From positions 48,050 through 112,049 of the forward strand of contig CAVWLW010000044.1 in the NCBI GenBank assembly GCA_963755715.1: a stretch of DNA of 64,000 nucleotides. Direction: 5' to 3'. Numbering within the stretch: position 1 is the stretch's first letter; the number at the start of each line of letters is the position of its first letter. This DNA is from an uncultured delta proteobacterium (GTDB taxonomy: Bacteria; Desulfobacterota; Binatia; UBA9968). A model generated the notes under the pieces. The model saw only the letters and a list, made by a program, of their open reading frames with translations. It made no database searches and was not told the origin of the DNA. Both the position numbers and the translations under genes were made by a program. Positions 1 to 64,000 of the stretch are shown one piece after another.

Positions 1-34
1 CAACTGAAGGTAAACGGTTAGGAGGAATCGACTC

Positions 35-865
35 ATGGAAAAAATCGGCTTTGTCGGCACCGGAGCGATGGGCAGCGCGCTCTTGTCGCGATTGAAATTG
101 GCCAACGTCGTCGCTACCGCCTTTGATATCGCGCCCGCTGCTTTGGACGCGGCGCGCGCGGAAGGCGCTGAAACCGCATCGTCTGCGAAAGCCGTTGCGC
201 AATCCTGCACGCTCATCGACGTGGTCGTACGCACCGATCAGGAAGTCCTGGAATGCATGCTCGGCAACGATGGCGTCTTGGAAGGCGCGGCGCCCGGCTC
301 GCTGGTCTTGTTGCACAGCACGATTCGGCCTGCGACGACGAAAAAAGTCGCCGAGCTGGCGGCGGATAAACGAGTCAACGTGATCGACGCCTGTATGACG
401 GCGGTCCCAAGCGCTGTGCGCCAGGGCGGTTTAACTTTTCTCGTTGGCGGGCAAAAAGCGTTCTTCGAGCGCGCCAAGCCCCATCTATTGAAGATGGCCA
501 AAGACGCCGTGCACATGGGTCCCCTCGGCTGCGGCAACGTGAGCAAGCTTTTCAAAAACATGGTCACCGCATCCGAAGCGCTGATCGTCTATGAAGCGTT
601 GCAGATCGCCAAAGCCGGCGGCGTCAGCTACAAAGCCGCGCTCGACCTGATGAAGAAAACCAAGTCGCAGCATGTCCTCGACCGCTGGGAAACTCGCTAC
701 GATATCTCCGACGGCGAGTTGAAGTTCAATCCAGGCACCAACCTCTACGACAAAGATTTGCCGCTAGCGGCCGACGTCGGCAAAGCTCTTGGCGCAGAGA
801 TTCCGGTCGTGGAAGCGTTGGCGAAACTGGGCGTCAAGCTAAACGGCGGGAAAATGAGTATCTAA
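35..865 (+). CDS. NAD(P)-dependent oxidoreductase, 3-hydroxyisobutyrate dehydrogenase/tartronate semialdehyde reductase family
   Basis: N-terminal IGFVGTGAMG Rossmann motif; HMGPLGCG..K catalytic Lys region; KDL C-terminal motif; GGAGG RBS. Confidence 0.9.
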   Translation: MEKIGFVGTGAMGSALLSRLKLANVVATAFDIAPAALDAARAEGAETASSAKAVAQSCTLIDVVVRTDQEVLECMLGNDGVLEGAAPGSLVLLHSTIRPATTKKVAELAADKRVNVIDACMTAVPSAVRQGGLTFLVGGQKAFFERAKPHLLKMAKDAVHMGPLGCGNVSKLFKNMVTASEALIVYEALQIAKAGGVSYKAALDLMKKTKSQHVLDRWETRYDISDGELKFNPGTNLYDKDLPLAADVGKALGAEIPVVEALAKLGVKLNGGKMSI

Positions 866-873
866 GAAAGGCC

Positions 874-939
874 GAAGGATAAAGGATAGGAGAAAAACTA
901 ACGGAAGGCTTATCCTTCCGCTTTTATCCTTCATCCTTT
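874..939. repeat. REP-like hairpin with ~7-nt periodic arms (AAGGATA / TATCCTT)
   Basis: GAAGGATAAAGGATAGG ... TTTTATCCTTCATCCTTT directly after a stop codon. Confidence 0.6.
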
Positions 940-944
940 CTTCT

Positions 945-1187
945 ATGGTGCGAACGAAAACCTACCGCGGCCACCGCGTCGAGTTTGACTCGGAGGAAAT
1001 TCGCACACGCGAATGGATCGCGAGAGCGACCATCGTCATCGCTGATGGCAAGAAGGAAAAGCGAATTCCCATTTTCGGACGGCGCCGAGGCACCTTCGAG
1101 ACCCAGAGACAAGCCGATGCCTACGCGCTCGAACTGGCAAAACTGTGGATCGACGGCCGCGTCTGGGGCACCAATGGACACGGTTGA
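945..1187 (+). CDS. small hypothetical protein
   Basis: 80-aa ORF filling the gap between co-oriented genes; YRG..I...WIA...TF....A..YA...AK.WID pattern. Confidence 0.7.
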   Translation: MVRTKTYRGHRVEFDSEEIRTREWIARATIVIADGKKEKRIPIFGRRRGTFETQRQADAYALELAKLWIDGRVWGTNGHG

Positions 1188-1207
1188 CCTGAATTGAAAG
1201 GAGACAT

Positions 1208-1627
1208 ATGGAAATCGTCGACGCACAAAAATTTCTCCAGCAAAACCACCGCGCCTGCATCGCCGTGCGGCAGAAAGACGGCTGGCCGCAAATGACTTTT
1301 GTCAGCCCGGGGATCGATCCCCAGGGACGCGTGATCATCACATCGCGCGGCACGACCTATAAGATTAAACACCTGCGCCGGGAGCCGCGGGTGTCGATGT
1401 TGATCTTCGGCGAGCAATACAGCGGCTCGAAGTTCGTGCAGATCCACGGCACCGCCGAGATCATCGAGCAGCCCGCCGCGATGGACATGTTAATCTATTG
1501 GTATAAGCAGGTGCGCGGTGAGCACAAGAACTGGGAGGAATACAAAAAGCGGATGGCCGACGAAAAGCGCGTGATCATCCGAGTCAACATCGAGAAGGTC
1601 GGCCCGCAAACCGTAAATAGGATTTAG
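1208..1627 (+). CDS. PPOX-class (F420/FMN split-barrel) oxidoreductase
   Basis: KDGWPQMTFV, K.KHLRREPRVS and RVIIRV motifs; AAGGAG RBS. Confidence 0.85.
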   Translation: MEIVDAQKFLQQNHRACIAVRQKDGWPQMTFVSPGIDPQGRVIITSRGTTYKIKHLRREPRVSMLIFGEQYSGSKFVQIHGTAEIIEQPAAMDMLIYWYKQVRGEHKNWEEYKKRMADEKRVIIRVNIEKVGPQTVNRI

Positions 1628-1654
1628 CTGCAAGATACGAAAATGGATGGTTTA

Positions 1655-1729
1655 CCACGAAGGTCACGAAGAACACGAAGGTAAGAATCTAAAATGAAAT
1701 TTCTTCGTGGCCTTCGTGCGCTTCGTGGT
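1655..1729. repeat. REP-like hairpin with 9-nt periodic arms (CACGAAG..)
   Basis: ACCACGAAGGTCACGAAGAACACGAAG ... CTTCGTGGCCTTCGTGCGCTTCGTGGT between convergent genes. Confidence 0.8.
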
Positions 1730-1738
1730 GATTCTTCA

Positions 1739-2725
1739 TCAGGCCGCCGCACGAAGCCGCTCGCGATCATGCGACAATTCGAGATGACTCATGTCGGGTC
1801 CGATCGGCACGATACCCGTCGGATTGACGTTGCGCTGGCCGTAGTAACCTGATTTGGTTTTTTGCAAATCGAACGTCTCTCTGATCCCCGGCCACTGGTA
1901 CAGCTCGCGCAAATAGTTTCGCAAATTCGGATAATCCTGCACACGGCGCAGGTTGCATTTGAAATGGCCGTGATAAACCGGATCGAAGCGCAGCAAGGTT
2001 GGGAAAGCGCGCCAGTCGGCTTCCGTGATGCGCTCGCCGACTAAATAGCGCCGCTCATTGAGCCACTGTTCCATTTGATCCAAGCAAACAAAAACTTTCT
2101 TCACTGCTTCGTCGTAGGCTTCCTGGCTGCGCGCAAAACCGGCCCGGTAAACCCCGTTGTTGAAGTGGTTATAAACGAAATCGTTGATCCGATCGATTTC
2201 GCCGCGCAGCTCTTCCGGGTAGAAATCGTAGCTCACATTCGTATGCGCGCCAAAGCCGGAGTTGAACATACGAATGATTTCAGATGACTCGTTGTTCACG
2301 ATCGTGCGCCGCTCGCGGTCCCAGAGCGTCGGTACGGTCACTTTGCCGGTGTAGTTGGCATCCGCGGCCGCGTAAACTTGATGCAGACGAAAGACGCCGT
2401 CTTTTTCCGGTTGAAAGTCGTCGATCGTCTCGGAATAAGCCCAACCCGCGGTTTTCGGCCTATCGGCCAGCGACATCGAAACCGCGTTTTCTAGTTTCTT
2501 AAGCTTGCGGAAGATGATCGTCCGATGAGCCCAAGGACAATTGTAAGAAACGAAAAGATGGTAACGTCCCGGCTCGGCTTTGAAACCGCCGCTGCCGGAA
2601 GGACCGGCGTTGCCATCAGCCGTAACCCAGCTACGGAACTGCGAGTCGGCACGCACAAATGCGCCGCGCACATCGGCCGTGATCCGGTCATCGTCCACCC
2701 ATCTGCCGTTCATCATGTGGCCCAT
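1739..2725 (-). CDS. glutathionyl-hydroquinone reductase (GST omega/Xi class, YqjG-like)
   Basis: GRYHLFVSYNCPWAHR, TVPTLWD, NNESSEIIRM, NNGVYRAGFA, NPTGIVPIGP; start moved to MGHMMNG after the GAAGGAG RBS. Confidence 0.93.
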   Translation of the reverse strand: MGHMMNGRWVDDDRITADVRGAFVRADSQFRSWVTADGNAGPSGSGGFKAEPGRYHLFVSYNCPWAHRTIIFRKLKKLENAVSMSLADRPKTAGWAYSETIDDFQPEKDGVFRLHQVYAAADANYTGKVTVPTLWDRERRTIVNNESSEIIRMFNSGFGAHTNVSYDFYPEELRGEIDRINDFVYNHFNNGVYRAGFARSQEAYDEAVKKVFVCLDQMEQWLNERRYLVGERITEADWRAFPTLLRFDPVYHGHFKCNLRRVQDYPNLRNYLRELYQWPGIRETFDLQKTKSGYYGQRNVNPTGIVPIGPDMSHLELSHDRERLRAAA

Positions 2726-2790
2726 AGGATTTACTCCTTCCCGATGATTGATTCCTATCAAAATCATCGCAGACGGAAAAGCCGGCTCTA

Positions 2791-2861
2791 ACCGCAGAGA
2801 CGCAGAGCACGCGGAGATAGAAGTCGGAATTGTACCTCTGCGTCCTCCGCGCCTCCGCGGT
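2791..2861. repeat. REP-like hairpin with 8-9-nt periodic arms (CGCAGAG/CGCGGAG)
   Basis: ACCGCAGAGACGCAGAGCACGCGGAG ... CTCTGCGTCCTCCGCGCCTCCGCGGT. Confidence 0.8.
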
Positions 2862-2941
2862 AAAGAATTCCGACCCGCGTTGACACCGGAATAGACGTTC
2901 TGCGATAAGCTGAGACATCATAGTCGCCAGCAGGAGCTGAA

Positions 2942-3898
2942 ATGGAAACAGTCGGTTTCATCGGTCTTGGCAACATGGGCGGACCCGTCGCCGGACACAT
3001 TCAGAGCGCCGGCTTTCCGATGATCGTGTTTGATCTGCGCGAGGAAGCTACGCATCCGTTTGAAGAGCGCGGCGCGAAGGTTGCCGACAGCGTCTCAGAC
3101 TTGGCGCGCCGGAGCGACGTGATTCTCACGGCACTGCCGATGCCCGACGATGTGGAGCAAGTCGCCTGCGGCGCCGCGGGGATCATCGAAGGAATCAGAC
3201 CCGGCGCCGTCTACATCGACATCTCGACCAGCCCGCCGTCGCTCATTCGCAAGCTGGCACCCCTGTTTCGGGAAAAGGGCGCGCATGTTCTCGATGCGCC
3301 GGTCGCTTCGGGCCAACCCGGCGCCGCACGCGGCATTCATGAGGTGATGGTGGGCGGGGATAAAAACATCTTCGAGCGCGCCAAGCCGGTGCTCGAAGCG
3401 TTCGGCGACCAGGTGCTCTATGCCGGGCCGCTTGGTTCCGGGAGCATCTGCAAGCTCGTCCATCAGATGATCAACAGCACCCTATCCCAATCGATCGCCG
3501 AAGGACTCACCCTGGGCGTGAAAGCCGGGGTCGATACCGTAGCGCTCTGGGAATGCGTCCGGCGCGGTATGGTCGGACGGATGCATGTGCTGCACGTGCA
3601 AGTGCCGCAGACGGTTTTTCGCAATAATTATGCGACGGACACTTTCCCCCTCAAATTGCTACGCAAGGACGTCGGCTTGGCGACGGCGCTCGGCCGGGAA
3701 CTGAACGTGCCCTTGCCACTGGCCAACATCGCGGAACAAAAACTCGTGGCCGCCGTCAACCGTGGTCTGGGCGATCAGTCAGCGTACACCGTCACCTTTC
3801 AACTTCAGGAAGAAGCGGCGCAGGTTAAACTACGCGCCGACGGCATCGACCCGCAGCAGGCGGGAAAATATATTTCAACGAACCCGGAAGCGAAGTAA
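2942..3898 (+). CDS. NAD(P)-dependent oxidoreductase, 3-hydroxyisobutyrate dehydrogenase family
   Basis: VGFIGLGNMG, DAPVASG, GSGSICKLVHQ, LLRKDVGLA. Confidence 0.92.
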   Translation: METVGFIGLGNMGGPVAGHIQSAGFPMIVFDLREEATHPFEERGAKVADSVSDLARRSDVILTALPMPDDVEQVACGAAGIIEGIRPGAVYIDISTSPPSLIRKLAPLFREKGAHVLDAPVASGQPGAARGIHEVMVGGDKNIFERAKPVLEAFGDQVLYAGPLGSGSICKLVHQMINSTLSQSIAEGLTLGVKAGVDTVALWECVRRGMVGRMHVLHVQVPQTVFRNNYATDTFPLKLLRKDVGLATALGRELNVPLPLANIAEQKLVAAVNRGLGDQSAYTVTFQLQEEAAQVKLRADGIDPQQAGKYISTNPEAK

Positions 3899-3969
3899 AC
3901 GTTCGGCACCCATGCGCCCGAACAAACTGTTTAAAAGATCTGAACCGCTTCACAGATACGAGGTGATCT

Positions 3970-5103
3970 ATGGCCAACAACGGTTTCAAAGTTTTAGACA
4001 GCGACATGCACATCCTCGAGCCTGCCGATCTCTGGCAGCGTTACATCGATAAGAAATTTAAACACCGCGCGCCCATCGGCACCACCGATCATGTGCGGGA
4101 CTTGCGCCTTGTCGGTCCAGACGGCCGCGCCTGGGGCCGCCCGGCCGATCCGCCACCTGGAACACTTCCCCCGCCGGGTCACATTTTTCACAAGAATCAG
4201 AAACTCTTTAAAACTCACAACGAGCGTGGCTGGTCGTCACAAGTTCAGCTCGACGCCATGGAAGAAGAAGGAATAGATCTCGCTATTCTCTACCCGAGCC
4301 GCGGGCTGAACGTTCTGAGCATCCCGCAATTGGATCGCGAATTCGCCGCCGCGCTGGCGCGTGCCTACAATGACTGGCTTTACGAATTCTGCCAGGCCGA
4401 CCCGAGCAAGCTTGTCGGCGCCGGTATGATTTCGCCCTTCAACATCGAGGACGCGATCGCCGAGACGCGCCGTTGCGTCGAGCAATTAGGTTTTCGCGCG
4501 ATTTTTCTCCGCGCCAATATCGTCAATGGGCACAACTGGCACGAGCCCTATTACGAGCCGCTTTGGTCCGCACTCGAAGATCTCGGCGTGCCGCTCGGCT
4601 TTCATGAGGCGAACAACTCGGCGGCGCGCCAGGTCGGCGAACAGTTCGGTTATGATTTCATGCTGCGGCATACTTTTTCCCATCCCGTGGAACAGATGCT
4701 TGCCGTCGGTAGCTTCTGCGGCGGCGGGATTTTAGACCGCCATCCAAAACTACGCGTAGCATTTCTCGAAGGCAACTGCGGTTGGCTGCCCTTTCTCATG
4801 TGGCGTCTCGATGAACACTGGGAATTGTACGGCGATCAGTGGGCGCCACAGCTTCAAAATCCCCCGAGCTTTTACTTCAAGCGGCAGTGTTACGCGTCGG
4901 TCGAATGCGACGAGGAGCCAGCGAAGTACGCGATTGATTACCTCGGCAACGAGCGCTTGGTTTTTTCCACCGACTTTCCGCATGTCGATACCAAATATCC
5001 GAAGGCCGTCGAGCGCTTTCTCCAACTGCCGCTCACTGATGAAGACAAGCGAAAAATTCTCTGGGATAACTGCGCGGCTTATTACGGCGTCGTTGGAATG
5101 TAA
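3970..5103 (+). CDS. amidohydrolase_2 family protein
   Basis: DSDMH metal motif, ARAYNDWL, LGFHE, FLEGNCGW, FSTDFPH, KILWDN. Confidence 0.9.
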   Translation: MANNGFKVLDSDMHILEPADLWQRYIDKKFKHRAPIGTTDHVRDLRLVGPDGRAWGRPADPPPGTLPPPGHIFHKNQKLFKTHNERGWSSQVQLDAMEEEGIDLAILYPSRGLNVLSIPQLDREFAAALARAYNDWLYEFCQADPSKLVGAGMISPFNIEDAIAETRRCVEQLGFRAIFLRANIVNGHNWHEPYYEPLWSALEDLGVPLGFHEANNSAARQVGEQFGYDFMLRHTFSHPVEQMLAVGSFCGGGILDRHPKLRVAFLEGNCGWLPFLMWRLDEHWELYGDQWAPQLQNPPSFYFKRQCYASVECDEEPAKYAIDYLGNERLVFSTDFPHVDTKYPKAVERFLQLPLTDEDKRKILWDNCAAYYGVVGM

Positions 5104-5123
5104 TTGGAACGCGAGAATGGGTC

Positions 5124-6072
5124 ATGGCTAGAAACATTTTGGTGGCGCTTTGGCTTTTCGCCGAGATGTTATTGCCTCGGTCGTCCTCGGCGGCCGACGC
5201 GCAACAAAAAGTTCGGATCGGATATCCGTCGTCAGCCGTTTCGACCCTTCCCTTCGACATCGCCAAAGAGAAAGGCTTTTACACCAAAGCAGGTCTGGAG
5301 GTCGAATACATCCAGATGCGCAGCGCCATCGGCCCGCAAGCGATCTTGAACGGAAATATTAACTTCTTCACTTCGCCGCAAGCCGCGATCAACGCTGCGG
5401 TCGCCGGCTTGCCTCTCGTGGTCGTGCTGTCACTTTACCGCGACACGCCTGTGGGTGTTGGTGACAAGTAAAGACATTGCCAAACCCCAGGATCTCGCAG
5501 GCAAAAAGATCGCGATCTCCGACATCCGATCGTCGCCCTACTATTTCGCGCGCGCCGGATTGAAGAAACTCGCATTAGACGAGAAGCAGGTCAGCCTTGT
5601 CACCACCGGCGGGACTTCGAACAGTTTCGCGACGCTCGCAACCAATCAGGTAGCTGGGGCGGTCTTGAGCCCGCCGTTTGACGACAAGGCGGTTTCCTCC
5701 GGCTATAAGAAATTTCTTTTTCTCGGCGACCTCGCGGATATTCCCTACGTCGGACTGTTTACGTCCCAATCTGAGATTCGCAATAGCCGCGACCGGATTA
5801 GAAAAACTATATCGGCGGTGCTGGACGCGGTCGCATGGCAGCGCGCCAACCGCGCTGAAACTATCAAGATAATTGCCGCGCGCTTCAAAATCAGCGCAAA
5901 CGAGGCGGAACATTCCTACGAGACTATCATCGGCATTCTTTCGCCCGACGGCGCCATGGATTTGAAAAAAGTGCGCGGCTACTTGACGCTGCTCCGAGAA
6001 GAACGGCCCCTACCGGAAAGTTTGGATGCCGAGAAATTGGTCGATTTCTCGATGTTGCCATCGGCGCGCTAG
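5124..6072 (+). CDS. SsuA/THI5-like ABC substrate-binding protein (frameshift near 5450)
   Basis: ORFs 5124-5471 and 5455-6072 join into one protein with signal peptide, EKGFY..GLEVE and DLAGKKIAIS. Confidence 0.8.
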
Positions 6073-6138
6073 TTTGCTTTTATAAAACTATGGGATTCGT
6101 GACAAAACCAACCTGCCAGCGCACTTTGTTTTTGGGTC

Positions 6139-6600
6139 ATGATTGTCGCGGCGGCAAACGTCTTTGCGGCTGCGGACCCAGTGGAAGAAATCTTAAAGGA
6201 ACAAACCAAAGCACGGCAGGAGCAAAAGGCAAAAGAGCAACAACGCCAAGAACAAATCGAAAATTTGAAGCGCGACCGGGAAATCAATCAGGCGCAGCAG
6301 CAATTGGATCAGCTCAAGCAATCAAAGCCGGAGGCTTCTCAGCCGCAGCAACCCGACGCCGCGCAGGCGCAACGGCAATTGGATCAGCTGAAAAACGATC
6401 AGCAGCTGCAGCGTTTGCAAACCGATCAGCAGATCAATCGAATCCAGCGCGAGCCCGACCCTTTGCGCCAGCAACAGCAGATCGACAATTTGCAGCGCCA
6501 GCAGCGGATCGACTCTCTCCAGGATCAAATTCGCCGCAACCAAACTCAGCAAGATTTGGATCGCCTGCGGCAGCAGCAGAATACGAGGCCGACAAGGTAG
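6139..6600 (+). CDS. Gln-rich, probably secreted coiled-coil protein
   Basis: Hydrophobic N-terminus (in-frame upstream ASALCFWV + MIVAAANVFAA); QAQ.QLDQLK occurs twice, QQI..LQ repeats; true start may lie upstream across a frameshift. Confidence 0.7.
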   Translation: MIVAAANVFAAADPVEEILKEQTKARQEQKAKEQQRQEQIENLKRDREINQAQQQLDQLKQSKPEASQPQQPDAAQAQRQLDQLKNDQQLQRLQTDQQINRIQREPDPLRQQQQIDNLQRQQRIDSLQDQIRRNQTQQDLDRLRQQQNTRPTR

Positions 6601-6652
6601 AAAGCGGGTTCAAACCTGCCTACGAGTATTTGTCGATTTCGCCATCGACTGA

Positions 6653-7724
6653 TTAGCTTAATTTTTCTTTCAGCCATTGAACGATCACCGCCTGAGCATC
6701 GCCGCCGCCCATGTGACCGCCGGGATAAAAACGCGCGGCTTTCGGGGTGCCGTGTTCGAGCAAGAGATACATATCGGCGATCGGAAAGACGCTATCGTTG
6801 ACGCCGTTGACGCAGAGTAGCGGCGCGCAGGGTTTGTCGAGAATTCCCTGATCGATCAGCGAAAGCTTCGGCGCGTATTCGACCCATTCTTGCGCCGTGG
6901 AACGGCCGAAGGCGCAGGCCAAAGTCTCGGCTAATTCGAACGGATACTCACCGCGCTGCGCGTTGACAATCCAATCTTTTTGAAACGCAAAATGAGCCGG
7001 ACCGCCTTGGTTCACCGCCGCGCGCAATCGTGCCGCATGCGTGTGCGCGACTTTCGTCGCCCAATAACCACCCGTGCTGCCGCCATGAACGCCGACGCGA
7101 TCCGAATCGAGATCCGAACGACTCGCGATGAAGTCGAAGACTGCGTCCCATAGTCGTTCGCCGTTCTCCGACCCGGCGAGGGGCGCGTCGGCCACGCCGG
7201 GCATGTCGATCGCGAGCGGCGCCAGGCCAGCCTTCAAATATGGCTCGCTGGCGCGCTCTTCTTTGAAGGCATCGATGCCGCCCCAGACAACCACAACCGG
7301 AGGCTTGGCGACTCCTTGGGTTTTCGCAGGAGACCGACGGCATCTTGCCTTCTCCCGCGCGTCCGGCAAACGGCATCTCTACGCGCTCCAACGGTGGATC
7401 GAAATAGCGCGCGGCTTTAAGAAAATATTCCTGAGACTTTCGGTACGCGGCCAGTTTGCCGGGTGAATTCGGCGCCGGATAACGCGCCACGTGCTGACAG
7501 TCATAGGCAATCAAATACTCCCTACGGGCTGTATCGCTATCGCCCTTCGCTTCTGCCTGTGCGGCCCGCTCTTCGTGCGGCGCTGCCAACGCGCCGAACG
7601 CATTGGCCCATTCCTCCCGATCGACGGAACGCAGCCCGGTGATCACCGGCAGGACCTCTTGGAAAATTGTGTAGAGAAACGGATTGCGATTTTCTTGTGC
7701 GCGTTCGAACAGCTCGCGTTTCAC
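6653..7724 (-). CDS. alpha/beta hydrolase, FrsA/DHPON-hydrolase-like (frameshift near 7350)
   Basis: ORFs 6948-7724 and 6653-7369 join; GGID..K, IDMPG, GGSTGG nucleophile elbow, D and GGHMG. Confidence 0.85.
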
Positions 7725-7990
7725 TTCGTCGATCGGACGCGCTTCAAAGGCGCTCTCGCGTGTTTGTCATTATCGTTTCTCCAGCAGTCAAATTCAGACG
7801 AACCGAAGGTAATCAAAGCCGAACGATCAAGTCAACGAATAATTCGCATTGGTGAACTGCCGGACGATTGACAGGAACTCGCTTTCTATAGCACTAATGC
7901 TTTAGATGGCGTTCGAGCAAAACAATCAAGCAACCACTGGCGCGCCAAAACCCAGGGGTCGCCGGCGTCGAGACGCTGCCGCCCTTTGCC

Positions 7991-8770
7991 GTGTCGTCGG
8001 CGCGCGACTTGACCGGCCGCCTCTTACCGCCGCTGCTTGCCGTCGCGAGCGTGATTCTCATCTGGTGGACGCTCTATCTGATCTATCCGCGACTGTTGCC
8101 GAGTCCGCTGAGCACCGTTAGGGAAGCGATCCGGTTGGTTTCCGACGGCACTTTCTTTTTCCATATGTATCAAAGCTTGCGGCGCGTATTCGTCGGCGCC
8201 GTGATCGCGATGTTCTTTAGCGTCGGCGTCGGTATCTATATGGGCACGGTCGTCATGGGCGAGCGCTTTTTCCAGCCCTTGGTCGTGCTCGGTCTCACCA
8301 TCCCCGGCTTGATGTGGGCGCTCATCGCCGTCATGCTCTTCGGCATCAATGAGTTTTCGCCCTACTTCGCGGTGACGGTCACGATCTTTCCCATGCTGGT
8401 CATCAATATTTGGGCGGGAGTAAAATCCCTCGATAAAGAGCTCATGGACATGAGCCACGTCTTTCATTTTACCAAGTGGATGAAAATCTCTCAGGTGATC
8501 CTGCCGCAACTGGTGCCGAATATTTTTGCCGCGACTCGGTACGGCTTGGGTCTCGCGTGGAAGGTCGTCGTGGTCGTCGAGATGTTCGGTACCAGCAACG
8601 GCGTTGGCTATCAGGTCATGAAAGCTTATCAAGTCTTCAACATGGAAGGTGTCATCGCCTGGACGCTTACATTCGTCGTGGCTATGATCGTGATCGAATA
8701 CGGCATCATCAATTTGGCCGAACGGCGCCTTACCGCATGGCGTCCCAAGATCGACGTCTGGAGACGCTAG
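7991..8770 (+). CDS. NitT/TauT ABC transporter permease
   Basis: Multiple TM helices, LPSP motif, AWKVVVVVEMFG..GVGY. Confidence 0.92.
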   Translation: MSSARDLTGRLLPPLLAVASVILIWWTLYLIYPRLLPSPLSTVREAIRLVSDGTFFFHMYQSLRRVFVGAVIAMFFSVGVGIYMGTVVMGERFFQPLVVLGLTIPGLMWALIAVMLFGINEFSPYFAVTVTIFPMLVINIWAGVKSLDKELMDMSHVFHFTKWMKISQVILPQLVPNIFAATRYGLGLAWKVVVVVEMFGTSNGVGYQVMKAYQVFNMEGVIAWTLTFVVAMIVIEYGIINLAERRLTAWRPKIDVWRR

Positions 8771-9532
8771 ATGGCGGAGCTATTAGTCAAAGACGCGGAG
8801 AAATGGTTTCGCCGCGAGGATGGCGAGCCGTTCAAAGTGATCGACCGGCTATCATTCGAGGCCCGCGAAGGTTGTGTCACGGTTCTAATCGGGCCGTCGG
8901 GATGCGGCAAATCGACGTTGCTCAATTCCGTCGTCGGCTTGGAAACGCTCGACCGCGGCGAGCTGCTTTTCACCGTCGAGGGGCAAACTCGAGAACGCCC
9001 GCTCATCGGTTATGTCTTTCAAAGCCCGCGCTTGCTGCCGTGGAAAACCATTGGTGAAAACATTAGTCTCGCGTTAAAAGGCGCGGGTATTGGCCGAACT
9101 GAATGGGACTCTCGCGTGGCGCATTACTTGAAGCTCGTGGGGCTCGAGGAATATGTGAATCAATTTCCGTTATATCTTTCTGGTGGTCAGCGCCAGCGTG
9201 TCGGCTTGGCGCGCGCCTTGGCGGTCGAGTCGGACATTGTGCTGATGGACGAGCCTTTCGCGAGCGTAGACGAGCTGACCGCGCGCCAGTTGCGTCAGAC
9301 GACGCGGCGCCTATGCGAGCAACTACACCGCACAGTGCTTTTCGTTACCCATAACCTGGCCGAAGCGGCCTACATGAGCGATTACGTCGTCACGTTGACC
9401 AACCGCCCGGCACGTCTCGATGCCTACGTAACCAGTCCGCTACACTCACCGCGCCACTGGGGACCGGAGATTTATAATTTTGCCGCCGAGCTGGAAACCA
9501 AAGTGACTCTGAAGGAGGATGAAGGATCATGA
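8771..9532 (+). CDS. NitT/TauT ABC transporter ATP-binding protein
   Basis: GPSGCGKS, LSGGQRQR, LMDEPF. Confidence 0.95.
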   Translation: MAELLVKDAEKWFRREDGEPFKVIDRLSFEAREGCVTVLIGPSGCGKSTLLNSVVGLETLDRGELLFTVEGQTRERPLIGYVFQSPRLLPWKTIGENISLALKGAGIGRTEWDSRVAHYLKLVGLEEYVNQFPLYLSGGQRQRVGLARALAVESDIVLMDEPFASVDELTARQLRQTTRRLCEQLHRTVLFVTHNLAEAAYMSDYVVTLTNRPARLDAYVTSPLHSPRHWGPEIYNFAAELETKVTLKEDEGS

Positions 9533-10500
9533 AAACGAGACGGGATTATTTGCGTTTGCTGATTTTTCTAGTGACGTCATGTCTCGCCGATCCGGCGTTA
9601 GCCGGGCAAGCTATGCAGACGATCAACATCGCCACCAGCGCCGCCGGCCAGTCCGGTTACATCGCCGCCCTGATTGAAAACAAAAAGCTCGACGTCAAAT
9701 ACGGCATTAAGATCAATAACATGATGATGGACTTCACCGAAGCGGCAAACGCGGTGAAGCTCGGCCGAACTACGGCGAGTTCCATGCAACCGAGCACCGC
9801 GGTGAACCTGGTAAAAAGCGGCACGGACATTCGTCTGATCACGCCACAGATTTGGTCCGGCAACTCCTGGGTCGTGCGCAAGGATGCGCCGTACAAATCT
9901 TTCGGCGACCTCAAAGGCAAAAAGATCGGCAACTTCGCGCGTGTTACCGGGGCCTATTTTTTCTCCGCGGTCATCGCTAAGGAGCAGAAGCTCGACATCG
10001 AGAAAGATTTTCAAAACGTGCCGGCTGAAACGGGCGCGCTGATCGCTCTTTTAGAACGGGGCGAGGTCGAGGCGATCAATATGTTCGAGCCGCACACCAC
10101 GAGATTGGTGATGTCCGGCAAGTATCGGGTGCTCGCCGATTTCGACATCGAGCTCGAGAATATCTTTGGCGCGCCGCCGCTCAAATCGACCGTGGGTATG
10201 CTCAAGGAGACGGTGGAAAAACAGCCCGCGCTGGTCAAGGCCATTCGCAGCGCCTATGGGGATGCGATTCAGGTGATTAAAGCGGGGCAGGACGAAGAGT
10301 TTTTCAAGTCGAAAGCGAAAGAGCTATTCAATTTGAGCACGCCGGAAGAGATCGCTGCAGGGCTGAAACAGAACAAAGCCAATTTTGCCGATAAGTGGGG
10401 CGAGAGCTTCTTTCAGTCACAGAACAAAATTTTGCAATCGGGCATTTCCTTGGGCTTGCTGCCGAATATCGGCGATCTGAATAATCTCTGGATCAAGTAG
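9529..10500 (+). CDS. NitT/TauT ABC substrate-binding protein
   Basis: Signal peptide, DLKGKKIG, operon position, ATGA overlap. Confidence 0.88.
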   Translation: MKTRRDYLRLLIFLVTSCLADPALAGQAMQTINIATSAAGQSGYIAALIENKKLDVKYGIKINNMMMDFTEAANAVKLGRTTASSMQPSTAVNLVKSGTDIRLITPQIWSGNSWVVRKDAPYKSFGDLKGKKIGNFARVTGAYFFSAVIAKEQKLDIEKDFQNVPAETGALIALLERGEVEAINMFEPHTTRLVMSGKYRVLADFDIELENIFGAPPLKSTVGMLKETVEKQPALVKAIRSAYGDAIQVIKAGQDEEFFKSKAKELFNLSTPEEIAAGLKQNKANFADKWGESFFQSQNKILQSGISLGLLPNIGDLNNLWIK

Positions 10501-10536
10501 CGCGGGTTGGCTTTTAATGGAGATCTCTGATGGGAC

Positions 10537-11388
10537 CTATCTGTTTGCCAAGATCTGCTTGCGCACCCATGCCGCCACGTCGCCCCGGCGCGCCAGCCAA
10601 ACGTCCTTATGACTCGTCGCATAAGCGACGATCTGCTCGAATGTATCGATCAAAGGAATGCGCGAGCTCAGGTAAGCGTGGGAGATCACGTTCATCATCG
10701 TCGGGTTCGCGTCGCCGATCTTGTAGCGGTAGTCGAATTCGTCCTTGAATTTTTCAAAGAATTCGTGGCGCGTCCCCTCTTCCTGGGTTCGATGATCGTT
10801 GATCGTATACTGGTGTGGAAACTCGACTAACAATTTATCTCCCACCCAGATTGGATACGGCATCTCGTCGTCGTGAAAATCGCAGTGGTACTCCAAGCCG
10901 GTTTCCACCAGGAGCTCTACCGTGTTGTCCGTCGGGCGCACACCGGGCGATGACCAACCGGTGGGACGTTCGCCGGTGACTTTCACGATCGCATCGATAG
11001 TCTTTAGAATATTCTCGCGTTCCTGTTCGCGCGTTAGCATATAGAGGCGTTCGCCCATTTCCCAGCCATGAGCAACCAATTCATGTCCGCGCGCGTGGCA
11101 GTCCTTGACCAGGTCCGGGTAGTAAACACAGGTAAGACCGTTCAATGGAATACTGACTTTGAGATTGTACCTGTCGCAGATATCGAGGAGACGCTTCATG
11201 CCTATCTTCGGGCCAAAGTCTCGAAAAGTTTCCGTGGACCAGTCCCATTTGTAGAGCGCGTCTTTGGGGAGCGGCGATTGCAGGGCGGCTCCCTGGGTCG
11301 GCTTCGTCCGATCCCAGGCTTCGAGTGCGATGCCAAGCACAAACGCAACGCGAGCATTATTCGGCCATTTTATCGGATGTTCAGCCAT
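10537..11388 (-). CDS. polysaccharide deacetylase (PuuE/allantoinase-like) family protein
   Basis: WPNNARVA, DFGPKIG..RL, GHELVAHGW, RPTGWSSPG. Confidence 0.88.
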   Translation of the reverse strand: MAEHPIKWPNNARVAFVLGIALEAWDRTKPTQGAALQSPLPKDALYKWDWSTETFRDFGPKIGMKRLLDICDRYNLKVSIPLNGLTCVYYPDLVKDCHARGHELVAHGWEMGERLYMLTREQERENILKTIDAIVKVTGERPTGWSSPGVRPTDNTVELLVETGLEYHCDFHDDEMPYPIWVGDKLLVEFPHQYTINDHRTQEEGTRHEFFEKFKDEFDYRYKIGDANPTMMNVISHAYLSSRIPLIDTFEQIVAYATSHKDVWLARRGDVAAWVRKQILANR

Positions 11389-11727
11389 GGCGATCCTTTC
11401 ACGATTGAATTCTTAACTTCCTAGGACGGTGAGCGGCACAGGGTTGCCATCGACCGAAAACGCAAGCAAATCGCCTCGTTCAACACGCCGCGAAATAACT
11501 CATTTGCATCGATCTTGTCTTCGCTCGTGCGGTGAAACATAACAACCGAGCTTTTGCGTTGTCAACTGAAACCGTGCGTGCGCGGCAAACGCGATTCATG
11601 CCAGCGCGGCTCTTTTGCCGGCGTATGAAAACCGATAGCGGATCTGAAAGGACGGCTAAGAAAGGCGTGGCGATGTTGGCAAGGGATCTTATCGGATCGT
11701 CAATAGAGCCAACGGCAATATCGAACA

Positions 11728-12412
11728 CTACCCAGGAACGTTACCGACTCCGTGCGCGTTTTGAATTCCTTTCCAGGTCACGAACAGCGTCGGCTCACTG
11801 GGGGGCGGCAATTTGGAACGATTGCTGCGACGCATATACATCTTCACCCAATAGTCATAAAAGTATTCCAAATCCTGCTTGGCCTGCTCCAAGCGGCCTT
11901 CAGTGCTCTCATAAGTCACGGTTACCCATTTTCCACGTAGTGAAATTGCCGACAACGTCGCGACATCCCGGTTATCCAAATAAGAGCCTGTACCGCGTAG
12001 AATTTGCGAGATACTGTAGGGATCGGGCATCTTGCTTGAGTCCTGGCGCTTGACTTTTCCGCGCGCGTCGAACTGCTCGATCTCGTCCGGCGAAAAGCGT
12101 AAGTCCATCTGGTTTTGCGCATAAGTCAGCGTAGTCCGTGGCATGGTACCCTGAAACAATTCGCGTAAGAATCGAGAAAACGAAAATTTAATTTCGGTCC
12201 GCGGTCACGGCTCTGCCAGTGACAACGTAGATGCCGCTTTTCAACTCAAGATCGAAAGCGGAAAATTTGAATTTCTCCAGCGCCTGACCGAGCGCGCGCA
12301 ACTGCTTCGCAAATCCGCGCACGTCCGCGGCCGCGCTTTCTGCGGAGTTCCCGAACATCTCGCGTTCCTCAATAGAATAATTTTGGGCGATCTGAGCAGT
12401 ATTTTGCTTCAT
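11728..12412 (-). CDS. hypothetical protein (frameshift near 12190)
   Basis: ORF from ATG 12412 (GGAG RBS) continues by a frame change into KFSFSRFLRELFQG.. of ORF 11728-12159. Confidence 0.6.
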
Positions 12413-12608
12413 AGTGCACTCCAAGCATACCAATGATAAAATTTTCGCTTTCGGCAGCTCGGCGGTCAGAGCAGCTATCAACACATCGGCTGACAACCGT
12501 TGGACCCGTAGCTTTCCGCCCTCTTCTCGCGAAGAGTTCGGCTTTTTCAGGCGAGTAAAATTCTTTGATCGTACTTCCTCGGTGCGACTCCTCTGTCCCG
12601 CTGTTACA

Positions 12609-12623
12609 GCAACGTTAATGCCA
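12609..12623 (-). promoter_or_regulatory. sigma-54 -24/-12 promoter
   Basis: TGGCAT-TAACG-TTGC(T) with correct GG-N10-GC spacing, upstream of the 12412 gene. Confidence 0.7.
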
Positions 12624-12850
12624 TAACCACACAGTCCAAGAAGTACTTTCGATTCGGCGCTAGGTCTCTAGCGCCGGTTTTGCTCTGACAGGGTGACAGT
12701 CCGGCAAGTCAGGAAAGACAAAAGCGCGGCGGCACCGGCGCAATAAACCGCCGATAGTCTTTTAATGAGGAGAATTTAAGAAATTTCATTGTCGCGGTTG
12801 GTAAACTCGATCACCTTCAGAAATCGGCGAGAACTTACCTGTCGGTAAGA

Positions 12851-14335
12851 TTAGGGTAAATTCGTATCGTTCATCAGATAACGGTCGCACTCGCGCGCCG
12901 CGCCGCGACCTTCATTGATCGCCCAAACTACCAAGCTTTGGCCGCGTCGGCAGTCGCCGGCGGCGAAGACTTTTGGCACACTTGTCACAAAATGGCCGTA
13001 CTCCGCCTTGGCATTGGAGCGAGGATCCCGCTCGACGCCGAGCTCGGTTAGTACCGCATCCTCCGGTCCCAAAAATCCCATCGCGAGCAATACCAGTTCG
13101 GCTTGCAAGACCTTATCTGAATTCGGCACGCGCTTTGGAATGAAGGCGCCCTGCTCGTTTCGCGCCCATTCCACGTCGTAGATGTGCAATTCTTGGACGT
13201 TGCCATTTTTATCGCCGACAAATTTCTCGCCCGTGGTCAAATAGATACGCGGGTCAGCGCCGAAACGCGCCGCCGCTTCTTCTTGACCATAATCGAGCTT
13301 GTAAACCTTCGGCCATTCCGGCCACGGATTATCGGCTTGCCGCGAGTCCGGCGGACGGGGCAAGATCTCGAGTTGGGTCAAGCTTCGGCAACCGTGCCGC
13401 ATTGCCGTGCCGACACAGTCGGTTCCCGTGTCGCCGCCACCGACCACGATCACGTGCTTGTCTTTAGCAGAAATGAAGTTGCCGTCCCGATGTTGCGAGT
13501 CGAGCAAGCTCTTGGTATTGGCGTGGAGAAACTCCATCGCCATGTAAACGCCCTTGAGCTCGCGCCCGGGGATAGGTAAATCCCGCGCCTTGGTCGCGCC
13601 CGTACAAATTACCACCGCATCAAAATCATCTTTCAGTTTTGCCGCCGGCAGATCCACGCCGATGTGGGTATTGGTGATGAACTCGATGCCCTCTGCCGCC
13701 ATCACATCGATGCGCCGCTGCACGATCGTCTTATCGAGCTTCATGTTAGGGATGCCGTAGGTGAGTAGACCGCCGATACGGTCGGCGCGTTCGTAGACGG
13801 TGACCAAATGACCCGCCCGATTAAGCTGGTCCGCGCACGCCAACCCTGAGGGTCCCGAGCCGATGACAGCGACCTTTTTTCCAGTGCGCTTGGCGGGCGG
13901 CTCAGGATTAACCCATCCTTGCGCGAAGCCGTTGTCGATGATCGCGCACTCGATGTTTTTGATCGTAACCGGTAGCTCGTTTAAACCGAGTACGCATGAG
14001 CCTTCGCAAGGCGCCGGACAGACCCGGCCGGTGAATTCCGGAAAGTTGTTGGTCTTATGCAAGCGCTCGAGCGCTTCTTTCCAAAGTCCGCGATAGACGA
14101 GATCGTTCCATTCGGGAATCAAGTTATTAACCGGACAACCGGAAGCCATGCCGCTGATCAATTGGCCGGTATGGCAAAATGGGATACCGCAATCCATACA
14201 GCGCGCGCCCTGGTCGCGCAGCTTGTCTTGCGAGAAATGCTCGTGAAACTCGTTCCAGTCTTTCACCCGCTCTAAGGGCGAGCGGTCCTGCGGCAACTCC
14301 CGCTCATATTCCATGAAGCCAGTCGGTTTACCCAT
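12851..14335 (-). CDS. gltD: glutamate synthase small subunit
   Basis: [44 protein letters not shown]. Confidence 0.97.
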
Positions 14336-14399
14336 CTCTTGACCTTTTCTCAGCAATACGATCCATCCACTCGGCACGCCGCGCGAAAATTTCCACCTT

Positions 14400-14461
14400 T
14401 TCAGTTCTGAATTTTTGATTTTGAGCCGAGTTGAGCTAACTCAAAACAAGAAACTCAAACT
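14400..14461. repeat. REP-like hairpin with ~7-nt periodic arms between gltB and gltD
   Basis: TCAGTTCTGAATTTTTGATTTTGAG ... CTCAAAACAAGAAACTCAAACT. Confidence 0.5.
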
Positions 14462-14495
14462 TGTAGTAAATGACCTGTGTAGCGGCACTCGAAAC

Positions 14496-19094
<4,599 letters not shown>

Positions 19095-19220
19095 AATTGC
19101 ACCTTAATAATTACTTGCTCCAATATGAACAAATCAAGATTGCGAAAGCGTGATCGCGAGCCGCCTTTTTTCATATACCTAACGAGTCCTCTGCCCGCTC
19201 GCAACTCTTTTCTTTCGTCG

Positions 19221-19706
19221 TCACTTCTTTCTAGCGTGGGTAACTTCAGCCAATCCGGCATCGATTTCCAAAGCCTGCCCCTCCTTCGTCGTCGACAAAA
19301 CCACTCGGGTAACGGTTCTCGTCACGCCCTCAACGGAGCGAATCTCGCCCAGGAGTTTCTCCAGTGAGCCGGTATTAGCTGATTTCACTTTGAGCATAAA
19401 GCTTTCATCGCCGGTCACGTGATGACACTCTAAAACATCCGGATAGTGCATCATCTGACGCGCGAACTTGTCCATGTCGCGCTGATTGCCGATCGAGACA
19501 CCGATAAACGCTGTGATGTCCTTGCCGACCTTCTTGCCATCGAGGAGCGCTTGATAGCCCCGAATGACACCGCTCGCCTCTAACTTTTTGACTCGCTCCA
19601 TGACGGCGGGCGCCGACAGCTCCACCTCGTCGGCGATGTCAGCGAGCCGTCTGCGCCCGTCATTTTGCAGAATAAAAAGTATTTTTAAATCTATTGGGTC
19701 TAACAA
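19221..19706 (-). CDS. Lrp/AsnC family transcriptional regulator
   Basis: LD.ID.KIL..LQ.DGR, ERVKKLE..GVIRGY HTH, ECHHVTG RAM domain. Confidence 0.93.
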   Translation of the reverse strand: MLDPIDLKILFILQNDGRRRLADIADEVELSAPAVMERVKKLEASGVIRGYQALLDGKKVGKDITAFIGVSIGNQRDMDKFARQMMHYPDVLECHHVTGDESFMLKVKSANTGSLEKLLGEIRSVEGVTRTVTRVVLSTTKEGQALEIDAGLAEVTHARKK

Positions 19707-19756
19707 ATTAATAAAATTAGGATTTATTGCCGTTTAACTTAATTATCCTATGTCAC

Positions 19757-19774
19757 TGACAATCTCGATTGTCA
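19757..19774. promoter_or_regulatory. palindromic operator overlapping a TTGACA element upstream of lrp-gltBD
   Basis: TGACAATC-TC-GATTGTCA, perfect 8-bp inverted repeat. Confidence 0.55.
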
Positions 19775-20078
19775 ACAAAAACGGGTGAGAAATCGTATTG
19801 TTAATGGTAAAATGGCAGTTGCGAAGAAAAGCGGTAGCGAACGTGGCAGCAGCGATCAATGATGCCGGGAATGGATCGACTTCGTCTGGGGGAACCGAAG
19901 AGAATTGGCTGAAAAACGCGGCGGCGGCGCTCGGAGCGCGCTCTATTTATCAACGCAATCGTGTTTTTGCTGAAACCAGAAACACGATTTATTGAACGTT
20001 TGTTGAATGATCCGTCGACAGTGTTTGAACAGCGGTCTAAAGGATCATGCGTATGATCAGGTCGCGGCTGCGGGTGCC

Positions 20079-20744
20079 TCACATCAACAGAATATCAGGA
20101 TTGGTTTTGAAATCGGCCGCCAAGGCCTGAGTGATCCAGGGACACTGAATCGCGAGGATTGGATGCAAGGAGCTAAGTTTTTCCAGAATAGCCGCGGCGC
20201 GATTGTCGGTCGCGTCTGCACGCACTGCTTCGGCCAAAGCCCAAGCGGCACCGATAACATTGCCCTGCCCGTTCAAGCTGATTCCCAGATTTCGATAGCC
20301 GCTTGCGCGCGTCCAATCAATCTCGATCGCTTGACGACAATGCTTTTCACCCTCCTCGAAACGGGAAAGGGTATTGAGACAGTAAGCGATATTATTTTGC
20401 AGCACATATCTGACCTTGCGTTTTTTTGGCGCCAGTTCCAGCGCTAAGGTGAAATGTTTCAGCGCGTCTTCATGGCGTTGCTCGTCGGTAGCCATCTGCC
20501 CAAGAGCCAAATAACAATGCGCTGACTGCTCAATGTCCCGGGCGATTTTGATAAACCCTTCGAGCAGTTCCGTTGCCGCGTCGATTTTATTGATGCCTCG
20601 GTAAAAGCCGACGACAAAAAGCATCCAACGAAAATAGTCTTCCGACGTGGAGCTATTATTCAACCGATCGAGCAGCAGTTTTTCCGTATCGAGAGGTTGT
20701 TCCTGTAACGCGAGTGCTGTGGTTTTTTTATCTGTGGGGTTCAT
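20079..20744 (-). CDS. tetratricopeptide repeat protein
   Basis: TPR-like helices (YLALGQM..ALKHF..ALEL; NNIAYCLN; GYRNLG); start moved to MNPTDKK. Confidence 0.8.
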   Translation of the reverse strand: MNPTDKKTTALALQEQPLDTEKLLLDRLNNSSTSEDYFRWMLFVVGFYRGINKIDAATELLEGFIKIARDIEQSAHCYLALGQMATDEQRHEDALKHFTLALELAPKKRKVRYVLQNNIAYCLNTLSRFEEGEKHCRQAIEIDWTRASGYRNLGISLNGQGNVIGAAWALAEAVRADATDNRAAAILEKLSSLHPILAIQCPWITQALAADFKTNPDILLM

Positions 20745-20762
20745 ATTGGGCAAGCCAATAGA

Positions 20763-20777
20763 GCAAGCGCAATACCA
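20763..20777 (-). promoter_or_regulatory. sigma-54 -24/-12 promoter
   Basis: TGGTAT-TGCGC-TTGC(T) just upstream of the TPR gene ATG. Confidence 0.6.
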
Positions 20778-21342
20778 AGATGAAGTTATCCAAGAAATCC
20801 CATAATGGGCAGATAAGTCCACGCCCATTAGGAGCTTCTCAGTCCGCGAATAGTCCATTCCACTTACCAGCCAGACAAAAGAGGCATCAGCGCCCGACCA
20901 CATTGAGTGATTTCGCCCCAGGCGGCACACAGATCCTCCGTCGTAAGAAAGATTAGGCCGCGCAACGCATGTCAAGAAAATTAACATGCGCGAACGCACA
21001 GACACCAAATGAGCCGAATGACTCAGCGTCGTGAACTGGTGTATTTCGCCGCTTGTTGGCCAAGCGCGTAGCGTGTCCAGCCCGCCCAGCAAAACCGGCG
21101 CGGCGCACTACAAAATCGCTGCGACCAGAAAAAATCCGCCGCTATTTTAATTCAATTGGATCGTGAGGTAGCATCAATCGGAGACAATTTTAATAAGATT
21201 CTCAAACTTCCCTGATCCGGCATACAGTCGGCGCTTTATTGAATTATGCGTTTGTGATTGACACCGGTGGATATATTGAATCGAACTGACCTTCACTTGA
21301 TCAAGCCGGGCCGATTTCTATCCTGAGATTTTGTGGCTGGAA

Positions 21343-22545
21343 TCACCACCACTTCGGCGGTTCGTACTTCGCGCGCAAAAAGCCATCCCACACGGCGGAA
21401 GCGGGCTTTGGCCTCCGATCGCTGGTTTGCATGCCAATGAAGGCCCAGATGCGCGCCAGGTCGGCAAGCGGCGGGCGCAGTTGAGCGACCAGCCGATCCG
21501 AGTCCGTGGTGGCGAAGTTGATGACGAATTCGTAATTGTCCCGCGCCGCGGTCTTGAGCAAGAACTCAGCGAACTGCGCCTGGTCCGCTTCGGAACCGTA
21601 GAGCATCGTCGCGTACGACTTGATCTCGACGTTGCGTGAGGTCATGCCGCTCTCGGCCACCGCGATGCCTTTTTTGAATCGCTTCGCGAATTCGAGAAAG
21701 TTCGCGGGAATGACGCGCGGCATTTCCGCGCTCATGTGCGGATAAAGGCTCATTGCAAAAAGATCGCTGGAACGCATCATGTCGGCGACTTCTTTCTCTT
21801 GATCCGTGCCTTTAGAGTCTCGGGTCAACCCTTTATAGTGTAAAACCTCGGTCGTAAAAAAAACCGGCAGCATACGGTGGACTTTTTTTACTGCCGTGTA
21901 GGTGTCGCGCTGCAGTTCCTTCAACTGCTGCCATTTGGCCTGATTGCGCGACAACAGCATGTTGGACTCGACGCCGATCGCGAGATAATCGGGATGCATG
22001 GCATCGACGGCGCGAAGCACGAAGTTAAGGAACGCCTTTTTTACGCGCGGACTGTTCAACGGCTCGCTCGTCCATGGCGCGGGTAACGGCTGATTTTCAC
22101 TCTCACCCCAATAAGGCGCTAGATCGCGCCTATCCTTGTTTAACGGCGAAATCGATAAGAACAATTTTTTTCCCGCCGGCGTCCTGTAGCTCAAATTCTC
22201 TTGGACGGCTTTGGAAAATGGTTTGCCGTCGAGCGCTTCGGGCCAAGGAATCCCGCCGATAAACATGACCGAAACGATATCACCGTGCGCCCCGGCATAC
22301 TCGCGCGCGAGCGCCACGCCGTCGTCGGTCAGGTCCGCGGGCCACTCGGTAAATCCCATGTAGAAGGGCCGCGTCGACGGGCCGCGGTACTCCGGCAATG
22401 GCGGCGGTGGTGGTTTCGGGGCCGTCGGCACGGGCGTTGGGGCTGGCGTCTGGCGCGAAGAACTCATGAGTCCTTCTCCCGCGCATGCGGCCAAACACGA
22501 AGTCACTGCGAAAAAAAACAACCAGCGGGGAAAACGGTTTGTCAT
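21343..22545 (-). CDS. lipoprotein with clan-A glycoside hydrolase-like TIM barrel
   Basis: Lipobox LAAC, Pro-rich linker, LAIGVESN, A.SLYPH, AVAESG motifs. Confidence 0.7.
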   Translation of the reverse strand: MTNRFPRWLFFFAVTSCLAACAGEGLMSSSRQTPAPTPVPTAPKPPPPPLPEYRGPSTRPFYMGFTEWPADLTDDGVALAREYAGAHGDIVSVMFIGGIPWPEALDGKPFSKAVQENLSYRTPAGKKLFLSISPLNKDRRDLAPYWGESENQPLPAPWTSEPLNSPRVKKAFLNFVLRAVDAMHPDYLAIGVESNMLLSRNQAKWQQLKELQRDTYTAVKKVHRMLPVFFTTEVLHYKGLTRDSKGTDQEKEVADMMRSSDLFAMSLYPHMSAEMPRVIPANFLEFAKRFKKGIAVAESGMTSRNVEIKSYATMLYGSEADQAQFAEFLLKTAARDNYEFVINFATTDSDRLVAQLRPPLADLARIWAFIGMQTSDRRPKPASAVWDGFLRAKYEPPKWW

Positions 22546-22623
22546 AGGCGCAATTATTAAAGTTTCGCCATCCGGGGTCAAGCAATCGCGCGATTTTTAC
22601 GCTAGCGCGACACCATGGAGTCT

Positions 22624-22660
22624 CCGCCCGAGAAGGCAGACACAAGGGCCGCCCCCTACG
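22624..22660. repeat. REP-like element (GTAGGGG type)
   Basis: Minus strand GTAGGGGGCGGCCCTTGTGTCTGCC..GGGCGG. Confidence 0.45.
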
Positions 22661-22711
22661 AGGTAATGGCGAATTCAAATTGAACCACCGCCGTTTTTAA
22701 TCTCCCTTGAC

Positions 22712-23731
22712 TTGTCGAGAAATTCTCGGAAAATGGGTCCAATTCTTCGATCTCAGCACGCAGCCAACAGGCCACAACCAAACAGATCGGTTGACGTAAA
22801 AATCTTGCAAGTCAATTTTCTGAGAAATCGGCCGTTCATCGCCATCATTCTTGTTTTGAGCTTTTTTTCATTCCCGGCTTGTTCTTCGCGCAGCGGCCCG
22901 CCCGACACACGCTACGTGCCGGCGGGTGATCTCCTCGACATCGTCAAGGACTTTCAGCGCTTGGCAAAAGAAGACACCTACCGTTTTCCTATTCCCAAGG
23001 ATGTCACCGGCGTCAATATCATGAAGGCCACTCTGGTTCGGCTGAATGATTACGAACGCAAAAACCCCGGTCAGTTCAGTGATATTGTGCAGTTCAACAA
23101 AGCTCTCGCCTTGGAACGGCTCCGGGAGTACGACCAGGCAGCAGCGCTTTACCGCAAAGTCGCCGAAACCGACGGCCGCCTCGCTTCGGAAGCGGCCAAA
23201 AACGCCGAGCTCCTCGATAACTTTTTGCGTATTTTCGACAAAGTCATACCGGCTGACGATCCTTTCAAATACATCGCCGGTCTCGACGAGAAAGTCGCCG
23301 CATGGAACCAGCTCATGCAAAAATATCAAGGCACGCAATACGCGTTTCTGGCCCGAGTCGAAGAGGAGCGCGTTGACCGCGCTAAGGTCGCCTTTGTCGA
23401 AGCCAACCGCCATCGTCTCAAGGAAGGCAATCAGTTGACAATTGTCGGCTACAGCCAACTGGTCACGAAACACCAACAAAGCAAAAATATCTATCGATTT
23501 CTGCTCGATTTCGGCGATTTCTACATGGTCCTTGCAAATGACTATGCATCCCAGTACGATCCCGAGGGATTAGTGTTTGACATCAAGGTGTTAGATCAAT
23601 TCGTGAAGTCGGCCCTCAAGCTCTATACCGAAGTGGGACAAGTCGACGGCATCGTAGAAAAAATCGAAGCCCAGGGTAAAATCGAAGCGACGCGCGGTTT
23701 TCTAGAAAAAATGACCAGGCTCAATCGATGA
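22712..23731 (+). CDS. hypothetical TPR-like lipoprotein
   Basis: Hydrophobic stretch ending FPAC; helical repeat ALALERLREYDQAAALY; true start probably near 22805. Confidence 0.7.
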   Translation: MSRNSRKMGPILRSQHAANRPQPNRSVDVKILQVNFLRNRPFIAIILVLSFFSFPACSSRSGPPDTRYVPAGDLLDIVKDFQRLAKEDTYRFPIPKDVTGVNIMKATLVRLNDYERKNPGQFSDIVQFNKALALERLREYDQAAALYRKVAETDGRLASEAAKNAELLDNFLRIFDKVIPADDPFKYIAGLDEKVAAWNQLMQKYQGTQYAFLARVEEERVDRAKVAFVEANRHRLKEGNQLTIVGYSQLVTKHQQSKNIYRFLLDFGDFYMVLANDYASQYDPEGLVFDIKVLDQFVKSALKLYTEVGQVDGIVEKIEAQGKIEATRGFLEKMTRLNR

Positions 23732-26244
23732 AGTTCACACAGTTTTTAATTTTGAGCGCGGTTGCCTGCCTCACTTCCATAGCGGTATTGCTTGGTGTGC
23801 CTCAGGCCCAAGAAAAAATCTTGCCGCTCGACAAAATCCTCAATCCTCTTCCCGATTATAGCCCTTTCGAACAGGGCGCCGGCGAGACGCCGAAATATTT
23901 TCCCGACGAGATTGACAAACGGTCCCGCGAGTTGCTCATCGACGCGTTGATCAACCGTGAAGACGCGTTGTCCCAACATTTACAATTCTTCCAGTCTGAA
24001 GACGCGCGCTTACAGAAAGAGCGCGGCACCTCGACCGGCTTGACGGCGCAGGCGCAAGATCTCGTCAACAACACGATCCAAGACCGCGAGAAATATATGG
24101 CGGCACAGAAAGAAGCGCTCAAGCGTGCCGCGTCGCCGGAACGCAAAAAATATCTCGAGGCGGTCATCAATAACGACGACTTCAATCAGTCGGACGCGCT
24201 GATGCGTCAGAGCTCGACCAATTTTTGGGGCGGCATGGCCAATCGCCTGCTCGGGTCGGTGGATTTGGTCGGCGTCGCTTCGGGAAATTATGTCGGCGCC
24301 GTCGCTGAAACTACGATCAGCCAAGTCTACGCGCTCATGGACCGAGACATGGCTGTCGAAGAACGGCGGGCGCTGGCGCGGGATCTCGATCATCTCAAGC
24401 GTTTCCCGGACGATCCGCGCAATGCCGTCATCAGAAAGCAAGTAGAATCACTGGACAAGAAAAAAAAGAATGCCTTGACGCGCAAGCAGATCGACAAAGC
24501 CAAGGAAGCATTCGCCAAGAATGATTTTGAAAGAGCTGCGTTTCACCTCGATATGGTCGCGTTTATCGACCCTCAGTGTCGCGACGCCGATGAGTTGCGC
24601 CAGCAAGTCGTGAAATCCTTGGGCGAACTCGACAAAACGCGCAACAACAGTCTGCTCGCGCGTGCTGAGACACCGGCGAGCGACGAACAGCGAACCGATG
24701 TCCAACGATTACTCGAAGTCTTGACCCTGCGCGACAGCAATCAGATCCAACGGGTCGCCATCGACACCGAGAAAAAATATCTCGGCAAACCGTTGGCCGA
24801 CGCCGCCCGAGATTCCGAAGCGGTCGCCCTGGAGATGAAGGGATGGCGCGAAGCCGCAAAAAAAGCCGTTGAACAAATGGCCAAGTCCTCGGCGAATCCT
24901 GAAGTGAAGGAACGGGCCGCGACCCTGCTCCAAAGCCCGCACTACAATCTCCTCACTCCTTTTCAAGACGCGCGGACTGATAGACAGTTGCAGTCGGCCA
25001 AGTATGTTCTTCTCGGTGAAGACTTTTTGCGAAAGAACTTACTGTTTGCCGCTGGAGCGATGACGGCGGCAGGTCCGGCGGCGGCGATGAGTCTAGGCAT
25101 GGTGAATGCTCTGATGGTGACCAACAACTTCTACCAGGTCATGACTCAGAATCCGGTATCAGCGCAGCCGGTCATCGATGCCGGCGTCGCCTACGTGCGC
25201 AATCACCCGAACTCGGAAAACGCCTCCGAGGTGTATAGAGTCCTGGCCGACGCCTACGAAGAACGCGGCATGCTGGACCAAGCGATCAGCTACCACGAAC
25301 TGGCCGGATCGCCGAAACAGAAAATCGAAGAGCTGAAGGACAAATCCGCCAAGGCGCTGCTCAACGCCGCGACTAAAAGCGCCAATCGCGGCACGCGCGA
25401 ATACTATCTGACCAGCGTGATCGACCAGCACCCGGATACGCCCGCGGCCGCCGATGCAACCAAGCGGCTCGCCGACATGGCCAGGGACGAAAACCAGGGC
25501 CTGCGCATGAGCAAGCAGTTCTTGATGGAAAACCCCGAGCTTTTCGGACCCCGCGGGTTAGGACTTAAAGCTTCCCTGTTCGACGGCAATCCCGCCAATA
25601 TGGAAATCGCCGAGCGCGGCGTGAATCTGCTTAGCGACAACGAGATTCTGGTTCACTATCAGACCCCGTGGGGCCCGCGCAGTCAAAGCTATTCGCTCAC
25701 GAAATCTTTGAACGATCGCTTTTTCGTGACGTTGCGCGAAAAGAATTTGCAGGTTGCACTTTCCGACGTCAACCAACGTGCCAAGGACAGCGTCGGCGGC
25801 ATCAAGAATCTTCCGTCGGCCATCGTCAAGGCGGAACGGGAACAGCGCGCTGGTCAATCGGAAAGCCGCGAAGATACCACGTTCACGTTGGTCCGCGAGG
25901 TTGGCGGAACCGGCGGCGATTATCAGAAAGTTCTGGATTCGCAACTGCTGACCGACAACGAGCGCGACCCGGGAAGCAAATATAAATTACCGCCGGTTCA
26001 GGGCTCGATCTCGGCGAGTCGCTTCAGCATGACGGGCGCTCTGCCGACCGGACTAGGGGGCAACCAGCTCGCGATCGGCGGCGACAACCGCAGCCCATTC
26101 GCCGGCGTCCAACTGCCTATCCCATTGCTCGAAGGCTTCATTCCCGTCGATTTTATGATCCAAGGTCGTCCCGGCGGTGTCTCGATTTTTCCGAGAATCC
26201 GCACTGGCGCGGACACCGGCAGCGATCCAGAGCTCTATCGTTAA
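23728..26244 (+). CDS. large secreted helical-repeat hypothetical protein
   Basis: 838-aa ORF, signal peptide, TPR-like segments, ATGA overlap with the upstream gene. Confidence 0.8.
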   Translation: MKFTQFLILSAVACLTSIAVLLGVPQAQEKILPLDKILNPLPDYSPFEQGAGETPKYFPDEIDKRSRELLIDALINREDALSQHLQFFQSEDARLQKERGTSTGLTAQAQDLVNNTIQDREKYMAAQKEALKRAASPERKKYLEAVINNDDFNQSDALMRQSSTNFWGGMANRLLGSVDLVGVASGNYVGAVAETTISQVYALMDRDMAVEERRALARDLDHLKRFPDDPRNAVIRKQVESLDKKKKNALTRKQIDKAKEAFAKNDFERAAFHLDMVAFIDPQCRDADELRQQVVKSLGELDKTRNNSLLARAETPASDEQRTDVQRLLEVLTLRDSNQIQRVAIDTEKKYLGKPLADAARDSEAVALEMKGWREAAKKAVEQMAKSSANPEVKERAATLLQSPHYNLLTPFQDARTDRQLQSAKYVLLGEDFLRKNLLFAAGAMTAAGPAAAMSLGMVNALMVTNNFYQVMTQNPVSAQPVIDAGVAYVRNHPNSENASEVYRVLADAYEERGMLDQAISYHELAGSPKQKIEELKDKSAKALLNAATKSANRGTREYYLTSVIDQHPDTPAAADATKRLADMARDENQGLRMSKQFLMENPELFGPRGLGLKASLFDGNPANMEIAERGVNLLSDNEILVHYQTPWGPRSQSYSLTKSLNDRFFVTLREKNLQVALSDVNQRAKDSVGGIKNLPSAIVKAEREQRAGQSESREDTTFTLVREVGGTGGDYQKVLDSQLLTDNERDPGSKYKLPPVQGSISASRFSMTGALPTGLGGNQLAIGGDNRSPFAGVQLPIPLLEGFIPVDFMIQGRPGGVSIFPRIRTGADTGSDPELYR

Positions 26245-26262
26245 CTTCAAGGGAATCGCGCT

Positions 26263-27033
26263 TTGTTCAGGAAAGAAATCGTACGCGGCTGCGTTTCCAT
26301 AGTCGCGGGCCTGGTGATCTGGGAAATTTTGACGCGCCTGCTGTTGGAAAACGAACTTTTAATTCCGCCGCCTAGCAGCGTGCTGGTCTCATTTTGGCAG
26401 TTGCTCATCTCCGGCAAGCTCAATAAACATTTCGTCGCGACTCTGACCGAATTTTTCTATGGCTTTACGACGGCGTGTATCGTCGGCATCGCCATCGGTT
26501 ACTTCATGGGCATGCACAAGTGGTTTGACGAGGTGATGGACCCATGGATCGCCACGCTTTATTCGATCCCGATCATCACGGTCGTGCCGCTGATCATTAT
26601 TTGGTTCGGTATCGGCATGATCTCGAAAGTGATCGTCGTCTTCAAAATCACCGCGGTGGCGATCATTTTGAATACCGCCGCGGGGATCAAAAACTTGGAC
26701 CCGGTGTGGCTGGAGCTCGCCAGATCGCTGCGCTTGAGCCGTTGGGAAACAACTTATAAGATCCGCTTTCCTGGCGCCCTGCCCTACATCATCACCGGCA
26801 TGCGCCTGGGCGTCGGCCGGGCCTTGCTCGGCGTCGTGGTGGCAGAGCTGATGGCCGCCAACGCCGGCCTCGGCTATTTGCTGCGCGACTCCTCGGAGAC
26901 CTGGGATAGCCCGAAGCTGTTTGTCACCGTCATCCTGCTCGCGACGATCGGACTGGTGAGTTTCAATCTGATCAAGCGCCTCGAACAGAAAATGGCGCCC
27001 TGGCGCCAAAGCGCCGAGTGGACGGCGGAATAA
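26263..27033 (+). CDS. NitT/TauT ABC transporter permease
   Basis: IPPPS, IIWFGIG, GVVVAELM..GLGY. Confidence 0.93.
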   Translation: MFRKEIVRGCVSIVAGLVIWEILTRLLLENELLIPPPSSVLVSFWQLLISGKLNKHFVATLTEFFYGFTTACIVGIAIGYFMGMHKWFDEVMDPWIATLYSIPIITVVPLIIIWFGIGMISKVIVVFKITAVAIILNTAAGIKNLDPVWLELARSLRLSRWETTYKIRFPGALPYIITGMRLGVGRALLGVVVAELMAANAGLGYLLRDSSETWDSPKLFVTVILLATIGLVSFNLIKRLEQKMAPWRQSAEWTAE

Positions 27034-27052
27034 CGGCGCGAATTCGAAAATC

Positions 27053-27835
27053 ATGAACGAACGAACCGGCATGCCCCCGACCGGCCTCCTCAAGATCGCC
27101 TCCGTTGCCGCCGGGCTTTTGCTCTGGCATGTGCTGGCGGTCTACGTGATCAACGATACAACTCTGTTAGTTTCGCCGATGGTGGTAGTGCGCACGGCCT
27201 ACGATATGCTGTTCGTCACCGGCGAGCTTTATCCGCACCTGTTCGCCAGCTCATGGATCTTTTTTTACGGCTTCATTCTGGCGATCGTCGCCGGCGTTCC
27301 CTTGGGCTTCGTGATGGCGCTCAGCCCTGTGGTACGCGACTACGTCAATCCCTGGATGGCCACACTTTACACCACGCCCCGTATCGCCTTCGCTCCCGTG
27401 CTCCTGCTTTGGTTCGGTATCGGCGGCGGCTCGAAAATCGCGATCGTTTTTTTGGGCTGTGTGTTTCCGATCCTGATCAATTCCTACTACGGCATGCGCG
27501 TGGTCAATCGAGAATACGTCGAGCTTGCCCGTTCTTTTCGTCTCCGTCCGTGGGCGCTGTTCGTCAAAATTTTATTGCCTGCTTCCATACCGTTTATCCT
27601 CGCTGGGATTCGGCTCGCGATCGGGCGCGGCCTCACCGGCGTCGCCATCGCCGAATGGTTCGGCGCCACCGAGGGCCTCGGCTACCTGGTTTTCTTCGCC
27701 GGTCAGACCCTCAATGTGCCGACCCTTTTCGTCGGTGTCGCGGCGTTCGCCCTGCTGGGAATTCTAGGTTTCGAGCTGGTCCGACGATTTGAAAACTACG
27801 TCACGCCCTGGAAGAAGCAGGCGCAGGGGGGTTGA
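27053..27835 (+). CDS. NitT/TauT ABC transporter permease
   Basis: LLWFGIG..SK, ELARSF, AEWFGATEGLGY. Confidence 0.93.
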   Translation: MNERTGMPPTGLLKIASVAAGLLLWHVLAVYVINDTTLLVSPMVVVRTAYDMLFVTGELYPHLFASSWIFFYGFILAIVAGVPLGFVMALSPVVRDYVNPWMATLYTTPRIAFAPVLLLWFGIGGGSKIAIVFLGCVFPILINSYYGMRVVNREYVELARSFRLRPWALFVKILLPASIPFILAGIRLAIGRGLTGVAIAEWFGATEGLGYLVFFAGQTLNVPTLFVGVAAFALLGILGFELVRRFENYVTPWKKQAQGG

Positions 27836-27837
27836 GG

Positions 27838-28638
27838 ATGGCCGGGCCGGTCTTGGAGCTGAGAAGCCTGCACAAGGAAATCCCGCGCAAGGACCGCGAG
27901 CCTTTCAAAATTTTTCAAGATATCAATATTTCCCTGCGCGACGGCGAGTTCGTCAGCATCGTCGGGCCCAGCGGCTGTGGCAAAACCACCATGCTGCGCG
28001 TCATCAACGGCCTGATGACGCGGACCAGCGGCGATATTTTTATCGACGGCAAAGCCGCCGAGGAACTGGACCACGAGCTGGTTATGGGTTTCGTCTTTCA
28101 AGGCGCATCGCTTTTGCCCTGGCGCACCAGTCTCAAAAACGTTTGGCTGGGTCTCGAAGGCCGCGGTCACAATCCGAAAGAAGCCGGCGAGATCGCCCGC
28201 AAGTATTTAGATCTCGTCGGCCTGAGCGGTTTTGAAAATCACTATCCGCACGAGCTTTCCGGCGGTATGCAACAACGGGTCAATCTCGCTCGCGCCCTAG
28301 CGGTCAATCCGCGCATCCTGCTGATGGACGAGCCCTTCGCCGCCCTCGACGCTCAGACGCGCAACTTCATGCAGCTCGAGCTTCTGCGCATCTGGCGAGA
28401 AACGAGGAAGACCGTCATCTTCGTCACTCACATGATTTCCGAAGCGATCCTGTTGTCGGACCGCGTGATCGTGTTCAGCCATCGCCCCGGCACCATTCGA
28501 TCCGAATACGCCGTGCCGCTCGAGCGGCCAAGGCGCATGGAAATGCGCTCCGATCCGCGTTTCTTGGAGTTAGAAAACATCGTGTGGAAGCAGATCGAAG
28601 AGGAAGTCAATGCGTCGGGTGGCTTTAGCCAGATGTAG
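27838..28638 (+). CDS. NitT/TauT ABC transporter ATP-binding protein
   Basis: GPSGCGKT, LSGGMQQR, LMDEPFAALD. Confidence 0.95.
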   Translation: MAGPVLELRSLHKEIPRKDREPFKIFQDINISLRDGEFVSIVGPSGCGKTTMLRVINGLMTRTSGDIFIDGKAAEELDHELVMGFVFQGASLLPWRTSLKNVWLGLEGRGHNPKEAGEIARKYLDLVGLSGFENHYPHELSGGMQQRVNLARALAVNPRILLMDEPFAALDAQTRNFMQLELLRIWRETRKTVIFVTHMISEAILLSDRVIVFSHRPGTIRSEYAVPLERPRRMEMRSDPRFLELENIVWKQIEEEVNASGGFSQM

Positions 28639-28663
28639 CTCAGTCAAGAGAAAGGTTGTTGCC

Positions 28664-29674
28664 ATGAATCGGTTCAAACAAAGCTTTGTCACGCTGATCG
28701 GTGTGCCGATCGCCGCATTATGTTTTTTCAGGGCGGGATTGGCAGCGGACGCGGGCATGGTAAAGATGCGCTTTACCCAAAGCGGCAATACGTCGTCGAG
28801 CTGGCCACTTTACGTCGCCGAACAAAAAAAAATGTTCGAAAAAAACGGCCTTCAGGTCGAAGTCATCATCATCCGCGGCGCCACCAACGTGGTGCGCGCG
28901 GTCCTCAGCGAGACCATTCCCATCGGCCGCATCAATCCGGATTATGTGATCGGCGCGAGCGAGAAAGGCGCCAAAGTAAAGATCGTCGCCGCCAATATGG
29001 AAAAAATCCCTTACGACATCTACGCGCGCGCGGAAATCAAAAGCGGCGCCGAACTGAAAGGCAAGACGCTCGGCGTGAGCACCTTGACCGGCGGCACGAC
29101 TTTGATGGTCCACGAGGTTTTGGAAAAAGCCTACAAGCTCAAAGATAGCGACTACAAACTCTTGGTCGTCGGCACTTCGCCGGAGCGGTATGCCGCGCTC
29201 AAGGGCGGCTCGGTGCAAGCCTCTTTCATGGGTCCGCCATTCAGCTTCCGGGCGGGCAGAGAAGGCTTCCGCAAGCTCGCCAACTTCCATGAATACCTCG
29301 GGCCGATTTTGTTCACCGCCGACTTCGCTCACATGAATTATCTGAAATCGAATCGCGCCGAAGTCGTGCGCTATTTGAAATCGATGATCGAAGCGACGCG
29401 CTGGCTCTATGAGCCCAAGAACAAAGAGGAAGCCCTGGCCATTCACATGAGGGCGTTAAAAACGAGTCGCGAAAGCGCCGAGGAGGATTATAAATATCTC
29501 GTGCAGGACTTTCAGCCTTTTCCGCGAGACGGCTTGGTCAGTAAAGCTTCTTTCGACAAGACCATGGAGCTAAGAGCCAAGGAAGGAACTTACCAAGGCA
29601 AAAAAATCCCGCCGTCGAGCGACTACGTCGACAACTCGTACATCGAAGAAGCGCTGAAGCAGCTGGGAAAATAA
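28664..29674 (+). CDS. SsuA/THI5-like ABC substrate-binding protein
   Basis: Signal peptide, FEKNGLQVE, ELKGKTLGVS. Confidence 0.88.
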   Translation: MNRFKQSFVTLIGVPIAALCFFRAGLAADAGMVKMRFTQSGNTSSSWPLYVAEQKKMFEKNGLQVEVIIIRGATNVVRAVLSETIPIGRINPDYVIGASEKGAKVKIVAANMEKIPYDIYARAEIKSGAELKGKTLGVSTLTGGTTLMVHEVLEKAYKLKDSDYKLLVVGTSPERYAALKGGSVQASFMGPPFSFRAGREGFRKLANFHEYLGPILFTADFAHMNYLKSNRAEVVRYLKSMIEATRWLYEPKNKEEALAIHMRALKTSRESAEEDYKYLVQDFQPFPRDGLVSKASFDKTMELRAKEGTYQGKKIPPSSDYVDNSYIEEALKQLGK

Positions 29675-29712
29675 TTCGGGGCAGTCAATAAATTAACTGA
29701 GAGGTCTTACGC

Positions 29713-30714
29713 ATGAAATCCGTTCTTCGCATCCTGGTGGTATTAACCGTCATGACAAGTGTCGGTGCCAGCCAAGCCGACGCCCAGACATTGAAGAAAA
29801 TACGTATCGGCTATCCGTCCCTGAGCTTTCGTCAGTCCAACGTCTGGGTCGCGAAAGAAGTGGGATTGTTCAACAAATATGGCCTCGAAGTAGAGCCGAT
29901 TTTTCTGCGCGGCGGCCAAATGGCCACGCAGGCGTTGGTAGCCGGCGATCCGCCGATCGTTAACATCGGCACCGTAGTGCAAGCCAGTCTACAGGGCTAC
30001 AACCTGGTTCTGGTCGCCGCCGTAGAAACGAAGTACGACCAGATTGTTTTCGCCCGCAAAGGCATCAACAAGCTTGAAGACCTCAAGGGCAAAAAGTTCG
30101 GCATCAGCGGTTACGGCTCGGCGACTCACAACGCTGCCAATATTCTTTTCCAGCACCTCAACATGGAGGTGAACAAGGACGTAGCCCTGGTGCCCACCGG
30201 CCCGGACGCGGAGCGGCTCGGGGCGATGATGGCAGGCAGGATCGATGCGACGTTCTTCACCTCTTCCGCCGCCGCGCCGGCGCGTAAGCAGGGTTTTGCG
30301 GAGCTGTTCCGCGTTGCGGATTTGGGGGTCGAAGTGCAAGGCAATGGATTTGCCACGTCGCGCTCCTACATCGCCAGCAACCGTGACACGGTGAAGAACG
30401 CGCTCAAAGGGTTCGTCGAAGCGATTTATTACGTTTACGCCAACAAGAAAGAAGCGCAGAAGGTCTTCGCCAAATATATGCGCACCAACGATCAAGAGAT
30501 GCTCGAAGACTCTTACAACGGCTATATCCAATGGATTCCCAAAAAACCCTATCCGACGCTCAAGGGAATCCAGTATATGTTGGATTTGCTTGCGCCGCAG
30601 TTGCCGCAAGCGAAAAACGCCAAGCCGGAACAGTTCGTCGATCTGAGCTTCCTGCAAGAATTGGAAAAAGAAGGCTTCTTCAACGAGATGGCCAAGCGAT
30701 ATCCGACGAAGTAG
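29713..30714 (+). CDS. SsuA/THI5-like ABC substrate-binding protein (tandem copy 1)
   Basis: Signal peptide, GLFNKYGLEVE, DLKGKKFGIS, KPYPT. Confidence 0.9.
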   Translation: MKSVLRILVVLTVMTSVGASQADAQTLKKIRIGYPSLSFRQSNVWVAKEVGLFNKYGLEVEPIFLRGGQMATQALVAGDPPIVNIGTVVQASLQGYNLVLVAAVETKYDQIVFARKGINKLEDLKGKKFGISGYGSATHNAANILFQHLNMEVNKDVALVPTGPDAERLGAMMAGRIDATFFTSSAAAPARKQGFAELFRVADLGVEVQGNGFATSRSYIASNRDTVKNALKGFVEAIYYVYANKKEAQKVFAKYMRTNDQEMLEDSYNGYIQWIPKKPYPTLKGIQYMLDLLAPQLPQAKNAKPEQFVDLSFLQELEKEGFFNEMAKRYPTK

Positions 30715-30722
30715 GAGAAGCA

Positions 30723-30794
30723 GGAGTAATGGAGTGCTGGAGTAATGGGTTTCTGAGGGCCGTCAACACTCCATCACTCAACACGCCAATCCTC
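30723..30794. repeat. REP-like hairpin with 8-nt periodic arms (GGAGTAAT)
   Basis: GGAGTAATGGAGTGCTGGAGTAATGG ... CAACACTCCATCACTCAACACGCCAATCCT. Confidence 0.75.
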
Positions 30795-30808
30795 TAGCAG
30801 ACAATCGC

Positions 30809-31808
30809 ATGAAACGAGTATCTGTCTTATTCGTCCTATCAGTCCTATTCCACTTGGCCGCCGCGCCCACGACTCACGCCCAAACGCTCAAGAGGATCAA
30901 GATCGGTTACCCGTCGCTCAGCTTTCGGCAAAGCAATGTTTGGGTCGCCAAAGAGATGGGACTTTTCAACAAGTACGGGTTGGAAGTCGAGCCGATCCTT
31001 TTTCGCGGCGGACAGGTTGCGACGCAGGCGCTGGTGAGCGGCGATCCGCCGATCGTCAATATCGGCACGGTGGTTCAGGCGACGATCCAGGGGCACAACG
31101 TCGTGCTCGTCGCCGCGGTGGAGACCAAATATGATCTGATCATCTTCACCCGCAGCGGCATCACCCAAATGGAGCAACTACGCGGCAAGCGCCTGGGCAT
31201 CACCGGTTTCAACTCCGCGACGCATTATGCGTCGATCATCCTCGCCAGGCATTTGAACGCCGACTTGAAAGAGTTCACGCTGATTCCCGCCGGCCTCGAC
31301 ACCGAGCGCATCGCCGCCGTGAATTCCGGAGTGCTCGACGCCACCTACGTCGCCACTTCGGCGGCGCCGCTGGCGCGCAAAGCCGGCTTGCAGGAGCTGG
31401 TGCAGATCGGCGATCTCGGCGTCGAAGTGCAGGGCAACGGCTTTGCCACGTCGCGTGCTTACATCGCTAGCAACCGCGATACGGTAAAGTCCGCGCTCAA
31501 GGGTTTCGTTGAAGCGATCTATTTTATCTACTGCGAATAAAAAAGACGCTCAACGCGTCTTCTCTAAATATATGCGGTCGAATGACCCGGCGGTGCTCGA
31601 GGATTCTTATAACGGCTACATTAAATCGATTCCAAAAAAGCCCTATCCGACTTTGAAGGGAATCCAGTTCATGCTCGACGTGTTGACGCCGACCTTGCCG
31701 CAGGCTAAGAATTTCAAGCCCGAACAGTTCGTCGACTTGAGTTTTTTGCAGGAACTTGAGAAAGAAGGTTTCTTCACCGAGATGGCGAAACGGTATCCGG
31801 TCAAATAA
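30809..31808 (+). CDS. SsuA/THI5-like ABC substrate-binding protein (tandem copy 2; frameshift near 31532)
   Basis: Close paralogue of 29713-30714; YFIY/ANKK junction restored by removing one base. Confidence 0.85.
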
Positions 31809-31815
31809 ACCGCGT

Positions 31816-31894
31816 TGGAGTGGTGGAGTAATGGAGTATTGGAGTAATGGGTCGGGAACCCAACGCTCCATCATTCCACTACTCCATTACTCCA
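31816..31894. repeat. REP-like hairpin with 8-nt periodic arms (GGAGTAAT)
   Basis: TGGAGTGGTGGAGTAATGGAGTATTGGAGTAATGGG ... CCCAACGCTCCATCATTCCACTACTCCATTACTCCA. Confidence 0.85.
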
Positions 31895-31921
31895 ATCTGC
31901 ATCAACCCACAGGAGGCAACC

Positions 31922-32314
31922 ATGGCACGTAAAACTATTCAACCGAAAACCTTGAATGATCCGCGGCCGCGTTACAGCCAAGGCATTCTCAATCAGGGCG
32001 GCAAGCTGCTTTTCATCGCCGGGCAGACCGCTTCGGATAAAGACGGCAATGTCGTCGGGAAGGACGATATCAAGGCGCAAACCGAACAGGTTTTTGCCAA
32101 CCTCAAAGCGGTTCTCAAAGCCGCCGGCGGCACGATCGATGATCTGGTGATGACGACGACGTACATCGTCGACAGAAAATATCGCGAAGGTTACAACGAA
32201 GTGCGCCGCGGCCTGTACAAAAAGGATCCGGCGACGAGCACCCTCGTGATCATCACCGGCCTCGCTCATCCCGATTATCTGATCGAGATCGCCGGCATCG
32301 CGGTCATTAAATGA
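31922..32314 (+). CDS. RidA/YjgF family protein
   Basis: YSQG, LFIAGQ, QT.QVF.NL..VL, PATSTLV, LIEIAGIAV; GGAGG RBS. Confidence 0.9.
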   Translation: MARKTIQPKTLNDPRPRYSQGILNQGGKLLFIAGQTASDKDGNVVGKDDIKAQTEQVFANLKAVLKAAGGTIDDLVMTTTYIVDRKYREGYNEVRRGLYKKDPATSTLVIITGLAHPDYLIEIAGIAVIK

Positions 32315-33288
32315 AAGTTACTGTTCTCGACGATTATCAGCGCGCCTTTGAAGCAACCGCTGCGATCAAGCGATTGCGCCGGGATGCGGAAGTGCAAATT
32401 TTCACCGAGAGGCTGCCATCGGATGCGGCGGTAGCCGACGCGCTGCGCGGCTCGCAAGCGATCATCCCGATCCGTGAACGCACCAAATTCACCGCGGCTT
32501 TGCTCCGGGCCCTGCCTGACCTCGAATATATTTCGCAAACGGGCAACCACGTCTATCACGTCGATATGGACGCGGCGACGCGCCAAGGCATCGTCGTCAG
32601 TCTGGCGCCGGGTGGCAACAGCACGACGGAACTAGCCTTCGGTTTGATGCTCGCCGTCATGCGGCGCATTCCTCAGAGCGACCGCGCCATGCGCCGCGGC
32701 GACTGGCCGCTCGTGCTTGGCTATGTGCTCAAAGGCAAGACCCTGGGAATTCTAGGCTTAGGAAAAATCGGCACCGAAGTCGCTGCCATCGGCCGCGCCT
32801 TCGGCATGAACGTCATTGCCTGGGGTCCGACACTGACCACCGAGCGGGCGGCCAAATCCGATGCGACCTTCATGCCTCTGGAGGACGTGCTCAAAAGCGC
32901 GGATGTCGTCTCGGTGCATCTCAAGCTCTCGGAGGAAAGCAAAAATCTTTTGAACGAAGCGCGCCTGCGCCTGATGAAAAAATCCGCCTACTTGATCAAC
33001 ACGGCGCGCGGCGCCATCGTCGATGAAATGGCGCTGGTGAAAATTTTAAAGGAAAACGCGATCGCCGGCGCCGCTCTGGATGTTTTCGTCGAAGAACCAC
33101 TGGCGAAAAATCACCCGCTGCTAGAGTTGGAAAATGTGGTGCTCACGCCGCACCTGGGTTGGCCGACCGATTCCGGTTTCGAAGGCTTCGCCGAGAACGC
33201 GGTGACCAACATTGTCGATTACATGGCAGGCAAACTGACCCGCGCGCTCAATCCCGAAGCGCTCAACTTCCGCCGCAAGGTAAAGTGA
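32311..33288 (+). CDS. D-2-hydroxyacid dehydrogenase family protein
   Basis: GILGLGKIG, INTARG, ALDVF..EPL, TPHLG. Confidence 0.93.
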   Translation: MKVTVLDDYQRAFEATAAIKRLRRDAEVQIFTERLPSDAAVADALRGSQAIIPIRERTKFTAALLRALPDLEYISQTGNHVYHVDMDAATRQGIVVSLAPGGNSTTELAFGLMLAVMRRIPQSDRAMRRGDWPLVLGYVLKGKTLGILGLGKIGTEVAAIGRAFGMNVIAWGPTLTTERAAKSDATFMPLEDVLKSADVVSVHLKLSEESKNLLNEARLRLMKKSAYLINTARGAIVDEMALVKILKENAIAGAALDVFVEEPLAKNHPLLELENVVLTPHLGWPTDSGFEGFAENAVTNIVDYMAGKLTRALNPEALNFRRKVK

Positions 33289-33317
33289 GCGGCATCTCAA
33301 TCTCCATCACGCCAATT

Positions 33318-34607
33318 TCAAACGAATCCGCCGGCGTGAAGCTTGGCTCGATGAAAGACATAGTTGTCCTGGTCGATGAATTCCAGCAGCGCGTTATGCG
33401 GATCCGTTTTGGGATCGACGGTGATTTTTGCGAAGTTGAAGTTTTCCGCCAAAAAATATTCGAAACGCCCCGCGGTGCCGTTGGTGATCCGGTTGAGCGG
33501 CGCCGCCAGAGGCCCCGCCGTGATATCTTTGAGCCCGCCGCTCTTGGGAATTCTCGTGATCGCCGCGTAGTGCATGTCGCCGCTTAGAAAATACACGCCG
33601 CTGATTCTTTTCTCGTTGATGTAGTGCAAAAGTTCCGCTCGCTCCCTCGGGTAACCATCCCATCGGTCACTTCCCCCGCCTGCCATGGGCACGCTGGTCA
33701 CGATAAATTTGAAAGTTGCCGACGAGCGCGCGAGTCCGTCAAAGAGCCATTGCTTTTGCTTCTCGCCGAGCATCGTGCGTTTTTTCAGGTCGCGGTACTG
33801 GCGTGCGTCGAGAATGAAAAGCTCCACCGCTCGCCCCCATCGAAAAGAGCGATAAATTCGCTGCGGCTCGCTCGCAGGACAACGGACCGGCCAATAGTCC
33901 AAAAAAGCCTGGCGCCCGATCGGCGCCAGCGGATTGCTCGGCAAATAGTCGTCCGCCACTTCGTGGTCGTCCCAAACGACGTAAAGACTGGTTTCGCGAA
34001 AACAAGCCGCGCTCCAGGCATCGTCGCGGTTAACCCGGTATTTCGCCCAAAATTCGTTCAATGTGTGCGCGGTACCGTTGCGATCGGCGTAAATTGTGTC
34101 GCCCAAATGCATGAAGAAATCCGGTCGTTGCGCGCGCACGGCGTTCATGACCGTAAACGGCTTGTAGCTTTCCCGGGTGTCGGCGCTGAAGCAAAAAGTC
34201 ACTTTTGCGTCGTCATCCGCGCGCGGGGCGGTGACAAAGCTTCCAATGGTTCCCGGCATTCGGCGAGCAACCTCGGCTCGGTAATAATAACGCGTCCCCG
34301 GCTGCAATTGATCAAGCGAGATCTTCGCCGTGTGATCCGACTCGCTATCGACGGTCACGACGTTCGCTGAAGAATATTCGGTGAGGCTTGGCTGCGTCCC
34401 GTACTGAAGCGCCACTCGACTGCCCGGTTCGGCACGAAGCCAAACCAAAGCGCTCGTATCGGTCACATCCCCGGCCACGGGACAGAACGATAGTCCGGTG
34501 CTCAGATCCGTGGAAGTAAGACCGGGCGCGCAGCCGGAGGGTGCCAAAAGCGACGGCGCGACCAGACCGGCTCCGGCAGCGACGCGCAAAAACTCTCTTC
34601 GATTCAT
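33318..34607 (-). CDS. phoD: alkaline phosphatase D family protein (Tat-exported lipoprotein)
   Basis: NRREFL Tat motif, HLGDTIYAD, WDDHEV, LDARQYR, DRWDGY, LSGDMH. Confidence 0.88.
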   Translation of the reverse strand: MNRREFLRVAAGAGLVAPSLLAPSGCAPGLTSTDLSTGLSFCPVAGDVTDTSALVWLRAEPGSRVALQYGTQPSLTEYSSANVVTVDSESDHTAKISLDQLQPGTRYYYRAEVARRMPGTIGSFVTAPRADDDAKVTFCFSADTRESYKPFTVMNAVRAQRPDFFMHLGDTIYADRNGTAHTLNEFWAKYRVNRDDAWSAACFRETSLYVVWDDHEVADDYLPSNPLAPIGRQAFLDYWPVRCPASEPQRIYRSFRWGRAVELFILDARQYRDLKKRTMLGEKQKQWLFDGLARSSATFKFIVTSVPMAGGGSDRWDGYPRERAELLHYINEKRISGVYFLSGDMHYAAITRIPKSGGLKDITAGPLAAPLNRITNGTAGRFEYFLAENFNFAKITVDPKTDPHNALLEFIDQDNYVFHRAKLHAGGFV

Positions 34608-34620
34608 ATCGAATTGGACT

Positions 34621-35121
34621 TTAGGCCTGAAGTTTATCCCAAACCAACTCGCAGAGCCAACCGGCGAGAAGCGGGAAGAGAAAACTCACGGCGAATCGGA
34701 TTGCGACCACCTTAGCACCCAGAAATGGAATTTCCCACATTATAATCCGCTGCAAGCCAAAGAGCGACCACGCCGTCAAGTAAGCAACCAGCGGCCCGAT
34801 CCCCACGCCCATTTTATAAAACGTCGCGATGACCGGGAAATGGGTCATCGGGCCGCCGGGCGTGATGCCGCCCAAAGTCATACCGATTAAAATGCCTTTG
34901 AATCCCGTGCCATGCCCCATCCATCGGACAATCACTTCTTGGGGCACGATCGCCTGGACCAGTCCTGCCAGCAGAAACGCGGCGATCATCCGTGGAGTGA
35001 TTTCGAGAATCAACGATCCCGTCGCATTGAGTCCCTTTCCGGCAGCCTCCGGTGATTTGACATACACGACGGCGAGCGTGATCAGCGCCGCCGTCATCAT
35101 GACGACTGTCGACGTGTCCAT
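34621..35121 (-). CDS. DUF318/ArsP-type half permease
   Basis: AFLLAGL, TPGGP..FP, LVAYLTAWSL...E; start moved to MDTSTVV. Confidence 0.75.
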   Translation of the reverse strand: MDTSTVVMMTAALITLAVVYVKSPEAAGKGLNATGSLILEITPRMIAAFLLAGLVQAIVPQEVIVRWMGHGTGFKGILIGMTLGGITPGGPMTHFPVIATFYKMGVGIGPLVAYLTAWSLFGLQRIIMWEIPFLGAKVVAIRFAVSFLFPLLAGWLCELVWDKLQA

Positions 35122-35263
35122 AGATCTCCTGAATACGATCGAAAATGGCTTTGGCGGCGGCATCGGAAATTGCGTAAGGACGTAGCTTCTGACTGTAAAG
35201 AGTGACCGTCGACTTTGCAAGTTTACGGCGATTAGAGTTAGTGGAAATAAAACCCAGCAGCGG

Positions 35264-36430
35264 CTACGGCTTGATGATCAGCGAGGATTGTTCTTCTTCC
35301 CGCTTTGCCTTTTCCTGCGACATGAAGAAAGCAAAACTCTTTTGCACGAGGCCGGTGAGAAAGGATATGTCAAGCAGCCCCGGATCAGCTTCGCCGACCT
35401 GCAAAGCCACGGCAAGAGCGAGTCTCGCCGCATCGGCTCGGTTGGTCTCTAAGAAATACAGCGCCATATCTTCCATGCGCCGTTTGAACGCCTGGCCGTT
35501 TTCGCCGGAGCAAAGCGTCTTCACGGCTTCGCGCACGATGGCGTTGAAGCGCTCTTCCTTTTGGAGCGGGTTCAACACCAAGCGGCTGGTCTGGGCCTCT
35601 TCAAGTTGTGGCAGAATCGCCTGCAGCCAATCGTCCGTCAAAATCCAGTAGCGCAGCTCCGGCTCGTCCAAAAGCCGCCGCGATAACTCGCGCCAGGCGC
35701 CTTCCCGCGCCTGGTCGACGTCCAATCTCCGGTAAATTGGATGGGCTTGTTCCTTAGGTTTACCTGTTGCGATGATCGAACGAACCTCGTGAAAATTTTC
35801 CAAGCCGCTTTGGCCGCGCGCCTTGGCGCGCTCGTAGCCCTCATAAACTATTTGGTCGGCGAATTCCCATGGGATCGAGATCATGCTGATGCCATGTTGT
35901 TGCTTGATCTCGTCGGCCATCTTGCGCAGTTCTTTGCGCCGCACATGCATCCCGCCGAAGCGGAGCAGTCCTTCACGGTCGTGCAACATCGCTTGAATGA
36001 CTTGCAAGCCGTGGTTCGGTTGCGGCTTGGTGATCCAGATCAAGCGTCCGCCACCACCGTCGACCGCGGACATAGAGGCTTCCACATCGGAGACCCGTTC
36101 GAAAATCGCCGCTGGTTTCGTATCCGGCGCTTTTTCTTGCGGCGCAACCAAGCCCTTCTGCGCTAACTTGAAACGGGATCGTTTGATCTCCTTCTTGAGA
36201 TCCTTGTCGGTGGTTTGCCGATCGATCTCGCCGAGCGCTTCGACCGCGGCCGGATCAAAGATTTTGCCGAGGGAGAAGATCGCAGCCAGATCGGTTTCGC
36301 GGCCTTTTCCAAATTGCGTTTTCAGTTGCGGCACGAGATCCGGCGCGGGCGCGTCGACGGCTACACCAAAATTTCGCAGCGCCGCAAGCCCAGCTTTGAT
36401 CTCGTCTTCGTGCGATTTATTCTTGGCCAA
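35264..36430 (-). CDS. conserved hypothetical protein
   Basis: 388-aa ORF with host-like codon usage; S.VDG.G.R motif; no family recognised. Confidence 0.75.
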   Translation of the reverse strand: MAKNKSHEDEIKAGLAALRNFGVAVDAPAPDLVPQLKTQFGKGRETDLAAIFSLGKIFDPAAVEALGEIDRQTTDKDLKKEIKRSRFKLAQKGLVAPQEKAPDTKPAAIFERVSDVEASMSAVDGGGGRLIWITKPQPNHGLQVIQAMLHDREGLLRFGGMHVRRKELRKMADEIKQQHGISMISIPWEFADQIVYEGYERAKARGQSGLENFHEVRSIIATGKPKEQAHPIYRRLDVDQAREGAWRELSRRLLDEPELRYWILTDDWLQAILPQLEEAQTSRLVLNPLQKEERFNAIVREAVKTLCSGENGQAFKRRMEDMALYFLETNRADAARLALAVALQVGEADPGLLDISFLTGLVQKSFAFFMSQEKAKREEEQSSLIIKP

Positions 36431-36468
36431 GCCGATCGTCCTTCATCCGCCAGTCGTCCATGTTCGAT

Positions 36469-37410
36469 TTACAGCTTGGCAAGATCCGTGATTTTTCCTT
36501 GCCGGCCTGCGTGCGCGAAGTTCGGCCATTCCTCGACTTGCGCGTCGCGATAATTGTCGCGATACCATTTGGCAATTTCTCCGGCGGGCGCGAACCAGAC
36601 CTTGCCGTGGCTTTTCGCGTAGCGGATAAATTCCCGCAGCAACAGCGCGCGAAACGGCCGCCCGCCGACGAAAGGATGATTGCCCCACATCATAAACTTA
36701 GGATCGGTTGCGCCCTCTTCGTACAGACAATCGAAGCAATCTTTCCACATCTGCAACAAATCACGCGGCGTTCTGCCGGCGCGCTGATAACTCGAGTAAT
36801 CGTTCAGATCCTGAAAATAGGATAGCACCGTCAATTCCTGTTTCTTGATCTTGAGCGTGTAGGGCGTTTCCTGGTGCTGCGGGTCCATCCAGTAAGTGTA
36901 GCCCAGCTCCAAGATAATTTCCGGCGTCGACGCGCTCGGCGCTACTCCCGTGGAAAGATAGCCGACCGGCGCTTTCCCCACGACCTTTTTGACCGCGTCG
37001 ACGGTTTTCTGCAGATCTTTTTTCTCCTTGTCGCGCTTTTTCATGTAGCTATAGTCGTGGATCCAGGTTTCCGTGCCGACTTCATGTCCCTGCTCGGCGA
37101 TTTCTTGGAAAATCTCCGGATAGTTTTGCACTGTGATGCCGGTGGGAAAAAAGCTGGTTTGGATTTTCTCCGTCTCGAATATTTCGAGCATCCGGTAAAT
37201 ACCGACACGCTCGCCGAACTCACGATCGGTGATAATCGCCAGGTTTCTTTTCGTGACGGCGTTTCTCGGGAAGCTGCGCCGATTTTCTTGCTGCAGGGTG
37301 TTTGGCCCGCCGAGATCTTCCGGCCAGGTCTCGAAGGCGACGCAGGGCGTGATCGCGATGCGCGCGCCGTCGGGCCATTGGATCGGTTTCCGCTTCGGTC
37401 TAACCTTCAT
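36469..37410 (-). CDS. polysaccharide deacetylase (PuuE-like) family protein
   Basis: WPDGARIA, EFGERVGIYR, HPFVGGRPFR, VWFA. Confidence 0.85.
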   Translation of the reverse strand: MKVRPKRKPIQWPDGARIAITPCVAFETWPEDLGGPNTLQQENRRSFPRNAVTKRNLAIITDREFGERVGIYRMLEIFETEKIQTSFFPTGITVQNYPEIFQEIAEQGHEVGTETWIHDYSYMKKRDKEKKDLQKTVDAVKKVVGKAPVGYLSTGVAPSASTPEIILELGYTYWMDPQHQETPYTLKIKKQELTVLSYFQDLNDYSSYQRAGRTPRDLLQMWKDCFDCLYEEGATDPKFMMWGNHPFVGGRPFRALLLREFIRYAKSHGKVWFAPAGEIAKWYRDNYRDAQVEEWPNFAHAGRQGKITDLAKL

Positions 37411-37635
37411 GTTGCCTCCTCGCACAGTTGAAATTTGCTACTTCATGCCACAGTTCTGGGGTGTTTCCAACTGTGCGCGTAAATGTACAGCGATGTTTTA
37501 TGCTTTAAGTGTTAACGGACTGCTAATTCAGTGATTTTCGAGGAGCGGCAAGAGTAAAACTAAGCGCGCCGGCCTTGACTTGCGATGGGATGCCGGTTAA
37601 TTGAAATGATTGATTCTTAATCAGGAGGAACGATC

Positions 37636-38427
37636 ATGGCAGACGGGAAAATGATCGAATGTCGCGTCGATAACGGCATCGCGGTGCTGGAAATCAATCG
37701 GCCGCCGGTAAATAGTTACACGACCGAGTTATTGAAGGAATTGGATGCGGCGATTTTGGACGCTCGCTTTGACGATAACGTGCACGCGATCGTCATTACG
37801 GGCAAGGTAGAAAAGTTTTTTTCCGCCGGCGCCGACATCAACATGCTGTCGAAGCAGTCGCTCGGTTTCAAGAATAATTTCGCGCTGCACGGCCACGAAG
37901 TCCTCATGCGACTGGAAAACACGCCGAAGATCGTCATCGCCGCGATCAACGGCCACGCCGTCGGCGGCGGTCTTGAGATCGCCATGGCCTGCGATATCCG
38001 CATCGCCAAAAAAGAAGGCGGCAAGGTCGGGCTCGCCGAGATCAATCTCGGCGTCATGCCGGGTATGGGCGGCACGCAGCGCTTGCCGCGCCTGGTCGGC
38101 AAAGCCCGCGCGCTGGAACTCTGCGCCACCGGCAAAACGATCGCGTTTGAAGAAGCCCTCGAAATAGGTTTGGTTCATTACATTTACGAAAAAGAAAACT
38201 TCATGCAAGAAGTAATGGACTACGCGCGCCAGTTTAGTGTGCCGAACAAGAGCAGCCTCGCTGTCGGCAAAGTAAAGCGCGCCATCCAAACCGGCCTCGA
38301 ACTGTCATTACCCGATGGCTTGGCCTTCGAGCGCGAGCTTCTCGCTCAGACATTCGCCAGCGAAGATGGTCAGGAAGGCGTAAAAGCGTATCTCGAAAAA
38401 CGCACCGCTCAGTTCAAGGGAAAGTAA
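37636..38427 (+). CDS. enoyl-CoA hydratase/isomerase
   Basis: FSAGADI, GHAVGGGLEIAMACD, EINLGVMPGMGGTQRL. Confidence 0.95.
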   Translation: MADGKMIECRVDNGIAVLEINRPPVNSYTTELLKELDAAILDARFDDNVHAIVITGKVEKFFSAGADINMLSKQSLGFKNNFALHGHEVLMRLENTPKIVIAAINGHAVGGGLEIAMACDIRIAKKEGGKVGLAEINLGVMPGMGGTQRLPRLVGKARALELCATGKTIAFEEALEIGLVHYIYEKENFMQEVMDYARQFSVPNKSSLAVGKVKRAIQTGLELSLPDGLAFERELLAQTFASEDGQEGVKAYLEKRTAQFKGK

Positions 38428-38505
38428 TCGTTCCCTATCCCCACTTCAGCGTTCCGATCCCAGTTTACGATTGGAACGGCTTGAACGATTTGAACGTTTG
38501 GAACT
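38428..38505. repeat. REP-like element with TTGAAC-type periodic arm
   Basis: ..CGTTCC..CGTTCCG.. / TTGGAACGGCTTGAACGATTTGAACGTTTGGAAC. Confidence 0.55.
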
Positions 38506-38530
38506 TTTTTAATTCAATGGAGGTTATCCA

Positions 38531-39994
38531 ATGGCTAAGATGTTTATCGGCGGCGAGTCCGTCGATTCGGTAACCAAGAACACGACCGAAGTGCGCAATC
38601 CTGCCACGGGCGCGACCGTCGACACCGTGCCGCAGGGCAATGACAAGGACGTGCAACAGGCGATTCAGGCCGCCGAAGAAGCTTTCAAAGTTTGGTCCGA
38701 TGTCTCGCCTGAAGATCGCGGCAATGCGCTGATGAACGCGGGCGAGTTAATCAAAAAAAACGCCGGTGAGATCTCCCAACTCTTAACGCAAGAGCAAGGT
38801 AAGACGCTATTCGAAGCCGGCTTGGAGATTCATCATCTGGTGCACGGTTTGGAATTCTATGCGGGCCTTGCATCTAAAGTCCGCGGCTCTCACGTGCCGC
38901 TACCGCAGAAAGGCGCCTACGGCATGGTCGTGCGCCAACCGATCGGTGTGTGCGGTGGCATCGTGCCGTGGAATTTTCCGTTAACGTTGATGGGCACCAA
39001 GCTCGGTCCCGCACTCGCCGCCGGCAACACGATCATCGTTAAGCCGGCGAGCACGACGCCGCTGGCAACGATCAAAGTTATCGAGCTGATCGCGCAGGCG
39101 ACCTTCGGCGAAGGCAAAGCGCAAAAGCCTTTGCCGAAAGGCACCGTCAATATCGTCACGGGGCCCGGCGGCAGCGTCGGCGAAGAGCTCTTGCGTAACC
39201 CGCGCATCCGCCGCATCGCTTTCACCGGCTCGACGCCGGTGGGCCGCCACGTCATGGAAGTGGCCGGCCGCGAGATCAAGCGCGTCACTTTGGAATTGGG
39301 CGGCAGCGATCCGATGATCGTGATGGAAGATGCCAACCTCGATCTCGCCGTGAAGATGGCCGACGTCGGCCGCTATTTTAATTGCGGCCAGATGTGCCTG
39401 GGCGTGAAGCGTTTATTCTTGCAGGAATCGATCGCCGATAACTTCGTCGGCGGCTTGGTGGAAATTCTCAAAAAGAAAACGGTCGGCAACGGCATGAGCA
39501 AAGAAACTCGCATGGGTCCGATCCACATCGGCTCCCAGCGCCAGGAAGTCGAAGAGCAAGTCGAAGACGCCAAAGCGCGCGGCGCCAAGTTGCTCTTCGG
39601 CGGCGAGCGGCCCAAGGGCGGCGACTTCGACAAAGGTTTCTTCTATCTGCCGACGCTGATGACGAACGTGCCCGACGACGCGCGCATGACCAAGGAAGAA
39701 GTCTTCGGTCCCGCGCTGCCGGTCTATACTTTCAAGACGCTGGACGAAGCGTTGGAGAAAGCCAACTCATCCGAGTTCGGCCTCGGCTCGTCGATATGGA
39801 CGCGCAATTTGTTGCACGCCAACAAAGCGATCGACAAGCTCCAGGCCGGCAACGTGTGGGTCAACTCGCTTCATTACGGCTATGACGAGCTGCCTTTCGG
39901 CGGCGTCAAATCGAGCGGCGTCGGCCGCGAGCACGGCCCCGAAGCTCTGGATTATTATCTCGAGCCCAAGGGCGTGGTCGTCGTCAACGTCTGA
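38531..39994 (+). CDS. NAD(P)-dependent aldehyde dehydrogenase
   Basis: PWNFP, FTGST, LELGG, GQMC, EEVFGP, PFGGVKSSG. Confidence 0.96.
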   Translation: MAKMFIGGESVDSVTKNTTEVRNPATGATVDTVPQGNDKDVQQAIQAAEEAFKVWSDVSPEDRGNALMNAGELIKKNAGEISQLLTQEQGKTLFEAGLEIHHLVHGLEFYAGLASKVRGSHVPLPQKGAYGMVVRQPIGVCGGIVPWNFPLTLMGTKLGPALAAGNTIIVKPASTTPLATIKVIELIAQATFGEGKAQKPLPKGTVNIVTGPGGSVGEELLRNPRIRRIAFTGSTPVGRHVMEVAGREIKRVTLELGGSDPMIVMEDANLDLAVKMADVGRYFNCGQMCLGVKRLFLQESIADNFVGGLVEILKKKTVGNGMSKETRMGPIHIGSQRQEVEEQVEDAKARGAKLLFGGERPKGGDFDKGFFYLPTLMTNVPDDARMTKEEVFGPALPVYTFKTLDEALEKANSSEFGLGSSIWTRNLLHANKAIDKLQAGNVWVNSLHYGYDELPFGGVKSSGVGREHGPEALDYYLEPKGVVVVNV

Positions 39995-40071
39995 GGGAAA
40001 CCATTCCATTGACAACTGGCGCCACATTCAACTACTTTGTGGTTATCTCGATATCTTAAGGGAGGACGACC

Positions 40072-40872
40072 ATGTTTGCACAAATGCGCCATATGGCGAT
40101 CGTGACCAGCAACGCGAATAACGAAGGCGATTTTTATCGGGACGTATTCGGCATGCGCCGTTCGAGTTTGCAGCGCGCAGGTGCCGCGGTGGTCGTCGGC
40201 GACGGTTACATCGGATTGAATCTCAACCCGCGCGCGCCGGGCCGCCAGGCGGGTTTCGATCACTTCGGCTTCGAAGTGCAGGACGTCGAGGTCGTGTTTT
40301 CCCGTCTCAAAGAAAAATATCCCAAAATCCAAGTGCTCCATCGGCCGAGCAATCGCCCCTTCGCCGGCATCAGCATGCACGATCCGATGGGCAACGTTTT
40401 CGATCTGTCCCAGGCGAACATGGAAAACCGGCGCGATCTCTACACCGATAAGGTCGAGGAGCGCAAACGCCGCATCGGCCACTTCGGCCTGCGCTGCGTC
40501 GAGCCGGAAGAATGCGGCGAGTTCTATCGCGACGTTTTCGAGTTGACCGAGCTGGAAAAACCGGCCGGAGATCCCAATCACTATCTCTCCGACGGCAAAG
40601 TCACGCTGGCGGTAATGCCCTGGAAGATTTCCGACTTCGCCGGCTCCGGCATCGAGCGACCCGCGTTGGACCATATCGGCTTCAAGGTCGAAAGTTTGAC
40701 CGCATTCAAAGCCGACCTGGAAAAATTCAAGAGCGCCAATCCGGCGCCCGAAGACCGTCCCGAGAAAAACCCGGAACGTGAGGTCCGGCAAAAACTCCTC
40801 GCGACCTGCTGCTTCGGCCAGTATCACACGTCTGATCCCGACGGCGTGCTGATCGACGTGTCGGAAAATTAG
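40072..40872 (+). CDS. VOC (glyoxalase/extradiol dioxygenase) family protein, two domains
   Basis: RHMAI..FY.DVFG, DHFGF, DPMGN; repeated HFGL, DHIGF, DPDG. Confidence 0.88.
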   Translation: MFAQMRHMAIVTSNANNEGDFYRDVFGMRRSSLQRAGAAVVVGDGYIGLNLNPRAPGRQAGFDHFGFEVQDVEVVFSRLKEKYPKIQVLHRPSNRPFAGISMHDPMGNVFDLSQANMENRRDLYTDKVEERKRRIGHFGLRCVEPEECGEFYRDVFELTELEKPAGDPNHYLSDGKVTLAVMPWKISDFAGSGIERPALDHIGFKVESLTAFKADLEKFKSANPAPEDRPEKNPEREVRQKLLATCCFGQYHTSDPDGVLIDVSEN

Positions 40873-40894
40873 TCTTCGGTTTTTACGAATTTCC

Positions 40895-40932
40895 AAAAGG
40901 GGCGTCCGTCGCGCCAGACGGACGCCCCTTTT
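40895..40932. terminator. bidirectional intrinsic terminator
   Basis: AAAAGGGGCGTCCGTC-GCGCCA-GACGGACGCCCCTTTT between convergent genes. Confidence 0.9.
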
Positions 40933-40969
40933 GTTTGGACGCGGCTGAATGCTGTGACAAAAGCTTGAA

Positions 40970-41955
40970 TTAAGGAACGAGGGCGCGCCTTTTGGTCCAT
41001 CTCCCGGTACACAATCCTAGCGCAATCAGGCCGACGAAATACGCGAGTGCCGGCACAGAGGCTTTCGCCGGCGGCTCGATGGCGGTTACACCTATGACTT
41101 TCTCACTTCGAAGCGGCGGCTTACCGGGGACCTCGGCAAGCGCGACAACGCGATATTCCGCGCCGTCGGTAAATTGAAACTTCATCGAGAACTCCTTGTC
41201 GACCGGTATTCTCTCCACCTCGAACGCGATCTTTTCCTTTTCCAGGTGAGTAATCGTTAGCGTGAGCAGAGTGTTCGACGTGCCGGCGATCTCGGCATTT
41301 TTCAAAAACCAGCGGACGGCCGTAGGCGTCCCCACCGTAGCGGCACCGATCTCTAGACCGGCATTCTCCGTCTCTCAACGCGCGGCGGTTCCGCGGCTCG
41401 ACTCGACTCAACCAACAGCGCCGCGGCGAATAGAGCAATCATCGCGCTCCTCGCTCCGGTAAAAACTCTTCCCGCCATCAAGCCCAGTAAAAACAGGCCA
41501 ACGGAAAATCCCGTCAGAGCAAACCACTTTTTTTGATTCTCGCGCACGTAGAATTTGAAATCTTTGCTCGCCTTCCCACCGTCCGCTGTCGTGGCGACGA
41601 CCGTCAAGCGATACTCGCCGCGGATCGGAAAAAGAAATTTCCAATTGGCCCGGCCCTGGCGCAATTCCATACGCATTTCACTCAGCCGCGTCCCTTCGAC
41701 GAACGGAAAATCGGTCGAGAAAAATCTTCCCGGCTCAGGGGCGTCAAGGCGAATATCCACCACGCCCTGTTTCACCGGCCTGCCATCGGCGCCGGTGATC
41801 AACAACGACATATTCGCTGGATCGGCATACGGGCGAAGCAGCTCGATCCTTGGCGTTGTCTTAAAATAAATAGTGAGATCTTCAGCCCAAACCGTCACGC
41901 CGGGCAGAAAGGAAACGAAGAAGAAGGCAAAAAGAGCGCACAGTTTTAGTGACAA
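40970..41955 (-). CDS. membrane-anchored protein with Ig/YtkA-like extracytoplasmic domains (probable frameshift near 41350-41400)
   Basis: Signal peptide, beta-rich domain ending FPIRGEYRLTV, TM helix, second beta domain ending F.F.DGAEYRV, C-terminal TM. Confidence 0.55.
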
Positions 41956-42134
41956 GGAACTACGGCTAACGCGTGGCGAACATTGTGCAGCGTGTCATGG
42001 ACCGCAGGATAACTCGCCGCCAACGCGACAAACAAGGTCGCGCCACAAACGGATAGAAAAATTCCGGATTTGATTAGGAAGGAAGTTTGTTCCGATACTG
42101 CTAAGCCCAGCCAAATGGCAACGATTTTTTCCAT
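41946..42134 (-). CDS. CbtB-like His-rich small membrane protein
   Basis: TM helix followed by VHDTLHNVRHALAVVPCH; CAGGAG RBS. Confidence 0.75.
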   Translation of the reverse strand: MEKIVAIWLGLAVSEQTSFLIKSGIFLSVCGATLFVALAASYPAVHDTLHNVRHALAVVPCH

Positions 42135-42270
42135 GTTCGCGTCTCCTGCGATATTCAACTGCATATTCATACTAACCGCCGCCCGCTGTCAAGCGGACAC
42201 GTTTAACTGTTGCCTTTCCATGCCGTCTTTCATATTGCTGAAGACATCTTTCAAATCGCGGGAGGTTGCC

Positions 42271-42465
42271 ATGCCAGTCGTTCATATCTACATGTATGCC
42301 GGAAGAAGCAAAGAACAGAAAAGCGAAATGGTCAGGCGCATTTCTAAAGACTTCGAAGAAGTCATGAGCATCAAGCCTGAATCCCTCAACGTGCTCTTTC
42401 ACGACGTGGAAAAGAGCGACTGGGGCATCCGCGGCGCCCTCGCCTCGGAGACGCCGCCGAAGTAA
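42271..42465 (+). CDS. 4-oxalocrotonate tautomerase family protein
   Basis: N-terminal Pro (MPVV), GRS.EQK, WGIRG; GGAGG RBS. Confidence 0.92.
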   Translation: MPVVHIYMYAGRSKEQKSEMVRRISKDFEEVMSIKPESLNVLFHDVEKSDWGIRGALASETPPK

Positions 42466-42504
42466 ATCGTTAGAACCGCCCCTCGGTCGAAAACAGGAGA
42501 TTCC

Positions 42505-43227
42505 ATGCCAGTAAAAATTGGCTTTATCGGCTCGAGCGCGCCGTCGAGTCCGCACCATGATAGCTTTCGAAGGTTTATTCCCAAAGACCTCGAATTCACC
42601 TTCGTCCAGGAAGCCGGTGTGAAAACTTCGCTCTACGACGCTCGTGGCAAAGTCGACGCGCTGATCGGCCAGGTGCAGGAACTCATCGCCGAGCGTGATT
42701 GGGACGGGGTGATCATCAGCGGCGCGCCGAAAGAGGCGCTCAATCCCGGCATGTGGGAGCGGGTTTCTGGCGGATTGAAAGTTCCGATATCGCTGGCGCT
42801 CAGATCGTCGGTTGCCGCGCTCAAAGCCTTCGCGGCCAAACGCATTCTCCTGATGACCCCGGTGGATGACGAGCTGAAGAAACTTTACCGCGATTATCTT
42901 GACGGATTTGGCATCGCATCATTCTACCCGCCACAGATTCTGCGCGTCCACACCGACGCTTTGAAGCTCAGCGCGGATGACGTTGAAGAGATGACGCACC
43001 GCGCGTTGGCGGAATATCCCGACGTCGACGCGATCTATTTTCAGGGCGCGCTGCTCGATCCCCTACCCATCTTGGAAAAGATGGAAGCCCAGCTAAATCT
43101 CCCAATCATCGCCAGCAATCCGGCCATGCTCTGGGTCATTCTCTCCAAGCTCGGATTGAATTATCAAATCACGGGTTACGGCAAGTTGCTGTCGCAGTGG
43201 CCGGCGCTGCCGACGGGCCCGTTCTAA
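42505..43227 (+). CDS. Asp/Glu racemase / maleate isomerase / AMDase-fold protein with no cysteines
   Basis: AL.AF.AKRI...TP, DAIYFQG, E..L.LPIIASN.AMLW, GYGKLL. Confidence 0.75.
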   Translation: MPVKIGFIGSSAPSSPHHDSFRRFIPKDLEFTFVQEAGVKTSLYDARGKVDALIGQVQELIAERDWDGVIISGAPKEALNPGMWERVSGGLKVPISLALRSSVAALKAFAAKRILLMTPVDDELKKLYRDYLDGFGIASFYPPQILRVHTDALKLSADDVEEMTHRALAEYPDVDAIYFQGALLDPLPILEKMEAQLNLPIIASNPAMLWVILSKLGLNYQITGYGKLLSQWPALPTGPF

Positions 43228-43234
43228 TTTCACT

Positions 43235-44188
43235 TTGGAGCAGCCAGTGCGCACCGTCAGGCTTGCCTATCGCGACAACGATCGCACACCGGTCATTTAC
43301 TGCATCAAAGCGATGGCCGAGCGTCATTACGCCGTGAACGTCGATGTCGTGCACATCGAGCCGCAGCAGGAATTCGAAGGCGCGTTGTTCGATAATTCCT
43401 GCGATGTCATCATCGAACATGTCGAATATCTATACACCGAGGCGGCCAAAGGAAAGAAAATCACTTTTTTCTGCGCGCCGCAGATTCACCGCGGGCTGAA
43501 ACTCGTCGTGCCGCAAAGTTTCGATTCCGTCGACGAACTTCGCGGCAAGACGATGGCAGTGCGCGATTTGGGACGACCGCACACGATCACGCTGTGGTTA
43601 CGAAAGATGGGACTCGAAAAAGACGTTGGAACGATGATCGTCAAAGATAAAGACGTCGGCCGCTGGCAACAGTGGAAAAAAATAATCGCCGGCGAGTGCG
43701 CGGCGTGCTTCCTCTCGCCGCTTTATCTGCCGGACGCTCTCGTGGCGGGATTGAAAACGTTTCCGGTGCCGGAGGCTGAGATCATCAGCAATTTCGCCCA
43801 AGCCTGTTTGTCCAGCTTCGCTCACCAAAATCCCGCGCTCATGAAAGATTATCTGAAAGCGGTTGTCCACGCTTTTGTATTGCTGGTGCATCGCAGAGAC
43901 CAAGCGATGGCGATTGTTGCGGGAGAGCCTATGCGCTTGATGAAAATATCCGATGCCGGCGAGCTACGTCGCCAGGTCGACTCCATCGCCGAAATGCTCC
44001 AAGTCAAACCCTACCCCACAGTTGAGGCAATCATGAACACCCATGAGATCGCCGCTCATGAATACGGCGCCGCGGTAGAAAACCCGCTAACGCTTTGGGA
44101 CATCCATTGGCTAAAAGAGTTGGACGACGAAGGCTTCATCGATGATTTGGTTGAAAGCCTTTCGGGTGTTTCACAGCGGAGACGCTGA
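43235..44188 (+). CDS. SsuA/THI5-fold protein without signal peptide
   Basis: ELRGKTMAV, KPYPT, LKELDDEGFID shared with local binding proteins; no N-terminal hydrophobic segment. Confidence 0.7.
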   Translation: MEQPVRTVRLAYRDNDRTPVIYCIKAMAERHYAVNVDVVHIEPQQEFEGALFDNSCDVIIEHVEYLYTEAAKGKKITFFCAPQIHRGLKLVVPQSFDSVDELRGKTMAVRDLGRPHTITLWLRKMGLEKDVGTMIVKDKDVGRWQQWKKIIAGECAACFLSPLYLPDALVAGLKTFPVPEAEIISNFAQACLSSFAHQNPALMKDYLKAVVHAFVLLVHRRDQAMAIVAGEPMRLMKISDAGELRRQVDSIAEMLQVKPYPTVEAIMNTHEIAAHEYGAAVENPLTLWDIHWLKELDDEGFIDDLVESLSGVSQRRR

Positions 44189-44274
44189 GGACGCGGAGAG
44201 GACAATGTGAAAAAGAAAAACTCTGCGCGCTCTCGTTTCCCGCATCTGTCATCTCGAACGAAGTGAGAGATCTT
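44173..44274. repeat. two abutting REP-like remnants
   Basis: CACAGCGGAGACGCTGAGGACGCGGAG..CTCTGCGCGCTCT (family of 2791) then TGTCATCTCGAACGAAGTGAGAGATCT (family of 47690). Confidence 0.55.
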
Positions 44275-44319
44275 TCTTAATCTTAACAACTCCAAGAAAA
44301 ACTATCCCATCAAACTTCG

Positions 44320-44811
44320 ATGAAGAAACTCCTGATCGTCTTTCACTCTAAAACAGGCGGCACATACCAAATGGCGCAAGCCGCCGTCAGGGGCGCTGAG
44401 AGCGAGCCGGACGTGGATATTAAGTTCATTCATGCCGCCGAAGCCGGGCCCGACGAGCTCATCGAATCCGACGGCTATATCTTCGCCACACCGGAAAATC
44501 TCGCGATGATGTCCGGCATGATGAAAGACTTCTTCGACCGAACTTACTATCCGGTCCTCGACCGCATCGTTGGCCGTCCCTACGCGATGCTGATTTGCGC
44601 CGGCAGCGACGGCGAAAACGCCGCGCGCCAGATCCAAAGAATCGCCACCGGCTGGCGGCTCAAGGCGATGGCCGATCCGATCATTGTCTGCACCCACGCG
44701 CAGACGCCGGAAGCGATCCTCGCGCCCAAACAGATCGGTGAATTCGATCTAGGCCGCTGCGAAGAGATCGGCGCCACGCTGGCGGCCGGCCTAAGCCTCG
44801 GTATCTACTAA
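44320..44811 (+). CDS. flavodoxin family (WrbA-like) protein
   Basis: HSKTGGT FMN loop, ATPEN...SG.MKDFFDR, AGSDG. Confidence 0.88.
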   Translation: MKKLLIVFHSKTGGTYQMAQAAVRGAESEPDVDIKFIHAAEAGPDELIESDGYIFATPENLAMMSGMMKDFFDRTYYPVLDRIVGRPYAMLICAGSDGENAARQIQRIATGWRLKAMADPIIVCTHAQTPEAILAPKQIGEFDLGRCEEIGATLAAGLSLGIY

Positions 44812-44975
44812 CCGGTTCAACATTCTTGGCGGCGTTATTCCTGCAAAATTGTCGCAAAATAACGACAGACCGAAGCGACGCCCTGCTTTTCCCGATCCCA
44901 ATACGGCTGAGATCACGCTGTGATTTTGTCGTGCTTATAGGGGCTTTGGGCGCAACTACGCGCCGTACTCTAAAC

Positions 44976-44990
44976 TGGCACTACTTCTGC
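44976..44990 (+). promoter_or_regulatory. probable sigma-54 promoter
   Basis: CTGGCAC-TACTT-CTGCA, 60 nt upstream of the CsbD-family ATG. Confidence 0.55.
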
Positions 44991-45050
44991 AGCTCCTTCA
45001 CGACTAGCAGCCGGTTAGATAGTCAGGACCTTGGCATTAAGGAGGCCAGC

Positions 45051-45300
45051 ATGGACGCAAATAAATTCAAAGGTAGTTGGCACCAGTTCAAAGGCGAGCT
45101 CAAGAAGAAGTGGGGAGCAGCTAACGGACGATGATCTTCTCGAGTGCGAGGGCGACTACGAAAAGTTTTTAGGCGTCGTTCAAAAAAGATACGGCGACAA
45201 AAAAGAGGAATTGCAGCAATGGGCCGATGATTGGTATTCCGAGCGCGAGCAGGAAGAGATCCGTCGGAGGCAGGCAACTACTTCGCGTAATCAAGCGTGA
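45051..45300 (+). CDS. CsbD/YjbJ family protein (frameshift in G-run near 45113)
   Basis: FKGSWHQFKGELKKKWG/QLTDDDL..EG...F.G..QKRYG; AAGGAGG RBS. Confidence 0.85.
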
Positions 45301-45345
45301 CTTCTTGATGGATTTACCCGCCTACAGCGGGCAAATCCATTTGAT

Positions 45346-45580
45346 TTCACTTGGGACGAGGTTCGCTGGCCCGCGACAATGTCGAGGTGAGGATCTTCAC
45401 ATTCTCGCTTTTTTCGATGTAGCGGACGAACAGATATTTGTTTTCCTGTGAGTCCAAGGCCGCCGCCGGTACATCACCCGCGCCCGGTTCCACTTTTGCC
45501 AGGATGAACTAGAGATCGTTAGCCTTCAGGGCGCGCGTGAACGCCTCTGCAAATTCCGCCAGCGGTCGCGCGCGGCTGTG
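45346..45580 (-). pseudogene. C-terminal fragment of a TPP-binding decarboxylase beta subunit (ComE-like)
   Basis: LAEFAEAFTRALKANDL*FILAKVEPG...LDSQENKYLFVRYIE with an in-frame stop. Confidence 0.55.
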
Positions 45581-45594
45581 GTTTTGCTAAGGTC

Positions 45595-45822
45595 GTCAGC
45601 ACAACGACGACGGCCGGGCAGGCCGACTTGGCGGCGCTCGATCGTGCCGCACTTCGGCGAAGAACTGGTGGTCACGAATCTGGGCGCCGTACGCCACGAG
45701 TGGCAAGCGCTCAGGCCACACTATGGCAATTACCATTTGCAGAATCTCGGACTGACGTCTTCGATGGCGCTTGGATTAGCTTTGGCGCTGCCCCACCGCA
45801 AGGTCGTGGCGTTCGACGGCAA
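45595..45822 (+). pseudogene. middle and N-terminal fragments of the same ComE-like TPP-binding subunit
   Basis: TTTTAGQADLAAL then VPHFGEELVVTNLG...LGLTSSMALGLALALPHRKVVAFDG, ending at the start of the GDG motif. Confidence 0.65.
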
Positions 45823-45910
45823 AGCCTCTGAATGTCCTTGACTCCTATCCGGCTATTATGTCCATTTTTTCTAACTGGAAAAGCTGCTGCACCCGTAATA
45901 TAGTTTTTTC

Positions 45911-46129
45911 ATGAAAACAGTCCCAGCAACTAAATTTAAAGAACAATGCTTGGCGCTGCTCGACCGAGTGGGTCCGGACGGAATCATTATCACCAAACAT
46001 GGCAAGCCTGTTGCCAAGCTCGTCCCAGTCCATACGGACAACGCAAAAATGATCGGAAGCTTCAAAGGCAAGCTGAAAATCAAAGGGAATATTCTTTCGA
46101 CCGGTGTCAAGTGGGATGCTGAATCTTGA
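45911..46129 (+). CDS. type II antitoxin, Phd/YefM family
   Basis: ATKFKEQCL.LLDRV, IIITKHGKPVAKLVP. Confidence 0.92.
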   Translation: MKTVPATKFKEQCLALLDRVGPDGIIITKHGKPVAKLVPVHTDNAKMIGSFKGKLKIKGNILSTGVKWDAES

Positions 46130-46478
46130 CACTCATATTCTACTCTATGCCCTCAGCGATGATTTGACGCCCCGCGAGAGCACGTTATTATCGAACGATA
46201 CCTGGAGTATTTCGGGGATCGTACTTTGGGAAATTGCGAAGCTCTCTGAGTTGGGCCGCATTGAACTCGACCTCGATGATTCGGAGTTGGCGCGAACATT
46301 GTCCAGAATCCAAACCTGGCCGCTTACGCTGGATATTTGCCGTGCCATCAACACGTTGGACTTCGACAGCGACCCTGCCGATGAAATTATCGCCGCCACA
46401 AGCATCGTCCACCGGTTACCTCTCGTCACACGAGACCGACGGATGCGCCGATCCAAACGCATATCTTTTGCCGTGTAA
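46116..46478 (+). CDS. vapC: type II toxin, PIN/VapC family
   Basis: LDTHILL, LWEI, DPAD.II.ATS, LVTRD; overlaps the antitoxin stop. Confidence 0.92.
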   Translation: MLNLDTHILLYALSDDLTPRESTLLSNDTWSISGIVLWEIAKLSELGRIELDLDDSELARTLSRIQTWPLTLDICRAINTLDFDSDPADEIIAATSIVHRLPLVTRDRRMRRSKRISFAV

Positions 46479-46587
46479 ACACGCTTAATCTACGCAGAGC
46501 TCCGTGCTCATCGCACATAATTCGAAAGTGCTCACTTCATCCGATAGGAACCTGCCATTTCGCCTTTACCTGCCTCCTCAGCAGTTC

Positions 46588-46616
46588 TTGACAGGATATC
46601 TCCGCCTTTCTATGGT
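46588..46616 (+). promoter_or_regulatory. sigma-70-type promoter for a near-leaderless mRNA
   Basis: TTGACA-17 nt-TATGGT, ATG 9 nt downstream, no SD. Confidence 0.55.
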
Positions 46617-46625
46617 GCGCGAACC

Positions 46626-47611
46626 ATGAAGACATCGATCGTAACCGCGGCACTGATACTGTTCCTGACAGCCGACTGTCGGCCTGGGCGCAGACTCGAG
46701 CCAAGTTGCACGTCGTCTATCCCGCCATCAGCGGGATCAATGCGCCGCTTTGGTATGCGACCGAGCAAAATCTTTTCCAGAAGTACGGGCTCGAAGTCGA
46801 ATTGATCTACATTCCCACGGCGCTGCAGGTCACGAGGGTCGTTCTGACCGGCGACTCGCAAATAGCTTTTTCCGGCGGCGCTCCGGTCGTGAATGCGGTC
46901 TTGAGCGGCGCGGACTTGGTTTTCATCGGCGGCGTCGCCAACGTGCCGGCCTTTTACATGATGGCTTTGCCTGAGATCAAAAGCGTCGCGGACTTGAAAG
47001 GTAAAACCGTCGGCGTCACGCGCTTCGGCTCGTCGACCGATTTCGCCCTGCGCTATCTCGTGCAGAAAAATGGCTTCAACCCCGACAAGGATCTCAATAT
47101 ACTTCAGCTCGGCGGCATGCCGGAGCTCGCCGCGGCGCTTTCCAAGCGCTTGATCGTCGCCGCGCCATTGTCGGCGCCGACTCACATCCGCGCCCGCGCC
47201 GCCGGCGCCCAACCGTTACTCGATATGGCCAAAGCCGGCGTCTATTTTCCTCACACCGCCGTCATCACCCGGCGCGCTTATTTGAAAACCAACCGCGAAA
47301 CGACGTTGAATTTTTTCCGGGGCTATTCCGAAGGCCTGCAGCGATTCATGCAGGACAAAACTGCGGCGAAGAAGATCATCCAAAAGTACACACGCGACAC
47401 CGCCGAAGATATCATCGAAGCGACGTATCAATACGCGGTCGATTACGTGGTCCGCCCGCCCTATCCCAATCGCGAAGGGATCGTGGAAACTCTCAAGCTA
47501 AGCCAAAACGCGGAAGCCAAGAAAGCCAACCCGGATAATTTCCTCGACAGCAGCGTCGTAAAGACACTGGAAGATCAAGGATTCCTGCGCCAAATCGGCA
47601 TGCAGAAGTAG
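46626..47611 (+). CDS. SsuA/THI5-like ABC substrate-binding protein (frameshift in signal peptide near 46670)
   Basis: MKTSIVTAALILFL / SAWAQTRAKLHVVY; LFQKYGLEVE, DLKGKTVGVTRFGSSTD. Confidence 0.87.
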
Positions 47612-47689
47612 GTCGGGCGACAGAGTTCGAAGGCCTATCTCGCGGATTTTCGATAGAATACAAAATTCGTGCCTGAGCTTCGAAGATTC

Positions 47690-47720
47690 GATGAGTTTCT
47701 CCCTTCGGTCGAAATGACAA
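47690..47720. repeat. REP-like remnant
   Basis: GAGTTTCTCCCTTCGGTCGAAATGACA between convergent genes. Confidence 0.5.
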
Positions 47721-47792
47721 AATGCCCGACCTGCGCCGCCGCGATTACGTTTTCGAGAACGCTAGACTCGAGATACCAACCAAAAACTCTTT

Positions 47793-48893
47793 TTAAGGAT
47801 GCACCGTCTCCAAAAACCAATCGGTGGGAATCTCTCTGCCTAGCCCCTTCGCTTTTGCATCATCGAAGATCGCTTTGCCGAGCGCCGCAAACTGAATCCC
47901 GAGCCCGATATTGTTATTGAAGCAGGTGATCTCTTTAGCCGATTGCCGGCCGGGGAGCTTTCCCGCTATCACGTCTTTTAGTTCCGGAGCGCCGAGCCAG
48001 AAAGGCTGTTTCGGAGCGACGTTCGGTCCCTTCGCGCCTTCGGTCAACAGATCGATCGGATCATGCGCTTCGACCTTCTCATCGTTGAACCCGGTGATGT
48101 AATTGTCGGGCGCCCATTTCCGCGTATGAATGACCAAGCGATCGACTTTGCGGAGTGTCTCCTCGCCGAGCTCAGTGATTTTCACACAGGTCACATGCAT
48201 GCCGGGTTTCAGCCATTCCGGCGGCACGACTCTCGATACCGAATTGGTCGCTGCCACGAGAATGTCCGCGCGCTCGGCGACTAATTCCCCGGAGATCACC
48301 GCGTCCACAGGAACGCCGAGTTCTTTCTCGACTTCGGCGGCGAACTTCTCCCGATTTGCTTTCGTCGGGCTGTGAACCAGTATTTTCTTGATGGGGCGGA
48401 CCGCACACATCGCTTTCGCGTGAGCGCGCGCCTGCCAACCGGAACCGAGTATCCCGACAACCGCGGCGTCCTCGCGCGCGAGATACCGCGCCGCCAGCGC
48501 GCTGCTGGCCGCGACTCGAATACCTTGAATGATGCCGTCAGGAAAAATTGCCAGCGGCTCTCCGCTCTCGGCGGAAAATAGCAGAACGAGACCGACCCAT
48601 TTATTGCCCGGCGCAGCCGGCACTTTGTCTTTGATGATGCGTCCGCCTTTTTCTTCCCACTTGATGACGTCCGAGTTAAGGCGCAAAGCCACGACCTTTT
48701 CTCGCGTCAGTCCGCCTTCCATAGTTTTGAAACAATAGACCCCGCCAGTGGTTGTCGCGGGTAGATAAAGATCGCTGCGCGGCCGATTGACGGCGCTTCC
48801 TTCGGACAATTCTCTGTAAGCAGCTTCGAGGTGCCGCAAGCACTTTTCCATCGACAACAACTCGCTGACTTCTTCGTTATTCAAGATCATCAT
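47793..48893 (-). CDS. ornithine cyclodeaminase/mu-crystallin family protein
   Basis: R.AA.SALAA.YLAR, GILGSGWQAR.H, WLKPGMHV, GLGIQFAA. Confidence 0.9.
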   Translation of the reverse strand: MMILNNEEVSELLSMEKCLRHLEAAYRELSEGSAVNRPRSDLYLPATTTGGVYCFKTMEGGLTREKVVALRLNSDVIKWEEKGGRIIKDKVPAAPGNKWVGLVLLFSAESGEPLAIFPDGIIQGIRVAASSALAARYLAREDAAVVGILGSGWQARAHAKAMCAVRPIKKILVHSPTKANREKFAAEVEKELGVPVDAVISGELVAERADILVAATNSVSRVVPPEWLKPGMHVTCVKITELGEETLRKVDRLVIHTRKWAPDNYITGFNDEKVEAHDPIDLLTEGAKGPNVAPKQPFWLGAPELKDVIAGKLPGRQSAKEITCFNNNIGLGIQFAALGKAIFDDAKAKGLGREIPTDWFLETVHP

Positions 48894-48960
48894 CGCTATG
48901 AATTCTCCTTCGGACTGCCAATTGGTATCGCGGAGACTACGCCGGCAGTCAAGCGAGCTC

Positions 48961-49022
48961 GGTTTAACTTTGAATTTTCAACGCGATCCGTGAGTTCGAA
49001 TGGCTTGAACGATTTTGAACGC
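48961..49022. repeat. REP-like element, TTGAAC family
   Basis: GTTCGAATGGCTTGAACGATTTTGAACG resembles 38470-38505. Confidence 0.45.
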
Positions 49023-49034
49023 CGGAGAAATCTA

Positions 49035-50512
49035 TTAAGCCCGCGATCCGCCATTCCAGCGCAACAAATTCATAAATTCACGCCGCGTCTTGGGTCCGTA
49101 GGTTTGATAGTGCGGCTCGGGGTGCTCGAGGTACGCGACGCGCTCACGAGCGATACTATCGGCACGAGTGTGCTTTTTCACGTCATCGGCGCTGATCGCA
49201 TAGACCCGAGCTCGCATTCAGACCGAAGATCTTCGCGCGCAGCGCCGGCGTGATCTCGGGATAGCCATACATCGCGCGCAGTTCGGGACGCGATCTGGAA
49301 AGTGCGAAACGCCTGGATCTGATCTTGAGGCGATCCATACCAGATCGAGTCGGTGCCCCAGAGCACATTGTTCTCGCCGCAGTACTTGAGGAGCTTGCCG
49401 AGCGCGTGCGCCGCGCTCGTCGGCTCGCGCATGAGAAAGCGCCAAGTGCTGCCGAGCTCGGCGTAAACGTTGCTGTTCGGTTTGACACCGTTCTCGACCA
49501 GCGAGCGAATGAGCGTATCGATGCCGTCGCTCGCGCCGCGCCCGCTGTAGGCGCGCTCCGGTACGCCAGTGACAAAACCCGAATGATAGACCAGAAAACT
49601 CACATCCGGAAAGCGTTTCGCCACGACCCCGATGTCGCTGCACTGGCTGTGCTCGTAGGACTGCTTGCCGAATGGCAGACCCTTGTGCACGCAGATTACT
49701 TTCACGCCGAGCGCGCGCGCCTTCTCGATAAAGCGCGTGCCGATATCGTCCGACAGAAAGAACCCCTTGCCGTCAACGCCCCACTGCGTGTAGCACTTCC
49801 ACGCCGACACTTTCCAGCGCTCTTTCAGCTCGTCCATCGATTCCAAATCACCCGGCTGATTCGGGTTGACCCGGCCATGTATCAACAATCGATGCGACCC
49901 TTCCATGCGGTCGACGATCCGCCGCACCGCATCCGCCGCTTGGATCGTCAGCGGCTCGGCATCGCGGCGCGACGGCACGAACGAAAGCACCATCATGTCG
50001 GTGTCGCTATCGAGAAACACGTCTTTGACAAATTCCTCGGGTCCGAGACAGTTGAGATAACTGAGCGCCCCCGGCTTGGCGGCGAGCCCGCAGCCCGCTT
50101 TGGGCGACCACTTGAAAGCATCGGCGGGCGCTGTCTTCACCCAGGCTCCGGTCGGGTCGACGAAGTGTCCCTGCACGTCAAAGATAAATTCGCCCTTGCC
50201 GCCGAGCCGCGCCTGCGCGAGCTGCGGTTCGAGCGCCGCCTCAGATTCGATGTCGAAGAATCCGCCCAACTTTCGCACTGCCGCGTTGGCCGCATTGAAC
50301 GCAAGCAACGTAGTCGCCGCGCCGCACGCCGAAACCAGAAAGTCGCGTCGGCTCATGCCTAAACGCTTCGCATTCACGCTCGCAGCCTCGTGCGCCAGGC
50401 GATTCCCGGCGCGATTCGCCGGTGAAAGCGGCACGGGCACGAACTCACCGTTCGAAGTCGTATCAATTTTAATCGGTAGCCTTTGGCCTTCGGGATCGAT
50501 CACGTGTTTCAT
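49035..50512 (-). CDS. amidohydrolase family protein (two frameshifts near 49290 and 49215)
   Basis: FDVQGH, CVHKG, YHSG, YAELGSTW, WGTDSIW, continuing as YGYP..T...RAKIFGLN/ARVY; internal SRRDFL motif. Confidence 0.85.
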
Positions 50513-50914
50513 GAGAGCGAATATAGACCAGAAATTAAGACGTGGCGAGATGTTTAGCCCATCGCGTTCGATTCACAAAGCGACTTCAGGCAGATTTACT
50601 ATGTTTCACGGAGACCGGCCTTCGCGCTTTGGTGTCGCAAATCCTAGCCTCAACCGATCAAACGCGGTCGATAGCTTGAAGAAGTGGCATGGTAGCCCCT
50701 CCACAATTTCGACGGAAAGGTGATAACTGTTAAGACCGCCTCGAATAACAGCGACGTAAGCGCTTTGAAGACTTGAATCAAATTTTGTAGGTGCGATTCT
50801 ATTCCAGCAGCGCGCTTAACGGGAGAACACCCAAAAATTAAAACGCCCATCGAGATAAACTCGATGGGCGTTCTTGTTATCGTAAACCTAGGTGGGATCA
50901 AGCCCACCCTTGGT

Positions 50915-51139
50915 TTAGTGTTTATTGATGAGGCGCTTTCTTCTCCACACACTGAGCAAAATCAACCCAGCACCCAAAAGTACCATAGTCAACGGTTCGG
51001 GAACTCGCGTCAACAATTGGGAAAAGTCACTTAATGACTCTAGCGAAAAGGTAAGAGTAACGCCATAGACAATCGATGTCATCAAAACCGTCGCCACAAT
51101 AATCGAGCATACTCCTAAGATCAAATTCTTCGATGACAT
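50915..51139 (-). CDS. minimal PEP-CTERM sorting-domain protein (74 aa)
   Basis: C-terminal VPEPLTMVLLGAGLILLSVWRRKR; N-terminal hydrophobic signal; ATG at 51139 downstream of a sigma-54 site. Confidence 0.85.
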   Translation of the reverse strand: MSSKNLILGVCSIIVATVLMTSIVYGVTLTFSLESLSDFSQLLTRVPEPLTMVLLGAGLILLSVWRRKRLINKH

Positions 51140-51173
51140 TAATATTTCCCCGGTCCAATGACTATCGCTAACC

Positions 51174-51188
51174 GCAAAACCCGTGCCT
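51174..51188 (-). promoter_or_regulatory. sigma-54 -24/-12 promoter
   Basis: AGGCAC-GGGTT-TTGC. Confidence 0.75.
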
Positions 51189-51240
51189 ATCGGTAAGTAT
51201 TCGATAATGCGAAGAATCAACAAGTACCTTCTCATAAAAA

Positions 51241-51259
51241 CTGTAAAATCAATTTACAG
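51241..51259. promoter_or_regulatory. enhancer-binding-protein site (PrsR-type)
   Basis: CTGTAAA-ATCAA-TTTACAG palindrome about 55 bp upstream of the -24 box; degenerate copy at 51331-51349. Confidence 0.7.
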
Positions 51260-51534
51260 CTTCTTTTGAGTTTCATCACAATCTGACTTAACTATTTAAT
51301 AACTAAATCGAAAACTGATCCTACTGATCTCTGTAAAAATTTATTACGGTTTATTGTCGTTATGAAGGAAGGCGGTCGGCAGTTCCAGCTTTATCTTAAG
51401 CATCACCTTCAGCCTTGCGAGAGCATCCGAATCACTATTAGCTCCCAGTAACACACCGCGCCCTGGAATCCGGATTTGTCTTCCGGTTTGTTTTATCGGC
51501 CAGCCCTGGAGATGTCCCGCATAAAACTGTGCAG

Positions 51535-51680
51535 CTACTCGGTTTCCAGTTGTTCGACCAATTATTTTGCCTCTTTCAGTTCTGGGAAGTCCTGACCACT
51601 CTTGAATATCTGGATTAGCACTTCTTTGGCTAATACCGATGGTCTAGTGCGAGGTGATACAAGACTACGGATTCCTACTT
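51535..51680 (-). pseudogene. remnant of a TPR protein C-terminus (PrsT-like)
   Basis: SVVLYHLAL / LAKEVLIQIFKSGQDFPELKEAK*LVEQLETE*. Confidence 0.45.
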
Positions 51681-51793
51681 TTGCATTTCTCTTTACTCTC
51701 ATTGTTTCGTGATCGGCACCTTCGAAGAGACGTTAAGAGGTAACGAACAGAAAGAACTAGTGCGATGGAGAGAAGCTTAAATCAACCCCATAA

Positions 51794-52744
51794 CTAACTT
51801 GAATTCTGGTCGCTTACAACGAAGGCTTTCACAGTTCGCATCAGTCCTTCCTTTAGCCACACTTTGGGCTCATAGCCAAGTAGACGCCGTGCCGCAGTGA
51901 TATCGGCGAGGGAGTGACGTACATCTCCTGGCTTCGGGTCGGCATAATTCACTTCTGCTTTGACGCCCATAATTTCCTCCAACAATCGTATCAAGGTGTT
52001 CAACGTGACGCGCTCGCCACAACCTATGTTACAGACGTTCCCAGGCGCGGCGCTCGCTTGTAACGCCATCAAATTCGCCTCGACGACATTCTCCACATAC
52101 GTAAAGTCCCGGGACTGTTCGCCGTCACCGTAAACTGTAATTGGTTTCTTCACTAGCATCGCGTTGATAAACTTCGGGATCACCGCAGAATATTCGGAAT
52201 GAGGGTCTTGCGCAGGCCCAAACACATTAAAATACCTTAGGCTTACTGTCTCCAGTTCATACAAGCTATGATATAGCTTGCAGTAGTGTTCGCCCACCCA
52301 TTTCTGTAACGCATAAGGCGAAAGTGGGTTTGGCGGCATTTGTTCGGTTTTGGGTAACACCTCAGTATCGCCGTAAGCTGACGACGATGCGGCATAAACG
52401 ACACGGCGGACACCCGCTTTTCGACAACTTTCGAGAAGATTTACGGTCGCGGTCACGTTCGCTCGATTTGTACCTACGGGGTCGCTAACTGATCTCTGAA
52501 CCGACGGAACCGCTGCCTGATGCAGAACACAATCGATTCCCTGCACGGCTTCTTCGCTGACTTGCTGATTGGCCAAGTCTCCTCTGACCAGGTCGACAGA
52601 CTCGCGCACATCATCTAGACGCTCCGCCAGGCCCGTCGATAGATTGTCCACTACGCGAACCTCTGCGCCCTCTGAGACAAGCCGCCTCACGATATGCGAG
52701 CCGATGAAACCGGCACCGCCTGTAACCAAATAACGTTTAGACAT
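51794..52744 (-). CDS. NAD-dependent nucleotide-sugar 4-epimerase (WbpP/TviC-like)
   Basis: VTGGAGFIGS, SSSAYG, SPYALQK (YxxxK), LRYFNVFGP, GDGEQSRDF. Confidence 0.93.
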   Translation of the reverse strand: MSKRYLVTGGAGFIGSHIVRRLVSEGAEVRVVDNLSTGLAERLDDVRESVDLVRGDLANQQVSEEAVQGIDCVLHQAAVPSVQRSVSDPVGTNRANVTATVNLLESCRKAGVRRVVYAASSSAYGDTEVLPKTEQMPPNPLSPYALQKWVGEHYCKLYHSLYELETVSLRYFNVFGPAQDPHSEYSAVIPKFINAMLVKKPITVYGDGEQSRDFTYVENVVEANLMALQASAAPGNVCNIGCGERVTLNTLIRLLEEIMGVKAEVNYADPKPGDVRHSLADITAARRLLGYEPKVWLKEGLMRTVKAFVVSDQNSS

Positions 52745-52806
52745 TCTCTCTCATAATAACACAAACATGGATGATCCTTATAGATCACCCACAGGTATTT
52801 GACGCT

Positions 52807-53775
52807 TTAGGGAATATTTTGAACGATCAGCGGCCCCAGTAGTTTCGTTAGCGGAATTGGCAACTTTTGCCAGACACGAATCGCGGCTTGATATTTTGGA
52901 TTTGATGGACTCAAGTGGGGCATTTCGCACCCTTCATCCAACAGGTATTGCCAATAAAGCTGCACTGGCACCGCACCCCATTGCTTCTTGAAATTGTAGG
53001 TACCCTCATGCGGTGTCGAACGGCCAAAATCCAATTTGCTAAAGCCCTTGGCGATGGCAAAGCGGATCGCTTCCCAATAAAGCATGTTGTTTGGACAGAG
53101 CGCCTTGTAGTCGCTGACCGAAGAGGCCCAAGGAATTTCCAAAGTGCCTTTGAACCAGAAACCGATTCCGGCAGCAATCATTTTTTCGTCGTGATACACT
53201 GCAAAGATTCTACTCGAATCGGCGAAAGATTCTAGAATGTTGTGGAAAAAATGTTTCCCATAAATCGGCGTGCCCAGATCGCGCATATTGCGGGCGAAAA
53301 CGTCATAGAACCCGTCTAAAAGGTTCAGGTGACCGACGACAAATTTAAGCCGACTTTTCTGCGCCTTGCGGATTTGGTTCCGTAGCTTGGCATTAAAAAC
53401 TTGCCATTGCCCTTCGTCATCCGTAAGCAAATCAAGAACCATGGTAACTTTATGCTTGTTGGTTGGCAGCGCATCGAGCCCAATACCAAGGTGACGTAAC
53501 TCCACATGGGTAGCCTTAAGAGCCATGCGAAGCTGCTCGGCCTCGGATAACAAGAACGCGCGCTACCACGTCGTTATTACACAGCACCCCACCGTAGTTG
53601 ACAAACGGCATGGAAACCAAAAATTTCCGAAAAGGCGACCTATGGCAGCACACCCTGCCATCCCTCACACTCGTCAATAGCAGCGAGGTAATAGCAGCTA
53701 TGGCCAAAGGTCTCATTATCATGGCCTTCCATCGCAACCGGTGATAACTACCCTCGCCGCGTTCCACAAATGGAG
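52807..53775 (-). pseudogene. FemAB-related GNAT protein of PEP-CTERM systems, 5' third degraded
   Basis: Intact C-terminal part (MRDLGTP, NMLYW, DFGRS, FKKQWG). N-terminus is spread over frames: YHRLRW / TFGHSCYYLA..GVLP* / LVSMPFVNYGG. Confidence 0.75.
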
Positions 53776-53914
53776 TTAGAGAGTTCCCTTTATAATGGAT
53801 CCGTGACGAATGTGAGGCGGTATAGACCATTTGCAGCTCCGGTTCTTTCAAGCACGATAAATTTGACTCCGCCGTGATATATTCGTAACTGAACACCGGG
53901 AGTCTAGCCCATCT

Positions 53915-54385
53915 AGCCCCTAACAGAAATAGGCTTCGGTGAACTTCCGCGCTATTTCTTGATTGGTGCCGGAAACTCTTTTCTAAAAGAATCCGTTCAA
54001 GAATCGGCTAAGCTTCCGGTTCAACCAAAAGGTCGAGATCTCTGACTACTCTCAGTTGCGCCTCCGGATAGAATTCACTGGCTATCGAGAGCCTTTGAGC
54101 GCCGTGATGGGGGACAACGGGCCGGCGAATCGCTTTAATTCGCGAAGAGTCTCGAGCTGGATATTGTTAAGAGACGGACACTGAGATTCGCTGCCTCAAG
54201 TTCGCGCCACAATGGCGACTCGGACCTGCGCGAATCGGTTCGGCTGAGAAAAACAGAAACGATGGAGCAAAGCCCGTCTTTATTATCCAGTGTATCTGCG
54301 GGCCGTCAAAAGAGGATGGGCATGGAAGCCCATTCCCTTTAGCAATGCTGCGCAGTAATGCTAAACGACCAGAATGGGATTTAGA
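53915..54385 (-). pseudogene. nucleotidyltransferase (NTP_transf_5-like), frameshifted and truncated
   Basis: PITALKG / SIASEFYPEAQLRVVRDLDLLVEPEA* matches the LKG..Y..R..DxDLLV signature; several frameshifts and a stop. Confidence 0.7.
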
Positions 54386-54420
54386 GCACGGGTAGCTCTA
54401 CGCCTGTTCCCGTATATTTT

Positions 54421-55242
54421 CTAGAGGTCTTGAGCAAAGAAACCTTTCACGAGTTCACACGTGGCATGGAGATCAGCCGTGAGTAGCTCAAAACAGCGCG
54501 CCTGCGAAACGATCTCCATCGCAGCATCTAGGCCGTCTGCCGAATGGGCGATCGGATTGAGGGCGTTCATGAACAGACGTGCCGTCGCTTCGGCATTCCT
54601 CATAGGTTTCAGCACAGGCGCATCGGCTTCACCGATGAAGCGCAGAAAAAAAATGGCCTTGAGCGGCATCAGCTCCCTCACCGTTTGAGAAGGCAGGCAC
54701 GAAGTGGGCACATGCGCCGTCCGCGCAGTATAAATGGTTCCCGTCGGCAATGGATAGCCAGAGGGCGGGTCCGCCTTCAGGCAAAGAGCATGCGGAAATG
54801 GATGGACCCGCATATTGGTAATATCGATCGGCGCAAGTTCATCGCTTAGGTACTGTAACCCATGATGCAAAAGCCCCCAGGTCGTGGTCGATTTGCCATA
54901 GCCGGACGGTGCAACCAGAGCTATTGCGTAACCGTCTAAAGCGAGTACAGCCGCGTGAACGAAATAGAGGTCGGGCCTGAGTTTTTGGGTCTCAATGGTG
55001 AGATCTTTATCGAATTTATAGATAAAGTCACCACAGTCGCGCGCAATCTCAGGACTCGCTCCGTTTCGCGCTATATAAAGCCTTTCGGATGATGATTCGC
55101 GAGCGATTCGATAACTAATTTCCGCTTTTCTGATGGGGTGTTTAAACAAGCGATAAATGCGCGTCAGAAATGACGCCGCTTGTTCGTCGATGCACTCAAC
55201 GCGGATGTCACAACCAAAAACGCACAACTCGATGAGGCTCAT
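54421..55242 (-). CDS. HPr-kinase-related P-loop kinase
   Basis: FVHAAVL, APSGYGKST Walker A, YLSDELAPID, PFP.AL.LK. Confidence 0.85.
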   Translation of the reverse strand: MSLIELCVFGCDIRVECIDEQAASFLTRIYRLFKHPIRKAEISYRIARESSSERLYIARNGASPEIARDCGDFIYKFDKDLTIETQKLRPDLYFVHAAVLALDGYAIALVAPSGYGKSTTTWGLLHHGLQYLSDELAPIDITNMRVHPFPHALCLKADPPSGYPLPTGTIYTARTAHVPTSCLPSQTVRELMPLKAIFFLRFIGEADAPVLKPMRNAEATARLFMNALNPIAHSADGLDAAMEIVSQARCFELLTADLHATCELVKGFFAQDL

Positions 55243-55287
55243 TTATCACAAAGTGGATACTGCGCATTTGATTGCTATGACGAAAGG

Positions 55288-55464
55288 CTACTTGTCCTTC
55301 TTGTCTTTATCTTTTTTATCTTTCTTGTTCTCTCCTTCGCTATTTAGTCCATCCCCAGACCCTGCAGAGGCAAAAGAAAAGTTGGCGGACATGGTTAAGA
55401 TAATGGGCGTAATATAAGCCGCTTTTTTTATTATATCCCTTCTCGTCGTGCGTTCTTCAGACAT
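55288..55464 (-). CDS. 58-aa putative precursor peptide with twin-arginine / YxxP leader
   Basis: Hand translation MSEERTTRRDIIKKAAYITPIILTMSANFSFASAGSGDGLNSEGENKKDKKDKDKKDK*; AAAGGAG RBS 5 nt before ATG; fills the gap between PqqD and kinase genes. Confidence 0.85.
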   Translation of the reverse strand: MSEERTTRRDIIKKAAYITPIILTMSANFSFASAGSGDGLNSEGENKKDKKDKDKKDK

Positions 55465-55489
55465 CGATGCTCCTTTGTCTGCAATTTCT

Positions 55490-55813
55490 CTAATATGTTT
55501 GCAAGAGGTTTAGTCTTCGTAATTTCGTAACAATTCCCTCGACATCTTGGCGACCCTTAATAGAATCAATCTCGTATGCGTTTGCGAGACGTTCAGCAAT
55601 CTCGTCAATTGTTAAGATGCCGTCGCAACAGTTCCAGATAAAAGTCGCAGTCGGATTAAGCTGATGAAGGTGTCCTTCCTGACGATTCAATATCACCGTT
55701 TCTCCGTCGATAGTTCTGTACGTGACATCTGGGCGACGTTGCGGGCGCGGCTCGCCGGCTATTCCGTTGCTTTGCGACGGGTTGCCATCGCTTTCAGTTT
55801 TTCCAAAATTCAT
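55490..55813 (-). CDS. PqqD family / RiPP recognition element
   Basis: IDGETVIL, LNPTATFIW..CDG..TI.EI...L...Y, DV...L...NLL. Confidence 0.92.
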   Translation of the reverse strand: MNFGKTESDGNPSQSNGIAGEPRPQRRPDVTYRTIDGETVILNRQEGHLHQLNPTATFIWNCCDGILTIDEIAERLANAYEIDSIKGRQDVEGIVTKLRRLNLLQTY

Positions 55814-55850
55814 ATGCGATTACTATTCGAGTTTTACACAAGAACTAGGA

Positions 55851-55865
55851 GCAAGCTTTATACCA
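55851..55865 (-). promoter_or_regulatory. sigma-54 -24/-12 promoter
   Basis: TGGTAT-AAAGC-TTGC(T); TGTAAA-N5-TGAACA at 55925-55941 upstream. Confidence 0.7.
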
Positions 55866-56485
55866 ACAAAACTGCACCGTGCACCGGTTAAAAAGACCAG
55901 ACTTAATCAGATGACTGCCAGAAATGTAAAGTTTCTGAACAGCAAATTTTGTCACAACTGACATTTAGGATTGTCACTCGAAGTCGCGAAAGGCGCTTCG
56001 GTGAAGTATCAGTCGATCGCCGACGCCGGATAGCGGTACGAACTCGAATACGATCGGATAACGCCAGGCACTCCAATCGGGTAACCCGTCACTCATAAAG
56101 AACAGCACGGTCAGCGTATAGAAGTTTGAACTGATTGATGCACCGGTGGAAAGGAAATTGTCGCGGCGAGAAGGAACGGCTCAGATCTTCATGGCGAGTC
56201 GTCGCTCGCTCGGTTGGATTCCGAATAAGAAGGCAAACAGGGGCATGTCTGTGACACCAGCGGTGATACTAGCTCCGAGCCATGGGTAAGCGTTGGATAG
56301 ACTGATGACGCACGCAGTGTCCGGCAGCATAACGGCTGGCTTAGCAGGCGGCCCCGATTATGCGGCGAAACCTTGAGCTTGCGAAAGTGGCCGTCACTTG
56401 GATGATCGATCAGGTTTCGGCTGACGAGATCAGGCCTCTAACAGAGGACACGTATCCAATGGATTCGATCTTTCGCCGGTATATT

Positions 56486-56743
56486 TTAAGAAGAGCTGTT
56501 ACCATCGACTTGCTGTACTAGCCTTCGTAACTTTGCGCGCTCTCTAAGAAGCAGCTGATACTCTTTGTCCCGCCTCATCCCCAGCAGAAGCCACGATTTA
56601 AATACTTTTCGACGGCACGGCTCCGAACAAAAAACGCCACGGCGATGGCCGTTTTTCTCCCCCTCTACGATCCGCCACAAGGGCACTGTGAATGCGAGCT
56701 TACACCACAGACATCGACAATTTATGATTTGCTTGCGCTTCAC
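56486..56743 (-). CDS. small basic Cys-motif (putative Zn-binding) protein
   Basis: CLWC ... FCSEPC; GTGA overlap with the upstream stop. Confidence 0.55.
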   Translation of the reverse strand: MKRKQIINCRCLWCKLAFTVPLWRIVEGEKNGHRRGVFCSEPCRRKVFKSWLLLGMRRDKEYQLLLRERAKLRRLVQQVDGNSSS

Positions 56744-57384
56744 GAATCATCCTGCGAGGGCGTTTCTATGCAAAGGTACTCGGTATATGGTGACAATCCG
56801 ACGTTGTTAGCGGCCGCAATGCGGTAGCAATAGGTATGACTTCTTTTCAAATCTTGATCGGTGAAGGAAGTTTGATCCGCTGCCAATACTATACCCATCT
56901 CCATTATATCCACCCCCATCGGATTAATCAGTCGACGTTCAAGAAAGTACTGGGTTTCATCCGGCACATCTTCCCAAGCAATACCGATCGATCCCGTGGA
57001 AACGAATATCGTGCGCAGTCCGGCGGGCGTGCTCGGGGCGCTCAACGCCGGTAGCGCTGGGACCTGCGGAAGTGTCTTACAGGCGATATTGCTGTCGGCA
57101 GAGTCTGCAGCCGCGTTGAACGCAAAAACCCGAAAACAAAACATGTCACCGTAATACCCGCTGAGCGTGAGTCTATACTGCGTTATATTAGGGCCGACTG
57201 TGCCTATCTCGGTAAAATCGCCGCCCGTCGGCGACAGCATCTCTATGCTAAATCCATCCTCGTTATTTGAGTTATCTTGCCACGTTAATGTGGCGGACGA
57301 TTGGACTTGCGCTGAAAACGTTGGCGCGGCAACAATGCCGCCGCAGAGAATAAAGATACAAGGCACACACACAAAAATTTTCAT
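56740..57384 (-). CDS. secreted protein with two fibronectin type III domains
   Basis: Signal peptide; LTWQDNSNNEDGF..FCFRVFAFN; AWED..YCYRIAA.N..G.S. Confidence 0.85.
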   Translation of the reverse strand: MKIFVCVPCIFILCGGIVAAPTFSAQVQSSATLTWQDNSNNEDGFSIEMLSPTGGDFTEIGTVGPNITQYRLTLSGYYGDMFCFRVFAFNAAADSADSNIACKTLPQVPALPALSAPSTPAGLRTIFVSTGSIGIAWEDVPDETQYFLERRLINPMGVDIMEMGIVLAADQTSFTDQDLKRSHTYCYRIAAANNVGLSPYTEYLCIETPSQDDS

Positions 57385-57432
57385 GGGGTGACTCTCGATC
57401 GAGGCAGACTTTGTAAATTGCAGCCACTCCAA

Positions 57433-57447
57433 GCAATGTCTGTACCA
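57433..57447 (-). promoter_or_regulatory. sigma-54 -24/-12 promoter
   Basis: TGGTAC-AGACA-TTGC(T); TTTACA/TGTCAA half-sites at 57504-57516. Confidence 0.7.
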
Positions 57448-58155
57448 TTTGGTCAGCTAAAAGCCGCTTCATGCGACATCGTCGCTTTAAAAAACTTATT
57501 TCTTTTACATTGTCAAAGCTTTCAGCAAATGTATTTAATTTTATTGTAGCGACGGTTGCACGACCAGCGTTTGTCCGTGACCCAAAAATCGTGAAAACTG
57601 TAGATTAATGGATGCACTTCCCGCGCAGGGAAAGACAGACACCGACGATGATAAAAGTTTCTTGAGCTCTCTCGCTGTAGTTATTGCCCCGGGGCTTACA
57701 CGCTCATATTTCGGACGACGGCCACTCCGTCCATAAAGCTTTCAGTCGGTTCGGTTCTGCAACGATCCCCCAGTACACCAATTCTGCTTGTTAAAATAAA
57801 TTTATATTTGCTCGAGCAAACGATGAATCGTGTCTACGCAAAGACTAGACGGGCAAAGTAGAATCTGTGCCTGGTTTGTTCCCAAGAATAGAGTTTCTAG
57901 ACGTTCGATCATCCCGTAGGTTGGCTCAACCGCCTTTCGCGTTTTTTCATTATTCCCGATCACACATTCTGAGTGGCCCATGACCATCTCGGGATCAGGT
58001 TTACTGGCAAGACGTCAGTGAGCCGTCAACATGCACGTGCAACAGATGTCCGCCAACCTGTCAATGAGCGAATTTGCTGTTTACAAAATTGTAAGGCGTC
58101 AAGAAAGGAGCTTTAGGACTGCGGTAATAAGTTCCTTAAACTTCCAAGTTTTCTG

Positions 58156-58170
58156 TGGCACGTCGCTTGC
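58156..58170 (+). promoter_or_regulatory. sigma-54 -24/-12 promoter
   Basis: TGGCAC-GTCGC-TTGC; TTTACAAAATTGTAAG at 58080-58095. Confidence 0.8.
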
Positions 58171-58182
58171 GCTAGCTCGGGT

Positions 58183-58281
58183 CAGCTCGAAAAGGGGTAA
58201 ACCAACCGAAAGGTTGGGACACAAAGCTACTGGCCTACAGCCTGAGAAATCAGGCTACGGCAGCAGGGTTGCGCAACGAGC
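58183..58281 (+). ncRNA. c-di-GMP-I (GEMM-I) riboswitch aptamer
   Basis: GGGGUAAACCAACC-GAAA-GGUUGGGACACAAAGCUACUGGCCUA..ACGGCAGCAGGGUUGC; P2 with GAAA tetraloop, GU/AC covariation, P1 GCUCG/CGAGC. Confidence 0.9.
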
Positions 58282-58310
58282 ACAGTGCCTTCCGGAGGCT
58301 GTGACTTTTT
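58281..58310 (+). terminator. riboswitch expression-platform hairpin
   Basis: CACA-GT-GCCT-TCCGG-AGGC-TGTG then ACTTTTT, 18 nt before the ATG. Confidence 0.55.
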
Positions 58311-58328
58311 GCAACCAACGGAGGGTAC

Positions 58329-60508
58329 ATGAATTCTACTTCCGGTCTCAGCCGCATTTTCTTTTTACTCTGCGTCTTTACGACGATCACTTGGCAGAGC
58401 GCAGCGATGGCCGCGCAGCTGCAATTAACCTGGAGCGACAATTCCACCGACGAAACCGGTTTCAAGGTCCAACGCAAGACCGGCACCACAGGCACTTATG
58501 CTGATATCGCTTCAGTGGGAGCCAATGTTACTTCCTATACGGACGCAAGCTTGATGAATGCCACCACATACTGTTTTCGTGTGAATGCGTTCAATGCCAA
58601 CGGTAATTCGCCATACAGCCCTGAGGCTTGCGGGACAACGGCGTCAACGATACAAACGTTCTCCCTATCAGTAGCCAAAAACGGAACAGGAACTGGAACC
58701 GTGAGTAACTCTTCCGCAGGCATCAACTGCGGCAGCACCTGCTCGGGAACTTTTAACAGCGGCACCGTTATCGCTTTAGCGGCGACCGCCGCAGCCGGAT
58801 CAGTCTTTGCCGGCTGGACTGGGGACAGTGATTGCAGCGACGGCTCACTCACCATGAACGCGAGCAAATCCTGCACCGCCACATTCAATCTTCAGCCCGC
58901 TACAGCGAACACCGTCTCTACCAATATCGCCAATAACGCAGTATTAAGTGGCTCGTCCGTGATCTGGACAGCGACTGCTACTGGGTCGCCGGTCCGGGTC
59001 GAGTTTCTTATTGATGGCGCGCTTTCCTGGACGGAGTTGAGCGTCACCTTATCAATTCAATGGCGATCCCTCGGGCCTTTTGAATACGACAACCCTTACC
59101 AATAGTTCTCATCAGTTAAAGGTCCGCGCAGTCTATGCGGATAATTCGACAGCCGAACGAACCGTAACCGTGACAGTTTCAAACACGTCGACTCAGCAAT
59201 ACGCACTTAGCATTAGCGTGGTAAAAACCATCACCAGCGGCGGGACAGGTAACGGAACGGTCACCAGCAGTCCCGCAGGTATCAACTGCGGCAGCAGTTG
59301 CTCGTCATCCTATAATAGCGGCACTTCAGTTACCTTGACCGCCACGCCCGCCACAGGCTCCACCTTCGCTGGTTGGAGTGGCACCGGTTGCACAACCGGC
59401 TCAGTTACTATGAACGCCAGCAAGACCTGTACAGCGACCTTTAATCCACAAGCTCCGCAGACCTTGACTCTTTCAATCACGAAAGCAGGCACGGGCAGTG
59501 GAACGGTGACCAGCATTCCGGCGGGCATCAATTGTGGCAGCACCTGCTCGGGTTCTTATAATAGCGGAACTGCGATCGCTTTAACTGCCACAGCGGAAAC
59601 CGGATCGACTTTCGCCGGCTGGAGCGGCACCGGTTGCGCCAGCGGTACGGTCACTATAAATGCTAATACGAGCTGCACGGCGACGTTCGAATCCGCAGTC
59701 AATCAGCTCCAAAGCCGGATCGGTGTCTTTCGCCCAAGCACCGGAGAGTGGTTTTTGGACGATAATGGCAATGGCCAATGGAACGACAGGTGTTGACCTT
59801 CATATCACTTCATTCGGCCAAAAGGGCGATTTTCCAGTGGTCGGAAGCTGGAGTGGAATCGGGGTTAGTAACATCGGCACCTTCACCCCCGCGACCGGCA
59901 CATGGCAGCTCGACACCAATGGAGACGGAGTCTTGAATTGCGCGGTCGATACGTGCGTAAACTCCTTCGGCCAGTCTGGGGATTTACCGGTAACGCGGGA
60001 ATTATCTGGTCTCGGTGGCAGCATCATCGGAACGTTCACGCCGCAGACCACCGTGATGATCAATGGGCGAAAAGTCGTCAAGCGAGGTCTCTGGAACTTT
60101 GATATTAATGGGAACAGCAAGTTCGATGGTTGTTCAGTCGATGAATGCAATAGCTTTGGTGATGTCGATGAACTACCCGTGATTGGCAATTGGAATAACA
60201 CCGGAATAGAAGAAATCGGACTCTTCCTTTCAGCCAAAGGACAGTGGTATTTGGACAGCAATGGAAATGGAAAGTGGGACGGCTGCAACGTTGACAAATG
60301 TCTCGGACGGTTTGGGACCAAGGGAGACTTCCCTGTAGTTGGGGACTGGGACAATACGGGTAAAATAAAGATCGGGGTCTTCCGTCCAAGCACCGGAATG
60401 TGGTATCTCGACATGAACGGAAACGGCAAATTGGATAGCTGCACAGTCGATGCGTGCTTAGGTCCCTTCGGCCAGCCGGGTGATCTGCCGGTGGTAGGAA
60501 AATGGTAA
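58329..60508 (+). CDS. secreted multidomain surface protein: Fn3 + three Cys-containing InlB-B/Flg_new_2-like repeats + Ig-like + C-terminal GDW/FG-GAP-like repeat domain (frameshifts near 59045 and 59790)
   Basis: Three ORFs chain together; GTGTV.S.PAGINCG..C repeats; IGVFRPSTG.W.LD.NG.G and GD.PVVG.W repeats. Confidence 0.8.
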
Positions 60509-60646
60509 TTTGCTGCTCTTCGGGCAAACAAAATGTTGTGTCAGGTGATTCGGTTTCTTGCGATAGGCACAATGAAAGGGTTGCACAAGATCAATAGATT
60601 CGCTGAGGTGGGCTCCATAGCAAAATTATGTTGGTTAGGAGAGAAA

Positions 60647-63198
60647 ATGATCATGATAAATTTATCACCAACAAGAATGATTAATATGATGAAGAAGCTC
60701 GCCTCACCCGTATCAAAGGCCTGCTGGTCTGAACGGGAAGAACGTACGGTCCTTAGGAATCAATTACTGTGGACAAGAATAGCGAAAAGCATACGCCGTC
60801 TGGCGATTGCTTTGATTTTGTTGTCTCCATTGACAGTTGTGGATGTGTCTTACGCCGCTGGGCTGGTATCTTTGATGACTTTGAGTACGGTACGACAAAT
60901 AAATGGGAGCAAGATAGCCCTCACAACAAATGTCCGGTTGTCACATCGGCGACCGACGGAGGACTAGGGCCACGCACTCCGGTGCGAACATGGCAGGCGG
61001 TTCCGGCAATTGGGGTGGCGACTACGAGTCGCTAGTTATCAACTCGATTCCTTACACAAACGAAATATTCTATCGAGCGTGGTCACACATCGACAGGAAT
61101 GTCGAAAGGACCGACGGGTCTCCCTAAAGATGCTCCGAATCTTCTTCTGGAGCGGGGATCAGAGTACGTATAGGGATATGTTTGAGGATACTACCAGTAC
61201 ACTAGGATTGAGTAATCGTGGTAATGCCGGAAATGTTACGCTTCCCACCTATTGGGGCGAGGCTCAAGGGGATACTTCTGGGTCTATCACTCAATGGCAC
61301 AAAGTAGAGTATTATTTCAATCACGCAACGGGAAAATCCGGGTCTGGCACGACGGCCAAATGGTTCGCAATAACACGGTGAGTTTCAACGGTCAAAAGTG
61401 GCTGCCATTTTCTTGGCTCAGACTGGTCCGATGCGCACGATGCACGAATCATGTGTATTTCGACAACATTGAGATCTATTCAGACACTGGGACCGGAGCG
61501 ACTGGGTCCAGATATCTGACACTAGCGGTATTATCCAAGGAGGCACTCCATCCCCTCCAAATCCTCCATCAAACCTAACTATCAGTATGAACAAAGCCGG
61601 CACGGGCAGCGGTACCGTGACCAGTTCTCCCTCGGGCATATTAACTGCGGTGCAACCTGCTCGGGTACTTTCAGCAGCGGCACGTCCGTCGTTTTGACCG
61701 CTACGGCCGCATCCGGCTCAACCTTCGCCGGCTGGTCCGGCACCGGCTGCACCACTGGAACTGTTTCGCTGAGCGCCGACACTTCTTGTACCGCAACCTT
61801 CAACACTCAAGCCGCGTCAACCTTACGCTCGCTGGCCAAAGCCGGCGCCGGCAGCGGTACCGTAACCAGTTCTCCCGTCGGGCATTAACTGCGGCTCAAC
61901 CTGCTCAGGTACTTATAATAGCGGTACCTCGGTCGTGTTGACCGCTACGGCAGCATCCGGCTCAACCTTCGCTAGTTGGTCCGGCACCGGCTGCACCACA
62001 GGTACCGTGAGCTTAACCGCTAATCGAGCTTGCACCGCGACCTTCAATACCCAACCCGTGTCAACCTTCTCGCTCACTATGGCCAAAGGCGGCACCGGCA
62101 GCGGTACTGTGGGCTCAGTTCTCCCTCGGGCATTAACTGTGGCGCGACCTGCTCAGGTACTTTCAACGGCGGCACGTCCATCGCTTTGACCGCTACACCC
62201 GCGGCTGGCTCAACCTTCGCCGCCTGGTCCGGCACCGGCTGCACCACTGGCACCGTTTCACTGAACGCCAACACGTCTTGTACTGCAACCTTCAATACCC
62301 AACCACCTCCACCGGGGAATATCGCACGCAACGAGTGCGCGAATCCTCCTCCCGGAACAATCTTCTGCGCGGATTTCGAAGGCACAAACCCTAAGGCCAG
62401 TTTTGATGACTACGACGGCAACCTTGATACCGAGAACCCGGTGCTCGCGGATACCGGACCGGCCAATGATGGCTTAAACAAGGTCGTTCGATTCCGCGCC
62501 CCTGCCGGCCAAAGTGGCGGCGCTGACCTCGTGAAGGTATTGTCCAGCAGCTATGACAAGCTTTATGCCCGCTGGTATCTCAAATACGAACCAGGCTTCA
62601 ATTTTAGCGCGCCCAATCATGGCGGCGGGTTAGCAGCGGGGATCGAAATTTTATCGGTACATCAGGAAATCGGCCAAGCGGGAGTGATTTCGCGGGGTTT
62701 TACGTACAGTATCAAACTAATACGGCCTTACCATTTGCGTATAGCTATTACAGAGGAATGTACGAAGATTGCGGCGCGCAAGGCAGTTCCTGGGGCGATT
62801 CATTGCCATGCGTGTACGATACGGGTGCAGGCTATTGCACAAAGCCCCAGGACCGACCGTCAGTGCCTTTACCCACTTTCCAAGCGGGACAATGGTACTG
62901 CGTCGAACAAATGGTGGATATGGGAACTCCAACCTCCACAGCCACATCCGCGAACGGCCGTTTAACACTCTGGCTGGACAGCCTGCAATATGGTGATTTT
63001 CCAAATCTATGGATAAGGACAGCGGCGTCGCTAAAGCTCCAATCCTTGTGGCTGACCCTGTTTCAGCTCGACGGAACGCACTCGACTGTTGGCGAGCTAA
63101 TTGACAATGTAGTTGTGTCAACTCAACGCATAGGTTGCGGTGGAACGACGCAACTGGCACTACCCGCCGCGCCAACGGGTTTACAGCTAATCCCCTGA
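60647..63198 (+). CDS. large secreted protein: beta-jelly-roll-like domain + three Flg_new_2-like repeats + polysaccharide lyase/Cip1-like domain (many frameshifts; possibly a pseudogene)
   Basis: Fragments across frames: signal ..VSYAA, FDDFEYG, WHKVEYY..IRVW.DG, YFDNIEIY, three GSGTVTS.P.GINCG repeats, FCADFE, YARWYLKY, WYCVE, DNVVVSTQRIGC; start uncertain. Confidence 0.6.
61590..62300 (+). repeat. three tandem ~240-nt coding repeats
   Basis: Near-identical GGCAGCGGTACCGT..GGCATTAACTG..GGCTCAACCTTCGC..TCCGGCACCGGCTGCACCAC..ACCTTCAA units. Confidence 0.85.
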
Positions 63199-63413
63199 GG
63201 AAGTTCTGCGATGTTGTTCCGTTGCTTATCCATGGAGAATTATGGACACCAGACATAGGTTGTCTCGATGTGGCAGTGAGTATTTTGAAACCTTTTGCGT
63301 CCGACTCGCGGGAGGACTTAGCTCGGCAACGAATTGAAATGATATACCGACGAGGACAAAATCAAGATTTGACCAGGTTTTGCCATTGCAAATAAGCTCG
63401 ATGAAAGATCATG

Positions 63414-64000
63414 TTAGGCGATTCGGGCAACCTCGTAACCGAGCGATCCAAGAAAATTACAAACTTCATTGTCATTCATCTCAACAATTAATATGGGGCG
63501 ATCCCGCAGCAAGGTTTTCCGCATTCCATTGAGGACCAACAATTCGTGCCCCTCAGCATCAATCTTGATTAAGCTGAGAGTCGCGGAGGATGCGAAGCGC
63601 GTCAACGTCGATTGTAAAGACTCGCAACTCACTGTCTGCGGGTTTTGTTATGTGCGCCTGATAGTAGTTTCTCTGATCGATATCCGAATAACGAGGTATG
63701 GTCATTCCCACCACGCCCGTTGTCCTCGAGACAGCTGCATTGATCAGCGTGACGTTACTAAAATGACAACGCTCAACATTGTTCGCTAACAGCGCAAAGG
63801 TTTCCGGAATTGGTTCAAACGCAATCACACGGCCTCTGCTCCATCAACTCGGCAGCGCTTTGTGTAGAATCCAACATTGGCGCCGATATCAACTGACCCA
63901 ATCTCCGTACGCAATTAATTTAGATAATATCGAAAATCAGGCTCAGTCGAAACAAAAGTGCCCCGATTAATTTTTCTGCCAAAGTGAACCCGTTTCAATT
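63414..64000 (-). pseudogene. FkbM family methyltransferase, frameshifted, runs off the window
   Basis: DIGANVGFYT, VIAFEPIPETF, IKIDAEGHEL.VL.G, RP.LIVE spread over three frames. Confidence 0.75.

Follow-up and report, generated by a model that had tools for sequence, protein, structure and literature searches.

A small peptide gene in a PqqD/kinase cassette of an uncultured delta proteobacterium: a leader with both a twin-arginine motif and an RRE-binding-type motif

A 58-codon open reading frame on the reverse strand of a contig from an uncultured delta proteobacterium very likely encodes the substrate of the PqqD/kinase cassette in which it lies. The analysis covered a stretch of 64,000 nucleotides, referred to here as the window. 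A preliminary description, made from the letters of the window, had proposed that a Tat signal and a motif bound by a RiPP recognition element (RRE) overlap in the leader of this peptide. Comparison with homologues supports this dual reading. Taking the full chain of proposed steps together, we lean, on balance, towards the ORF encoding the precursor in a diderm pathway that corresponds to that of the linear polyphosphorylated peptides (LPPs), with export via Tat.

Results

The peptide gene and its family

The ORF starts 25 nt past the stop codon of the PqqD gene and ends 45 nt ahead of the ATG of the kinase gene (Table 1). A word-indexed search of 5.8 billion proteins returned 24 homologues, with E-values down to 6e-25. 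When a profile was built from 29 diverse members, it matched 1266 representatives of clusters at 50% identity with a limit of E ≤ 1e-3, and 606 with the stricter limit of E ≤ 1e-10. The best 150 of these 1266 representatives were all small (39-139 aa). Judged by such comparisons, the ORF is a real, conserved gene, far beyond what chance would give. The family is without a curated model in NCBIfam or Pfam. In close relatives of the window peptide (79-93% identity), every invariant leader residue was kept.

Table 1. Features of the cassette and of the peptide gene, in coordinates of the window.
Feature	Position	Strand	Remarks
Precursor peptide gene	55288..55464	(-)	58 aa; conserved leader and variable Lys/Asp tail
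Shine-Dalgarno AAGGAG of the peptide gene	55470..55475	(-)	5 nt before ATG; read directly from the sequence
Twin-arginine motif T7-R8-R9-D-I-I-K13 (Tat n-region)	55426..55446	(-)	Family consensus [ST]-R-R-x-F-[ILV]-K-K
Y17-x-x-P20-x-I22-L23-T24, RRE-binding-type motif within the hydrophobic core of the signal	55393..55416	(-)	Invariant Y17, P20, I22, T24
S30-F31-A32 / S33-A34 / G35-S36, predicted signal-peptidase site(s) and invariant Gly-Ser	55357..55377	(-)	S36 is the candidate phospho-acceptor
Hypervariable hydrophilic tail G37-K58	55291..55356	(-)	Family tails compared
PqqD-family RRE, 107 aa	55490..55813	(-)	PF05402, E 6.6e-17
HprK-like P-loop kinase, 273 aa	54421..55242	(-)	TIGR04352, E 2.7e-20; 72.6 bits, curated cut-off 200 bits
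NTP_transf_5 nucleotidyltransferase remnant (pseudogene)	53810..54364	(-)	PF14907, 26.3 bits, 1 TAG
FemAB-family XrtA/PEP-CTERM-associated gene, split in two ORFs	52807..53896	(-)	TIGR03019

Conservation of leader and tail

Both in the alignment of the 29 members and among the best 150 representatives, conservation was restricted to the N-terminal ~36 residues, which follow the motif [ST]-R-R-x-F-[ILV]-K-K-A-A-Y-V-A-P-x-I-L-T-L-x-A-x-P-[AS]-[FY]-A-x-x-G-S. Thus the check suggested in the preliminary description, i.e. whether conservation lies in the leader or in the tail, came out for the leader together with one Gly-Ser, and not for the tail. Family tails measured 7-96 aa (median 38), were rich in G, K, R, D, S, P, and N, of low complexity, and had not a single conserved column. 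Their C-terminal residues were variable, with Ser in the last position in just 9 of the 150 members.

Seven residues were invariant across the 29 diverse members (R9, Y17, P20, I22, T24, G35, and S36). The counts for the best 150 of the 1266 representatives were as follows: (i) the twin-arginine position read RR in 140 and KR in 10, with the second Arg in all 150; (ii) Tyr was found in 148 and Phe in 2; and (iii) the Pro as well as the Gly-Ser (Y+18/+19) occurred in 150 out of 150. The spacing between the twin arginine and the Tyr was constant (142/142). A cleavage-type motif, [AS]-[FY]-A, was present with A or S at Y+13 in 135 of 142 members and with A at Y+15 in 138 of 142.

All elements that the preliminary description had listed were found in the window peptide: T-R-R-D-I-I-K, a hydrophobic stretch, Y-I-T-P-I-I-L, A-S-A/G, and a Lys/Asp tail; the RRE-binding-type block reads Y17-I-T-P20-I-I-L23. 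That description had also let its reading depend on conservation of the arginine pair in homologues. With RR or, in the remaining members, KR at this position, the pair is conserved, and the reading therefore holds on this point.

Genomic setting and distribution

In total, 16 loci were compared, comprising 14 loci from a one-genome-per-species scan and both copies in the host genome. The 14 further loci came from MAGs labelled Pyrinomonadaceae, Vicinamibacterales, beta-, gamma-, and delta-proteobacteria, Polyangiaceae, Rhodospirillales, and Planctomycetes. The peptide gene adjoined both PqqD and kinase genes in 15 of the 16 loci (13 of the 14, from six or more lineages, plus both host copies). 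The single exception, locus L007, encodes a KR variant and had neither PqqD nor kinase in its 7.1 kb. A nucleotidyltransferase of the NTP_transf_5 family (PF14907) was encoded, judging by the flanks retrieved, at no fewer than 10 of the 16 loci. At one of the loci (L006), this enzyme is fused to a PqqD domain, and three precursor genes stand in a row. Apart from PqqD, kinase, and NTP_transf_5, no family was common to the 16 loci.

Flank proteins were sampled at 10 loci (n = 20). Twelve were of polysaccharide type, including glycosyltransferase, UDP-sugar dehydrogenase, epimerase, sulfotransferase, Wza-like export, and FemAB proteins, and none of the 20 belonged to signal peptidase or ABC transporter families. 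Behind the cassette, the window has the FemAB-family XrtA/PEP-CTERM-associated gene, an epimerase gene, and a gene for a PEP-CTERM protein. The constant placement in slime or capsule loci points towards the biology of the biofilm matrix.

The distribution of the cassette appears to be very patchy. Its kinase was present in 1 of 18 genomes of the same genus and in 0 of 12 genomes of the same order. The peptide profile gave 0 matches when 200 further genomes of the phylum were sampled, a count in which at most 30 candidates per genome were scored and for which sensitivity to short peptides is doubtful.

The PqqD and peptide genes have matching contigs in four RNA libraries with a soil label; carry-over of DNA is possible. 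Contig X17 spans 55300-55490 with 1 of 191 letters different, and contig X15 bridges the PqqD and peptide genes (55388-55530) with 14 letters different. We take these contigs as a hint of expression; they document presence in RNA libraries and not transcription. None of the RNA-library contigs examined lay over the kinase gene (54421-55242), and RNA-library pieces of 33 nt at 55283-55338 were low-complexity matches running into unlike sequence; both observations are uninformative on expression.

The PqqD-type RRE and the leader

The nearest solved relatives of the window PqqD are, by profile comparison, the lasso B1 proteins and LppB. The PqqD family profile matched TfuB1 (2.3e-11), TbiB1 (8.3e-11), LppB (9x8z, 5.6e-8), and PbaB1 (1.4e-7). 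A search of the PDB with the single PqqD sequence had returned the designer repeat proteins 'Cake' and 'Scone', an artefact of many weak repeats of one short stretch; relatives were therefore taken from the profile search. Residues N53 (28/28) and D90 (≥90%) of PqqD align with N33 and D70 of LppB, and Y80, E81, L52, and L103 align with its Y60, E61, L32, and L83. In LppB, N33 and D70 are reported to hold the leader's kink at P-13 and to form a hydrogen bond with its Y-16 (PMC13381572). The same study gives [Y/W]xxPx[L/V/I/A/F/Y] as the RRE-binding consensus, and the Y-x-x-P-x-I block of the present family falls inside it (PMC13381572). The view of this block as an RRE-binding motif thus agrees with the published consensus, and the PqqD keeps the Asn and Asp of the LppB type (PMC13381572).

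Prediction of a complex between PqqD residues 25-107 and peptide residues 1-42 gave a score of 0.33, with 0.01 for the best of three controls; this score may reflect memory, because like complexes have already been solved. Of 80 solved complexes, 58 attained the mark set for such predictions, against 2 of 110 mismatched pairs; both of these mismatches, but just 7 of the 80 complexes, did so with scores of 0.60 or lower. Agreement of contacts between runs was at least 85%, and the pLDDT of the partner at least 51. The prediction lends weak support to binding of the leader by PqqD.

The kinase and the remains of a nucleotidyltransferase

The AlphaFold2 model of the kinase (pLDDT 93.1) matched PEP carboxykinase and HprK/P structures in Foldseek (3tqf, 2qmh, 1kkl). 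This fold search was used instead of a sequence search against the PDB, which had yielded only P-loop/ABC noise (best E 0.0014). Across 15 homologues, H96, the Walker A residues G114/G116-K117-S118, and D134-E135 were invariant. Both the kinase and the PqqD weakly match the pair described in NCBIfam as the 'HPr-rel-A system' (HprK-related kinase A, TIGR04352, and PqqD-family chaperone, TIGR04353), although they stay below the curated cut-offs (72.6 vs 200 bits for the kinase, 19 vs 35 bits for PqqD). The HPr-rel-A system is associated with exopolysaccharide/PEP-CTERM loci.

The kinase gene is followed by a gap of 525 bp. Searching with the intact nucleotidyltransferase paralogue on contig C69 of the host genome (tblastn), we found 26% identity over residues 13-226 of the paralogue (E 7e-12). 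On this alignment, the gap is the leftover of a nucleotidyltransferase gene; the remnant has two in-frame stops, and its truncated 3′ part runs into the next ORF. In the split FemAB gene, profile positions 86-330 of TIGR03019 fall in the ORF 52807..53553 and positions 15-85 in the ORF 53516..53896. At L003, which among the loci from named records is the nearest, the genes are arranged in the order PqqD, peptide, kinase, nucleotidyltransferase, FemAB. Taken with the nucleotidyltransferase remnant, this order indicates that the window cassette descends from a complete one. A scan for promoters and terminators gave counts no higher than those in shuffled sequences (4 vs 2.7; 2 vs 3.0), and for this reason a hairpin at 54333-54316 carries no evidential weight.

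Discussion

Relation to linear polyphosphorylated peptides

According to Popov et al. (Nat Commun 2026; PMC13381572), the LPPs of Bacillota are encoded by clusters inside capsule loci. These clusters comprise genes for LppB, a discrete RRE, LppK, an HprK-like kinase, and LppN, an NTP transferase, as well as for LppS, a signal-peptidase-I homologue of the SipW type that serves as leader peptidase, and LppD, an MsbA-like pump (PMC13381572). In the precursors, the N-terminus is conserved and the C-termini vary; their motif is YxxPxVLxHQxIxFETxxS, whose Y-16 and P-13 bind the RRE (PMC13381572). LppS cuts LppA after T-1 (Y+15), and LppK polyphosphorylates S3 (Y+18); deletion of the NTP transferase left the detected products unchanged (PMC13381572). 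LPPs were called restricted to Bacillota in that text, which also reports a patchy distribution (PMC13381572).

The present cassette shares several traits with LPP clusters. Both combine an RRE and an HprK-like kinase, joined in complete cassettes by an NTP transferase, within polysaccharide or capsule loci (PMC13381572). A conserved N-terminus, a hypervariable C-terminus, and a patchy phyletic pattern are likewise found in both. Moreover, YxxPx[V/I]L lies 15 residues ahead of the cleavage position in either family, and a Ser follows 3-4 residues into the core. An NTP transferase of the LPP type is intact in the C69 paralogue and present in 10 of the 16 loci; in the window it is a pseudogene.

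The following differences from the LPPs were noted: (i) the invariant Ser is at Y+19 in the present family and at Y+18 in LppA; (ii) the present loci are without an LppS-like SpI peptidase (16 loci; 20 flank proteins); (iii) they are equally without an LppD-like ABC exporter of the MsbA type (16 loci; 20 flank proteins); (iv) the present leader has a twin-arginine motif and [AS]-F-A, in contrast to F-E-T in the LPP leader; and (v) LPP hosts are Bacillota, whereas the present hosts, from MAGs labelled Acidobacteriota-type, Proteobacteria, Polyangiaceae, and Planctomycetes, are diderm.

Does the leader act as a Tat signal?

Tat signals follow the consensus S/T-R-R-x-F-L-K, and a basic residue in the c-region is a further feature of them. 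The n-region of the peptide family agrees with this consensus at every position and is followed by ~17 uncharged residues, a Pro at -4, and then [AS]-x-A. Within the window peptide, A15-A34 is uncharged, and its subfamily has Ile in place of the Phe of the consensus. A Lys at Y+9, i.e. in the c-region, was present in 45 of 142 members. KR, the sole substitution of the arginine pair in the family, is to our knowledge the one natural Tat variant. The host genome has two TatC genes (239 and 226 bits). The curated Tat models TIGR01409 and PF10518 had no match in the window peptide; among the 29 members, TIGR01409 matched three (best E 0.03) and PF10518 one. Other weak NCBIfam/Pfam matches among these 29 were to Iro in three members and to MelC1, PenB, formate_TAT, QcrA, and UCR_Fe-S_N in one each. 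Most of the weakly matched families (TIGR01409, Iro, MelC1, etc.) we take to be Tat-signal-bearing. From these features, a working Tat signal in the leader is plausible and, in our estimate, somewhat more probable than not.

The preliminary description had suggested that Tat and signal peptidase could replace a dedicated protease and exporter. This fits the loci, as neither is conserved beside the cassette and the Bacillota relatives have both. None of the loci studied showed an LPP-type peptidase or pump, and on the most economical view Tat together with signal peptidase I would take over their task. The idea is backed, by analogy, by the characterised relative, in which a homologue of signal peptidase cuts at the corresponding position. 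For the cleavage site itself, the earlier proposal held only in part. The cut at ASA/G, which would leave 24 aa, exists as a site in the window peptide, but the family-wide site is [AS]-[FY]-A, with predicted cleavage after A32. Since this motif lies two residues ahead of ASA/G, the released peptide would have 26 aa, not 24.

Alternatively, the leader might be a docking tag only, recognized by the RRE, the kinase, and the nucleotidyltransferase, and not a working Tat signal. The peptide would then stay in the cytoplasm, leave otherwise, or remain anchored in the membrane uncleaved, with the modified Ser at the membrane surface. The h-region is conserved far above the level of ordinary signal peptides, and a fixed spacing from RR to Tyr would suit one composite recognition element; in addition, the window peptide matches no curated Tat model. 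At the family level, however, every element of the Tat consensus is present, including [ST] ahead of RR, Phe at +2 behind it, a hydrophobic residue, Lys, the uncharged stretch, and [AS]-x-A. The first Arg is replaced by Lys alone, and no exporter or peptidase is conserved nearby, in contrast to the Bacillota relatives, whose clusters have both. We thus regard a pure docking tag as unlikely.

State of the window cassette

Decay of the window cassette is conceivable, because its nucleotidyltransferase is a pseudogene and its FemAB gene is split. Following this line, the window copy might be a relic, with the functional system being the intact paralogous PqqD-peptide-kinase-nucleotidyltransferase cassette on C69. 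The truncation and in-frame stops of the nucleotidyltransferase would agree with such a state. Yet three genes of the window cassette are intact, with a strong ribosome-binding site ahead of the peptide gene. Peptide relatives with 79-93% identity retain the invariant leader residues, RNA-library contigs lie over PqqD and peptide, and the enzyme encoded on C69 could act in trans. A pathway with the kinase alone is conceivable as well, since deletion of the LPP NTP transferase left the detected products unchanged (PMC13381572). We therefore hold it improbable that the window copy is a mere relic.

Other readings of the peptide

It is very improbable that the peptide is an ordinary small Tat-secreted protein placed between PqqD and kinase by chance: the KR variant at L007 does occur apart from both genes, but adjacency in 15 of 16 loci over several phyla contradicts such a reading. 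With Gly-Ser as the sole conserved residues of the 'mature' part, there is no folded cargo domain. A double-glycine-type leader (G-S) cut by a peptidase-ABC transporter was also considered and dropped, as such a transporter is not conserved at the loci.

Phosphorylated and phosphoglycosylated lasso peptides are known, made with the kinases PadeK (paeninodin) and ThcoK and with PsmK/PsmN (pseudomycoidin) (PMC9266682). The present cassette resembles them in an RRE of the B1 type and in the predicted action of an HPr-kinase homologue on a linear precursor and of a nucleotidyltransferase homologue on phospho-Ser; it differs in having neither cyclase nor B2 protease, and in a conserved Ser near the leader-core junction, the lasso Ser being at the C-terminus (PMC9266682). 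The preliminary description had called the Gly1/Glu9 spacing compatible with a lasso ring, in which Gly35 would be residue 1. The YxxPx[I/L] motif of the leader and an RRE most similar to lasso B1 proteins would suit this idea, as would acidic residues at positions 7-9 in many tails, but the latter follow from tail composition alone. Matches to PF00733/PF13471 (Asn-synthase, transglutaminase-core) were found on contigs C5, C57, C30, and C75 of the genome, but none on the cassette contigs C44 and C69, and neither a cyclase nor a B2 protease family was common to the 16 loci. In addition, the penultimate leader residue would be Ser33 or Phe31, depending on the cleavage site, and not Thr. With no Asn-synthase-like cyclase or B2 cysteine protease on either cassette contig, the lasso reading was rejected, and we give it next to no chance.

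Other precursors with housekeeping export signals

Replacement of a dedicated RiPP exporter and protease by housekeeping export and signal peptidase has parallels in bufferins and lipidated macrocyclic peptides (PMC11626156, PMC13056109). Bufferin precursors carry a Sec signal, and this signal peptide was dispensable for modification (PMC11626156), whereas lipidated macrocyclic peptides are RiPPs that use the lipoprotein pathway (PMC13056109). Signals in those families are of Sec or lipoprotein type and the chemistry is of MNIO type, whereas the putative signal of the present family is of Tat type, with the RRE-binding-type motif inside it. In the literature searched, which comprised main texts, we found no RiPP precursor with a Tat signal and no LPP outside Bacillota. 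The terms HPr, kinase, twin-arginine, exosortase, and PEP-CTERM do not occur in the papers on RRE-Finder (PMC7470986) and on the structure-based RRE survey of 2025 (PMC12710340).

Proposed pathway and implications

For the diderm LPP-like pathway that we lean towards, the following order of steps is proposed. In the cytoplasm, the PqqD-type RRE would bind the Y17-x-x-P20-x-I-L block of the leader and present the peptide to the HprK-like kinase, which would phosphorylate the invariant Ser36, in analogy to Ser3 of LppA. By this analogy, phosphorylation of Ser36 by the kinase is plausible and somewhat more probable than the chain as a whole. The preliminary description had raised the alternative that the leader itself is the modified product; to us, the invariant Ser shortly past the cleavage site seems the more probable target of modification. 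In complete cassettes, the NTP_transf_5 enzyme might decorate the peptide further. Tat export and cleavage by signal peptidase I are proposed on account of three elements of the leader, namely its twin-arginine motif, its core free of charges, and its [AS]-F-A site; on this proposal, the peptide would leave, once modified, via the general Tat system and be cut after A32 (or A34). A short, hydrophilic phosphopeptide rich in Lys and Asp would thus be released into the envelope of an exopolysaccharide-making cell. The analysis shows that the gene is real, how it is conserved, its synteny, the fold and family of its partners, and that the genome has Tat genes; we infer binding by the RRE, the sites of phosphorylation and cleavage, export through Tat, and the role in the cell. 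That Tat would pass a highly charged, polyphosphorylated cargo is a doubtful step of this explanation.

'Proofreading' chaperones of the TorD/DmsD type bind Tat signals in the cytoplasm until the cargo, a cofactor enzyme, is ready; their fold is unrelated to that of PqqD. The idea of holding a Tat signal until the cargo is ready might be shared here, as an analogy only. More speculatively, two machines might read one stretch of about 25 residues in succession: the RRE might grip the Y-x-x-P-x-I-L core and hide the Tat signal from TatBC until the kinase (and nucleotidyltransferase) have modified Ser36, with release then leading to Tat and signal peptidase. This would be a first Tat-dependent RiPP class with export proofreading, a proposal that we make tentatively and consider rather doubtful. 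If it were true, the diderm family, with more than 1000 sequence clusters, would supply the exopolysaccharide matrix with hypervariable phospho(glyco)peptides.

If the proposed pathway is correct, the missing substrate would be found for a widespread cassette of chaperone, kinase, and nucleotidyltransferase in exopolysaccharide loci, and the LPP family would reach beyond Bacillota into several diderm lineages. A RiPP pathway would shed its private protease and pump by means of a general export signal within the leader. A Tat signal would then double as a tag for recruiting enzymes, which bears on how unfinished Tat substrates are held back.

Disrupted and repeat-rich genes around the cassette

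Several genes flanking the precursor peptide are split, truncated or repetitive (see table). Near 53516-53553 of the window, either a frameshift or an assembly error splits the FemAB-family gene. The 3′ end of the nucleotidyltransferase pseudogene enters the ORF encoding the N-terminal part of this FemAB protein. In the run of overlapping ORFs, modules of about 90 aa (…GTGSGTV…INCG…C…TATA…GSTFAGWSG…) recur together with Gly/Asp-rich repeats (…GDFPVVGDW…), and the run looks like at least one very large repeat surface protein, interrupted by frameshifts or mis-assembly.

Features around the cassette (window coordinates)
Feature	Position	Strand	Evidence or remark
Small PEP-CTERM protein, downstream	50915-51235	-	PF07589, E 7e-6
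FemAB-family XrtA/PEP-CTERM-associated gene, two overlapping ORFs	52807-53896	-	profile positions 15-85 and 86-330
Cassette nucleotidyltransferase, truncated pseudogene	53810-54364	-	in-frame stops
85-aa ORF, two Cys pairs, zinc-ribbon-like	56486-56743	-	just upstream of cassette
Series of overlapping ORFs in differing frames, repeat modules	58329-62965	+	sequence repeats

Cassette genes in other genomes

The kinase was found in only one of the 18 same-genus genomes (G214): its contig C30 carries, at 583452-585660 (L024-L026), an intact copy (50% identity) adjoined by a second, broken copy with one TGA and two TAG codons. At locus L006, from a Vicinamibacterales MAG, three precursor genes with differing tails stand in tandem (coordinates noted at this locus, 3968-5422 and 6294-7952); an NTP_transf_5 enzyme is fused there to a PqqD domain, and a separate PqqD is also present. 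Locus L007 holds an orphan family member (2945-3178) with K-R replacing R-R and a Gly/Pro-rich tail; neither PqqD nor kinase was found in its 7.1 kb.

Gene context of the cassette

The 85-aa ORF, which matched no Pfam or NCBIfam family, overlaps a fibronectin-III-domain ORF (56740-57432) at the latter's stop. The presence of the PEP-CTERM protein identifies the region as an exosortase-type exopolysaccharide locus.
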